A stretch of DNA of 64,000 nt from NCBI GenBank assembly GCA_003971905.1, contig RSEE01000005.1, forward strand, positions 186,001-250,000, written 5' to 3'. The DNA comes from Moniliella sp. 'wahieum'. Its lineage: Eukaryota. Shown here one piece after another: positions 1 to 64,000 of the stretch; the first letter of the stretch is position 1, and each line of letters begins with the position of its first letter. A model generated the notes under the pieces. It ran no database searches and was not told the DNA's origin. It saw only the letters and a list, made by a program, of their open reading frames with translations. The translations under genes were made by a program, and so were the position numbers.

Positions 1-371
1 GCAATAGCGATAGGACATACCAGAGCTTAGGGTCGGCACCGGGAGGAGGACCGGACTGCGCATTAAACACCTGCGGCCGACCGGCTGGAGGAGAAAGGTG
101 GGTTAGGGCCCAGCATACCGCACTCGTTCGCGGAGCGTGTACAAGAGTTGAACTTACCACCATAGCCTGGAGGGGCTCCATAGCCTTGAGATTGCGAAGG
201 AGCGCCATAGCCTTGCTGTTGCGGGGCGCCATAGCCCTGCTGCTGTGGAGCACCATAGCCCTGCTGCTGTGGAGCACCATAGCCCTGCTGCTGTGGGGCG
301 CCATATCCCTGCTGCGGCGCACCGCCATAGCCGCCGTATCCTTGAGGAGCACCGTAACCGCCGTAGCTCAT
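1..371 (-). CDS. PEF1: Penta-EF-hand (Pef1/ALG-2-like) protein, 5' part only; runs off the window
   Basis: ATG at 371 gives MSYGGYGAPQGYGG(GYGAPQQQ)n. An intron (GTAAGT at 157 to CTAAC...CAG at ~85) precedes exon 2 AGRPQVFNAQSGPPPGADPKLW, followed by a GTATGT donor. A GYPQ-rich N-terminus then PPPGADPxLW is typical of fungal Pef1. The EF hands lie outside the window. Confidence 0.65.
205..320 (-). repeat. 24-bp coding tandem repeat (GYGAPQQQ), ~5 units
   Basis: CCATAGCCCTGCTGCTGTGGAGCA-type units repeated on the + strand. Confidence 0.9.
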
Positions 372-647
372 GAGGAATGAAGGCAATTGGTGGCGGGCGG
401 AGTGGTAGGCAACAAACACCTCAAAGCAGAAGGGCTGCGCTGGTTTCCGCGGGAGGCTGTGGGGCTCTGCCGCCTTCTCCTGTTCATCAACCAGCGCCAA
501 GGCTGAGCTCAGCACCTCTCCTGCCGCCCCACCTGTCGCACCACATGTCCCAGTGATCAATGATCGACGAATCGATGATGCCTGGCTACCTCCTGACTAG
601 TTGACACATACGAAACTGTCCACGTGATGGAAGCACGTGACTGGATG

Positions 648-2657
648 TCATTTCTGAATCTGATTTCGGATTTCTGCGTGATCTGCAATCTCTCGTTGAA
701 TTTGTTCGAGATCAACGCTCTGGAGGACGCGAGATGGTGTATGGCTGTGGGGTGGCAGCTGGCAGGCAGGCATGTCTACTGCTCTACCGGAAAATACCCC
801 CTCGCGCTCTACAGCCGCACAGCTCCATGGTAAAACACGGCATTTTTAGGCATGGTCGTCCGCTGCGGCCGAGGCATGCTCGAGGATGGTGTAGGTGGGT
901 GGTCTGGGGACAGCGACGGGGACGGGGAGGGGGGTCGCGATGACGAAGACAAAGCCGAGGACGATGGCAATGGCAATGGCGATGCGGACAGGGGGACGGA
1001 AGAAGCAGGGTGCAGGTGTGTATGCGGCTCTCCTGGTTCCGGTACGAGACCTTGGTGATCAATTGGTTCGAGCAGGATGCGGACCTCCTTGACGCCCTTG
1101 ACGGAATCCACGCAGGCCTGCTGCACTGCGCGCTGCACCTCCCACGCGCGCTGCAAACAAATTTCACCGGCCAACTGCAGTCGCAGATCCACAAACGTCG
1201 ACACACCGCTCTTGGTCGCACGCAAATCGTGCCATCCCTTGACCAAAGAAGCGTTCTCGGGCTGCCGCACCACCCGTGCCACGGCCTGCTCCAACGAGCT
1301 CAGCACCGGTTGGGGTACGCTCCGGTCCGACAACTCAGCCATGGAAACCAAGAACAGATCAAACCCCTGCTTGCCAATCAACCCTGCCACCAGCAGCCCT
1401 CCGAGCGGATCCAGGACAGGGAACCCGGCCCAGGATCCAAAGATGGCAAGTGCCGTGATGCCGCTGGAAAGCGAGTCGGAGCGATGGTGCATCGCATTGG
1501 CCTCGAGCACATTCGAGTTCTCTCCTTGGCCACCTTGAGCGTCGCATAGTACAACCACTCTTTGACGCCGATGCTGGCCAGGGCAAACCAGATCGCACGT
1601 GGGTCGAGCACGCCATGGACGTGTCCGTGTGCATGGTCGTGCGCCGCGAAGGAGGCCAGGTCGCCCGCAAAGGAGCAAGGGCCTGCAAAGCCGCGGGTGC
1701 ATGCTCAATAGTGGGCAAGATGGCATCGAGCAAGAGGGTGTAACTGTGTGCCCCAATGCCCACTGCACCAGCTACGAGCGAAATGGACACGCCCAGCGAA
1801 CCAAACGTTTCGTACTTGCCATACCCGTGCGGGTACATCTCGTTCGGAGGCCGTTGTGACAGTTTCCAAAAGAACAGCGTGGCCACATCGGAAAACATAT
1901 CGCTCATCGAGTGCCCTGCATCGGCCAGCAACGAAGCCGAGTGCAGATACAACCCTGCCACCCCCTTGGCCGCACAGAGCACTACATTCGATAGCAGGCC
2001 TATTAACGTAATCCGCGATCCTCGATCTTGGCTCCCCTTGAGAGCACCCAGAAGCTGATCTGCCTCTGCCGCCGAGGGGGCATGGTGGTGGTGGTGCATC
2101 AATCCGCTCAGACTGAATGATGGTGGTGGTGGTCATGGCCATGGTCATGACCATGTCCGTGTCCGTGACCGTGTCCGTGTTCGAGGCTGGGATTGCGTTT
2201 GTGGTTGGGGTCATGGCTGTCATCAAGGTCAGGTGGCGCAGAGGTGTGAGCAGGCTTGGGTGAGGTGGTAGACTCCCATCCAGCTCAAGGGAGGGGGTGG
2301 ATTTAGTTTGAGATGGGGGTGGAAGCGTGCTGAACGGAGTGAGGGGGTGGGCATGGGCCAAGACATTGACAGTGGCGGCAGGGAAGAGACCAAAGAGCCC
2401 TCCTGAGGCAGTGGGGCGACCACGGACGACAACCGAGCGCACCAGCGACGAGGACGACGAGCTGAGCGCGTCGTGGCGAACCAGGCGGGGCGGGCCGTTG
2501 CGTCGGTGGGTGGGGGCGGGTGGGCGTCCTGCTCCCGCGTGGAGACGGGGCAGGGGGCGGTGGCAGGCGGACGGTGGGTGGACTTGGCGCGGAGAGAGAG
2601 GGGGGAGAGGCGTGTGTGCCTGTGGATGCGGCAGAAGGTGGGGGCTGGCCTGAGCAT
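648..2657 (-). CDS. MMT2: Mitochondrial cation diffusion facilitator (iron transporter Mmt1/Mmt2 family)
   Basis: Arg-rich presequence MLRPAPTFCRIHRH; His-rich HGHGHGHDH/HHHHH segment; GSRITLIGLLSNV, SASLLADAGHSMSD, YPHGYGKYETFG, ANAMHHRSD, LDPLGGLLVA. The C-terminal tail extends to TGA at 648 after a frameshift. Confidence 0.9.
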
Positions 2658-2939
2658 GGCGGCGGGTGGCAGGAGGAAAGTGGGGAGGGGCGGGCTGCGT
2701 GATGGATTGATGGCTGGTTCCGGCACCTGGCTAGCTTGCTGGCTATGGCATGGAATATTGACCCAGCTCGCCGTGCCCATAATTGTGTTGTGAGAGGCCC
2801 ATCATTGCTCATTGATCACTGATCATCCATCCTGATGCTTGAGTCGCCATCGGAGTTATGACTGTCTGTCGTCATCTGCAATGTTTCATTCACGTGCTTT
2901 CACCCTCGCATTTGAAATGTGAAAATGATGTTACTCCTC

Positions 2940-5435
2940 TCAGATCTCACGCAATCCCATACTTGGCGGGAATGCGCCCGACCCGTCCCCGGGAGTCCCC
3001 GGCATGCGGAGCTGCGCGCTGCGGGATGGCGAGGCGGGCGGTGAGGCAGGCGGTGCGTGTGTCCCCATCGGCTTCTCGCCCGAGGCCAGTACCTCCTCCA
3101 GCCCCTTCTCGCCCTTCCGCACCGCCTCCGCCACCGCCCACGTCTGGCGCGCCCACATGGGCGCAGCGGCCTGGCCACCGCGCTGGGCCAGCGTCTGCTG
3201 CACCGCCCGCACCCAGCGCCCGCTCCGTCTCCGAATCCGCCAGAAACTGCACCGTCTCGCCGCCGCTGTCACGCGGAAGGCGCCCTCCAGCCCGGCCCCT
3301 CTTCGTCCCCCACCTCCACCCGCCCGCCTTCGAGACTCATGTCCAGCACCGTACGCTGCGTCACTTCGTTTCGTGCGACCAAGCGGCCTCCGCGCAGCTC
3401 TACCCGTCTGCGCCGCCATGCCGACCCACCCGTACCGCCTTGGGTCAAAATGCCACTGAGAGTGACCTTGCTCTCCCTCTCGGCCTCGCGCATCCCGGCC
3501 TCGCACTCGCGTAACCGCCCAGGCGTGCGTACCCCCACCCCCGGCACAGAAGGCACAAAAAATACACTTAGCTGCACCGTTCCCCGTGGCTCGGTCGGCG
3601 CCTTGGTTCCTGCGCCGGCAGCATGAGTCGGTCCCGCAGGCCAGAGTGTCACTTGCTTCTGCACCAGCTTGCCCAACGCCTCGCCCGCCCACGGATCAAA
3701 AGCCACCTCAACTTGGCCTACGTGCCCTGCTGGGCCGAGAAGTGTTCGGAGCGGAGAAGCCGGGGGGTGGCGACGGGGCGACGCGACTTGCAGCGGGAGC
3801 GGGCGCCGCGGCCTGGGCAGCAACAGCAGCGGGACGGACAGGCGTGGTACGTCCCTCCCGTTCTTCCTCCTTGGACTTCTTCTTGGGGCTGCGCAAGAGA
3901 CGGGAAAGGAACTTTTCCTTCTTGGGGGAACCGGGGGAAGAATGCGGGGGGTGGCCGGCCGAACGGGGGCCGACCGAGCGGGACTAGCAGGCCGGTGCGG
4001 TGAAGGTGTCCGTTGTAGGTGCGGCTGCGATGACAGCGGCGGTGACAGCGGCGGTTGCCGCACGTAGGCAGGCGATTTAGTCGGCGGAAGCAGCTGTAGT
4101 CCTACCCGGAACGTTAGGTCGCGGGTGTATTGCATCTCAAATTCTTGGCCAAAGAGCGTGGTGCGCCGAAGGGGGAAACGACGGTTGGTCTGTACCTTGG
4201 TCTTGCCATTGTCGAGCCGAAGCTCAACGTAGCTGTCCGCTTCGATCGGCAGCGACGCGGCCGGGGTAAAAGAATCGACGCGGAGAAACACTTTGCCCGG
4301 GGGAAGCGGCCCCGGCACGGAGGCCGAAGCCGAAGCCGAGGCTGTAGACGGCGAGGCGGGGCTCAGACGACTCGGCGATTCCCATCTGCCGCGTAAAAAG
4401 TCAGTTCCTGCCACAAGGAAGTGGATCGCAAGACGTACCATCTTGGTGGGGCTTCTAGCGCGTGCAGGTGGAAGGTCTTCATCAGTATCGCGGATGGAGA
4501 TCGTCTTTCGTTGGCGCATCTTATACTTCGGTCCTTGTTTCTGGATTCGGCTCAGTTCGCGTTGCAAGCCAAAGCCAAACTCTTTCTCAGCTGCGTCACC
4601 CAAACGAGGGAGCCGCGGTGGCTCGACAATTGTTGTCCGCATTGTTTGCGCCTCATCCAGTTGTGCCTCGACCGTTGGGGTTGGGGCCTTGGCCATGACT
4701 TGGGTCAACGACTCGGCCGAGCGACGACGCCCTGCCTCTGAGTGCACATCCTCGGGCTGATCGGGCACGTCGGAAGAGCAAGAAGCAATCGAGGGGATAC
4801 AGAAACTGGACGCGTCTTCGTCACCGTGAGCCAGGGTAAGTCCAACCCCATGCCCACCGCGCCCAAGCCTACCGACACACGTGGCGGGCGCGGAATCATG
4901 CGCTCGAGCGGACTGACGGGTGGTTCAAAATGAGACACGCGGAGGGACTGGGTTGGGGCGACCGTGTTTCCTCCCGCAGCGCGGGCGAAACGAGGGCGGC
5001 CCAGCATCGCGCGTGGCGTCGATACTGGTGTCCAAGGGAGGGGGCATGGGGCGACTGGGAGAATCGATGGGACGCAAGGGCGGGGAAGAGGTCATGCGGG
5101 CATCTTGTTCGTCAGGTTGTGCCATCATCGTGGGACGCGTCGAGTTGAGAAGAGAGGGAGGCGGTGCGGTGCGAGGTGCGGTCGGTAGGCTGGATGGCGG
5201 GTGGAGAAGCGGACATGGACAGGGACCGAGACGCAGAGGTAGAGGCAGAGGCAGAAGTGGCACAGCTGGACTCGAGCTGGTACTCCTGCACGTCGAGTGT
5301 TTCGTCAAAGGTGACCGTCTTGCGACGGACCAGCGGACGGGGGTGGGTGGGCGGCGGCAAGGCACTGCCCAGGCCGATGGCGCGGGGTTGCGGCGGAGCC
5401 TGGCGCACCTGGAGCGCAGTCGGGTGGGCGGTCAT
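2940..5435 (-). CDS. BUD4: Anillin-like Bud4-related septation protein (anillin-homology + PH domain)
   Basis: N-terminal KTVTFDETLDVQEY; GKVFLRV...LRLDNG...FGQEFE (Bud4 anillin-homology region); LSGILTQ...WRRRRVELRGGRLVARNEVT and QFLADSETE (PH domain); several frameshifts. Confidence 0.75.
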
Positions 5436-5762
5436 CGGGATGGTCAATAATGGATGGTGGATGGTGGAGGCGCGATGGCGGTGTTTTGGCCCAAATAGAA
5501 AAGGGGGAGCAGACGCTGTGGATGGCGGCCGGGGGTTGGCGTAGACTCTACCACCCGGAAGTGGTGCACTGGGCGAACCACCATCGAGGACGGGGGGTTG
5601 AAATATTGCAACCAACGCACGTGACGCAGAGAGCGGCAGACAGGTTGCTCCACTGGGCCAGACTGGCGCAGCGCTGGCCTTGGCGCCGTGGTGGCAGTGG
5701 CCCAGGGGACCCACTCGCAGGCACCAGCGCAGTGTCGGGCTTCTCCCCTCGGCCCATTCGCC

Positions 5763-5793
5763 AAGATCTCAGATATAAGATCTCAGATATAAG
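5763..5793. repeat. 14-bp perfect direct repeat (AAGATCTCAGATAT x2) in the BUD4/PMC1 divergent promoter
   Basis: aagatctcagatat aagatctcagatat aag read directly. Confidence 0.9.
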
Positions 5794-6185
5794 GCCTACG
5801 GCCTACTTCGGCGTACGGTCAACGAGGTAGGGCCTGGCCCACGGGGGGTTGTCTGGGCACGAATTACTGAGTACTGGGGATTGAGCACGGCATGAGCGCA
5901 TGAGCAGACGCTTCTACTTCGGCCGAACCTGCACCCTGGCCCTGCCCCAGCCCCCGCGACTGCCCCTTTCCCCCAATCACATGCTCGTTCCCCCCGAGCA
6001 GCAGCCCCAAAGACGCCACCAGGCTTGGCAATTTTCTTGCCTGCCCTCTGCCCTCTTCTCTGCATACCCCCCGCCACACCCTGACCCTCGGATACATACG
6101 CTCACACCAACATTTTCCTGCCCCCCTCCTCTTTGCTTCTCGCCTACCACACCCCTCTCCCCCCCCCCTCTCCACGCGCACATTC

Positions 6186-9100
6186 ATGACCGCCACCTCG
6201 GTTGTGATGCCCCCTCAGGCAAAGCCTGACAACGACGACGACGGTGAGGCCCGGACCGGTCGCTGGGCCCGCTTCAAACAACGCTTGTCCCAGGCCACCC
6301 GCGAAGGGCGCCGCTCCGCTGCCCAGAGACAAATCGATGCCCATCGCCAACAACAGCTCCACCTCGATCCTCGTCCGTTTCCTTTGCGTGCCATCGAGCT
6401 GGCCGATATGCTCGACCCCAAGTCACCGGAAACGTTGCATGCGCTCGGTGGTACCGCCGGGCTGTGCCGTGTGCTCGGCGTTGATCCCACCTATGGCCTC
6501 GAACTCGATGAAGAAGGGACAGATGTGGAAAAAGCCCTGTGGCGACTGCCACCACCGGCGCCAACACCAACGCAACCACAAACGCCAACGAATCGGCCAC
6601 CGAGCTCGACTTTGTTCATGCCACTCTGGCAGACCGCGTCCGGGTTTACGGTACCAACCACCTGATTCCACGCCCGACCAAGTCCCTCTGGCTCCTCATG
6701 CTCCTTGCACTCCAAGACCGCACTTTGGTACGTCGTTTTTTCCTATAGTTGTTTTCTGAGGATGCTATTATACTCTTGCCCACCTGCCCGAATCCCACTG
6801 ACTCCAACCCCTCCTTTGCCCAACCAAAAGATCCTTCTCTCCATCGCAGCAAGTATTTCCCTTGCCCTTGGCCTTTATACCGACTTTGGCGCCGACCCCG
6901 AAATCCTTCCGTGTCAGAACCCTGCCCCGGGTCTTGGTGGATGCCCTGCACCCGATGTGGACTGGGTTGAAGTGGCGTAGCGATTGTGATTGCGATTGCG
7001 GTTGTGGTTGGGGTAGGCTCGCTGAACGACTGGCAAAAAGAACGCAAGTTTCGTCAACTCGATACCGAAAAGGACAAACGCGACGTCAAGCTGCTTCGGG
7101 GCGGAGCACCATGCATCGTACCCATCGAGCAGATCGTCGTGGGCGACATTCTCTTCCTCGAACCGGGCGATGTGGTACCTTGTGACGCCGTCTTTCTCCG
7201 GGGCCACAATGTCCGTTGTGATGAGTCGGGTGCGACGGGCGAGTCGGACATGGTGCGCAAGGCCGTTTTGGAAGATTTTTGGGACGAAGAGAGGGCGAGC
7301 AAAAAGAGTAAAGAGAACCAGCATCATTCCAATCTCCCTGACTGCTTCCTCATCTCCGGGTCCAAGGTACTCGAAGGAATGGGTGAGGCGGTCGTGATTG
7401 CAGTGGGAGAAGAGTCATTAATGGAAAGGTATGTATCTCTCCGGTTCCACTACACATCAACCCATCTTTGTACTCTTGTCGTTCGAAAGTGGCTGACAAG
7501 AACGGTACGAGCATAGCTACTCATGTCGCTCCGAGCAGAAAAAAGAGACCCCGTTGCAAGTCCAACTCAACCGCCTTGCCCAGCAAATCGCGCTGTTTGG
7601 GTCGATCGCAGGTGGTCTTCTCTTCTTTGCTCTGATGATCCGATTCTTTGTCAAGCTCGGCACCGACCCTGATCGTACCGCCGACGAAAAGGGACAAGAT
7701 TTTATCCAAATACTCATTCTTGCCGTCACGCTCATTGTGTTGCAGTGCCCGAGGGCTTACCGCTGGCGGTCACGTTGGCATTGGCATTCGCGACCAAACG
7801 CATGTTCCACCACAAGTTACTTGTCCGTGTATTGAGCGCGTGCGAGACCATGGCCAATGCCAATGTCGTATGCACCGACAAGACCGGCACCTTGACCCAG
7901 AACCGAATGCGGGTCGTCCTTGGTTCCGTAGGGGTTGCGGTCCAATTTGGCGCCGATGGCAGGACATCCGAGGAAACGCTGCCGCTCTCGGAACTCAACC
8001 GGGTACTCTCTCCTCGTCTGGTCACCCTGCTCAACGACAGCATTGCCATCAACTCAACCGCGTTTGAAGAAGAGAACCCTGCTGGGGCATCTCCCGAGTC
8101 GAAACAGGTCAAGCCTGTACGGTGGTGGAGTCGCCTTTTCCACCGTATGATGCCAGCTGCACCCTCCCTTGCGCACGACGACGTCTTGGAGGAAGGCTCG
8201 GACCGGTTCATTGGAAGCAAAACCGAGACTGCGCTTCTTATGATGGCCAAAACTCTAGGATGGGAAGCGTACGGTGACGCTCGGGAAAAGTACAAGATGG
8301 AGCAGATGTGCCCTTTGCCTCGGAACGAACGCAAGGCAATGGCAGTGGTGGTGGAGATGCCGACCGGGTACCGTTTTCTGGTCAAAGGTGCGTCCGAGGT
8401 ACTTTTGCAAGCCTCAAACTCGGTTGTTTCGCAAGATGGAGATGTGGAGGCGTTGACCCAAAGCACACGAAACACGCTCGAAACCAGGATCACTACCTGG
8501 GCTGGTCAGTCACTGCGTACCATCGCCATGTTACCGCGACTTCCCCGTTTGGCCGCCGCCCGAGGCTGAGATGACTGAAGCAGGCGAGGTCGCATACTCT
8601 TGGCTGGCTACCAACCTTACCTCCTGGCCTTGGTCGGTATCGAGGATCCCCTTCGTCCGGCGTAACACAAGCTGTCCACACCTGTCACCGTGCTGGGGTA
8701 GACGTGAAAATGTGTACCGGGGACAACGTATTGACTGCCCGTTCGATCGCTGAGCAATGTGGAATCCTAACTGAAGATGGCCTAGTTATGGAGGGCCCCG
8801 TCTTCCGGCGCTTGTCTCCCTCGGAACTGCTGGAAGTAGTGCCAAAGCTGCAAGTGTTGGCACGATCCAGTCCGCAGGACAAGCAGTTGCTCGTCGAAAC
8901 GCTCAAGCTGCGTGGGGACATTGTGGGTGTCACAGGCGATGGGACGAACGATGGTCCGGCACTCAAGTCGGCTCACATTGGGTTTTCCATGGGCTTAGCT
9001 GGGACCGAGGTGGCCAAGGAGGCGTCGGATATCATTCTTCTCAACGACAACTTCTCTTCCATATTGGATGCCATCATGTGGGGTCGGTGCGTGAACGAGG

Positions 9101-10283
9101 CGGTGCGCAAGTTCATCATGTTCCAAATCTCGGCGTGCGTATCGGCGGTGATCATCACGTTTATCACCTCGGTCGTGCACAACCGTAGCGACTTGACAGC
9201 GGTCCAACTGTTGTACTGCAACCTGTGCTTGGACGTGCTTGCTGCGCTCGCTCTGCCACCGACCCTGCCCGACTCGAGCTGCTCGACCGTCCTCCCGCCA
9301 AAGCCTCCGCTCCGCTCATCTCCCCACAAATGTGGCTCCTGATCCTGACCCAGGCCACGTACCAGAGCGTCGTGGCTCTGGTGCTCTCCTTTGCCGGTAA
9401 AAGTATTTTTTCTCTCCACTCGGGCGACATTGGGATGAATCTCGTAACGAGACTCTGATCTCCACCTTGGTGTTCAACGCGTTCCTCTGGTCCTTGATTT
9501 TCAATCAGTTCAATGCCCGTCGGCTCGATCGCCAGCTCAATGTCTGGGGCGGCATGTTTTCCAACCCGTGGTTTGTGGCCATTGTGCTTCTCGAAACAGG
9601 CCTCCAAGTCTGTATTATCTACGTCGGCGGGGCAGCGTTTAGCGTGCGTCGATTGGAGGGTAAATACTGGGCTGTATCGCTGGTATTGGGCTTCCTTACC
9701 ATCCCCCTCAACATGCTGGTCAAACTGCTTATCCCCACCGATCGAGTGGCTCATCACGTTTCTCTCTTCCGTACCCGCCTCACCCGCCTCTGGGCCCGCT
9801 CTACCCCACTGGATCAGAAAGCACCTGCCCCGCCGCCGCCCCACTCCCGCCATGTCGGCGGTAGCACAGCAACTCTCATTTTTCGACCACATGCGTGGGC
9901 CCCGAGTAGCTGCCCAGGTCGGCTCGGCCGCTCCCTCGCGTGCTCCCACGCAAGCCAGCCTTCCTCTTCCCCATGCTGGCCCGCTTTCCCACGGCGGCAA
10001 AAAGTGGACCCCGTTCGAAAAAGACAGCAGCCACCCTCAAATGCTCATGGCTCTCGCCCCTGCCCTCACCTCGGTGACTCCCATGTGGGTCAGTGTAGGG
10101 TCGGAAGAACCAACAGTGGTGGTCCCCACAGTCCCTGCCATTGATTCCACTGTGTCTACCGCGCCTATTACTCCAAGTGCACATAACGCTAACCCCGTTG
10201 ACGGACTGGTGGCTGGCTCCCCTTTATCCGAAGCGCCCTCTTACACTTCCTCCCCGGATGCCCTCCCTCATCTGGTAAGGTAA
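6186..10283 (+). CDS. PMC1: P-type IIB Ca2+-ATPase (vacuolar Pmc1/PMCA)
   Basis: NDWQKERKF, DESGATGESD, PEGLPLAVTLALAFA, CTDKTGTLTQN (phospho-Asp), KGASE, TGDN, GDGTNDGPAL, FNQFNARRLD; introns ~6728-6830 and ~7429-7517. Confidence 0.95.
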
Positions 10284-10357
10284 GTGGGCATGTGAATGGG
10301 CGCTCAACAACCACACATCACCCGCGCTTTACGCCTTTACGCCTTCTCTCTCGCTGG

Positions 10358-10580
10358 TACGGACCTCTAATATCCCTTCCCAAACAATCTCTGCCACAAG
10401 ACTACGCTTCTTTGACGGACCTCTCTATTAGATTGTGTAACGGACCTTTTCTCGGACCTTTCTCCCTTACGGACCTTTCCTCACACTTGCCCCCACACGG
10501 ATCTTTTCTTACGCTTGCCCCACGCGGATATTTCCTCCAGCTTGCCCCCACACGGATCTTTTTCTCTCTACCGGATCATC
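10358..10580 (+). repeat. Degenerate array of CGGAY cores in a pyrimidine-rich region just 3' of PMC1
   Basis: CGGACCT/CGGATCT-like cores at ~10360, 10416, 10441, 10453, 10470, 10498, 10525, 10552 and 10572; three units share CTTGCCCC(C)AC(A/G)CGGAT. Confidence 0.8.
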
Positions 10581-11464
10581 CCTCTTGTTCTGTCGTTTGC
10601 TTTCCTTGTTGTTCTGCAAACCGCCCTCTATATAAACGGATTTTGCGCGTTGGGCCAAACACAAATCTACCTTTTTTGGCCATCCCTTTTCCTGGACCTG
10701 CCCACCCCTCAGCTGCTGCGGCTCGTTCTGTGCATTGGTTTTGTCTATACTCGTTGTCAGACTCTTTTGTGGATATATTGCCCTCTCTTTTGGCGTCGTT
10801 TGGTCAAAAGGCTTCTCTGCTTTTGCCCCTGGTGTTGATGCAATTTTCATGACTGCGTGATGATTGCGTTGTTGCATAGACGCGAGGCACAGTTTTGGTT
10901 GGAAAGGAGAAGAACAGCGGCGCGAGATTGACACACATCAATTCAATATTCACCCCCCCTTTCTTAGGACTAGTCAGGGCGTTCTGATCGATGATTGGGC
11001 AGCAGGGAGCATGCGTGTGTAGGAGAGGGCGGGAGAGGGCGTTCGAGAGAAAAAGCTGACACGCATATGCCCTGCCCTCTGTCTCAAGCTGTGAGCGTGA
11101 TGCAGAAGCAGAGGCAGATGACGCTGAGCCCGATGGGTTCGATGTCCGCGGGGCTGCGTTAAACGTTAATCCTTGAGCGCCGGCGGACAAATGACAAATT
11201 GAATCCGAGGGGGCAGCGTGGCTTTTGAGCCATTCGATCATTAATCATTCGAGGGGACTGGCGCACATCACATTACCCACTCACCCGGACTTCCGCCGAC
11301 CGCCCCCTTGCCGCCACACTCGCCCTGCGCCGAGGCTGCGGTGCTGAGGTAACCCGCCGGCCCAATGGGCGCACGCGGTGGCGGCAGAGAAGCCCCCCAC
11401 CACCTTGTCCGGGCAGAAGGCTGCCTCCACCACCTTTCTGCCTTCGTCTGCCGCTCGCCCCGCC

Positions 11465-13993
11465 ATGGCGTCTTGCGGCGCCCCCGTGCCGGTGGCCACG
11501 TACTACCACACCTCCCTCATCACCCACACCCTCCCCGCCCCATCCTCCTCTCCCGCCCAGACGTCGGCAACCCGAGCAGCTCGTACGTCCCCTTCTCTTC
11601 CTCCTCCTTCCGTTCCTCCTCCCCTCCCACCAGCAGCTCGCCTGACTCTGCCACTCCTTCCTCCTCTTCTCCCTCCGCTTCTGCATCCGCACCCACACCC
11701 AGCAGCCCCACCACCTCGTCTCGGCCCACCACATACAGCCAGCCCACCACCTCATCCCAGCCCACTACCTCTGACCGACCGACAACCTCGTCCCAGCCCA
11801 CGACCTCGTCCCAGCCCACCACATCCTCCCAGCCCCCACATCCTCCCAGCCCACGACGTCGTCCCAGCCCACGACCTCGTCTCAGCCCACGACGTCGTCC
11901 CAACCCACGACCTCGTCCCAGCCCACTACCTCAGAGCGACCTACCACATCGTCTCAACCCACTACGTCCGATCAGCCAACTACCTCTCAGCGCCCTACTA
12001 CGTCGCAACAGCCCACCACATCCCAAAAACCCACCACGTCCCAAGAGCCTACCACCTCACAGCGGCCCACCACCTCTGTCCAGCCTACCTCGACCCACAG
12101 TACCGGTGATGGGGCTGGCAGTGGGAACGGAAATACTTCTGGTGGGGGAGGGACCACTTCAGGTGGAAACGGTGGACAAACGTCCACTCCCAATGGCAAT
12201 CAAGGAGGTACTGCCTCGGACGGGAACGGGGGCCAGACCTCTACCCGCGGAAGCGGAGACCGAACGTCGACCGGAAATGGCTCTGGCAATACTTCCGCTG
12301 CCAATGGGGGCAACGGTTCAGGTCGCACATCAACGGACGACAATGGCTCCGGGACTACGTCCGGTGGTGATGGTGGGGACAACAACAACAACAACAATGG
12401 CTCTGGCTCTGACTCGAATAACAATAACCGTCGTGCTCCTGCACCCACTCCCTGGTTGGGGGCCCGCCGGACTGTCCAGATTAACCCGCGTGCCGACAGT
12501 ATTTCTGTCGAGACCTCTCTGGTACCGTATACCACGATCTTCTCTACCCCCTCTTGCAGTACTGTGAGTGGGCAAATCGTCACACAGACGCTCACAGCGT
12601 CAGCTCCACTTCCCTCTGGAGCGAGTGTGGAGACACTTACCTCTGTTGTTGTTGTCCCTGGAACGACTATTCCTGGGGTCACAACGATCAATCCCTCGAC
12701 CGAGGTTTTGACCTCTACCGCCGTCGTCGTGGATGTGGCGGAGGGAAGGGTGGAAAAGGTGGGAAGGGAGCCCACAACAGGGAGGGCTTGCCGATGGCGG
12801 TGCCGGGGGCAAGGGGAACCATTCTTCAAATGCCGGTGCGATTGCGGGTGGCACAGTGGGCGGAGTGGCGGGGGCTGCGATCCTCTTGTTGCTTTTGCTG
12901 CTTGTTTGGCGTAGGCGCTCGCGCAACCGCATCGCCGATGCCGATGCTGCCGCCCTGGCCAACTGGGATGATAAGAATCAGCCCCGTGGACCGTTTGGTA
13001 AGGCAATTGCCGCCCTTGGCTTCCGTCGCCCTCATGCCCGGTTAGACCGTCTCTTTGCACCTGCGGGTGTACGGGGAGTGCAGGGCATGGAGACGACCCC
13101 TATCTCGACGATGAAGAGGACGTGCCTGGTACGGGAGAACGGGAAATGGAATCCACGGCGGCCGCTCCAATTGCGCATGGAACGAATGACGTTGAGGCCA
13201 ACGCATCGGAGCCCCGTTGGAGTGCACTCTATGGCCACAGCGCCGATCCATACAGTTCCGAAGGCACCCACAATCTTCCTTCTTTTGGGATGCATTACCC
13301 CCAAGACCCGACCTTGGTCGCGGCTGGACCCGCAGCTGGGAGAGAGTACCCTGGCTGGCAGGCAGACATGGGCGCAGAGCAACTCTATGGGCAAGGCGAC
13401 CCGTATGCAGCAGGGCAGTACTACCAGCCGCAGTCAATGGCGACCAAGCTGCCTTCCTTGCTTCTGCTCCCGGTGCACAAGCAGGTCCGTTTGCCGATCC
13501 TCAGTTCGGCGCGGTCCCCTCGCACGATTCGCGTTCTCCCCACTCACTGGACCACCTGTTGGATCGAGACGATGGCCTAACCTCGTTGGCGCAAGGCGGG
13601 CATCTCCCTGTGTCGACACCGGCCTGGAGCAACCTCCGCGTCGCTGTCGGGGAGTTTGGTATCGTCTGTACCGGCCGGACAAGGCGAGTCGTGCAGCAGC
13701 CTCTGAGCCCCCTCGTCCTTCCATCCTCCTTCGGGCGAAGCAGCTCGACGTGTGTCCTGACAGCGTCCATCTCGGATTTGGACCACCACTCGCCGCGGGA
13801 GAGCATGTTGCTAGCGGGGTCTCACTCCCCATTCCCACTCCAACTCGGACACGCGCGATCCGTTTGCCTCGCCACCCCGGCCGCCGTGGCGCAATCCGAG
13901 CGTTCCGCCCTGCTCCCTGCCTCGAACTCAGCCTCGCCTCCGCTCGCGGGATACGACCACTATCCGACCCGCTACGGCCACTTGGACCACTGA
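11465..13993 (+). CDS. Ser/Thr-rich mucin-like single-pass membrane protein (Mid2/Skg6-like architecture)
   Basis: SQPTTS repeats, Gly/Asn-rich linker, Thr/Val-rich stalk, TM segment AGAIAGGTVGGVAGAAILLLLLLLVW followed by RRRSRNR, cytoplasmic tail ending YGHLDH*; frameshifted. Confidence 0.75.
11700..12075 (+). repeat. 18-bp coding tandem repeat (SQPTTS)
   Basis: Many TCCCAGCCCACGACCTCG-type units. Confidence 0.9.
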
Positions 13994-14428
13994 GTGTGCC
14001 CCAAGGAGCTTGCTTGTTCCCTTTTGCTTTGAATGTTGCCTATCGCCCCCCTTCGCTCCTGTGCACTTCTTGTCTTGCCCCCTGCTTATGCTGTGCTTTG
14101 CTGTTCGTGTTTATGTCACTGTCTCATTGGTTGCTGCCCATTCTTTTTGGCCTGTAGCTGTAACGGGCCTGGCTTTTCTTATACTGACAGACCATGTTCT
14201 GATCCCAAGGCTATGCTCTCCACGCATAGGTCGTCCATCATCTCTGCCATACTAGTACTAAGTTGCTGCCCGCCTATTTACGTCCTTCGTCAAATGGAGT
14301 GCATGTATAGTTAAAGATGCCATGGGAGATGGGGAGGGAATACAGAGGCGATCATGCGGCCTTGCACAGGCCTTTTCGAAAGGACGAGGAAAGGGACAAA
14401 GAGACAAAGGCGAAAAGGGGGAAAAAAA

Positions 14429-17400
14429 CTAGGCGTCGTCGTCCGTATCAGGCTCGCGCTCGCCACCCTCGATGAGCCACTTGGTCTTACGCAACCGGCG
14501 GCGTTCTTCCTGTGCCTTCTTTTCGTTACGGGTCATCTTCTTCTTCTTGGGTGCCTTGGCCTTGAGCTTGCTCATGTCATCTCCCTTCTCCTCGTCACTA
14601 GGAATCGGGGTGCCCATGGCCGAAGGTGCAGCCGAGGCGAGCGGGGTGCCAGCCTTGCTGGCCAGACGGCTGGCGGCCGGGGTGGCAGACGGGGTGGTGC
14701 CCTCGGGCGTTTCGGCACCTCTTCACCAAAGCGCGAATCATCAATCGCAACCTTGGTCTTGCTTGTGATCTGACCATTGTCCACGTTCCAGATCTCGGAG
14801 CAAAGAGCAGTGACAAACTCCATGTTGTGGCTGATCAGCACCACCGCGCCCGACCACTCCTTGATCGCGACGGCCAAACCACCGAGCGTGTCGCGGTCCA
14901 AATAGTTCGTCGGCTCGTCCAGCACCAACACTTGGGGCTTGTTCCACAGAGCGGCAGCCAACACCACCTTGACCTTTTGACCGCCCGACAAGCCCGCCAT
15001 CTCGTGGTGCTCCGCAATCTCGCCGTTCAATCCTACTGCCTCGAGGTGCTTGCGGATCTCCTTCTGGCTCAGTCACGGGCACCCGCACCCTCACGAGACG
15101 ACTCAAAGTCGTCAAATTGCTGTACGAGCTTGGTAAAGCCCAACTCAATCAGCCGCTCGCGCGGAATCCACGTGTTGAACTTGTGCTGCAGACCTTGCCA
15201 TTTGACTTCGTACTGGAACGATTTCTTCAACTTGGCCCGCCCCACCAGGAAATCCACCCGCCGCGTCTCTCCCGTCTTGCTCGTGATTGGCACGGCCATC
15301 TGCGCTCCTCCTCGGACGTCATCTTGCGCGTCGCCTTCTCCGTCAGCTCACGGTCCGAGCCCGACTGGAAACGCCAGGTAATGTATTGGATCGGTGTCTT
15401 TTCCAAGTGCTGTTCCAAGTGGTGGAAGGCATGCTGGGCCATCATGGCCACACGCAAAGCCGGGTGCTTCTCCACCTTGCCCTCTTGTGGCACTACCTCC
15501 CCCGTCAAGCACTTGATCAGCGTCGACTTGCCCGCACCGTTGGGGCCCACACACCAATCCGGCTCGACAGGCACAGCGGCCGAGGCATGCGAGATGGAGG
15601 GCTTCTTCATCCCTGGGTAGGTGTACGTCACGTCGGACAATTTGAGAATGGTGCGCGTCTGACTGCGCACACCCATCAGGTGTCCCGGTTCGGGGAAGCT
15701 GAACTTGACAACCGACGCGTTGAGCGAGTAGAATGTCTTGGCCTCGGGCTTCTTCTCGACAAAGTCCGACAGGTTGCCCTTGTAGTACTTGATTTCTTGT
15801 TTTCGTAGTGCATAATGTCTGTGCACACATTGTCCAAGAAGCCCGAGTCGTGGGAGACGGTGAGGACCGTGATGTTCTTGTTGGACACGAGGTAGTTCTC
15901 CAGCCAGGCGACCGAACCGACATCCAGGTGGTTCGTCGGCTCATCCAGAAGAAGAATGTCGGCACCTACCAGCATCGCACGCGCCAGCTCCAACTTCATC
16001 TTCCATCCACCCGAAAGGGAGCCAACAGGATGCGTCTGGCGCTCATCGTCAAACCCAACGTCCCGCAACGCCTGCGCCACCTCAGCTTCGGGCTTGCCTT
16101 CAATCCCCTTGGAGTGCAGCACAAACGGCAAGATTGGCGCACTGCCGTCTTCGCCCTGCAGCGAGTGCTCCACCATGATAGTGCGAAGCACATCTTGGGT
16201 CGGGTAACCCTCTACCTTGCCGTCCCGCATGGCCTTGAGCAGTGTCGACTTACCCGAACCGTTCGTGGCCACAATACCGTAGCGGTGGCCACGGTGCAGA
16301 CGCAGGGTCGTGTGGTTGAGCAGAAGCAGACCACCGTACGCAAGAGAGAACTGGATGTTGCACAACTGCTCCCCCTCGATATCCTCGTCGTCTTCTTCTT
16401 TGCCGTACTTGGCCTCGTCCAAGGCAACGTAGTGCTTGCGCAGCGCATCGCACACATTCTCCGCCTTGGTTGCGTCCCCCAAAAGACGCCGCAACACGGG
16501 CAGGACATAAGTTTCCTTCCATGCAGCTTCGTACACGATCCGCTTGGCCGACAGACGCGCAATCACATTGGCCAAGTACTGGATCCCAACCTGGGCCCAC
16601 TTGTCGGACGCCAGCGGCGTGCCTTGCGGCATGACTGGTGTCAGCTGGGCCGTGATCGCGTCCACCGCCGCCTTTTGAGCTTGGGCAAATTCTTGGGCCT
16701 TGCTCTCGGGTGCCTTCTCCGCCCCAGCACCTTCCAGGTCCTTGAGCGCAGCATGCAACGTGTCCAGCGCTGACTTGGCGTGCTCCCGTACCTCGGGGAA
16801 GGAGGCGTGTGTCGTAGATCCGCTGCACGCCAGGCGTTAGAGCAGGGAGGAAACGTGCAGCCTCGCGCGGGTCGCGCACCAGCTTGCACAGGTTCTCCAC
16901 CACAATTACCGTGCTGCGCTGTACGGTCTGGTTACGCTCGTTGAGCGCGCGCACAACACATCGGTACCATCACTGCCAAAGCCGGGCCCGTCACCTCGGC
17001 CACAAAGGTAGTCGAACTCAATTTCTTGATGCACTGCGGCACCGTGTCGGGCTTGTTCATGCACCCCACCAAGTCCGGGATGAAAGGGCGAAGATCGTTG
17101 TTTTCCAACGTGTTCTGGCACACCTTGGTCGCCGTCTTGACAGCCTGCTTGGAGATCTGGGAGGAAGGAGACAGGGAGAGTTAGGACAGGCCGAATGAAG
17201 CAAAGAGGTCAAAGAATACAGGCTGAACATACCTCGGCCTTGGTTTCGTGCATTGAGTGGGTTAGAACAGGGATTAGGTTTCCAGCACCTCGCCAATTTG
17301 TTCCGAGTCTGCCTCAGACAGGCGCGAGAGCAACTTGAGCGTTCCCACCTTGGTCTGCCACTTGGGCGCACCGTCCTTCAAGATCGAGTAGAGGCGGGTG

Positions 17401-17998
17401 AGGACGTCGGGGGCCTTCGGGGGGCACAAGAGAGACAAGAGCCGAAGTGGCATGCTCAGCCGCCTCACGGACCGAGTCGGACTTGTCGGCATACAAGTCG
17501 AGGGCAGGCGGGAGCAGGTCCATCAGCCACGGCTCTGCACCCAGGGCAAACGGTTCAGCGTTCTTCCCCGCACACTTGTAAGCAATGGTCTGCAGAGCAA
17601 CTGCCGAAGACTCTCGCTCCAGCGCGGATTTTTTGTTTGTCGAGGCAGCCAGGGAGCGAGGCAGTGATCCCCTCGGCGTCGAGGACGCGTAGTCCGTGCT
17701 CGTTGATGTAGGCCGCCAGAGCATCGGCCGCAACGGGGGCCTCCTCGGAGGAAGCAGTGTAAAGTGCGCGGAGTAAGGGCTGGGCCTCGGGCGCAGCCAG
17801 CTCAGCGGCCTTGCCATCGCCCTTGGGGTCGGACTTCTTGGGAGCAGCAGGGTGCGCGGCGCCAGCACGGGCAGGCTTGGTGGTCGCCGCCGCCGCACTG
17901 AGGGAGCCCCCACGGCCGCTGGAGTGGATGTGCATCCCTCCGCCCTGGGGGTTGAATGAGGACGCGCTCGCCGACAGAGGCTTGCTGGGAGGCGCCAT
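14429..17998 (-). CDS. NEW1: eEF3-like ABCF ATPase New1/Elf1 (HEAT, two ABC domains, chromo insert)
   Basis: FSLAYGGLLLL, NGSGKSTLLKAM, LSGGWKMKLELARAM, LDEPTNHLD, GPNGAGKSTL, YEVKWQGL chromo insert, LSGGQKVKVV, New1-type C-terminus TRNEKKAQEERRRLRKTKWL...DTDDDA; intron ~17158-17232. Confidence 0.93.
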
Positions 17999-18508
17999 GG
18001 GGGAGGAGGGGGAGGAGGTGGTGGTGGGGGGGGGGGCGGGCAGAGCACAGGCCTGCGTTTGCTTTTTTTCGTTTGCACGCCGGCCGCAACGCAAAAAATT
18101 TCAGCCGAGACTGGCGCTGCGCCGGGGAATGCCCCCGTGCCCGCCGGCGCCACCACACAGCACCGCACCACACCGCTGCTGGCACATCCCACGGCCAGCT
18201 GCAACGCAATCTGAATCACCAGGGCAATCAATTAATTATCTCGCAAACCCTGTGGCCTCTGCGATCTGATGATCAATGAATGATCTCTGGTCCCTCCCAT
18301 GTCGCCCACGCCCCGCCTTCGCCCATCTCACCTCCATCTACTCGCTGCTCTTCCTCGCGTCTACGTTTGTCCATGGTCCCTAACAAGCTGGCCAGATCTA
18401 TACGCACAACACCATTTTTCATGTCACCATGCCTCATATCTCTATTCCATACGCATACCTCATATATACACTTGTTCTGCCCCTCGAAAAAAAGCACGTC
18501 AAAACGGC

Positions 18509-18738
18509 TCAGGTCATGCGCACCAACTGCGCCAGCTGGGCGCGGACCCAAGGCGTGTCCTCCAGACGGTACACAAACGTCGACTGGTTCACGCCGATGC
18601 ATGTCCGCTCGTTGGCCAGCGGTGCACCAGGTGCACGCCGGCACCCAGGTCCGGATCACTCTTGCGTACACGCACTTGTACAGGCTCCACGGCGGGTGTG
18701 GTGAACTGGAAAACGTAGGTGTAGTACTCTGATGACAT
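18509..18738 (-). CDS. Small hypothetical protein (~76 aa), absent from the ORF track because of one indel
   Basis: ATG at 18738 gives MSSEYYTYVFQFTTPAVEPVQVRVRKSDPDLGAGVHLVH, then in a second frame ANERTCIGVNQSTFVYRLEDTPWVRAQLAQLVRMT* (stop 18509). The span is 230 nt, one short of 77 codons. A TTATAA lies at ~19017 and a possible 5'-UTR intron donor GTAGGT at ~18929. Confidence 0.5.
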
Positions 18739-19751
18739 GTCTCTGTCCTTGTGTTGTGGACAGTGTCTGTGCCGGTCACCTCTACCTTCCTGGTCAGCTT
18801 CTGGTTGGTGTAGATTCGTTGGTATCCACCATCAGGTCCGAACCTAGAAGCGGGGGCTTATTGCATCCCTCACTGTTGGGGGATTTCGTCTTCTGGTAAC
18901 TCGGCCTGAGAGGGAAGAGATGGACCTACCCGCCTGCCTGATTCAACGATGGTGCCAACAAACGAGGTGGAGGCTGGGAGATGCTGGGAGATGATGGGCG
19001 AACTGAACGCTGGCCTTATAACCAAGCGCAGCCAACGCCTCGGCTAATAGAGAGTAGTCGATAGTCTCTGGATCAGAAGCGGAAGGTCACCGTGACCGGT
19101 CGCGTGGAGGACTAACATGTAACAGAGAGCCTGAGTCGCCGTGTGCCGTTCTGCTGTGCTAATAGCAGCGCTTAGTACCTATTGTGACCGGTGACCCTTT
19201 TCCCCCTTTCCTCCGTTGATAAAACATCTGTGTGTGGCTTGCGGAGTGCGACAGGGTAAGGACAAAAAGGGCTTGTGGATCGTTGGGCGATCGGAGGACA
19301 TGTGGTGCTCGGTAGCACCAGGTAGCACCCCACCGTCACCATGTGGGGCCCCCGCCGGAGTATCTCGGCGCGAGAGAACAATACCCCACTCCCGCCGGGT
19401 AGACCAGGCAGTGTACAACAGGACAGCAGCGAATCCAATCCACCTATAATCAAGGGCTTGAGACCTTGCAAATTGCATAATTGCAAATCGTTCAGATCCT
19501 TCGCACAGCCGTGGCCTATGCGAACACCGAGGTCCTCTTCGTCATGATGTAATGACGCAGTGTGATGGCTGCATTTATCTCTCTTTGAACAGGGGAAAGG
19601 TGGAAAGAACTGAGATACCATCGATGTTATGCACATTCCTACACTATGAACGAGCGCGTCAGCAGAAGTTGATGAATGGTGCGAAAATCAAATTATACTG
19701 TCCATCAGAATGCAAAACCACAGATGTGTGCGAGACAATGGTGTGGGGAGC

Positions 19752-21562
19752 CTAGATCCAGAGGCCAAAGCCCTCGTCCGTCAACTCGGCACGGAGCTGA
19801 CTAACATCGGTTCCAGCAGGTAGCTTCACATGAACCGGCGGTGCGACCAGAACAAAATCGCCGTTGGAGCTGTCGGACCCTGAATCCGACAGATCATCTT
19901 CCAACAAAATCTCCTCGCCATCGTCCGTCGCGTCCCGCACATGCGCACGACGCTTTGTCTGGCTCGGCCATAGCCCACTGATCCGCACTTCCCCCTCCGA
20001 AGTCAAATCCACATCCAGTTGGCTGGCGTCAAAGCTCGACGAGTCGGATTGGAGATTGGGCGTGAAAGGGTAGAAGTAAAGTGGTTTGGGCTTCGAAGCA
20101 GGTTCCGTGGTAGACTCTGAAGTTGACTCGGGAGAAGAGTCTGAAGTAGGCTGTGCCGTTGTCTCGGGCGTAGATGCTGTAGCAGGAACCGTTGCAGACA
20201 CCGGGGTGGGTTCGGCGGTTGGTTCCGTGGCAGGTTCCGTGGCAGGTTTCGCGGTTGGTTCGGTGGCAGGTCCGGTGGCAGGCTCGGTGACGGGCACGGT
20301 GACGGATTCAGTGGCAGGCTCCGTAACGGGTTGGGCAGATGCCTCCTCCGGAGCAAGAAGAGGATGCAAGCTCAGGGACAGCAGGCGTGGGCTTGGGCGT
20401 CGGCTGAGGCTCAGCTGTGGCCTCCTCCTGCTCGGGATCGTCCAAAACTTGTGCCATGAGATGGCGGATAGTGCTCACGTACGGATCCTCGCCCGGGACA
20501 GATACCGATTCCGAGGACATCAGCCTCATCCTTCTGGGCTACGCGTTCCTTGAGTGCCTCCGCAACAGTGGTCAGCGGATCCGATGGTTGAGACGGAGGG
20601 GAGGAGGGAGCAGCAACGGTAGGCTGGGCAGGCTCTGAGGGCTGTGCGGCCTCCGTAGCGGCAGCAGTCGTTTCCACACGAGCGGGTGGCGCAGGCATGG
20701 CGTCCTGCGAAGAAGATGATTCAGGCGCGGATTCCTTGGGGCAGGAGACGCATCCGTTGAAGAAGATGCAGCATCGTCATCAGTAGAAGCAGGTCCGGTC
20801 GGGTCCAGGACACGGCCCATCAAGTGGAACAGTGCACGGGTGAAAGGGTCTCCGTTCTCCTCCTTGTCTTGATCCTGCTGCTTGGGGGGAGCGACATCCG
20901 AGTCATCGTCGATTGCCTCCCTGGCGCGCGAAAGGAGTGCTTCCATGAGGGAAGTGAAAAACATCCTCCTCGGCCGTCTTGGTGGGGGTCTTCGTGGTGA
21001 CCTCAGGTTCGGCCGCCGGGGCTGCGGCGGGAGACTTGGCAGGTGAGTGCGAAGGCTCCTGGGCACAAGCGCAGGCACCTGAAGCACAAGCGCCCGACTC
21101 ACAAGTACAAGACCCCTTGTTGGAGCAGCCAGACTGGGTCTCTTGCTCCGACGGGACTGGGTCAAAAGTGACGGTCCATGTCAGGCTGGGCTGCGCTTGT
21201 TGCGCGACCCAGCGTTGGTAAGCCGCTTGTCTGGCGCGTTGCAGCTGGGCTTGGTGAAGTTTAGCCTGACGACGGAGCTCGGCCTGACGCCCTAGCTCTG
21301 CGTCCCGCCGCAGTTGAGCCTGGAGACGAAGTTGAGCGTTTACACGGAGTTGGGCTTGACGGCGAAGTTCGGCTTGCCGATGACGGAGTTCAACTTGACG
21401 ACGGAGCTCAGCCTGGCGTGCCTTGTGCTGCGCGGCCTCGACCAACGCAGCCTCAACGTAGGCTCGCTTTTCCGCAGCCTGCTGTCTGGCTTGGAGGACA
21501 AGATAGTCGTCGAGGGCGATGCGCTCGTACGCGGGCTGGTAGACGACGGGGTAGAAGGACAT
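19752..21562 (-). CDS. Large low-complexity protein with a C-terminal alpha-crystallin/Hsp20-like domain
   Basis: MSFYPVVY start, AELRRQ coiled-coil repeats, Cys cluster, PATE repeats, C-terminal QLDVDLTSEGEVRISG...VKLPAGTDVSQLRAELTDEGFGLWI*; TATA-like TATAAAAA at ~21629-21636 (minus strand). Confidence 0.6.
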
Positions 21563-21780
21563 GGCGAAGTGGCGGTGGGTGGTGTGGGAGAGGTGTGGAT
21601 GGGGGGCCAAGGGTATTAGCAGTGGCCGTTTTTATACACGCCCTGCGTATGGGCTGAGCACAGGGCCAGACGGATGGACTGCGTCGCTGGCCATCGTCGG
21701 CGTTCGCCGAGGGTCGACGACGCGTGTCGTTTTCTCTGGCCGCCCATGGTCGTAGGTGGTGGAGCCGTGGCGAAGCCACT

Positions 21781-22020
21781 GGAACTTTCGGCACGTGCGG
21801 TGCCACGTGACATGACTCTCGACAGGCGACACGTGACATGTAGTGCTCTTGCCAGTGGGCTTGGCTTGGCTTGGCTCTGCTGTGCTTTGGCCCGCGCTTT
21901 GCCGAGGGCCGACGCGGCTGGATTGCAATTTCAAGCGCCAACCACGCCGACGCTGGGAGCAGGCTGGTGGGCCGCACGAGGCCAGCGGCGCAGGTGCGCT
22001 CCTTACGCGCTGCATGACTC
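21781..22020. promoter_or_regulatory. Divergent promoter with an HSE-like unit, three CACGTG E-boxes and two Gcn4/Cpc1-type TGACTC sites
   Basis: GGAACTTTC at 21781; CACGTG at 21792, 21804 and 21830; TGACTC at 21813 and 22015. Confidence 0.5.
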
Positions 22021-22160
22021 GATCGCTTTTTTGCCGCCGACGTCAGAAGACTGGGCAGCCACACTCGCCCCAGCAATGGCCATCTAAGCACACCTCTACC
22101 CACCAGCGCCACCACCACCACTGCTCCTACTGCCCTGCCCCCCCCCCCCAGCCAACAACC

Positions 22161-23809
22161 ATGCCCGCCAACTGGACCCCAGCTCGTGGCGCACCAAGCC
22201 TGTCGCCCAGGACGTTGTCTATCCCGACACCGACAAGCTCAATGGCGTCTGCCAGCGCCTCAGCTCGCTTCCTGGCCTCGTAACCCCCGGCGAGGTGGAA
22301 CGTCTGCGGGGTGCCCTCTCGGAGGTTGCCGCCGGCCGCGCTTTCCTGCTCCAGGCCGGCGACTGTGCCGAGCTGTTCTCGTACTGTGATCCGGCCCAGA
22401 TCGAAGCCAAGCTCAAGCTTGTGTTGGTCATGAGCCTCATCATTATTTGGGCGCGCGGACACCCGTGGTGCGCATTGGGCGGATTGCTGGGCAGTATGCT
22501 AAGCCCCGGTCCAAGCCCACCGAAATCGTCAAGGTAGATGGCCAAGAGAAGGAGGTCCTTTCGTTCCGAGGAGACAATGTTAATGGCTTTGGGCTAGAGG
22601 AGCGCGTTCCGGACCCTGAGCGCTTGATGCAGGCCTACTTCTACTCCACCGCCACGCTCAACCATTTGCGTGCGTCCCTGGGCAGCGGCTTTGCCGATTT
22701 GCATGCGCCAATGCAGTGGTCCTTTGAGCACGTCCGCTCCCCCACCCTCCAAGCCGAGTTTGAGAGCATTGTCGATTCCCTCACGGACTCTCTCGAGTTT
22801 ATGCGCACCATTGGAGCCGACCCTTCCGGTGCCGGCACTCCTACTTCGGCCGCCGCTGGGCCGCTCAGCTCGGTGGACTACTACATCAGCCACGAGGGAC
22901 TGATGCTAGAGTACGAGGAGGCGCTGACGCGCTACGCTACACTTCCCACCAAGGTGCGCACTCCACAGGACTCGGCGGCGTCGACGCCATCCAGCTCCAT
23001 GGTACTGCCCTGAGGAGGAGAAGGGTGCCTACGCCCTCTCGGCACATACCATCTGGCTTGGGGATCGGACCCGTCAACTGGACGGAGCGCACGTGGAGTT
23101 TTTCCGTGGCATTCGCAACCCGATCGGGATCAAGGTGGGGCCGACGATGCAGCCGGCCGAGCTGGTGGCCATGCTCGACCTCGTCAATCCGCAGCGAGAG
23201 GCGGGCGGTCACGCTCATCTGCCGGTACGGAGCAAGCAAGATCGATGCACTGCTGCCAGCGCACATTGAGGCCGTGCAGGCATCGGGTCATCGGGATGCG
23301 GTGATCTGGTGCTGCGATCCCATGCATGGCAACACTGTTACCGCCCCTGGCGATGCCGGGATCAAGACGCGCCGGTTTGCCGACATTGTGACGGAGCTAG
23401 TGCGGGCCCTCAAGATCCATGCGTCGCTAGGCAGCCGTCTTGGTGGTGCCCACCTCGAGTTGACCGGCGAGATTGATGAGTCTGGGTTCAGCGTGACCGA
23501 GTGTTTGGGTGGGAGCATGCAGCTGGGCCCGACAGACTTGGCTAAGCGGTACCGCTCCCACTGCGATCCTCGGCTCAACTACGAACAGAGTTTGGACATT
23601 GCTTTCGTCATCAGTTCTTTCCTCAAGGCTCAACGACGCAAGGCCGGGCGGACTCCCCGACACGGCCATGCTGCTTTCAGCGGGACCCCTCTGTGCACCG
23701 TGGAGCCTCGCCCGCCCCACGGACGGGACCGAGCCATTTGACCGAGAGTGGGTCACAAGAAGACGACTTGCTGGCGGAGCTGGTCAAGGGCATTGAGACA
23801 CGGCCGTAG
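22161..23809 (+). CDS. Class II DAHP synthase (phospho-2-dehydro-3-deoxyheptonate aldolase)
   Basis: [88 protein letters not shown]. Confidence 0.93.
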
Positions 23810-24079
23810 GGCTTTTTGGCGTGGCAAGAGGTGCTAATCTGTGCTTCCCATCGCCCAAGAAACAACGTACTTTGCTGCAGTTGTCATTCTATGCGACCAT
23901 CTCACATGAGGCGTTTGCTGCTTATATATAGGTGGGGTTACCGTGAAGGGGCGGAGGATGGAGGGGAAAGCATAGATACAGAGTGACCCCGCCACGGTAT
24001 GCATGATTGAAAGTAAAATGCACCAGAATCAATGCAGGGCCATAAGCTGGCGTGACCATACCAGACTTGGCAAAAAGAA

Positions 24080-24168
24080 TGACGAGAGTGGGATTCGAAC
24101 CCACGCCCCGGAGGACTGCGGTTAGGAAGAACCTGAACACAGCGCGTTAACCACTTCGCTATCTCGCC
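24080..24168 (-). tRNA. tRNA-Leu(CAG) with a ~10-nt intron
   Basis: GGCGAGA/TCTCGTC-A acceptor stem, CTGTG-TT-CAG-G[intron]C-CGCAG anticodon arm, variable arm, GGGTTCGAATCCC T arm, downstream T-run terminator. Confidence 0.93.
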
Positions 24169-24364
24169 TGGATGACTTGTCACGCGCAGAAAGGAAGTCC
24201 GACAGCAGGCTTGTTCCTGGCCTGGCAGCCCAGTGAACGTTGAACGGTGGATACAAATTGGGACTGACTCTATGCAGTTGCGCCTCAGAACAGCTAGCCG
24301 AAAAAATGCATGCAAACAAACGTAACTCAGGGACTCTTGCTCTTCCAGCCTGCCTCGCGTGCCC

Positions 24365-26335
24365 TTATCGAGCCCGCGCCGGCTCGCGCATGTACAGCAA
24401 CAAGTACGGCGTTCCATCGTGGCCGGGGCGCGTGGCTCGTTGTCCCGGCCACCACTGCTGCTGGCAGGATGGGCGTCAGGACCGTGTCGTCAATGTGCAC
24501 CCAGCCTTCCGCCTCCTCTTCCCAGCGGGGACGGAGGACGTCGACGGTATAGTGGCCGCGAGGCATGGGTACCGTGGTGGTACACCACCGCAAACAGTCG
24601 GTACGCGCCCGGTGGAGAAGGACTGGGTTTTGGCTCGCCCACCAGCGTTTCGGGGAAGAAGAAAGAAGAGGTGCTGGTCGAAAGGACTTCCTTTTCGAGC
24701 TTTTGCGGTGTGTGCCACACCGGATCAAAACACGAAGCGTTTCAGTTGGACCAGCAGCACCGCTGGCAGCTGTTCCAGTTGCACTTGCTTTGTGATCCTC
24801 GTCGTCTCGGTGGCTGTGGAGGTGGTGCCCATGACTTCCACATGTGCCAATTGGGCCAGTGCATCCTCCACCCGCACCAATGCGGGTCCGCAATATGCAG
24901 TGGCAGGGTTAGGAAGGCTTCGTGCGTCACACTTTCGCGCGTGCGGGTGTGGCCTGCGCCCGCACGCGCACCGGGCGTACCCACGACCGTCGTGTACCGC
25001 AGAGTGGAACGGGTCATGCCTCCAAACAAACGAATGATCGGAGACAGTGCCTCCTTGACCCCCGACAGGCCCGAAGAGGATTGGCCACCGAAAAGTAGGC
25101 TGCCGCAAACGTCTGGGCGACCTGAGCTGGAGTCGGACTCGGTTTGCCGGTAGCGGGGCGAGGAGGCTTGGCCTTGGTTGATGTAACAGCCTGCCATCCG
25201 TTTTCGGTGCGCGAGACAGGCGAGGAAGAGGACGGGGAACGCACCCCGCCAGGCAGCGGCGCTCTGACTGGGATGAAGTGGCGTACAGCAGTTCGTCGTG
25301 CAAAGCATCAAGAAGGAGGTTGAGGAACTCCTCGGCATCATGCTGCGTGGTGCCGTATTGCATCGCTCGCAGTGCGGACGGCCGCTCTGACCCATCGCAT
25401 CGTACCCCGGTCGGCACAAAAGGTTCTGGTGCCGGTTCCGTTTTGGGTAAGGGGAATTGGGCCACAAATTCAACCATGGCACGAACCAGCTGCCCGGCGG
25501 CCGGGCCCGCCGGCTCCACTTCTCCCCCAAGCGAGGGGAACAGAGAGTGAATGTGTGGGCGCAAAAGCGCCTTGGCGTAGCTCCTTAGCACGGAACAGGT
25601 TCGCAAACGGAACACAGTGCACCAGAGCTTGGAGAATGCTGTTGGCGAAGCACATGTTGCCTGTGTTGATCAGTCCGCGTGGGAGGACGGGGGAGCAAGT
25701 GGGTTGCTGGCTGCGTGGTTCAACGCGGCTTCGAGAGCCGCTGCTGAGGCGGATTGCACACCAGGAGGCTTCGGGGAGTCAGAAGTGGGTGCGGGGGTGG
25801 AGTCCGGCACAGGACCCTCGTAAATGGTCAGGATAGGATGGTTTTGACAGCATCGAGCTGGGTCCAGGCCTTGGGCCGTGCCCATGGGTTGGACTTGGGT
25901 GGTGGTGGAGGGGGTGTAGAGAGGGGAGGAGCAGGCGGACCAAGAAGCACAGGGGGGGGAGCAAGGGCGGAGGAGAAGACGATGGGATTTGTTCTCGACA
26001 CGGCCGAGGATGAGGAAGCAAGGGTGAGGGGCACCCAATCGGAAGCAGGGTGAGACGGGGCCACATCTCCAGGAAGAGGGACATGGAGGGAGCGGAGAGT
26101 AGGCAGAGGGGAGGAGGGGCGGGGCCAGAGTGGGACGGAAGCGGGGGCGATGCGGGAGTGGCCATGCGGCGGCGTGGGGGGTGGGCACGGGCAAAGGAGG
26201 GCGGGGGGAGGAGCAGAAGGGTAAAAACGCCTGGCGGTGGCGGTGGCGGTGGCGGGTGGTGGCGGTGCCCGCGGGGGTGGGGTAGCTCTGGCGGTTGGGA
26301 GGGAGGAGGGGGGCTGTGGGCAGGGAGACGGACAT
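24365..26335 (-). CDS. UBP3: Ubiquitin C-terminal hydrolase Ubp3/USP10 family
   Basis: PRGLINTGNMCFANSILQAL (Cys box), QHDAEEFL, LLVQLKRFVF, YRLFAVVYHHG...GHYTVDV...WVHIDD (His box), PYLLLY. Confidence 0.88.
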
Positions 26336-26526
26336 GGAGACGATGGCCGATGGTTGCTGGGCTATCGATAGCCTGGGGCCGAGAGGAGGAGGGCGAAAAA
26401 AGTCCAAGGGGGAGGGGGAGGGCCCGCATCGGACACAGCGACTGGCGCCGTGCGGGGGGACGGGGCGGCAGCAATTCCGCTGGGCGGGGGGCACACGCTC
26501 GCTGCTTTCGTTTTTTCTGGTGGATG

Positions 26527-26560
26527 TGAAGCTTGAAGCTTGAAGCTTGAAGCTTGAAGC
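26527..26560. repeat. (TGAAGCT) heptamer tandem, ~5 copies, in the UBP3/SUZ divergent promoter
   Basis: tgaagct x4 + tgaagc. Confidence 0.9.
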
Positions 26561-26678
26561 CTGGCCGCCCAGCACCGCATCCAGCCTCACTCGTCCACCT
26601 CAAGCACGCCCACAAACACCCCTCCCGCCCCGGCCTCTGCCCCGCTCCTCTCTCCTTCCCCCTTCCCCTGTCGCCACC

Positions 26679-27457
26679 ATGTCCGACCCCGGCCCCCGCT
26701 GCCCGCCCCGCCCATCCGCATCATGCGCCGCGAGCCCAGTGCCACGTCTGCGCCTGCCTCCATCTCCGCCTCGGCCGCCTCGGCTCCGCGCCCATCTCCC
26801 TCCTGCCCCGCCCGCCGCCAGCAGCAGCACCAGCTCCCCCGGCAGTCCATCCAGCAGCAGCCGCACAAGTCCCACCCCCAGCACCAGCTCCAGCTCCCCG
26901 GCTCCCCATGCCCCTGCCCCGGCCCCGCAACGGCGCACATGACCATGCAAGAGCGTGAGGCTGCGTACCAGGCCGCCCGCGCCCGCATCTTCGGACCATC
27001 TGATCCTAGTGCTCCCTCGGCACCTTTGGACCCCACACCTGGAGCTGGCAGTCGCGCCGCCGCCGCCCTCCCCGCGGGCGACTGGGCCTTGGACCCGTCC
27101 GCGCCCCAGTGGACTCCGCCCCGTTCGTTGGACGCGCCCCCCATCCGCTCACCAATGAGCTGGACCCCGCAACGACCACCTGCCGCAGCGCTTGGGCCTG
27201 GTCCATTCCGCGCACCGAGCCTGTTTTCCCTGTGCCCTCGCCCCGCGGCCGCCGGAGCCGCGGCCGCGTGGACGGAGGAAAGAGACGCCGGAAGCGTTCC
27301 CTGCCCTGCGGGAGGGCCCACCCATGGCCCGGCCAAGCGCAGGGGTGTGGGGGAAACAGGGGCCCGCTTCCCTTCCTGCCCGGCCGGACTGGGTGATGGC
27401 TGCGCTCGAAAAGGAGCTGCCGTCGGACGAGCGGACGGGCCCAGGGAGGAACTCTGA
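26679..27457 (+). CDS. SUZ-domain RNA-binding protein (SZRD1-like)
   Basis: RIMRR...MTMQEREAAYQAARARIFG matches the SUZ signature; 3' end uncertain. Confidence 0.7.
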
Positions 27458-27588
27458 TCTATGTCTTATGTCTATGTCTATGCATCATGTAATGCTATGT
27501 CCCACGACCGCGAGTCTAGGTAAGGAGGTGTAGGAAAGAGGAGGAGGGGAGAGTGTGTTAACCGAAGCGATGGCTTGACGCGTTGACG

Positions 27589-28931
27589 TTACGCTTGCAC
27601 TCGTACCCGTTCTGACGCAGCTTTGTCCAGTCGGTTCATCACTGCCAGCCAAGTTGTTCTCGTGGCACAGTTTCCACAAGGATCACCGAACCCTCCTGGA
27701 ACCTGCTCGTCCAGGTAGCGCAGCCCAGCAAACAGCCGCTTCGCTGCTTCGTCGGCCGTGTGGGGCCCATGTCGTACACGTATACCTCGGCCTGCCCTCG
27801 GTCCAAGGAAATGTGAATGCTCGGACACCTGAAGTGACAGGACGCCAGGTGCAGCTGCCTCTACTGTCGCCAGGAGAGGCGAGCCACGTGCGACCATGAG
27901 CCCCGCGACGAAGCGAGGGGTGGGAGAGGCCTGTGCCTCTCGTTGAAGCAAGTCCTGCAGACGTACCCCGTCCTTTCCCACATCCAGCGCAATCACAGGA
28001 GCATTGGGAGAGTAGTGGCGGTACTTCATCCCCGGTGTGGTGGGGGCCAGTTCGAGTTGGGCGTCCCGCTCCCCATCTCGCCCATACACCTGACCGATAC
28101 CTGGCCTCCCCTGTGCCACGCATCCGGCCTGGTCCAGAACCGCCTCAATTGCCTCTACTGCCACACCACCTGGGCGGAGAACACGGAGTTGGCCACGCTG
28201 GCTCAGACCATCCACCACGTCGATTCCAGTCCCACGCCCGACGCACCGCCATCGAGAATGTACCGTATCCTCCCGCGCGAATCACGGCCCAAGGCTTGGT
28301 CCAGCGGTCCCCCCAGATCATAAAACACGTGCTCTGCGCACGTTGGCGAGGGACGTCCAGACGCGTTGGACGATGGTGCAGCAAGTGGGCAGTCGGAGAG
28401 CGCAATCAACGCGCGGGCCAAGGGGTGCGACGGCATTCTCACCCCTACTGTCGTCAGCTGGGCGGTGACGACGGGCGGGAGTGCGCCTGGCTTGACAGGG
28501 AAAGAAGGGTCAAGCTGCCGGGCCAAAAGTGGTGCATGAGAAGGGAGTAGACGGGGGCAAGTCGTGCGTGTCGCACAGCGAGGCAAGCATGGCAGTGTGG
28601 GCAATATGCACAATGAGCGGGTTGTCGCGCGGCGGCCCTTGGCAGCATAGATTTTGCGCACGGCATCTGCGTTGCGGGCATCCGCACCCAGCCCATACAC
28701 CGTCTCGGTGGGAAAGGCGACGAGGCCCGGCTTGCACCTCCTCGGAGGCGAGGCGGAGAGAAGTCTGGGCCTGTTCGCCGTCGGGGGTGGGAGAGAAGTG
28801 GGGCAGCTGGGTATCAGGGGAGGCGGGGGCGGGAAGTGGACGGCGTGCAGGGGGCAAGGGAGGATGCGGGTGTCGAAGGCAGGGCGGGAGCAGAGGCGGG
28901 GAGCGAGGGAGAGGCTGCTGCTGAAGGACAT
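27589..28931 (-). CDS. SUA5: Threonylcarbamoyl-AMP synthase Sua5
   Basis: LVAFPTETVYGLGADA, DNPLIVH, FWPG, VGVRMPSHPLARALI, PLAAPSSNASGRPSPT, GVGLEST, PGMKYRHYSP, AVMNRLDKAA. Confidence 0.95.
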
Positions 28932-29433
28932 GGCCAACGGGACGCGCGCAAGCAACCGCAACGTGTGGTGAGCATCCACCTTGGGACGGCCTGCTGCTTC
29001 TATTCGACTTCTTTTTTTATCTTGGCCACCCTGTTACGTCACTCTCACTCCATGACTCTGTTTCGGCGTCTAGCCTCCAACGGCAACTGCAGAGAAGAAA
29101 GAAAAAGAAATCAAATCATTGCACCGATGCCCATGCTCCTACCCGAGCCCCAGATCCACCATCCATCCTGCTTCGCCCCCTCTTCAAGCTTGAGGGCCAC
29201 CGCTCACAACCTGCCGTTGCATGGAGAGAAGATTGCGCACAGCACTAGACAGTATACTACGACGATCCTATTAATGATGGGCATGCGGCACGGCATAGAA
29301 TTTTCGAGTCCCGCCGTCCCCCTCGTCAAGCGTTCTGCGCAAGTCACAAGGATACGGCCGGAGGGCGAGTGGCATGTACTTCCCATGCTCCTGAAGCGGG
29401 AACATGACACCTCAAGGCATAGCAGCGGCGGAT

Positions 29434-29912
29434 TTACTCCTGGTCAATGACCACCGGTCTCGAGGCCCTTGAACGAGGTGATGCCAAACACAGGGGTGGC
29501 GACCAACGTAGAGCTTCTCCTTGGCGTCCTCGTCGTCGTTGCGCTTGCGCTCAAGACGGACCCGGATGCGGCGGGGCACCGACTTGACACCCAGCTTCCA
29601 GATCTCCTCGTTCAGCTTAGGGTCGATGCGCACGTCCTTGACGCTCATCGCACGCTGGGCAAAGCGGACCACCTCCTTGATGGCACGGGGGCCGTCTTCT
29701 TGTCCTGCATGCGGAAGACGCGCTTGGCAAGGTGGATCGTGTACTCGCGCTGGAGGAGATGGGTCAGCTGATGCACCAGCAAAAAGTCGGGACCAAGCGG
29801 GGGGTAGCGCAATCCGCGCCTCCTAAATGGCAGGGAGGCCGCAGGCCGGAGAAACACGTACAGTCACGACGTCCTTGAGGACGGAGCGCTGAGTCTTCTT
29901 GCCAGGAGCCAT
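29434..29912 (-). CDS. RPL31: 60S ribosomal protein eL31
   Basis: [17 protein letters not shown], intron ~29750-29861, then REYTIHL...[43 protein letters not shown]...KGLET..IDQE*. Confidence 0.97.
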
Positions 29913-30392
29913 GATGCTAGGTCTTGAGCTAGGTGGTGGGGACAGGAGCAAGAAACGGGGGGTCAGCCGGGGGAAACCGAGCCGGGCCCCGCAGCCCCAA
30001 CGAAAGAGGCCACACAGGCCTACTGCGTAGTTGAAATTGCCGCAGCATTTGAGCAATTACGCCTTAGGGTTGATGCATCGTCCGAGTCCGGTGCTTGGCG
30101 TGACGCGTGACGCGTCATGGGACCGGTTGGAAGTGCAATATTGCAATGTCTGGACTTTAAACTTTAACATTGAGTGTCGCAGGGCCATGCGAAAAGCAGG
30201 TGTGTGACGAGGGTGTGACGTCAGGAAAAGATCAGCGCGCGAGCGGCTGCCCCGACGGGCTACTGGCTCAACGCAAGCTGAACGTTCAACTTGAACTGAA
30301 CCAACACCGCCACAGCTGCTGTGTTTGTGTTGTCCCGCCGGCGGGGGCTGCGCATCTGCTGTCCGCCCCCATCGACCATCACCCGCCCCAGC

Positions 30393-31098
30393 ATGGCCAT
30401 CTGGACCTCCGTTGCCAAAGACCAGGCAGAGAAGTACGCCGCCAAGTACCAGCCCGAAGTACTGCCTTCCGAGGCAGCGCAGCCAGCGTCCAGCCGAGAC
30501 TATGCTCTCTTCCGGCACTAACATTGAGCCTTGCGTCATCAGGACCCGTTCTACGAGTACTACCAAGATGCCAAGGGGAAGCAGAGCGTCGCAAACGTGC
30601 CCCTCCGCCTGGGTTGACCCCGCACGAAGAGAAGGTGTGGAAAAAGATTGCTAAGCACGCGCATCGCCTCGACCGCGGCATCCGATTGCCGGCTCCGGTT
30701 TGGATACACCGCCATCCTGGGCATATTCCCCTACGTTGGCACTGCCGCGAATGGTGCGCTGAACTACTACTGCCCGTCATCAAACCAGCCAAAGAAACCT
30801 TTGAGTGCGTATTCTCTCCCTTTGTCGACACAGTGAGGCGCATAGCAGTGCTGACCCTGACCCTATCCCAGTTTGCCGTCGGGCACAGTGGATCGGATGA
30901 AGTTTAACGCGATGGTTGGGTGTGCCTTTGACCTCATTCCACTGGTGGGGGACATATTCCTCGCTGTATGGGGGGCGAACGCACGCAACGTCCACCTTGT
31001 TGAACGGCACTTGGCCCAGCGTGCGCCTTCCACGGCCGTACATGCCCACGTCTGAGGGACACGGGATCAACAGGAACCTTGAGCCGCTCAGCCCCTGA
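30393..31098 (+). CDS. DUF4112 family membrane protein
   Basis: KYQPE, intron, DPFYEY; RRKRAPPPGLT; HAHRLD; RFGYTAILGIFPYVG; LIPLVGDIFLAVWGANARN. Confidence 0.8.
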
Positions 31099-31712
31099 GA
31101 TCGGATCACAGTCCTCCGCCACCCCGTCCGGCTTTTCAGATGCCGCATTTCCCATAGTGCTATTACCCCTCCTCTTTCTTCGTTTCTTGTTGCCTACAGT
31201 ACCCCCTTGACTTAATACACTGTCGTTACCCTGACAAGCAAGCGTCGAGTGCGCATGCATCTTAGACTTATATCTTCACCACTCTAACTCCATAAGTCAT
31301 GATAGCGGGCATGCGTGACCAACAAAAAATACAAGTTCTCTTCTGTTGGCTTTGTCGACCGGCCAGAGAGGCCGCAGCGACCTCACATTGCAGTTTGGCC
31401 CACCGAACTGGATTTCAGGACAAAATGAACAAGATATGAACCCACCTCGTCCTTTCCTGCAGCGAGGCGGTTTTCGAGACGATCGTGGGGAGCGGAAGAG
31501 ATGTGCACAAGGGAAGCGCAATAGAAAAAGACAAGGATAGGATGAAACGGTATAATATCCGGTGCCGGGGGATGGAGCGATGATCGATGAGGGATCATGT
31601 CAAGGGAAGAAGAGGCAAGATTCGTATAATGAACAGCCATACGTGCCTCTGCATGAGCCCACGCTGGTCCCAGCAAACACGGGGACGGAACTATCAAGGA
31701 AGGATGTAATGC

Positions 31713-32791
31713 TCATTCTCGCCTCCATGGCTGGCTGTGGAGATGGTCGCATGCCCAGCGGGCCGAGGCAAGGCTCATGTTCAGCCCTGGGTCGACGGGC
31801 AAGAGGGGCGGGAGCGAGGCGAGGGTGGTATCTTGGGCTTCTGGATCTGGATCTCCATCTTTGTTGGCGTGCTGATGCATACTCAGAGCAACAGTGCCCA
31901 GGTAGGAATGGAGCACGTCCGGTAACGCATCTGGCACCTTACTTATCCCCCCCACGGGGCTCTGACACGCCAAGATCCACTCCACGTCCATGGGACCGTT
32001 GATCAGACCATGTGCGCCCAGCAACGCCAGTGCGGCACCGCACCAGAAACTGTAGCACACATCTGGCTTCTTTTCCCTTCGGCCTGAGAAGCCAGCGCCG
32101 GGGTGGACAGGATCACTGACTTGTTGCGCTAGTAGCCAGCGTGGCAGTTGGTCCAGTTTGCCATCCTGTTGCCAGTGTGTAAGTTCGCCAGCTAGGGCGA
32201 GCGAGGCGACGGCGCAGTAGGTGCTACCGCCATGGGCTCTTCCCCTGGAGCTGGGAGAAAGCGCGGTCGTACGTTTGGCAGCGGGCAAGGTAGGTGAGAG
32301 CAAGGGGTACGTCGATCGCATCCCATGCATCGACCAAGTGGGCCACAGCAAACGCGGCATACAGGAAGCGTACATCTGCTTCGTCCGTGTTGGGAGAGAC
32401 GACGAAGGATCCATCGGGCCGTTGGCACGCCGTCAGCAACGCGCGTACCCCACCACGATCCAGCCGCGTAAAGTCGTCGCGCAAAATGGTGAGCACAATC
32501 AGCGCCGAGTAGGTCATCACCACGTTCCCCCCCCGCGGCAACGGGGCGAGCGAGACCACACCCGCACTTGGGCTGCCACGAAACCCGCCAGTAGAGACTT
32601 GCTGTGCATACACCCACTCTTGTAACCCCCATCTCGGCAGGCGGCAGCTTGGCCTCCACCTGGCCCAGCACGTCCAGCGCACCCAGCACAAACATGCCCA
32701 GCGTCATTCGGCTCAACTCTTCCTCGGCGTACGCCGAGGGCATGAGGTGCAGATGGCGCAGGTAGAAGCCAGTGTGTTTCTTGATGTCCAT
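31713..32791 (-). CDS. CDC43: Geranylgeranyltransferase type I beta subunit
   Basis: KHTGFYLRHLHLMPSAY...SRMTLGMFVLGALDVL, MTYSAL, DVRFLYAAF, HGGSTYCAVASL, GFSGRREKKPDVCYSFW, PDVLHSYLG. Confidence 0.9.
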
Positions 32792-33856
32792 CGAAACGCA
32801 GCAGAGGGTGGCGGTGGCGGGGCAGCCGGGGACAAGGGCGGGAGCCAGCCCACCGGGCCCAGTTGCTGCTTGCTTGCAATTCCGCTGGTTGTGAGGTTCT
32901 TATTTAATGGTGAGCGCTAAAGCGTACCGCAGAGCCCCCATTCCGCCTCAGGAGGTGAGGCTCACCTCCCCCACCTCTCAATCCCGGCGTTCCATGCGAA
33001 TCGTCCAGGTCAGCGTCTGTCCCTCTGTCTTCCTACCTGGGCGCGCATTCGCTTCAAAAGTTACAAGGTTACACCGGGAAGAACCCCCTTCTCTGCGCAC
33101 AACAACTTAGGTCCCACAGCAGCACAGCCAGTTGGCTCGCTTCGCCTCTCAAAAATGACGACACCCTCATCAGGTTTGGGCCCTGAGCTGACCAGTTGCC
33201 CCCCCCCACACCAAAACCTCAAACCTTCTCTACACACGAGACCATACAGGGGCATACAGGGGAAGGAAAATGGGCATTGAAGATACCAGGCACAATAGCC
33301 TGGCGCCGGGAAGAAATCAGGAGGCATGGAAAAAGGTAAAGCGCGCAGGAATTCGGTCGGGGTACAACACGGAGAAACACCCACCAACAGCCTGGCCCTA
33401 GTCCCAATAAAAGAACGCAGGGACGACGTGAGTGTAAGAAGCGGCGGTGGGACGCGCAAAGGGCAGTGGGAAGGGAAGGGGGAAGGGGAGGAGAGGGAGG
33501 CGAGAAAGGGGAAGGCGGGGGGAGAGGAGGAGGTAAAGGAGGAGAAGGAACAGACAGGAAGAGCGAGAAAAAAGTAGGAACCGAATCCGACGAGGAGTGA
33601 GCGGCGGAGTTCGAGGTCCTACGCCTCCTCCCCCCCTACTTTAATGGAAGGGGAGGAAGGCACCCGAGCAAGCTGCCACAGGCACAGCATCGCAAGCGGG
33701 ACACGAGACAAGAATCCAAGTCCTCCCAAGGTACGAGATGAAGGACAATACCCCATGCGTAGGTGACAGAAGAGCCTACGCGTACCAAAGGAGGTAGAAG
33801 TACACGGGATGTACAGCGCGGGCAGCGGAACAAAACAGAAACGGCAGTACAAGCGT

Positions 33857-35043
33857 TCAGACCATTAGTTTAGCAAGAAGGGTCTCGATCGTCTGAGGGG
33901 CACCGTGTGACGGGGGCGGGGCCGCACTCGGCGTCGGCGCAGGTGCGGTGTAGTCCGTCGTGGTGGCCCGAGCCGGGGCGGGGGCGGGAGCAAAGGTGCC
34001 AAACTCGGTGCAGGAGGACTTGGGGCGGCGGGCGCGTTGCTCGTGAGGGGCGTTGGCTGCGGACCAAAGGCGTGGTTCGGGAAGAGGGTGCGAGGCTCAG
34101 GGTACGTCCGGAGGAGGGGGCTTGGCAGGCGGGTAGGGATGCGAGTGACCACGGGGATGCGGGTGAGGATGCGGGCCGGGTGTGCATGCGGATGCGGGTG
34201 CATGTGGGGCGGGTAAGGCGATAAATGTACCCGTTGGCATGGTGGGGAGGTGTACAGGGAACGGGATCTGGGCCTCGGAGAGAAGGTGGTAACGGGCCAG
34301 AGTGGGGCGCACTGCTTAGGGGCAGGCCCATGCAGGCGGAGCAGGCACATGGGGAGAGACCTTGGTCATGCGGCCAAGGGAGGGGAGTTCATGACAGCAG
34401 AGGGATGCGATGAAGCGGCGGGAATGGCGACGGGGGACGAGGTGTCGGTACTGGAGGAAGAAGTGTCGCTACTCAACGCCGGCACAGCCGGCGTAGGGGA
34501 TTCGGGCGAACCACGGAGGGTGGAAGTGCTAGCTTAAACTTAGGCGCCGGCAACGCATGGGCAGAGGGAGACATGTGGAACGAAGGCCCGGCATACGACT
34601 TTTCCGTTGCAGCAATCGCCGTTGTTGAGGGAACTGGTGCCGCTGGTGTGGATCGGCGACTCTTCTTGTTCTTCCTGGGTTGCGGGTGGGGCGCGTGCTG
34701 TGGGGGTGCTAAGGGAAGAGGGCTTGTTGCCAGGTCAGGTCGATGGAGGATGTGGGAGCAGAGATCGATACGGGTCCGAGGCCAGGGCCGAACGTTTCTT
34801 GGCACTCTTCTTGCTGGGTGTGGGGGAGGGTGCATGGAGGGCGAAGGGAAGGGCGAGGACGAGGCGGCAAGCATCGCTGGCTGCCAGGTCAAGGCGGGGC
34901 TGGAGGCGGCGGCAGCGAGCGGGGGTGCGCTTGCTCCTCTTTGTTGCTGGCGGCGGCGGGGTGCCGGTGGTGGGCATGTCCCAAAGGTCGTCCTGTGGTT
35001 GGCGTGGAGTGCGGGGGGAAGGAGCAGGCATGACAGCGAGCAT
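33857..35043 (-). CDS. Proline-rich Edc1/PNRC-like mRNA decapping coactivator
   Basis: KSYAGPSFHMSPSAHALPAPKF matches the YAGxxF...LPxP motif; disordered Pro-rich body; ends QTIETLLAKLMV*; frameshifted. Confidence 0.7.
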
Positions 35044-35420
35044 CGTTGGGCGGAGGAGCAGCGAGGCGTGGGTGATGGAGGCGGGTGGTGGTGGTGGATG
35101 ACTCGATGACGAGGACCGGCGGCTGGTGCCCAAGTGGCAAAACCAAACTGAAAGCATGTGTGTTCAGGTGCTGCGTGACGCTGCCTTGCCGCTCCTCTGC
35201 CTGCTGGGCTTGCCACCACTCGGCCAGCCCCCTGCAGCCGCGCCTCTGCCAGCACCCGACACTCCCCCGTGCCGCCACATGTGCCCGGCCTTTTCCGGCA
35301 CCTTGTCTGTCAACATGTCAACCAGGCCGATTCATCACCTAATTCCGCTGACGTGGCCCTTTTCCGCCGCGAGAAAAGTGATTAATACGCAGCCGGCTTA
35401 TCTAGCGCCCCAAAAGAAAT

Positions 35421-35508
35421 CGAATCCTGCCGGGGTCGAACCGACGACCATTACCATTACTCTCGAAAGAAGCCGGAAAGTAACACTCTACCACTGAGCT
35501 AAGGATCC
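35421..35508 (-). tRNA. tRNA-Arg(CCG) with a 16-nt intron
   Basis: GGATCCT/AGGATTC-G acceptor stem, GCTC-AGTGGTA-GAGT D arm, TTACT-TT-CCG-G[intron]T-GGTAA anticodon arm, GTCGG-TTCGACC-CCGGC T arm; mature length 72 nt. Confidence 0.9.
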
Positions 35509-35743
35509 TTCGTTCTTTACCGTTCTGCAGATAAGTAACCCAAAGAAGGGCTATCTGCCTGCTAGCCCACCACGCCACCATTCATCTCGATCAATTGTCT
35601 ATTTCCCCTCCCCCCTACACACATTGCCCCTCTGGTATAAGATGTTCTTCTGGGATAAGCTGTTCTACACCAAGATGGATAACATGATCTAGACAACAAA
35701 ATAGTACAAGCACACCCTCTTCCTCAGCATCCGTCTCCTGCCG

Positions 35744-38700
35744 CTAGCGCACCGAAACCGGCGGTTCGGGCAAATGGGGCGACGGAGCACGGCTGGTGCC
35801 GACACGTGGCGCAGTGTACACCATCATCTGATCCCACGCGGCTTCCAACCGCGCCACTTCCTCCTGCACATCCTTCACCCGCGTCGCATTCCGCCAGGAT
35901 AAGAGCGAGGGCAAGTGTCGCGTCAAGTCCTGCAGCGCCCCCGCACACGCCAGCAGGCGCGTCCGCGTCGCTATCGCCTCGGTTCGGGGAACGCTGAGTT
36001 GCGCCAAGGCTGGTTCGCCCCGGTTGCGTAGGCTGGATCCGCCCGGGGTGAGGTACGATGGGATGGATAGTTGTTCGGCCCAGACCCGGGCGGAAAAGAC
36101 CGAGGCATGTAAGAACGCATCAAACGCCATATCGAGCAGCGGGTGGTTCCAAATCCGGGGTGCCTCGGACGGTGTAAAGTGTGGTGCGAGCGTGTGTCCA
36201 ACCGTTGGCGCCAAGCCGGAAGATTGGGTCGCCGACTCGCGTGTCAAACGCCGCATCGCGGTGGAAATGTTGGCCACAAACCCGGTAGACACTTGGATCG
36301 TCGCCATCCTCTCGGCTGCACTCATCAAATCCATCTCTGGTCGGATCGATTTTATCTCTTCCAGCACATCCAACAGGTGGAACGTTCCCAAGGTTGAGTG
36401 CAGCACCAAGTAGTACAGCATCATCTGCGCATCTGTGTCCAATAGCGCATACGCCTGCGTACACGCTTGTACCAGCGATCCAAACGTGCCATAGTGCCGC
36501 CGAACAATGTCAACAGCCAACACAGCCGCCGCGCGCGTTGCCGCCGGATCCGGGATCCCGGCATCCACCGCCTCTTGCAGCACCGACACTTGGCGCCACA
36601 TGTAGATCTTGAGCGCGTTGGCCCAGTGGAGGGAGAGCATGAGGTCGTCTCCTCCGCGAGGTGCGACGGCCTTGGCCCGCGCCAAAGCCAACGAGGCTTG
36701 GTGCCACTGTTCCGTCGGGCGGGGACTGGACGGCCGGTCCGCCCCCACTTCCTCCAACCCTTCCCCGCCCGAGGAGGCAATGGCAGCATGCACGTGCAGC
36801 AGCTGTGGCGCATGCGTGTTGTAGTACTCCAGCCCTTGGAAACGCGCTGCGGCATCAATGCATTCCTCGGCAAAGGACGAGGACATGGTGGAGCTGACGC
36901 GCCACGAGATGGAGTGGCTATTGTCAAAGATTAGGGTGGCCCATGCCAGCGTCTCCAACAGGCCCAACAGGGTCGGGATCAGCGATGGCGATACCGGAGG
37001 TAACTCGGGCGGGGGCATTGAGGGTTTGCGCCGCGCCCAATCGGGCGAGACAGCGCGAAGATGCGCCTCGGCTGCTTCGCGATGGTACTCTGTCACTTGG
37101 CGAGCAAGTTTGCGAGCCCGCACCACCAGCTCTTCCATATGGCGCACGCCACTTGTCGCAGCGAATCGGCATTCCCGCGCGGCACGCTCCGCCATGTATT
37201 CGGCCTCCTCATCATCCGACGGACGGCGCGAAAGTGGGTCCACACTGGCCACAGAGGCTACGCTGGCATTAAAGGGAGGAGGGATGCTAGAGAAGAGTAG
37301 CAGGGCATACGCGACCCGGAACGAAGGCACCGTTGCCAACGGGAAAAGGAGGTCATGCGCATGCTTCCACGTAGCCCGTTGGGCGAGCAGATGGAGGGGT
37401 TTGGCACCCGCACGGGTAGGGGGCATCGTTGCGCTGGTGAGATACTGGGCCCCAAACGCCGTGAGGACAGCCTTGCAAGCCTCATTGATTTCGTCCTGAA
37501 ATCAGAAGGGAAGAGGGATCGTGAGTTAGTGGAGCACGTTCCTAAAAGGGAAGAGACATACCCAAGTCCGTCTGCGCGCACGCTGGGTCCACGCCGTCTT
37601 TGGCTTGCCCGCCTGAGAAGGGTCAATGGACGTGTCAAACGCAGCATCAAGCAGGACGGAAACCAAGAACAAGTTAGGCTGAGCTGCGGAGGAGGAGGAG
37701 TTGTATCCTTCTTTGTCTGCCAGACCGATCCCGAAGTCGGAACCGGAGGAAGTCCACTCGGACCAACTGGCCTTGCTGTCATGCAGGACGTTCAACAACT
37801 TGCCCGTCTCATCTTCAGCAGGAATCAACTCATCAAGCGTCTGGAAGCGGCCTGAGCTGGAGCCAAAGGAAGAACGTTCCCTCGGTGCTTCGAGAGTGAG
37901 ACGGCGCTCCATCTCCTCTGCAACAAAGACAGGCTTGACGTAGGAGCATTCATGCGAGAGCCACAACGTCATGGGTCCCTCCATAATCGAGGCATACAAG
38001 CAGAGAGTACGGGATACCAGTGTCGCCATCATGGCGCCGCGGTTGATGGAAGAAATGGTGCGTGTGGTGCCTGGAATGGCAGCCAGGGACTCCAGTTCGT
38101 CCAGCAAGCGCATTGCCTGGGCGGGGTCCCACGTTTCTCTCTGCACTGCGCGATGAGGTAACAGAGCTTGCTTCCTTTTCCTTCTCTTTCTCCTGCGCCT
38201 CTCTCATTGGACCAGATAGGAGAGTAGACGACCATCCAGACTCCTCTGGTGGTGTCGGCTCCGGTCGGGCCCGTTTTGAGGGAACGGACACCGTCTCCGA
38301 AGGCAGCTTCCCCCCCGACGAGGTGGCCGACAGTTTCCTTCCGTTGGGCGGGGCATTGTGCGTATTGTGGAAGCTGGTTGCTGCTTTGATCATGAACACT
38401 TCGTGGGTCGTACACTCAATTCCTCGACGGCGACAGGTCGAGCACCCGACCACTGGCTTGCCCGTCACACCAATATCCGAAAAAGTAACTGACATTTGCA
38501 GGTCGCACCCTTTCTTGCTTGCCCGACACGCATCGCAAGAAGAGTTCTGTCGTCGGCCTGTTCGACTCTTGCCGGCTTTGCTCTTGACCGCCTTGAGCGT
38601 GCCAGTGGTGCCTGAGGGCGCGCGGCGGGGAAAGGCGTCAGACATGGACGTGGCTGTAGAGGGATTGTGGGGGATGGGTGGAGAGACACCACTGTGAGGT

Positions 38701-39270
38701 GCCAATGGCTCGAGTGGCGGTGATGTTTCTGAGCCAGAGCGGGTAGAGGGAACGGACAGGCGGGACGGTCCCGAGCCCGAGGTTGTGGAGGCGAGAGAAG
38801 GGTCCGGCAAGGAGGGTGCCGAAGTGGTGTGATGGGGGGTCGCACTGGGTCGGAACTCGGCAGCGTGAGCGGATGGATGGGCAGTATGTTGCTCAATCAG
38901 CTGGTTGGTCCATGCGCCATTGAGCAGGTCGGACCCGACCTCAGGGGCAAAGGAGTTGCCCAAGGAGGGCATCTCCTGGGGGAAGGAATGGGCGGAGGAG
39001 AGCGCGGGAGGTGGATCGGGGACTGGGAGAGGAAGAGCGCATCGTGCCCGTTTTGTGGTGGGGCGGCGACGGCAGGGTCGAGGAAGGGCAGGGGCGCAGG
39101 AGGAGCGGGAGGGGCCGAGGACTGCTGGGAATGCTGGTCCGGAGGGAGCATGCCGAGCAAGTCGAAGGCAAAGTCGGTGGCGCCCAGTTCGGGGCGGCGG
39201 GGGCAGGAAAGAAATGGTGAGGGTCGTTTGGGGTGGGAGTGCCGTGGGGGTCTGTGTTGGAGGGCCACAT
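35744..39270 (-). CDS. Zn(II)2Cys6 transcription factor, AlcR-like
   Basis: RRQNSSCDACRASKKGC-x20-CSTCRRRGIECT (~38410-38555), followed by a long helical regulatory domain; several frameshifts, ends approximate. Confidence 0.85.
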
Positions 39271-40113
39271 GGCGAGAGGATTAGCAAGGAGGACGGGGTG
39301 GTGAGGGTGGTGATGGTGGTGATGGTGGCGGTGGGGGCGACGGCAGTACGCGGAGGCAGACGGGAGGGGTGCGGTGGCAAGCGCAGCAGAGGGAGCAGAT
39401 GCTGGTCACTGAGTCTGAACCGTGACGCGTGACGGATGAGACTGATGCATCGCTCGATGAGTGGGTGATGCATGATGCATTGCATGCGGCCTGGGGCCCT
39501 GAGGCTCAGCCTCAGGGTTATGCACCTGGGACTGCACGTGTGGCTGGCACCGGGGCGGTGTCGCTTGGGGCTATTGGGTTAGGACTGCGCCTGGCCGAGT
39601 GGGGCTGCGGGCATCGGAGGGATGAACGTGACCCGTGACGCGTGAACGTTGATATAGATCGTTGGTGCAAATACGCTCAACGCACCGCCGCCTACGTCCC
39701 AACCCACGTGGAGTTCTGCCCAGCGCGGGGAAGCACTCCAAGCAGGCGCAAGCTCACCGCCCCAAGCGCGTACGCCTTATATCCCCACCCCCTCTGCCGC
39801 CCGGCAGCCATCACCCCTTCATCACACTCACCTGCTCCCCTCCCGGCTCACGCTCACGCTCACCGGTCACCCCCTCCCCACCGGCCACCCCGCATTCCGC
39901 CATGTCACCCATGTCACCAGTCACCCTGTCATGCACCATGCATGTCTCCCCGATCACTCGCTTTTCCCCACACTGCCTCCGTGCAGCCCCGCGCCCCACA
40001 GCCCGTTCCGATTGGCTCCACGGCACCAGCCGTGCTGTGGGCGGAATTAACAGTGTATGCCCTACAGCTGGAGGATCGGCTCTAAAATAAGCAGCAATGG
40101 ATGGATGCTTGCA

Positions 40114-43100
40114 TTAATTAGGTCGAAATGTCGCTCTTGCGCCCGCGCTCCATTGTCCCTCGCGCCGCGCGTCCACGCGGGTGGCTACAGCGTCATCGTC
40201 ATCGTCATCGTCTTGGCATGCACCCCCCACCGGCGGGCCACCCGCAAACAGCGTGTGCAGCAGCTTGAGGTACCGCAGCGACCGTAGCTCGTCCTCCGCC
40301 GTCCCCGGCTCTGGCGGCGGCAGCGCCGTCAGCACCACACTCGTGCCCCCCGCCACCGACGAGTGGGTGCGGATGAGCTCGTTGAGAATCAGATACTGCG
40401 CCTTGTTGGGCAAGTCGTTGAACGAGATCAGGGGAGGTCCCGCCGCGTCGTGTGTGGCAGCGCCGTAGGGCATATTGCGTGAGCGCAGCCGCGACGACGA
40501 TCGCCCCTCCCCGCTGCCCGATCCCTTTTCGCCTGCTTGCGCCTCCACGTCCACCTCCGAGGCGCCTGGCTCCGCCTCGCTCCCAGCCTGCTTGTCCGCT
40601 CCACGCGCATGCAACGGCCCCGTGCTGCGCATGGTCGCGTCCGGGTCCTGGTCCGCTTCAGACTCGAGCGGGACGAGGAACGCGGTGGGAAAGAGGGCCG
40701 GGCCCGCGCCCTTGGCTCCTCCACCGTATGCGCCCTTCGGTCTAGGGAAGCGGACATGCTCTGCGTCCGGCCCTTGTGGCGTTTGCGCGTAGTATCCACC
40801 GTACTGGCTCGCCCAGTAGCAATTCCCGCGCCGGGGGCGGCAAACTGGGAGTGGGAGCGTGGGCTGCCACTACTGCCCCATTGGTCCGGGTCGAAGAGGT
40901 GGTAGAGCTCGTCGCTCAGGTCGCTGTCCGAATCCGACTCGCTCCCCGAGCTGGAGGAGTCGACATCGGAGCTGGTGGACAGACGGGTGCGCGCCTTGGG
41001 GTGTGCAAGACCGATTTGGATGTTGCGTTTAAAATAGGCCATATGCTCGGGCGGGAGGGTGAAGCCGAGCAATTGTTGTTGTTTGCGTGTCCGGCGTGCT
41101 GGGCTGTTCGTCCGTTCCGTCGTTGACACGCGTTTTTTCGAGAGCGCCGCTTGGGTTCGCCGAGCGCGTCGGGCATCTTCCTTGCGCAGTTCCTTCAACG
41201 TCTCCCACCATGGATCCAACTCCAACGCCCGTTCGATCCGCTCCGACGCCCTGTGGCCCAACACGATCGCCTCGTACGCATTCACCTGGGCCGTGCGCAG
41301 ACAAAATACTCGTAGCTCCGCCCGGACACGCAAGTTGTCCAGCAAACTCTGGATCCGACCCCGTTCTTCCTCCACTTGCTCAGGCACCTCGACAAACACA
41401 TTCACCCGTAACTGGTGCCGCTTCCAGGCACCCGTCATGCTCAAGATTGTGCCCAAATGCAAGACCATGGTATAACTGTCCCAGGTGCGCGACTGATCGT
41501 TCCCCGGTTCCGTACTGGCAATCTGCACCGGCCACAAGTCAAGATACTTCTTCTCTTCGCCTTTGTGCGAGGGCGATGAGGAGAACCAGGAGCCGGCACC
41601 ATGAGTCGGATGAAGCGCTTGGGTGACCGATGTGTCCAGGTGCGAAAAGCCATAGGCAATGGCAAAACTCTTGTTGAGCGCCAACGTGTCCTCCATGATG
41701 CCAACAAACGCTTGGGCACGGATCGGAGTTTCGCGCCGCGCCTGGTCCGTCGGCAGCTCTTCCACATCCAAAGTCATGTAACCTTGCGGATTCTCTTCCT
41801 CACTTTCCTCGGTGGGGCTCGCCATCCCGCGAATCGTAATCTCGCTCTCGTCCGAACCGGCGACCAAAGATTTTTGCCGTGGATCCATCCGGAGCGGGAA
41901 CTGCATGTGCGACGGAAAGCCCATCACAACAATGTTGGGCCGCATCCCGCCCAAGCCACAGGATAAAATCAAGTTGCGTGCTCCCTCGCGCTCGTCACGC
42001 GCAATGACAATGTCGACAAACGACTTGATGCCCGTCAAGTCGATCAGCTTGAGCCATGACACGTTTTGCTGTCTCAGCTCGGACAGGCACTCGGCAAAGT
42101 CGCCTTTGAGCACGTGGCCCAAGACGTAGAGTGAACCTTTTTTCAGGGCGTTGCAGAAGATGATCGTGTTCCATTCGGTGCGGGGGTTGTTGGCCAAGAG
42201 CAAGACTTGCGGACGCCAATACTTGACATGGCCTTTCCGCTCATCAATCCGCAGCATTTGCCGACGCGAAATGTAGTAGTTCAAGTTGCGCGTCACGTCG
42301 CCCCACGGTTTGGGCGGCGCATAGATGTGCACCGCAACAAACAGGCCAATGGTCAACACGAGGCATTGGAGCGCCGCCCACCAGTCCGTGAAGAACATAG
42401 CGCCAAAGCTGATCAGTGTGCCGCCCCAGGCAGTGTAAATGTTCCAGTACCGGAACAAGGGCCGGAAACTAGGTGCACCCCCAGCCTTCAAGGCAGCCGT
42501 GGCAAAGCACAGCGTACCAAACGTCAGCAGCGTCGTCATAGTCACGAGCTGCGCCAACGCATTGACCGAATCGACCACCAAGACCAACTGGCAAAAGAGG
42601 TAGGTGATCAAGATGGCATAGGTGGGTGTATCACTGACCTCGGTACCTTGGGCAAAGACATTGAGGACCGGGAGCAGGTTGTCCCGTGCGATGGCCTGGA
42701 GCACCTTGGCACACGCCAAGACGCCCATCAAGGTCGAAAACGCCGTCGAGGCCAACGCGCCAAACGTGATCAGTTGCGGACTCAGCGCAATGTCATTCAC
42801 GATCCCAGCGTCGCTATAAAAGCTTTGACGATCCACTGTCGAAGCAAGGATGATAAAGGTGCCGAAGTAGATGATGAAAGTGAAAACCAAGGACCAGTTG
42901 GTGCCCTTGGGGATCGACTTGCTCGGCTTGCGCAGGTCCCCAGACATACTGGCCCCAGCCAGAATCCCATTGACAGCAGGGAAGAGTACGCCAAAGACTG
43001 ACTGCCAGCTCTCGGGTTTGTCCCCCGTCGAGGACCCCGCAGCACCGGAGGTAAAGTGCGGGAAGTTGGCTTTCAAAGTGGCCAGCGACCAACCAGTAAA

Positions 43101-44285
43101 GTACGCGCCCCGCTCGGTCGCGGAAGGGTGCACGGCAATACTGGAGAGGGGATGGAGAGGATGGCAGCAGAGAGGATGACAGCGAGACCGAGTGTGGCGC
43201 GGGCAAAGAGCCGGCTTCCGACGAGACAGACTAGCATGCAGAGCAAGAGCAACAGACTTCCATAGAAGAAGAGCCAGATTGGGCCCTCGGGCAGACCATC
43301 GGACATCCTCGACTCGCCATACGCATCAGTCAAGCTCTCCACAAACCCAAGCACGTTCATGGCTGCGTTCAATGCTTGACCGGCAAAAAAGATGAGGCCA
43401 ATGCTCCCGCCAAACTCGGGTCCGAGACTGCGGGAGATGAGGTAGTAGGCCCCGCCGCCACGCACTTGACCGTTGGTGCTAATTGCATTGAGCGACATGG
43501 CAGTCAGAGTATCAATCGCATAGCTGACCACCAGCAACCCAAACGCACCCAGCAGTCCAACTTGACCAATAATAAAGCCAAACCGAAGAAAGAGAATGAT
43601 ACCGAGGATCTGCATGAATATCACAGCGTCAGTCCCTCTTTGCCCAGCCAATGTGCCCACGCGCAAACAAGAGACATACATTCAAGCTGACCGGCATAAA
43701 CACCCCGTCCCACGTTCCCAGTTTCCTCGGTGCATACTCTGCAGGGGAGATCATGCCGCCCGCTTTGGGATGGTGGGCCGGGGGAGCGGGAGCCAAGTCG
43801 TCGGGGAAAAAGGAATTTTCTCGTTGCAACCCCATCTTGTGTTTCTTTCCGGACCCATCTGCTTTCACACCGGGCTCAAACGTGACGCCCTTCTTGCCAT
43901 TGTGGGAAGGAAGAGGGGCACTTTTGTCGGCCAGGTCGCTATCCATGGCACCGTATCCCCCGGGATGTGATAGCGACTGCCCATCCTCCGGCCCGGCGAG
44001 CAGGGCGCGGTTCTCCTCTAAGCCAGAGGCAGCAGAACTGGAGGACACAGCCGATGATGCTACCGCCCGCGGCAAATCGTCCTCCGAGTTGCGCCGGTGG
44101 AAGCTGGACGGACGAGAGTGCGAGTCGGCTAGGCTGGCGGGACGGGAATAAGGGTCGGCTGGCGACAGGAGACCGGACTGGCGGGCCTCATGGTTCGGGC
44201 CTTCGATCGAGTCGCGGCGGAGAAGGGACTGGGTCAGGGCTTGGAAGTCGTCGCGGTCGGATGGCCGGCTGACAAACTTGGACAT
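40114..44285 (-). CDS. VHC1: Cation-chloride cotransporter (SLC12/Vhc1 family)
   Basis: KLGTWDGVFMPVSLN, intron, ILGIILFLRFG; ISTNGQVRGGGAYYLISRSLGPEFGGSIG; GILAGASMSGDL; APSFRP; VKYWRPQVLLL; GLGGMRPN. Confidence 0.93.
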
Positions 44286-44823
44286 GCCCGCGCACTGGCT
44301 GGCTGGATTCGCTACCGGCGGCGGCGGTGGGAGAGACAGGCGGCCCAGATACGAGGCAGAGGCACAATCGGCAGCCTCCCAAAAGCCAATCGTGGTAACC
44401 GGTAACTCCACCCGCCCGAAACAAGGCCGCGCCAATTGTGACATTTCATTTTGGCGGTAGTCAAAAACTCTGCGTCATCGATCATCGATCATCCTTCATC
44501 TGCATAAGACCGCGTTCAACACATAGGCGCTGGAAAATAGGGTTGTACTATGTACCAGGTGTTTGTGTTGGTCAGATGGCATTGTGCAAGGCATCATTCC
44601 ACACCCACTAGGGGGCAAGAGTCAACATTAAACAGGACACAACGTTTTACAAACCGCGCCAGCGGGTCTTCCAGATCTGGCCTGCATGACCTTTCTCGAA
44701 GGGATAGGCCTTTTTTGGTTAAGAGGCGAGGGTGAGTACAACACAGATGATTCCAGGGAAGACTGCATCGAGAAGACAAAACAAACTCGATCCTACTATA
44801 TATATGGGAATGAATTAAAACTA

Positions 44824-45061
44824 GTAATGATGAGACCTGGAGTCCTGATGGTCCTCGACGATGATGCAATCGCACTGGTAGTGGCGGTGGTCTAAGCCAA
44901 CCATCAACGCCTACGGAGAGGAACAACAAGCAGCGAGTCGCCACCAGGGGCTAAGCTGCGGAACAGGGAAAAACAAGAGAAAGAAAACAACGGAACTCCC
45001 AGGCCTGAGGAGGAACTGAAGGGACATTGGCCAAAGCACGAGCCACCCGATGGCTCAACAA
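44824..45061 (+). repeat. Left arm of a diverged ~235-bp inverted repeat
   Basis: Matches the reverse complement of 45567-45795 (shared blocks ATGATGAGACCTGGAGTCCTGATGGTCCTC, TGATGCAATCGCACTGGT, CAGGGGCTAAGCTGCGG, AGGCCTGAGGAGGA, TGAAGGGACAT). Confidence 0.92.
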
Positions 45062-45566
45062 GTAATGATGGGTCTCAATGAAGATTATTCACCGTTGGGA
45101 TGTCTGGCACGCTCATTCGTATCCACGTGCGCCCGCCCGCGTTTGTAATAGCGTATGGTGGGCACAGAGGGTCCTTCTGTGACCTTCTGGCGAATTCACC
45201 TGGTTTATTCCTACACGAGTTTGGCGCCAACAAGCAAACAGCCTGGATGAGATGTGCTTAGGCGCAGCGTTTCTTTGTCCCAGATCAGTTCACGCTCTCT
45301 GTAAACGATATGACTGTGCAAAATTATATGCTAGAGCACCCGGGGATCCTACAGAGTCACAGGTGCAAAGCAGCCTTCACAGAAAAGGCGTTGTGAAGCC
45401 AAAACGGTGAGCTGTATTAAGTACTAAGTCTACAAGCAACGTCTGAAGGATGAAGCGCTGATGAACTGTGAATGGAAAAGGAGACAGGAGAGACAAAGTA
45501 AGATGGAGCAAGCAGGAGATGCGCAGCCTGCTTCCCCACGGCTATAGGCAAGCGTCACCGGTCACC

Positions 45567-45795
45567 TGTTGAGCTAAGTGGCTCGTGATTTGGCCGATGT
45601 CCCTTCATCTCCTCCTCAGGCCTAGGAGTTCCTCTGTTTCCCCTCTCCTGTTTCCCTCCTTGCCCCGCAGCTTAGCCCCTGATGGTGACTCGCTGCTTGA
45701 TGTTCCTCTGTAGGCATTGCTGGTTGCCACACCACCACCACCAGTGCGATTGCATCACCCTTGAGGACCATCAGGACTCCAGGTCTCATCATCAC
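45567..45795 (-). repeat. Right arm of the diverged inverted repeat
   Basis: Reverse complement aligns along its length with 44824-45061; spacer ~505 bp. Confidence 0.92.
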
Positions 45796-46572
45796 CGAAA
45801 AGATCAACTTTGAGGGCCGCGGCGTGTAGCGAAGGGGGCATAGCACTATTACCATCTTACAATATACTATACTCTCTTTCTCATGGTGGTGTGTGTGAAC
45901 TCCGCGGCGACTGTTTGTGGGGCCCGGTCAATGGCTTAGAACTGTTATAACAGGAGTTAGGGCGGACGGCGCCCGTAGCCCCCCTCTCGCCTTCTCGTTC
46001 CCACCCCTCTAATAATATAGCTTGAGATTGAGATGCATGACTGTGGCGTCGAATATCCTTGTTTGTATCCACGACGTAACACGCGTAACAGTATGATTCT
46101 GGCAGAGAGAGAGGCATTATGCATTATGGCCCGTGTCACTTCAGGCCTCACCTATCACGCGTCAATAATTCAACCGTTGTGTGGAGTGTCGTCCGCAAAA
46201 AGGGAAGCTGAGGGCAAGGAATATTTATGGCGGAGTTGTGATTTTGTGATTGTGTTGTGTTGTGTGTTGTTGTGTTGCATATTGGTCTCTCGGATTGGTT
46301 CAGGAAGGAGTTGGGATTTCCACTGCCGATCTGTGGGGGTGGGGGGGGGTAAAGCGGGGCCAGTGACTAGTGGCTGTCCAGCTGCTGTTGTGGTGGACTC
46401 CATACGCTCTTTGTACACATCCAGCACAGTAGTGTGTAATGCCCCCCCCGATCACGCTGGAAGTGAGCGGGCGCGGGGGCAGTGTAAATAACCGAAACAC
46501 AATTAACAAGGGCGAATACAATGGCGGCTTCTGGGCCTGTGTAGTCCCACTAATTTGGAGCCTCACCCCGAG

Positions 46573-46696
46573 AGGTGGCAGCAAAGTGAGGAGTGCTTGA
46601 TGCAGGTGGCAGCAAAGTGAGGAGTGCTTGATGCAGTTGGCAGCAAAGTGAGGGGTGCTTGATGTAGGTGGCAGCAAAGTGAGGAGTGGTTGACGC
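46573..46696 (+). repeat. Minisatellite, 4 x 31 bp (AGGTGGCAGCAAAGTGAGGAGTGCTTGATGC)
   Basis: Units start at 46573, 46604, 46635 and 46666; units 1-2 identical, units 3-4 with 2-3 substitutions. Confidence 0.97.
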
Positions 46697-46833
46697 CTGT
46701 GATGGTCCATGGTCCATATATTTGAAAGGCTGCTGAACGGCCCCTGGAGAATTTGTCCACCCGCAGCCAGCACCCCAAGCAGATCCTCCAGCCCTCACAG
46801 CTTCAACGCTTCAAGCTTCATCGATCATCCCCC

Positions 46834-48729
46834 ATGTCCTCCCCGCTCAACAGTGGGCGCCCTGCGTCCCTCCAAAGCATCGCTCGTTCGCTCAGTGCGA
46901 AACTTCCTCCTCCACCCGACCTCCCAAGCGTCAACATCCCCAATGGTGCCACCAGCACCAGCACTGATACCAACGGCACCCCGCGCCTGCCCTCGCTTAA
47001 CCCTCGCATCAGTTCCCAAATTGAAGCTTCCTTCCACGATATGTGCAACGATTCTCTCGCTCCCTGCTCGACCGCTTGCGGTCCGACCTGCGGACGACTT
47101 TATCCCCCAATCCGTTGAGTCCTGCCCAGATTGAAGGGGTCATCAAGCATGCCTACCAGTACGCCATCCAGGCCCTTCATGAGCTTCTGCCCAACCTACT
47201 CCAAGCCATGTGGGCCAGCCAAGGGAGCACGACACTCAGCAGCCGAACGGTGTTCCTTTCTTTTGTCGAAACCTTTACCCTCTACGTTGGGAACGAGGTG
47301 ATATCCCCCCTGTTGGATGTCGTCAGACAGCCCAACATCATACGCTCCAGCGCGGGGCAGGGGCTCAGCACGCACAACCACCAGCGTCCACGGCCGATCC
47401 CCCCGAAGAAGCCGTCTCTATCCTGGAATTCGCATATCACCTCTCCAAACATTCCACTTCGGCTGAACAACAGGTACTCAGCGAGCTAACGAGACTCCGC
47501 CGATCCCAGGTTACCGCATGGGTACGTTCTCCACCCGGACCGCGTCACCACTGGAAGAAGAGGTGAGAAGTAGCGCTAACATGAGAGGGTTTTGGTACGC
47601 AGCTGCAGAATAAGCGGCACCGCTCCAACCCCGTCCAGGGGGAAAAAGCAAGCCAAGCGTGCCAGAAGGGTCCCGGGTGAACGTGGAACGCAAACAAATC
47701 CTCTTGATCCCCTCCCGACTGGCTCGCCTTCCTTCCTGTCGAGCATCCCTGGACAGGCAGATAACCGCAAAAAGCAGAGACCAGAGAACCAAGAAGAGGA
47801 GGAAATGTTGCAGAAGCGCACAATAAACGATGACGAGAAAGAGGGTATGCAAGAAACAGACGAAGAGGATGAGAACGAGAAGATGGATCAAGACCAAGAG
47901 GGGCAACGATAGTAAAAGGGCACTACACCCCATTCCTCAAACTACGACAAACTTCTCGAGCGCAGCCAATCTCGAGAAGAACGAGTAACGTTTTTTCATC
48001 GCTTCTTAGCACTATAGCTTCTGACCGAGATCCAGATCTTCTATTCCAACAGGTTCCACGCTTCCAGGCGACATCTTGATGGGTATGGAGGGATCTATGG
48101 ATCTGAACCACGGACCACCCCTCTTCGGATCCTCCCAACCCCATCGATTGGGTGAAATACGCCCTCAAGCTCCTATTGGTGGTTGTCCAGTAGACAGAGA
48201 CTTAGCTGAGTTGGGGTATCACTCAGCTCCCAACTTCTCTGCCCCCTCATTGCCTCACCAGTCCCAGCCCCAGCCTCCCCTCCCTGTTTCGACAACGCCG
48301 ATTACCTCCGGAATGGACACTGAACAATTCTGGCTGCGGAACGGAAGCCAATGGAGGGGGTCAGGTGCGGCAGGGGCTGTGATGAGTGTACCCTTCTCAT
48401 TCGCACCATCAACAGGAGGCTCTTTCAATATCATGGCCCCACCGCTCTACCCACCGCCTCTATTACAAGAAACCCACTATACTCACCCGTGTTCCCACCC
48501 CGCCTTTCAGCCAGGCCCATCCGCCGCCTCCCTAACCCCTTATCCTGCATTCGACTACAGACCATTTTTGGGGGATAACCGGATTGCGCACTCAAGTGTG
48601 GATGAGGGTGGTGTGCGCCGACCGGGGAATCCCCCTCTTGCTTTCGCCTTTTGCGACCCCAACAGCCTTGTGCTTCCACAAAAGAGTTCGTCAGAGACAA
48701 AGGAGGCTCCGTCAATGGATCAGCCCTAA
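46834..48729 (+). CDS. HD2-class (non-TALE, bW-like) homeodomain protein, copy A
   Basis: PEEAVSILEFAYHLSKHSTSAEQQVLSELTRLRRSQVTAW, intron 47522-47602 (GTACGT..GCTAAC..CAG), then LQNKRHR; second intron 47985-48035 splices in frame to the 48076 ORF; basic NLS-like and acidic tracts; Pro/Ser-rich C-terminus. Confidence 0.85.
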
Positions 48730-49725
48730 CGGGATGGTTCCGGGTACAATCTTGTCATTATCAGCTTCCTTTTGGACCTTGGCTCCTCCTACATCCCAAC
48801 TGTGCTTCCCCATTTTTCTTCCTTTTCTGTTGATCGTTTGCGTGTCCCATCTACGTTTGTCATTATATCACTGAAAGGACGAGCGCCTTCTCACATATTC
48901 AGAGAGCCTGCAGTTCACCCTGGTGCTGCATTGACACATCAATTCGCTATCCTTCTTTGCCTTTCTCCAATTGCTCGTGGTCAACTGTCGGACCCTATGG
49001 AGGGCTACTACGGACGTGCATATACGATGCCAGGCGTTAGAAGCACACACTATAGTCATATATTATGTGTTCGACCACAGCAGCGGTCGCCACCTCACGC
49101 CGTCTTCCACACGGCTGCAATCTTCTCTACAATATCGCCTCCATTCACAGCCCCGTAATATTCTCCACCGTCATGACGCGGAGAAGATAATGCACGATGG
49201 TGAATAAACGTAATGGACGGCGGAGTGGCGGTCGATGCGGGAAAATATGGGAGAGAGAAAGATCTGATGTATAGGGTGTACGTGAGAGGGTGGCGACATC
49301 TCTCTAATATTCGCGCATTTTGGCACGTAAGAATCCGGATCGCCTTTTGATCTTTAGGCAAGCGATGGCTGCAAAGCGAGAAGTATAGGCTTGCCTAGTA
49401 CGGTGGCCTAGATGCGTTCTTACAGCGACGGCCCACCCGCTGACATATGATGGAAAAAAAGCGCAGCAGTACTATGAAATTCTCTCCGGAGCTATTCGTC
49501 GAGTAAGAGATGATGTGGCAGTAGTGCATAGTCGTTTGGAATAGATATGAGAGTCAACACAATAAGCCTCTCATCAAGGGGCACTTAGTTTTCCGCACAG
49601 GTGTGTCGGGGACTACTCGCAACCCGTCTATATAAACGCAGACCTTGTCCACCCCAACCTCGCTTTTTGTCGTTCCCACACCCCTCTTCTTTTCCTCACC
49701 CCGCCCCTAGCCGTCCCAACGAATC

Positions 49726-50893
49726 ATGGTGTGCTCACCTTGTCTGATTGGCCCAACCCATCAGGCCCTGCCGAACCCCGAATTCAAACACGACCCCCAG
49801 TGCGCCATGGAAGGAACCGCCACCGTCGAAGGGCCCGACACTTGGAACCTTCGCGTACAAGTGGGCTTTCAGGACAGGTGCTTTCATGACCTCCATGTCC
49901 TTCTAAACCAGTTTCGCTCCCATCTACCGAGCATTAATGACCGTTTGAATGCGCTCCATATCAATGCAATCTGCAAGCGTGCTTTCCAGTACGCGACCGA
50001 GGCCATTACTGTACTCACCCCGGAGTTGTTACAAGCAATGCAGGCCATCCAACAGGATAGCAAGACGATTGGCAATGAACCGATCTTTTTGGCCCATGTC
50101 CAAACATTCACCAATTACGTCAAGGAAGAGGTCCTAGTCCCTCTCCGGGTGTGGCGGAGCAGGCCAATCCCGGTGCTTCCATCGTCAACCAAGAGATGAG
50201 GCAGACCAACACTCGTACGCGCACAAGGCAGAACATACCGGATGGTATTTTTGATGTTCTAAAGTTTGCCTTCAGCCTGTGCGCCACACCTACACCGGCT
50301 GAGGTGCGCGCTCTCAGTCAAATGACCGCGCTAAGCTACAAACAAGTTAATGACTGGGTACGTCTTTATTGGCATCATCCCTCGTGTCTTAGGGGTGTGG
50401 TGAAAGAGCAGCCATCTAACACACACTTGTGGAATGTACAGTATCAGAACCGGCGGTACCGTTCCCAACGACTGCCCAGCAATAACGAAGAACCGAGTGT
50501 GCGAGCTGGGAGCAGCTTCGGGAAAAAAAGAAAGCAACCTGAAACAGAGTGCGAGGATTCCGACCAGGGGGTTGGAGAACCCGGTGACGTGGAAAATGAA
50601 GGGATGGAGGGGAGAAGGAAGGAGAAGGGAATTCGCGCAGAAGTGAGGCATTATCGACGACATTACGCATTTCGGCATATTATCGTTACCACCACCTTTT
50701 CCCTCCGGAGTCGATGAACGAGTGAGTTTTCTTCTGGTCCTTAATTTTTGTGCTTTAGATTCTGACCGCAAGGGGATCTAGGTCGAACACCCAACCCATC
50801 ATTCCCCAGTCGGCTAATCAAGTCAACTATGTCTTCCTGCCGAAGACGGAGGGCTTGAAGGGGTGGGACACCACTCCGTTAAGGCCGTACTAG
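49726..50893 (+). CDS. HD2-class homeodomain protein, copy B (paralogue of A, short C-terminus)
   Basis: TATATAAA at 49629; IPDGIFDVLKFAFSLCATPTPAEVRALSQMTALSYKQVNDW, intron 50358-50441 (GTACGT..CTAAC..CAG), then YQNRRYR; second intron 50722-50781 at the position equivalent to A; stop position inferred. Confidence 0.85.
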
Positions 50894-51410
50894 TGAGAGC
50901 AGCCCAGCATCAACCCTTCCACGACTGATGGTCCTCTGTCATCAGGATTCTAGGGTTCATTTTACCTATCCTGTTGTCTTCTGCCAACCCCAGTGTTTTG
51001 CAACACTGCCTTCTCCACAACAGTAGAAGAATCCATATATCTCTCATCAACGCGTCAACCTATATCGCCCCACGATTCCATCAATTGAAGTCCCTCCGCC
51101 GTTACCGCTATAGACGACATACGTTCACACTCAATATATGTGGCAGCAGCCGATAGACTAGAGGATTCATTCACAAAATCGGCTACTCGCGTACGCGACA
51201 AAACCACATATACCCCTCTCTCCTGTCCATCGCTCTTTCATATCATTCGGTGAACACCGGTCCGTGTGAAGCTATCGCTCCCAACTTTTGCTATAAACTC
51301 CAGTCCTGTGATTATGGTTTCCGCGCTAGTCCAAGTTCCGACCCCGGGTTTTGTTGTCCGCTGCCTCTTTTCCCGTTCCCGAGTACGCTATTCAGACATC
51401 CTTGTCTATA

Positions 51411-51483
51411 TTGTTGAGCCACCGGATGGCTCACGCCTTTTGGCCAAAACGTCGTCTCTTCAATTCCTCCTCAGGCCTAGGAG
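51411..51483 (-). repeat. Third partial copy of the island repeat
   Basis: TTGTTGAGCCACCGGATGGCTC...TTGGCCAA...CTTCAATTCCTCCTCAGGCCTAGGAG aligns to the inner ends of both inverted-repeat arms. Confidence 0.75.
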
Positions 51484-52622
51484 GGTGTCATGCATCATGG
51501 GGGGAGTCCCGAGGCGGGACCTACCCTCCCTACTGTAGTTTAGGGATATAAACTCTTGGACGGCCAATCAGAATCTCGTACGTTAGGTCCTGCCTCAGAT
51601 CCTGATTGAGCCGAGCGGGTGTAGACTTGTAGAGGCGAAGGAGATACCCTCCAGTTTTTTGGGTGGCTGCCTGCGCGCAGAGGCCGCAGCTCAGACCCTC
51701 CGAGGTAGGAGCCGCGTACGTATAGCTCGTCAGAGCAGCTGAAAAGGGGTTCAACGTTCAGGAACTACGGGGTAACCGGTAACATGGGTCAGCTGGGGCG
51801 TTACCACACTCACCGCGCTGTAGTAACAGGCCGAATCAGATGAATTCTTTTAATGAAGAGCAATTAAGCGTTTTCGAGAGAAACCGCGGTTTGTGGTGTA
51901 ATCGACGTGAGGCGTATAAATGCGTAACGGTGGTAGAAGGTGGAACAGGGCGCGAACAGGGTGAACAGGGACAGGATGGTCGATAAGGGCATATTGAAAG
52001 GTTTTCCGAAAGTCATTTCTGGTGAACAGTGCCTCCACTTGCACTTTACGCCGAGGGACTTGTGTTGACGTGGACGTTGATAAACTCATTGCGCCTTTTG
52101 ACCTTTTTGCTTCCTCCAACTATGCTTTTTGAGCCCCAATTCCCTTTCCCATCATAACTATAAACCGTAGTTATTGCCCCTCATAGGTAAGAGCGATATC
52201 ATATATCACTGGCCTTGGACACAGTCCTTCTTAGGCTTACCACTGTAGTAGAGTGTTTTTGTATACACTCACACGCTTGCATTATTGTTTTCGCCCCGCC
52301 CTCGCTTATATGTGTCGATCTCTGCTCAACAGCGCCTCATCGTATATTTTAGCACGCCCTCTCTTCAAGCTTTTCACATGCGATCGGGCGTTTACAATTG
52401 AATCGGCGGTCGTTGAGCAGATGGCAGCCCCTGGTATTCAGACCGCACATTCTCCCTTCGCCTGTTGTGTCCTTTGCTTTATTCCCTCCAACACCCAATA
52501 TCACCCTATCCCGCGCGGGCCCATCGATCCCCCAGTGTTTCTACCCAGCACCTATGCACGACTCCATCCCTATTTCCTCTGTGCCGTTACGCAGCCTTGC
52601 GCCGCGCGAGGTGCGAAGCGCC

Positions 52623-53554
52623 ATGCTCACCGGTGCCGAAGATTTGTCGTCGCTGCTTGACCCGCTCGACGGGCTCAAGCCCGACGATGAGGAGGTTCGG
52701 GAGATCATCGAGGCTTCTGAACCTACTCTCCGTCCTATCCGCCGCTTACTCGAAACCGGCCAAGCCTACGGCACCATCTGCGTCACCACGGGCAACACGA
52801 TCCAGACCCCTGGGGGGTTGTTGCTCGATGCGGACAGTACCATTACTTCTACCTTGATGAGGGGCGGGTGATGTTCAACTGCATGGTGTATGAGGGCATT
52901 CACCGCGTCCTGTCCTTCAAGCCCACCCGGCCCCGGCAAGCCATCTCTGCCCTCCACCTCCGGCTTCAGAGTGAACCATCTCGTTCCCCTACGCCAAACG
53001 CGGGAGGCGGCCGCGATGATGCCTCCCCACCAAGTCAAGCACCCAGCGCCAGCGCGCGTGCTACCTGGGCCAAGGCCCACTTGGCCCCACACCGTGCCCC
53101 CGAAGGGACCAACTCCTCCCATTCATCTTTCGGCGGCAACTCGTCTACTTCCTCCTCCTCTTCCGGATCCTCCTCACATGCAAGTTTCCAGTCTCTCGAA
53201 GTGCATCGGAAGCTTCCCATCAATTCTGAAGCTGGCACCATTAGCGCAACCAGTCAGGGATCGGTCGAAGAGACGCAAGCGAGCGAGTTGAGTCTCATGT
53301 CTATTGACAACTTTAGCAGATGGGGGGCTACGCACCCGATGAGTGGCATCGAATACCATGACCCCTTTTCTCCCATTCGCTCCTCACGCATTCCTACGGG
53401 TTCCCCTTCGTTCCAAACACTTTTTGGGGGAGGCAGCGATTCCCAACAGTCTACTGACAGCGATTGCACACCCACGGGGCCCTCCAATGCCTCCCATTCG
53501 TCTTCTAATGGCTCGGGCGATTTGTTCTCATCTTTTTCCCAACACCGGCACTAA
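52623..53554 (+). CDS. Hypothetical (orphan) protein with a Ser-rich C-terminus
   Basis: MLTGAEDLSSLLDPLDGLKPDDEEVREIIE...GTICVTTG; one frameshift at ~52860 joins the 52868-53554 ORF; true start uncertain. Confidence 0.55.
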
Positions 53555-54098
53555 TTCCCACTGGCACTTGTTCACACTCGCGCCGCTGGTAAGAGTAGTC
53601 ATCTCTTTCACGTGATTGTTGGAAAACCTATCATTTTTCCTACTTCCCTGATAGGCCACTGTGGCGATGTCGAAAGGCAACAGAAAAGGAAGAGAAACGT
53701 ATCCTCGCACACCTTTTACCAGTATAGGGGCCTTCAGACTACTCCAGTTTTATCCTCGTCTCCCTTATATTAGTTTTCTAACAAAAGTAATCAAATGATT
53801 AGGCCAAGGTTACAGCAAATAGCAACTACCCCTCCCCCCTCCCTCCCCACAACCATACCAGATGATGTACTAGTTGAGCATGTGCCCGTGTAATAGTGCG
53901 GGCAAGGTGTGCTCCGTAGTCCACGCAACGATGACCAGACACCGATAGACCGCTTGGACATGCGAGAACTTTTCTTCGTTCTCATTAGCCTCTGACCGCG
54001 TGGGGGAGATCCGAATTGAATCGTTTTCCACTCCCGCAGCTTCTCCATTATATACACCTACAGTAGTACGTTCTTTGTTATATTATCTTGAAGTTGCA

Positions 54099-55837
54099 TT
54101 AGGTTGAGGTCGCTGGGGTGTCAGGATGGGTGCCGTGGACGACCTGGAGAACTTGTTTGTACAGGGTCTGGATTTGGACCAGCTTCTGCTCATGGTCTAG
54201 CCGCCGACACTCCTCCATAAACATGGCCAAATTGCCTCTGGGGTGGTCCCAGTCGCCATCAAAGTCGCCGTTCATGAAAGAGCCAATGTTGCTGACTGAC
54301 ATGCCGGCGCGGTGGTCAGTGACACGAGACTGAGGGAAGTTGTAGGTGCGGATGCGATCCCAACGGTCCATGGTCTGGACCTGTTCGATACGCATTGCCA
54401 CGCTATCTGCCATTTCGGCTTGGCGAACACGCTCTTGTAGACGGGCCCGGAGAACTATCCATGCCTTGGCACGGTTTTGGTGCTGGGAACGACTGTCCTC
54501 AATGCGCACAACAGTGCCAGTGGGTTCGTGCGTGAGGCGAATAGCACTTTCGGTTTGTTGACGTGCTGTCCTCCGGCACCAGAAGAGCGCATGGTTTCGA
54601 CACGTACCTCCTTGGGATCAATATAAAACTCGTCGCTCTTCTCGGTCGGTTCGGGCATAATGGGTAGCACGACGGTAGCCATGGTACTGGTTTGGAGCTT
54701 GCCCGTGCTCTGGGTGATCGGAACACGCTGAACACGGTGAACGCCTCCTTCCCACCGCATTCGCTCGTAGATGTTGAGCCGCCTTCCTCGCCAGCGCGGG
54801 GGTCGGTGATGCGCATCAACACTTCCTTCATTGCTCCGAGCCCTGCTGGGTAGTGGTGCTGACTTCCATAGGAGTAGCGGACATGATGTCCACCAGCCAG
54901 CCAGCATTGCTAGCGAATTTTTGCAGCATACGAGCCACTTGGTTGGTAAACAGACCCGCCTCGCCACCGCCTACCCCAGGACGACATTCGACAAATGACA
55001 CCCTCTGGTTCAACGCCGGCACTGACCTCCCGGGTGCCAGTAAGGCCAGTGGTCACGTCGGCACGTACACTGGCCGAGCTAGCACGGGCCTTGATCAGCT
55101 GTACCCCCGCCTTGTAGAGTGCGTCGTACATGGAAATAAGTTGACTGCGAATAGACGTGCGCTCTCTCGGCCAAGCGTTGGACTACCGCGCCCGCTCCTC
55201 CTCCTCTGCCAACGCACGCATTTCCTCGTCCGCGTCGGCGGCAGATTGTGCGGCAAGCTCAGCCGATTGTACCTTCTGCCGCTCCAGATCGACGTATGCT
55301 TGGTACCAGTAGTAGAGTGGATCAATCAGGTGCAGGGCACGAGACGCCGACACGGAGGTAGACTGAGGGTTGGTTCTTGCTGTGGGGGGGGCGGGGCAGA
55401 CATGTGCCCGTCAGTCGTCGCACATGGCAAAGAGAAGAAGGACTTACCTGATCATGGAGACCTTGCGCACGTGCAGGAGCCGCTCCACCCCGTTCAGCAC
55501 CGAGTCGGATGCAAAGCGTTCGGGGAAGCGCGCTGCCAGGCTATCGCCCGTTGCGTCCTTCTTGGACACGGCAATGGACGTGTGCAGCGAGCGCAGCTGG
55601 CAGGGTGGGGACAGGCGTCGCAGGAGGCGTGGTGGCCGCGACGGCAGCCGTGGTGGTGGCTGTGGGCGCAGCAGGATGCGTGGCTGAGGCCCAACCTGGC
55701 TGCCGCGGCGGGCGGGCGGACGAAAGAGGGGGCGAGGGACCAGCCCAGGGGGGAAGAAGAGCGGCCCGCTTACGACACTTGTCCGCCGAAGAAGAAGAGA
55801 ATAGAGACAAGAAACGGCGTCCAGAAGTAAATTGCAT
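54099..55837 (-). CDS. MRF1: Mitochondrial peptide chain release factor 1
   Basis: Presequence-like MQFTSGRRFLSLFSSSS; ECRPGVGGGEAGLF; EGGVHRVQRVPITQ (PxT motif); RSSGAGGQHVNK; RIRTYNFPQSRVTDHR; intron donor at ~55447. Confidence 0.92.
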
Positions 55838-56079
55838 CCTGCACAACGTGTTCCCATCTCCCGTTGCAAGCTGCAACTTGAACGCTGAACGGGGCACGTG
55901 ACACGGGCCAGGAGCAGCGGCTGACGTCAGCAACTGGGCGCTGGTGGGCAACTGGACGCTGCACTTGAACGTTCAATCGGGCGATTGAATTCGTGTCTGT
56001 GCAATTCAGTCCCAGTCGGCGGGAACCCACCACCGCCTCTGGGACCGCCTCTCGCCCTCTGCCCTTCCCACCCCCTGCC

Positions 56080-57626
56080 ATGGCTGCTGCGCCCATCCCG
56101 CTCGTGCCCATCCGCTCCGCCTGGCTCGATGCCAACGCACAGCGCATCCGCAGCCGCCCCATTCCCTGGGAGGGATACCAGCGCGCCGATCTCGTGTCCG
56201 CCGCCGAGCTCAAGCTGATCAAGAAGGTCGACAAACCTCGTGCTGGCGGAGAGACCCCCGTCGCCGACGCAGATGCCCCCGAGTATGCCCTTCTTTACCT
56301 CCGCCTCCTCACCAAGCTCTCTCGCACCGACACGCTTCAACAAATCCTCGTCCTAATCGACGACCTCCTTGCTGGCCGCGACGACCGCGCCCAGCTCCTG
56401 TTCGCTGCGGCCGCCGATCCGGTTGATGCTCCGGCTGATGCACCCCTGCCGGCTGCCCTGCCCTGGGGGCCATTTCTCAAGTAAGCATACTTTAACTCCC
56501 CTCTCTTCCCCCGGCTCTTCCATGGCAATGCTAACAGCAGACCATGCAGACACTTGGATGCCCAGGATGAGTTTGTGCAGGTCAAGGCCGCCCAGTTCTT
56601 GCTGCTGCTCCTCGTGTCGGATAAGACACCCCCACCCTCCGGTGTGTTTTCCCGCTTAGTCGACTACATTTCAACCCTTCTCCAGAGCGCTGAAGAGGAG
56701 GCTGGAGCACCTTCGTTCCTTACTGGCACCGGGTATGCCGATGGCAATGCGCTCGACTTGGCTACCCAGCTGCTCAATGCATTGCTGCGCAACAGCCGGT
56801 TGCGCAGTCAATTCTGGCCCCTCTCCGCCCCGTTGCTTAAGAAACTGCTGGACATCCTGAGCAAAACGCTCGGCGCTGGGGCTGCCGCCGGCGCAGGTGC
56901 AAGCGCAGGGTCATCCACTCGTGCCGCCGCTGGCGGTCTCGTGTCGCAGTATCAGTACCAGATCATCCTCGTCTTTTGGCTGCTCTCTTTTGACCCGCAG
57001 ATTGCAGCTGAGCTGAACGGCGATCAGTTGCCTGTCATCACTGTACTTAGTGAAGTGGGCTCGGCGACCAACAAGGAGAAAGTTATCCGCGTCGTGATGG
57101 CAACCTTTGCTACCTTGCTGCACAAGGCCCCCGAGGTTAATGCTCATGCCCTTCTCGGAGCCAAGGTCTTGCCTCTGGTAGAGAACCTGGAAGGGCGCAA
57201 ATGGAGCGACGAAGACCTCACTGCGGATTTGCACGAACTGCAGGAGGTCTTGACCGAAAAGTTGAAGAGCATGACCACTCTTGATGTTTATCTCGCCGAG
57301 CTCGACTCGGGCCGGCTGACATGGGACAACCCGCTACACGAATCGGACGAGTTTTGGCTGTCGGCCCCCCGCGGCTGTTGGAGGATCACTGTACTGGCCT
57401 CAACAAGTTGCTTGACCTGATCGCTCACAGCGATGACCCTACCACACTCGCTGTTGCAGCCAACGACCTGGGCAAGATTGTGGTTGTGTCAGAAACGGCT
57501 AAGCGACTGGCTAACCTCTCCCCGGCCAAGGTGCGGCTAATGCAGCTGATGTCCCACGAAGACAAGGACGTCAAGTTCTATGCCCTGCATACTGTTGGTA
57601 AGCTAGTTTCGGCAGCATGGCGGTAA
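56080..57626 (+). CDS. VMA13: V-ATPase V1 subunit H
   Basis: IRSRPIPWEGYQRA, QYQYQIILVFWLLSF, KEKVIRV, RKWSDEDL, LTWDNPLHESDEFW, TTLAVAANDLG, KVRLMQLMSHED; intron 56481-56540. Confidence 0.95.
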
Positions 57627-57738
57627 CAACCTACCCTCCCTCCTTGCTCCATCCCTCTTTCCTTCTCCCCCTTCCTCCTTGCTCTATTAGGATGAAAGAC
57701 CATCCAGTGCCCTGCCTCGACGGGGATGCAGTAGATTG

Positions 57739-58923
57739 TTATATGGATCTCGACGTCGTCACCAAAATGGTGTTGGTGAGGGCAAGAGCGGAGCTTGTTG
57801 GGAGGTAAGATGGCGCCAAAGCGAGCCAGGCCGTCAGCCGCTTCATTGCCCACATCGCCCGCATGCCCTTTGACATAGACCAGCTCGATTTGGCGTTGTT
57901 TCATCATCCCCCGGATCCAGCGCAGAAGATCTTGGTTTTGCACTTCCTTCCCCTCGGCCGTCATCCACCCGTGTTCCCACCCATCGGCCCACTGGCTCAG
58001 CGCATTGATCGCATATTGACTGTCGGTATGAATCCGTGCGGGCACCGACAAGGGCAGTCGCTCGCACACACCCGCCCAATCGCCATCAACTCGCCCCGGT
58101 TGTTGGTCTGCACACCCTCAAGCCTCCCAGCCTCGGTTATCCCCGCATACGCGGACGTTGAAGGGACGTAGACCCCCCACCCAGCACGCGCGGCTTGCTG
58201 CCCATTGGACAGACTCGACCCGTCGCACCACACATTCAGCTTCCCCGCCTGTACAGCGTCGGGTTCTCGACCGCTGAACCGCTGCAAGACAGGGCGCAGA
58301 TGGTTAGGAAAGCGCAACGAGTCTGGTTGGGGGGGCGCGCGCATCGGAGCAGATCGACCCACGTTGTCCGGAAGATTGAGGGTGGAGGATCGGGCGGGCT
58401 TGGCCTGGTCCTGGCCCTGGACCTGGACCTGAGGGGAGAATACTTGGCGCGTGAACGGGGGGGTGGGGCGCACCCAATCCTGTGCTTCGGCATTCTGGCC
58501 GGGCTGGAACTTGCGGAACTGGGCGCCCGGGTACGAGTGTACCAGTGGCTCCACCTCGGCCCAGGACGTAAACACACCCGTCCGGCGACCTGACTTGACG
58601 GCGTACAGGGCCTGTGGCCGGCCAGGATGCAACTCCTTCGCACCCGGCCCTATGGACGAGGACGGCGGTGGAGATTGAGCAGGGAAGGAATACGAGGAGG
58701 AAGGGCCAGCTGCGCCGACCCAGCGCTGAGCTTGGTCGGCTGCGTCGGCGGGGAATTTGCGATGGATCGCGCCGGGGAAGCCCTTGGTGGCCTGCTCGGC
58801 TTCGGCCCAGGTTAGGAAGACGCCGCATTGGCGTCCTCGCTTGACTGCGTATACGTACTGTTGCTTGGCCATCGGGACAGAAGACGAGAGGAGGGAAGTA
58901 GCCAGACGCGCCAGGTAGGACAT
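57739..58923 (-). CDS. RNH1: Ribonuclease H1 with two hybrid-binding domains
   Basis: YAVKRGRQCGVFLTW..KGFPGAIHRKF and YAVKSGRRTGVFTSW..YPGAQFRKF; WCDGSSLSNG, QTNNRGELMAI, HTDSQY, YVKGHAGDVGNEAADGLA; 3' end approximate. Confidence 0.93.
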
Positions 58924-59504
58924 GCACTCTTGGCGCTTCAAGCTTCAACGGTCCTCGTTTGTCCGGGGATGGTGACGGCAGAACATGCGCGCAACTCTGA
59001 TGTTCAATCAGTTGATCAATCTCAGGAACAGGAGACAGGGCGCTCCTAATCTTTCAATTTTCTCTTTCAATTTTCTTCGTCCCAGTTGGGCGACCTGGGG
59101 TGGAACGGAGCCGCAGCTCAATGAGCTAGCTGGCTACTTTTGCTATCCACCATCGGGATCAGAAAATGCACTGAGCCTGTATGACGATGAAAAGGAAGGA
59201 GGAAAATCGTGAACTGGTCATAGTTGCGGTGTACAGAAAAGTACAATACATAGCGGCGATGAGGAGGTGGGAATAGGAAGGGGGGGGGAATCCAGGCCGT
59301 TGGAGGCCAGTATGCAAGATGAAAACGGCGCCGCGCGTACTGGTTGTGGCGTTGGGCACAAGTACAAATGCAACATGCAGACAGACAGAACGAGGTGCAA
59401 AAAAGGGGGACGGAAGAAGGGAAAGGGGAAATTAAGGAAGAGGAAAAGAAAAGGGGAGAGGCAAAGAGGACAAAGAGGACAAAGTGGAACTTAGAGCGGC
59501 AAGG

Positions 59505-61250
59505 CTAGAAAAAGGAACGGCCAAAGTTGCCTCCAACTGTCACAGGAGGAGGCACCTCTAGGACCGCCGAATGGATCAGGTTGATGGCCTTGAGGGCGTT
59601 CCTGCGATGCACAACTGTAGTAATGGAGATCTCTGAGGCGCCTTGGGAGATGAGCTCAATGTTGATCTGCCATCGGCCAACGTGGTAAACATCTTGCCTG
59701 CCACGCCGATCATGTGCCGCATTTCTTTCCCAATCAGCGAGACAAGAGCCATGTCCCGGATAAGCGACACTGTACCAACTGGGCTCAGCTCCTCTTTGAT
59801 TTTGAGCAGGTGACGGTTGGAAGCACTGACGGCCATCGAGATATGCATCTTGGAGGTGGCGATCAAATCAACCGATACGCCGTATCGGTTCAACACACTG
59901 AAGATACGTGCGTAAAAGTCGGGCGCCATCATCTTGCGATTGGAATGCACGTTCAACACGACAATGTCGTCCTTGATCGTCACAGCCGTGGGCAAGCGCT
60001 TACCCTCCTTGGCTAGACCACTGGGCGCAGGTGAGGACCGAGAATCAGGCACGGGGTGTGCAGGGGTCTGTGCCCCGCTGGCCAAAGGACTGCTAGGCTG
60101 GTCCACGTATCCATCCACTCCATGATCCTCATCCGGTGTGGGCACAATAACAGTCCCGTTCCCCCTGGACTCATGACGTTCTTGATCCGGATCGGAATCG
60201 CTTCGCGATCGCCTGCTCCATAGTGAAGGGATGAATGACCTCCGAACCGTAATGAGTAAGCTCAGCCGCCTCTCAGGAGAGATGGCGGGAATGACACGGG
60301 CAGAGGGCACCTTGCGTGGATCGGCAGTAAACACCCCATCCACTTCTTTCCAAATCTGCAGCTCCTCTGCCGCCACTCCCACCGCACACAGCGCCGCACA
60401 GAGATCAGTGTACCCGCGCCCGACTTGGTCCAGGATCGACCCGGGGACCGAACCAAAGTATCCAGTCACGACCGGAACGTGACCGGCTGGCACAGCGTGC
60501 AGAACATCGCCTAGGCGGTGAGCCAGGTGGGAGTAGAAGGAGTGGCCAGGACAGGGGCGTCAGCGCTAACCCCAGCCTGCTCCAGAAGAGTCGCATCCAC
60601 ATTCTCCAACGTGACGAGTGTGCTGGGAATGCCCTGCTCCTCTAGCGCACTTGCCACGATCCGGCCACGACATGCGTTCGCCCAGACCCAAAATCGAGTC
60701 CTTGGTGCGTGGAGAGATCTCATCGATGATCTGAGTTGATGAAGATGTTAGCTATTGTCCTCGAAGGGGGAGAGAGGAAAAAGTGGCGTACCCGGGCCGC
60801 GAGGAGAAACTCGCGTAGACGCGCACAATCTTCTTGCAAGCCCACCTCGAGCTGGGCCAAGCGGTGCGGATCGCGCACGTGTTCCCGTGCAGCCAGCAGG
60901 TGGTCCTCTAAGATCTGGTCCACCGTGGCCTGGGCTGGGGGGGTGCGCTGGGCGGACTAGGCGAGCTGGACGGACTGGATGGGCTGGGGGCTCGGGTCAA
61001 GAAGCCAGAGAACGAGGCTCGGCGGGATTGGTTGGGGGCCAGTGCCTGGCTGGCCGCCTGCAGCAAGAGATTCGTCGTGCCAGCGCCTTGGTGGAGCCCG
61101 AGCGGGCAGAGCAGACGACCACGACGCGTGCCGACGCAGCGGAGGAGGGCACGACCTGGCGCACAATGTTGGGGAGGAACTTGCCGACGCTGGTGCCTCC
61201 GAATTTCTGCACCACCCAGCGCGGGGCGGCGGCGGCGGTGGCGACGGCAT
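59505..61250 (-). CDS. HOM3: Aspartate kinase
   Basis: WVVQKFGGTSVGKF, VVVCSARS, VPVVTGYFG, VGRGYTDLCAAL, ELQIWKEVDGVFTADPRKV, ACT domains (SVDLIATS, GVAGKMFTTLA). Confidence 0.95.
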
Positions 61251-61668
61251 GGGGGGGGGAAAGAAGAGAGGTGTGGCTGGGCGAGAGGCGATGGCGTGCT
61301 GTATATATGCGCTGCACACAGGCCAGGTGCCGGGGTGGCTGGCTGGAGTCAGTAGCGTCGTAGTCATTTATGCCGGGGGCATCGGCGGAGAAACACGCTA
61401 TCGTCTGTCGGCTGTTTTGCCGGCGCCCGATCGGTGCAACAGGCGCGGGTGCAGATTGGGCACGCTGCCGGCTGGCTGAGGTAAGCAGGGTGCGTGTTGC
61501 TCCTGTTGCTCTGCCTGGGCTGCTGGCCGGCCGTCGTCCTCAGCAGGGCGGAGCGGGCGGAATTTGCATTTTTCCTCCATAGTAGAACGAATGGGCCAAC
61601 CACACCGCCCTCTCTCTCCTCCTCCCCCCCGCCCTCCTCTCTTCTTCCTCCCACCGCCCGCATTCAGC

Positions 61669-64000
61669 ATGGACCCGGCGCAGCAGCTCCACCTCTTCCA
61701 GGCCCCCTCTCTCCCGAGCTCGCCGTCGCAAGGACGCCGAGACCCAGCTCGCCGCTGCCCAGAAGACGCCGGGTACGCTCCCCTCGCCCTCACCCTCGTA
61801 GCCACCGACCAGCTCCCCCTCGCTGTGCGCCTGGCAGCCGCCACCAACGTCAAGAACCTCGCCCGCTCTGGATGGGTGGCCACGATGACTTTGAGCAGGT
61901 CGTTCCCGACTCGGACAAGCCACAGGTGCGCACCCAAAGCCTTGCTGTCCTCTGGCAAGTCGCCGCCACCTCGGCCTCCTCCTCCTCAGCCCTCCGTAGC
62001 CAGCTCGCCGAACTCGTTGCTCAGGTTGCCGACCATGACTTCCCCGATGCCTGGCCCGAGCTTCTGGACGAGCTCGTTTCCCGCCTCACTGATCCGGACC
62101 AGGGCATTCTCCTCTCTGTCCTTAACACCGCCCACACCATTCCGCAAGTGGCGCGCTGCCTTCCGCTCCGACGCCCTCTGGTCCGAATCAACTTTGTCCT
62201 TGCCAAGTTCAACGCACCTTTCCTTGAACTTCTTCCGCAAGACTGACGAGGCTCTGACCAATCCTTCCACTCCATCCGCCAGGTTTCCAGCCCTGGCCAA
62301 TGCCCTCAGTCTTGAGATCTCTCTTTTCTACGACTTGAGTGCTCAAGACCTTCCACCCGCATTTGAGGACAATCTCTCCACGCTCATTGTCCCGCTCCTT
62401 CTTCGCTGGATGCGTTTCTCTCGACCGGAACTGGTGGGCGATGCTGACGACTCGTCGGATGAGGCTGGGCCACTGGAGAAGATTCGCGCCGGGATCTGCG
62501 AGGTAGCCGAGCTATACTGCCAGCGCTTCCTGGATGTATTTGAGGAGCACGTGCCACCTCTGATTGAGGCAGTGTGGGAAATGCTCTCCTCGACCGGACT
62601 CGGGGAGAGGTACGACCTGCTGGTGGCCAAGGCCATTGGTTTGCTCTCTACTGTTGTCCGCATGGGCAACAACAACGCCATGTTCTCCTCTTCTGATGCC
62701 CTGCAGCAGTTGACGCAGTCTATCATTCTCCCCAATGCTCAGCTGCGCGAGGCAGACGAAGAGTTGTTTGAGGACAACCCGATGGAGTACATTCGTCGTG
62801 ATCTCGATGCAGGCACAGCGGCCGCCACCGCTGTGGGTGCCTCCGGGGCAGGGGATACGTCGGACACTCGTCGTACCGCCGCTGTGGGCTTCACCCGTGC
62901 TCTTTTGCACAAGTTCCCTGAAACCATGACGGGCATCATCGAGGGCCACATTGCCCAGTACTTGAGTACCTATGCTGCGGACCCCGTTACCAATTGGAAA
63001 CAGAAAGATACCGCCCTCTACCTTTTGACTGGAGTGGCGATCGAAGGTGCCACACGCCAGGGGGGCGTGAACAGCGTCAACACCCTCGTTGATGTGGTCC
63101 AGTTTTTCTCTACCAACGTGTACTCTGACCTTGAGGCCGCACCCGGCTCTGTCCACCCTATCCTTCAAGTCGATGCGATCAAGTTCCTCTACACCTTCCG
63201 CAACCAACTTACCAAGCCCCAGCTCCTTTCGGTTCTGCCCCTCTTGGTCCAACATCTCCAATCCGAGTCGTATGTGACAGTGTCCTATGCTGCCATTTCG
63301 ATCGAGCGGATCTTGTTTATGAAGCAGCCTCTTCCTGCTGGTGCCGCGGCCGCCGCCATGGGCACTTCGGCCTCGGCCGGAGCAGCAGGTGCGGCGACTG
63401 GGTTCCGACCCCCACTGTTCACGGCGGAGGATGTTCAGCCATTTGTGGAGCGCATCTTGATGGCTTGCTTCCAAACCATCCTTTCCGGTGGCACCCCCGA
63501 AAAGATTGCGGAAAACGACTATCTGATGAAATGTGTCATGCGCCTCATCCTCACCGCTCGCACCACCCTCACGCCGTTTGCCACACCCATCTTGGGCCAA
63601 CTGACGGCCATCTTGGTGGAAGTGGCCAAGAACCCGTCCAACCCACGATTCAACCAGTTCCTCTTTGAGTCCATTGCTGCCCTCGTGCGCTTTGTCACCA
63701 CCAATGCTGGCGATGAGATTGCCGCCCGACTGGCCCCCCTGGAGCAATCCCTTTTCCCTCCCTTTACCACCATTCTCCAAAATGATGCGGCCGAGTTTGT
63801 GCCCTACGTGTTCCAAGTCCTGGCGCAGATGCTGGAACTGCACCCGGCGTCGGCCTCCGGTCTGCCCAGCGCCTACCAAGAGCTTGTGCCTCCGCTACTG
63901 ACGCCTGCCCTGTGGGCAACGCGGCAACGTCCCCGCTCTCGTCCGTCTCTTCCAGGCCTTCCTTGCGATTGGCGCTCAATCTTTTGTCGCCAACAACCAA
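61669..64000 (+). CDS. CSE1: Exportin-2/Cse1 (importin-alpha export receptor), 3' end off the window
   Basis: DHDFPDAWPELL, FYDLSAQDLPPAFED, DEELFEDNPMEYIRRDL, NWKQKDTALYL, HPILQVDAIKFLYTFRNQL, AENDYLMKCVMR, KNPSNPRFNQFLFES. Confidence 0.95.
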   Translation, partial: MDPAQQLHLFQAPSLPSSPSQGRRDPARRCPEDAGYAPLALTLVATDQLPLAVRLAAATNVKNLARSGWVATMTLSRSFPTRTSHRCAPKALLSSGKSPPPRPPPPQPSVASSPNSLLRLPTMTSPMPGPSFWTSSFPASLIRTRAFSSLSLTPPTPFRKWRAAFRSDALWSESTLSLPSSTHLSLNFFRKTDEALTNPSTPSARFPALANALSLEISLFYDLSAQDLPPAFEDNLSTLIVPLLLRWMRFSRPELVGDADDSSDEAGPLEKIRAGICEVAELYCQRFLDVFEEHVPPLIEAVWEMLSSTGLGERYDLLVAKAIGLLSTVVRMGNNNAMFSSSDALQQLTQSIILPNAQLREADEELFEDNPMEYIRRDLDAGTAAATAVGASGAGDTSDTRRTAAVGFTRALLHKFPETMTGIIEGHIAQYLSTYAADPVTNWKQKDTALYLLTGVAIEGATRQGGVNSVNTLVDVVQFFSTNVYSDLEAAPGSVHPILQVDAIKFLYTFRNQLTKPQLLSVLPLLVQHLQSESYVTVSYAAISIERILFMKQPLPAGAAAAAMGTSASAGAAGAATGFRPPLFTAEDVQPFVERILMACFQTILSGGTPEKIAENDYLMKCVMRLILTARTTLTPFATPILGQLTAILVEVAKNPSNPRFNQFLFESIAALVRFVTTNAGDEIAARLAPLEQSLFPPFTTILQNDAAEFVPYVFQVLAQMLELHPASASGLPSAYQELVPPLLTPALWATRQRPRSRPSLPGLPCDWRSIFCRQQP

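Follow-up and report, generated by a model that had tools for sequence, protein, structure and literature searches.

The interval of 9.6 kb between a VHC1-like and an MRF1-like gene was found to contain two tandem homeodomain genes, here called gene A and gene B, in a window of 64 kb, the whole stretch of DNA that was analysed. Both are read as real, probably intact and anciently duplicated transcription-factor genes that would act as lineage-specific developmental regulators and not as a canonical mating-type locus, and this reading is given a probability of about one half. They are not seen as a canonical mating-type locus because no paired HD1 gene was found with them. Descent of both genes from an HD2-type ancestor is possible, and so is a role in mating. 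The homeodomains of A and B would bind DNA, the N-terminal domain may pair with a partner protein as in the HD2-type regulators bW, Sxi2 and a1, and the acidic region or the tail may supply activation. Among the points counted against this reading are the Pfam scores of A and B below the curated cut-off and the failure to find any homologue of either protein in the searched databases. If A and B are not mating genes, they would still be two homeodomain regulators specific to this lineage, whose N-terminal domain resembles nothing that the searches could detect.

Both genes lie on the plus strand (Table 1). The initial annotation had described helix 3 of each homeodomain as split by an intron directly after the Trp, and both introns were located in the sequence: the TGG codon of Trp48 was found at 47519-21 in gene A and at 50355-57 in gene B, followed by intron 1 and then by LQNKRHR and YQNRRYR, respectively. 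Intron 1 of gene B was in frame and contained no stop codon. A second intron with a GAACGA/GT donor and a TTCTGACCG branch had also been claimed for both genes, and it was found in both at the same codon and in phase 2, interrupting the codon for Glu in an Asn-Glu dipeptide. The splice signals were canonical in all four introns, and the peptides quoted in the annotation were present as written. Downstream of the homeodomain, both genes encoded an acidic stretch and a cluster of basic residues resembling an NLS; the gene A product contained an additional long Pro/Ser/Gly-rich tail and the gene B product was shorter.

Table 1. Features of the gene A and gene B interval and its flanks (positions in the window).
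Feature	Position	Strand	Remarks
VHC1-like SLC12-type cation-chloride cotransporter, left flank	40431-44474	-	frame break ~43130
Foldback / long-inverted-repeat element	44824-45795	.	arm length ~240 nt, arm complementarity 86-91%; separates VHC1 from gene A
Tandem repeat, four copies of 31-bp unit	46573-46696	.	core GGCAGCAAAGTGAGG; lies 140-260 bp before the start codon of gene A
Gene A core promoter candidate	46718-46762	+	TATA-like box, then TTGTCCACCC starting 81 nt before ATG
Gene A	46834-48729	+	~590 codons, stop 48727-9; basis: sequence reading and codon log-odds
Gene A exons	46834-47521, 47603-47984, 48036-48729	+
Gene A conserved N-terminal domain	47040-47312	+	91 aa, common to gene B; without Pfam family
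Gene A homeodomain	47381-47638	+	arm to Trp48 47381-47521; LQNKRHR from 47603
Gene A intron 1	47522-47602	+	81 nt, GTACGT...GCTAAC...CAG
Gene A intron 2	47985-48035	+	51 nt, phase 2, GAACGA/GTAACG...TTCTGACCG...CAG
Gene B core promoter candidate	49629-49654	+	TATATAAA, then TTGTCCACCC starting 81 nt before ATG
Gene B	49726-50893	+	~340 codons, stop 50891-3; basis: sequence reading and codon log-odds
Gene B exons	49726-50357, 50442-50721, 50782-50893	+
Gene B conserved N-terminal domain	49879-50148	+	90 aa, common to gene A
Gene B homeodomain	50217-50477	+	arm to Trp48 50217-50357; YQNRRYR from 50442
Gene B intron 1	50358-50441	+	84 nt, GTACGT...TCTAAC...CAG
Gene B intron 2	50722-50781	+	60 nt, phase 2, GAACGA/GTGAGT...TTCTGACCG...TAG
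Solo repeat-arm fragment downstream of gene B	51411-51483	.	direct orientation with foldback arm 45578-45653
MRF1-like mitochondrial peptide-chain release factor (PCRF + RF-1), right flank	54102-55052	-	frame break ~54555

The N-terminal domains of A and B, reported earlier as shared and helical, were found to be 43% identical over 84 aa (58.9 bits, E=1.4e-15; blastp of the stop-to-stop ORF pieces 47025-47486 and 49711-50196, in a small search space). Conservation of the domain in both genes was thereby upheld; its helical nature appeared in a low-confidence model only, the AlphaFold2 single-sequence model of gene B (49726-50148) containing five helices over residues 51-137 at a mean pLDDT of only 40. 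Between the homeodomain exons the identity was 30% in an alignment of 89 aa (E=6.9e-9, 40.4 bits; blastp of ORF pieces). The proposal of a duplicated cassette was supported by the same domain order, the same positions and phases of both introns, a TATA-like box and a 10-mer at -81. To judge from their sequences, A and B are paralogues from an ancient duplication.

A profile of the A and B N-terminal domains was found to have no credible relative (E<=0.001) among 1.84 billion representative proteins (HMMER); the sole match, P0001 (4675 aa, repetitive), was matched at six short stretches and was rejected as spurious. The N-terminus and the homeodomain exon of gene B gave no match in word-based protein searches, its N-terminus gave no usable match in the Atlas, and a scan of metagenome contigs with the A and B alignment gave 343 pattern matches, none of which was confirmed. 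The closest named match to CSE1 of this genome was 52% identical. The source genome is, as far as these sequences indicate, a deep and poorly sampled lineage of Ustilaginomycotina, and with a named relative no closer than this in CSE1, the missing homologues are weak evidence.

The homeodomain of gene B was found to contain L16, F20, L34, L40, W48, Y49, Q50, N51, R52 and R53, and that of gene A L16, Y20, L34, L40, W48, L49, Q50, N51, K52 and R53. Both carry the conserved core set of Leu16, Phe/Tyr20, Leu34, Leu40, Trp48, an aromatic or aliphatic residue at position 49, Asn51 and Arg53. Gene B was aligned to positions 2-47 of the 57 positions of Pfam PF00046 with E=1.6e-4 to 2.7e-4 (21.1-21.8 bits, cut-off 22.9), and gene A to positions 10-47 with E=0.12 (12.7 bits, under the cut-off); PF00046 is scorable up to position 47 of 57 only, because the intron cuts the homeodomain after Trp48. 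The initial annotation had seen no TALE insertion in either gene, which agrees with the alignment of 46 residues of gene B to PF00046 positions 2-47 without any indel and with the length of A and B, 3 residues shorter than the TALE homeodomains of the PDB (when aligned with TGIF1 and TGIF2LX, A and B open a gap of 3 residues). The TALE insertion comprises three residues and is located between helices 1 and 2. HD1/TALE mating-type proteins are expected to contain Ile50 in a WFIN-type helix 3, whereas Gln50 was found in both A and B. The predicted homeodomains of A and B are of the typical 60-aa, non-TALE, Gln50 class.

A second reading, which we hold to be doubtful, is that A and B are functional bW-type mating genes in tandem duplication, with the HD1 gene unlinked or relocated, or with a haplotype that is an HD2-only idiomorph. 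The N-terminal domain would then give allele specificity and dimerisation with a non-self HD1. The initial annotation had proposed either an idiomorph with HD1 on the opposite allele or a relocated HD2-HD2 system. Nothing in the mating-type loci of basidiomycetes is more conserved than the head-to-head pair of HD1 and HD2 genes, and this defining adjacent and divergently transcribed HD1 was absent from the interval. A scan of both strands of the 64 kb for a Trp, an intron and [FYLIM]xNx[RK] gave two sites only, those of A and B, both on the plus strand. No homeodomain match (E<=0.05) was found among the 125 other ORFs of at least 45 aa in 44.4-54.1 kb on both strands and in 1-1.9 kb on the minus strand, a search that could miss an HD1 split by introns or strongly diverged, as the own exon of gene A reached only E=0.12. 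The earlier statement that no HD1 lies in the 2.3 kb upstream of the genes or between them was in line with both searches. In every basidiomycete studied, the two genes of an HD1/HD2 pair are transcribed divergently (PMC5295586).

The architecture of A and B, with an N-terminal domain followed by a typical homeodomain without TALE insert, is identical to that of HD2 proteins and favours the mating reading, as does the intron after Trp48 in both genes, the second intron of MATa1 being likewise located in the homeodomain end (PMC3287188). The absence of a detectable homologue of the N-terminal domain is also what is expected of a fast-evolving specificity domain. The assignment to the HD2 class as bW-like genes stood for the architecture (N-terminal domain, typical homeodomain and intron after Trp48), and a sequence link to bW or Sxi2 did not appear in the protein, HMMER and Atlas searches; this lack of similarity to a known HD2 in the databases speaks against the mating reading. 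The label of HD2 or bW-like may be given only on the domain order, the missing TALE insert and an intron position that MATa1 may share.

Among the known systems, bW of the b locus of Ustilago maydis and Malassezia belongs to the same subphylum and resembles A and B in the order of N-terminal domain, typical homeodomain and long C-terminal region. In bW, the alleles differ in the N-terminal region, which also holds the surface for interaction, and bW lies head-to-head with bE (PMC3560662), whereas A and B form a same-strand tandem with no HD1 found in the interval. The class labels are inverted in rust papers, where bW-HD1 and bE-HD2 are used (PMC5295586).

MATa1 of Saccharomyces cerevisiae, the archetype of the HD2 class, contains, like A and B, a typical non-TALE homeodomain with an intron in its C-terminal end. 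In yeast MATa1 the second intron would lie exactly between Trp48 and Phe49, and if this position holds, the shared position would argue for true HD2 ancestry and raise the mating reading; no statement on the exact intron position in HD2 genes was found in the literature. The pairing of MATa1 with alpha2 involves the homeodomain as well as the tail of alpha2. Unlike A and B, it is a protein of 126 aa without a long N-terminal domain or C-terminal tail. Its homeodomain comprises residues 66-126, exon 3 is small, and intron retention gives a longer, inactive a1 (PMC3287188); intron 1 of gene B resembles this retainable intron in being in frame and free of stops. No a1 chain was found among the PDB matches of the gene B exon or of the A and B profile.

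The SXI1alpha/SXI2a genes of Cryptococcus offer a precedent for a haplotype that bears an HD2 without an HD1, as MATa keeps only SXI2a. Sxi1alpha and Sxi2a are sex-specific interacting HD proteins (PMC13001979). The single HD2 gene of Cryptococcus is placed in a MAT locus of more than 100 kb (PMC2873909, PMC3280970), whereas a tandem pair with housekeeping flanks was found here. The HD-a and HD-b subloci of Flammulina velutipes, an example of the multi-paralogue HD loci of mushrooms, resemble A and B in their duplicated HD genes, and one HD2 gene, FvHd2-1, is placed in a sublocus of its own, separate from the main pair (PMC5100862, PMC6388666). Flammulina velutipes belongs to another subphylum, and its HD paralogues are still recognisable by BLAST as HD1 or HD2 members. 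A same-strand HD2-HD2 tandem without HD1 was not found described in the excerpts of the literature on HD loci of the Flammulina type.

It is rather unlikely that the interval is the whole or a part of an HD mating determinant in which HD2 is duplicated and split from HD1, with recognition across unlinked loci or by one-class idiomorphs. If true, such an unlinked HD1/HD2 determinant would break the head-to-head arrangement of all basidiomycetes studied (PMC5295586). If A and B act in mating, the pair would have been split and one half duplicated, which would show how recognition loci get rebuilt, and a new, unrelated-looking dimerisation domain would be available for study.

The composition of the interval bears on the same question. 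No other 10 kb of the window was found to have so low a GC content, and copies of one repeat family lie on both sides of the interval, which favours the mating reading: a 19-mer of the foldback arm was present in 3 copies in the 64 kb (0 expected), all of them flanking the A and B pair. The GC trough and the bracketing repeat fit equally a special region, MAT-like or relocated, and one that is simply poor in genes. Against the mating reading, the GC3 values of A (0.60) and B (0.62) were at the low end of the range of the neighbours (0.60-0.74) but inside it, and GC3 was rejected as a distinctive sign of suppressed recombination. The motif ACAAAGGG, which we take to be the pheromone response element of the U. 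maydis type, likewise gave no support, as none was found near A or B and only one in the 64 kb, at 30818, against 2.5 expected.

The upstream regions of A and B were found to share no more words than shuffled sequences (at k=10, 2 shared words where shuffles averaged 1.15), and the only promoter feature that stood out was the shared -81 position of the identical 10-mer. The TATA-like box together with this 10-mer, placed at -81 relative to the ATG in both genes, is taken as an independent candidate promoter of each gene. The GGCAGCAAAGTGAGG core occurred exactly 4 times, always in the tandem array upstream of gene A.

Frame breaks outside the introns, at which the initial annotation had only hinted, were found in both genes, at ~47038, ~47399 (C6), ~47640 (G5A5) and ~47900 (G4) in gene A, and at ~50148 and within 50600-50640 in gene B. 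At least three of the four breaks of gene A were located at homopolymer runs, the break at ~47038 not being at a homopolymer; of those in gene B, one was located at GGG and one in a purine-rich stretch. Gene A contained 38 runs of at least 4 nucleotides in its 1.9 kb, about twice the density in CSE1 (27 runs in 2.5 kb). A 68-nt intron (46945-47012) was considered for the first frame change of gene A and rejected, as frame 0 contained a stop at 47022-24 past the acceptor.

That one or both genes, gene A above all, are decaying pseudogenes, and that the breaks are real mutations in a former HD locus, is considered improbable. The six breaks in two genes suit this reading, as do the break load of gene A (4 breaks across ~1.75 kb of exons against about 1 per neighbour, and higher per kb), the break at ~47038 outside a homopolymer, and the codon log-odds of about zero in exon 3 of gene A (-0.04). 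Against decay, the frame-corrected genes A (~590 codons) and B (~340 codons) contained no in-frame stop, and the canonical splice signals were retained in every intron. By codon log-odds the proposed frame scored best in 12 of 12 segments (7 in A and 5 in B), 11 of which were positive, whereas 3 intergenic stretches used as controls gave a negative score in each of their 9 frame readings. Similar breaks were found in five of the six essential or housekeeping neighbours examined (MRF1, VMA13, RNH1, HOM3 and VHC1), the ORF of CSE1 being unbroken; a neighbour was counted as broken where consecutive Pfam profile positions were in different frames across a gap of at most ~45 nt, too short for an intron. 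By eye, a homopolymer was present at three of these five breaks (C6 in VMA13, and in VHC1 and RNH1) and absent in MRF1 and HOM3. Since five of six housekeeping neighbours are similarly broken without room for an intron, the breaks of A and B are best read as assembly indels and not as decay; some real decay of gene A is possible, because it contains more breaks than its neighbours and one outside a homopolymer. Single-base assembly errors would thus hide real genes throughout this genome.

It is very improbable that the homeodomain call is wrong and that A and B are unrelated helical proteins with a chance WxQNxR resemblance: the Pfam scores under the gathering threshold, the AlphaFold2 model of the 47-aa homeodomain piece of gene A with two helices only (pLDDT 74) and no resolved helix-turn-helix, and the phmmer search of the gene B homeodomain exon against the PDB, which gave leucine-rich-repeat matches only, favour it, but the latter were obtained through an 'lPdGvFd' word and rejected as spurious, the two paralogues align independently to homeodomain positions up to 47, and [LY]QN[KR]R resumes exactly after a canonical intron in both. 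In the Atlas, the nearest clusters of the gene B homeodomain were homeodomain clusters (score 0.79, a lead only) and so were all ten of the best family-bearing matches; of the ten matches of the A and B profile in the PDB, nine were homeodomains.

Gene A and gene B, the two homeodomain genes, were found to lie in tandem in the 9.6-kb interval between the VHC1-like and MRF1-like genes, and were compared by running blastp with every stop-to-stop ORF piece of the A region against those of the B region. The N-terminal domain was found to match over 84 aa at 43% identity (58.9 bits), followed by the homeodomain exon over 89 aa at 30% identity (40.4 bits). In both genes, intron 1 was found in phase 0 directly after the Trp48 codon, splitting the homeodomain, and contained the textbook fungal signals, GTACGT at the donor, CTAAC at the branch and CAG at the acceptor (81 nt in A, 84 nt in B), followed by LQNKRHR in A and YQNRRYR in B. 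Intron 2 was found in both after GAACGA, in phase 2, where it interrupts the codon for Glu in an Asn-Glu pair, with the branch region TTCTGACCG in common. When both strands of the whole window were scanned with a regular expression for the split signature (Trp, intron, helix-3 remainder), two sites only were returned, those of A and B. The sole unsplit W[FYLIM]xNx[RK] match was found 46 kb away, in a gene for cation efflux, with stops before the motif. The tandem paralogues of the initial annotation, with an intron after the helix-3 Trp and a second one whose GAACGA donor context and branch region are common to the two genes, were thus confirmed by the blastp blocks, the introns and the split-signature scan; its quoted peptides were found in the translations exactly as given, and the gene models were refined.

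In both proteins the homeodomain was followed by a cluster of basic residues (A, KKQAKRARR; B, GKKRKQ) and by an acidic stretch, and then by a 230-aa Pro/Ser/Gly-rich tail in A and only 37 further residues in B. Intron 1 of B (50358-50441) was found to be stop-free and in frame, so that its retention would add 28 residues to helix 3 without truncation; intron 1 of A contains a stop. Retention of intron 2 in yeast MATa1 gives a longer, inactive protein, according to the excerpted text of PMC3287188.

Features of the gene pair and its surroundings
Feature	Position	Strand	Remark
Gene A	ATG 46834, stop 48727-9	+	
Gene B	ATG 49726, stop 50891-3	+	
SLC12-type transporter gene, VHC1-like	40431-44474	minus	one flank
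Mitochondrial release-factor gene, MRF1-like	54102-55052	minus	other flank
10-mer TTGTCCACCC	starts 46753 (A), 49645 (B)		exactly 81 nt 5′ of each ATG, just downstream of TATA-like box
Tandem array, 4 copies of 31-bp unit AGGTGGCAGCAAAGTGAGGAGTGCTTGATGC	46573-46696		140-260 bp upstream of A start; copies 92-100% alike
Foldback element, ~1 kb	44824-45795		upstream of A; inverted arms ~240 nt, 86-91% complementary
70-nt fragment of foldback arm	51411-51483		downstream of B, direct orientation
Frame breaks of A (n=4)	~47038; ~47399; ~47640; ~47900		C6 run at ~47399, G5A5 run at ~47640, G4 run at ~47900
Frame breaks of B (n=2)	~50148; within 50600-50640		
Neighbour frame changes	54555; 57365; 58050; 59670; 43130		MRF1; V-ATPase subunit H; RNase H1; aspartate kinase; VHC1 (in this order)

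At a probability of about 0.5, A and B were taken to be lineage-specific, putatively partner-dependent homeodomain regulators and not a mating-type locus. That they are genuine HD2 genes of a mating-type locus, only arranged non-canonically, as had been proposed, is rather unlikely, although the domain order was as in HD2 proteins, the TALE insert was absent, the N-terminal domain has evolved fast and the intron after Trp48 was present in both genes. The second intron of MATa1 probably lies exactly between Trp48 and Phe49, a position that bW or mushroom HD2 genes may share; a literature search returned no confirmation of this position in MATa1, bW or mushroom HD2 genes. In the excerpted text of PMC3287188 the MATa1 homeodomain comprises residues 66-126 and exon 3 is small, so that there too the second intron interrupts the end of the homeodomain. 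Also in favour of a mating-type locus, the ten lowest-GC 2-kb bins of the window (0.515-0.545) were all found in 44-54 kb, the bins outside having a mean of 0.605 and a minimum of 0.553; against it, GC3, at 0.60 in A and 0.62 in B, was low but inside the range of the neighbours, and the trough is therefore mostly non-coding DNA. A further point in favour is that the pair was bracketed by copies of one repeat, the foldback element and its fragment, since the 19-mer common to the arms and the fragment was found in these three places only in the 64 kb.

Against a mating-type locus stands the lack of an adjacent divergent HD1, which defines the arrangement and was looked for; its absence beside A and B, as first described, was borne out by the both-strand signature scan of the window and a homeodomain check of the ORFs of the interval. 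No U. maydis-type pheromone response element was found near A or B. In smut and yeast naming, bE is HD1 and bW is HD2. In rusts the naming is reversed (bW-HD1/bE-HD2), and HD1/HD2 pairs are described in the excerpted text as having divergent transcription in every basidiomycete studied (PMC5295586), whereas A and B were found on the same strand with no HD1 beside them. Likewise the bE/bW genes of Malassezia are divergent in the part of the source available (PMC3560662), in contrast to two HD2-like copies both on the + strand. The label HD2-like was kept as a description of protein build, not as demonstrated family membership.

Decay of A and B into pseudogenes is improbable. More frame breaks (reading-frame changes other than introns) were found in A than in the neighbours, and one of them lies away from any homopolymer; however, five of the six neighbours examined also contained consecutive positions of one Pfam profile in two frames, the 840-aa CSE1 ORF being the sole unbroken one. 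The gap at these neighbour breaks was at most ~45 nt and was fully taken up by the missing profile positions, leaving no room for an intron; these broken housekeeping genes suggest that the assembly often contains erroneous single-base indels. By eye, a homopolymer run was found at three of the five neighbour breaks (a C6 run in V-ATPase subunit H) and none at the MRF1 and aspartate-kinase sites; the homopolymer-run density of A was about twice that of CSE1. With codon-usage log-odds trained on the neighbour genes, the proposed frame scored highest in all 12 segments of A and B, the three intergenic controls were negative in 9/9 frame readings, and no in-frame stop was left in A or B after frame correction. 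The breaks of A and B are most likely single-base assembly errors, and ORF-based gene calls across this genome will come out fragmented.

A wrong homeodomain call is very improbable, given the following matches. The Pfam Homeodomain profile aligned to B at positions 2-47 on 46 residues without indel (E=2.7e-4, 21.1 bits, cut-off 22.9) and to A at positions 10-47 (E=0.12), scores below threshold because the scored exon ends at Trp48. A PDB search with the two-exon profile of A and B returned homeodomains as nine of ten matches, the best being TGIF1 (E=0.053), and a language-model Atlas search returned homeodomain clusters at a score of 0.79, as a lead only. Both proteins were three residues shorter than the TALE proteins matched in PDB, in agreement with the earlier statement of no TALE insertion, and contained the core residues L16, F/Y20, L34, L40, W48, Q50, N51 and R53. 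Judged from these alignments, lengths and residues, A and B are typical, non-TALE homeodomains of the Gln50 class.

The CSE1 ORF was found to have its best named relatives in Ustilaginomycotina (top 52% identity, organism label '[Till...'; Violaceomyces 49%; Tilletia and Ceraceosorus 47%; Malassezia 45%), with two unnamed proteins at 76% and 67%; by these identities the lineage is deep and poorly sampled. The N-terminus and homeodomain exon of B had no match among longer proteins, and the N-terminal profile of A and B had no genuine relative among 1.84 billion representatives, its sole match being a repetitive protein judged spurious. An Atlas search and a metagenome scan with the N-terminal domain also returned nothing. 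The domain is thus an orphan at sequence level, which is a weak sign of real novelty since the nearest annotated genome is at only ~50% identity in a conserved protein.

Upstream of both genes, a TATA-like box was followed by the identical 10-mer TTGTCCACCC, a candidate initiator or 5′-UTR element kept since duplication. The 15-mer core of the 31-bp unit had exactly four occurrences in the window, each of them within the array before A; this array may represent a minisatellite or repeated binding sites. A core look-alike with three mismatches (49367-49381, ~350 bp 5′ of B) is within chance expectation. A possible third small gene of the interval was observed at 52640-53551 (+), with no Pfam family; it would comprise two ORFs that overlap, 52353-52868 and 52721-53551, with a further frame break near 52860 as their probable junction, and both ORFs were found to have positive codon scores and a protein-like sequence.
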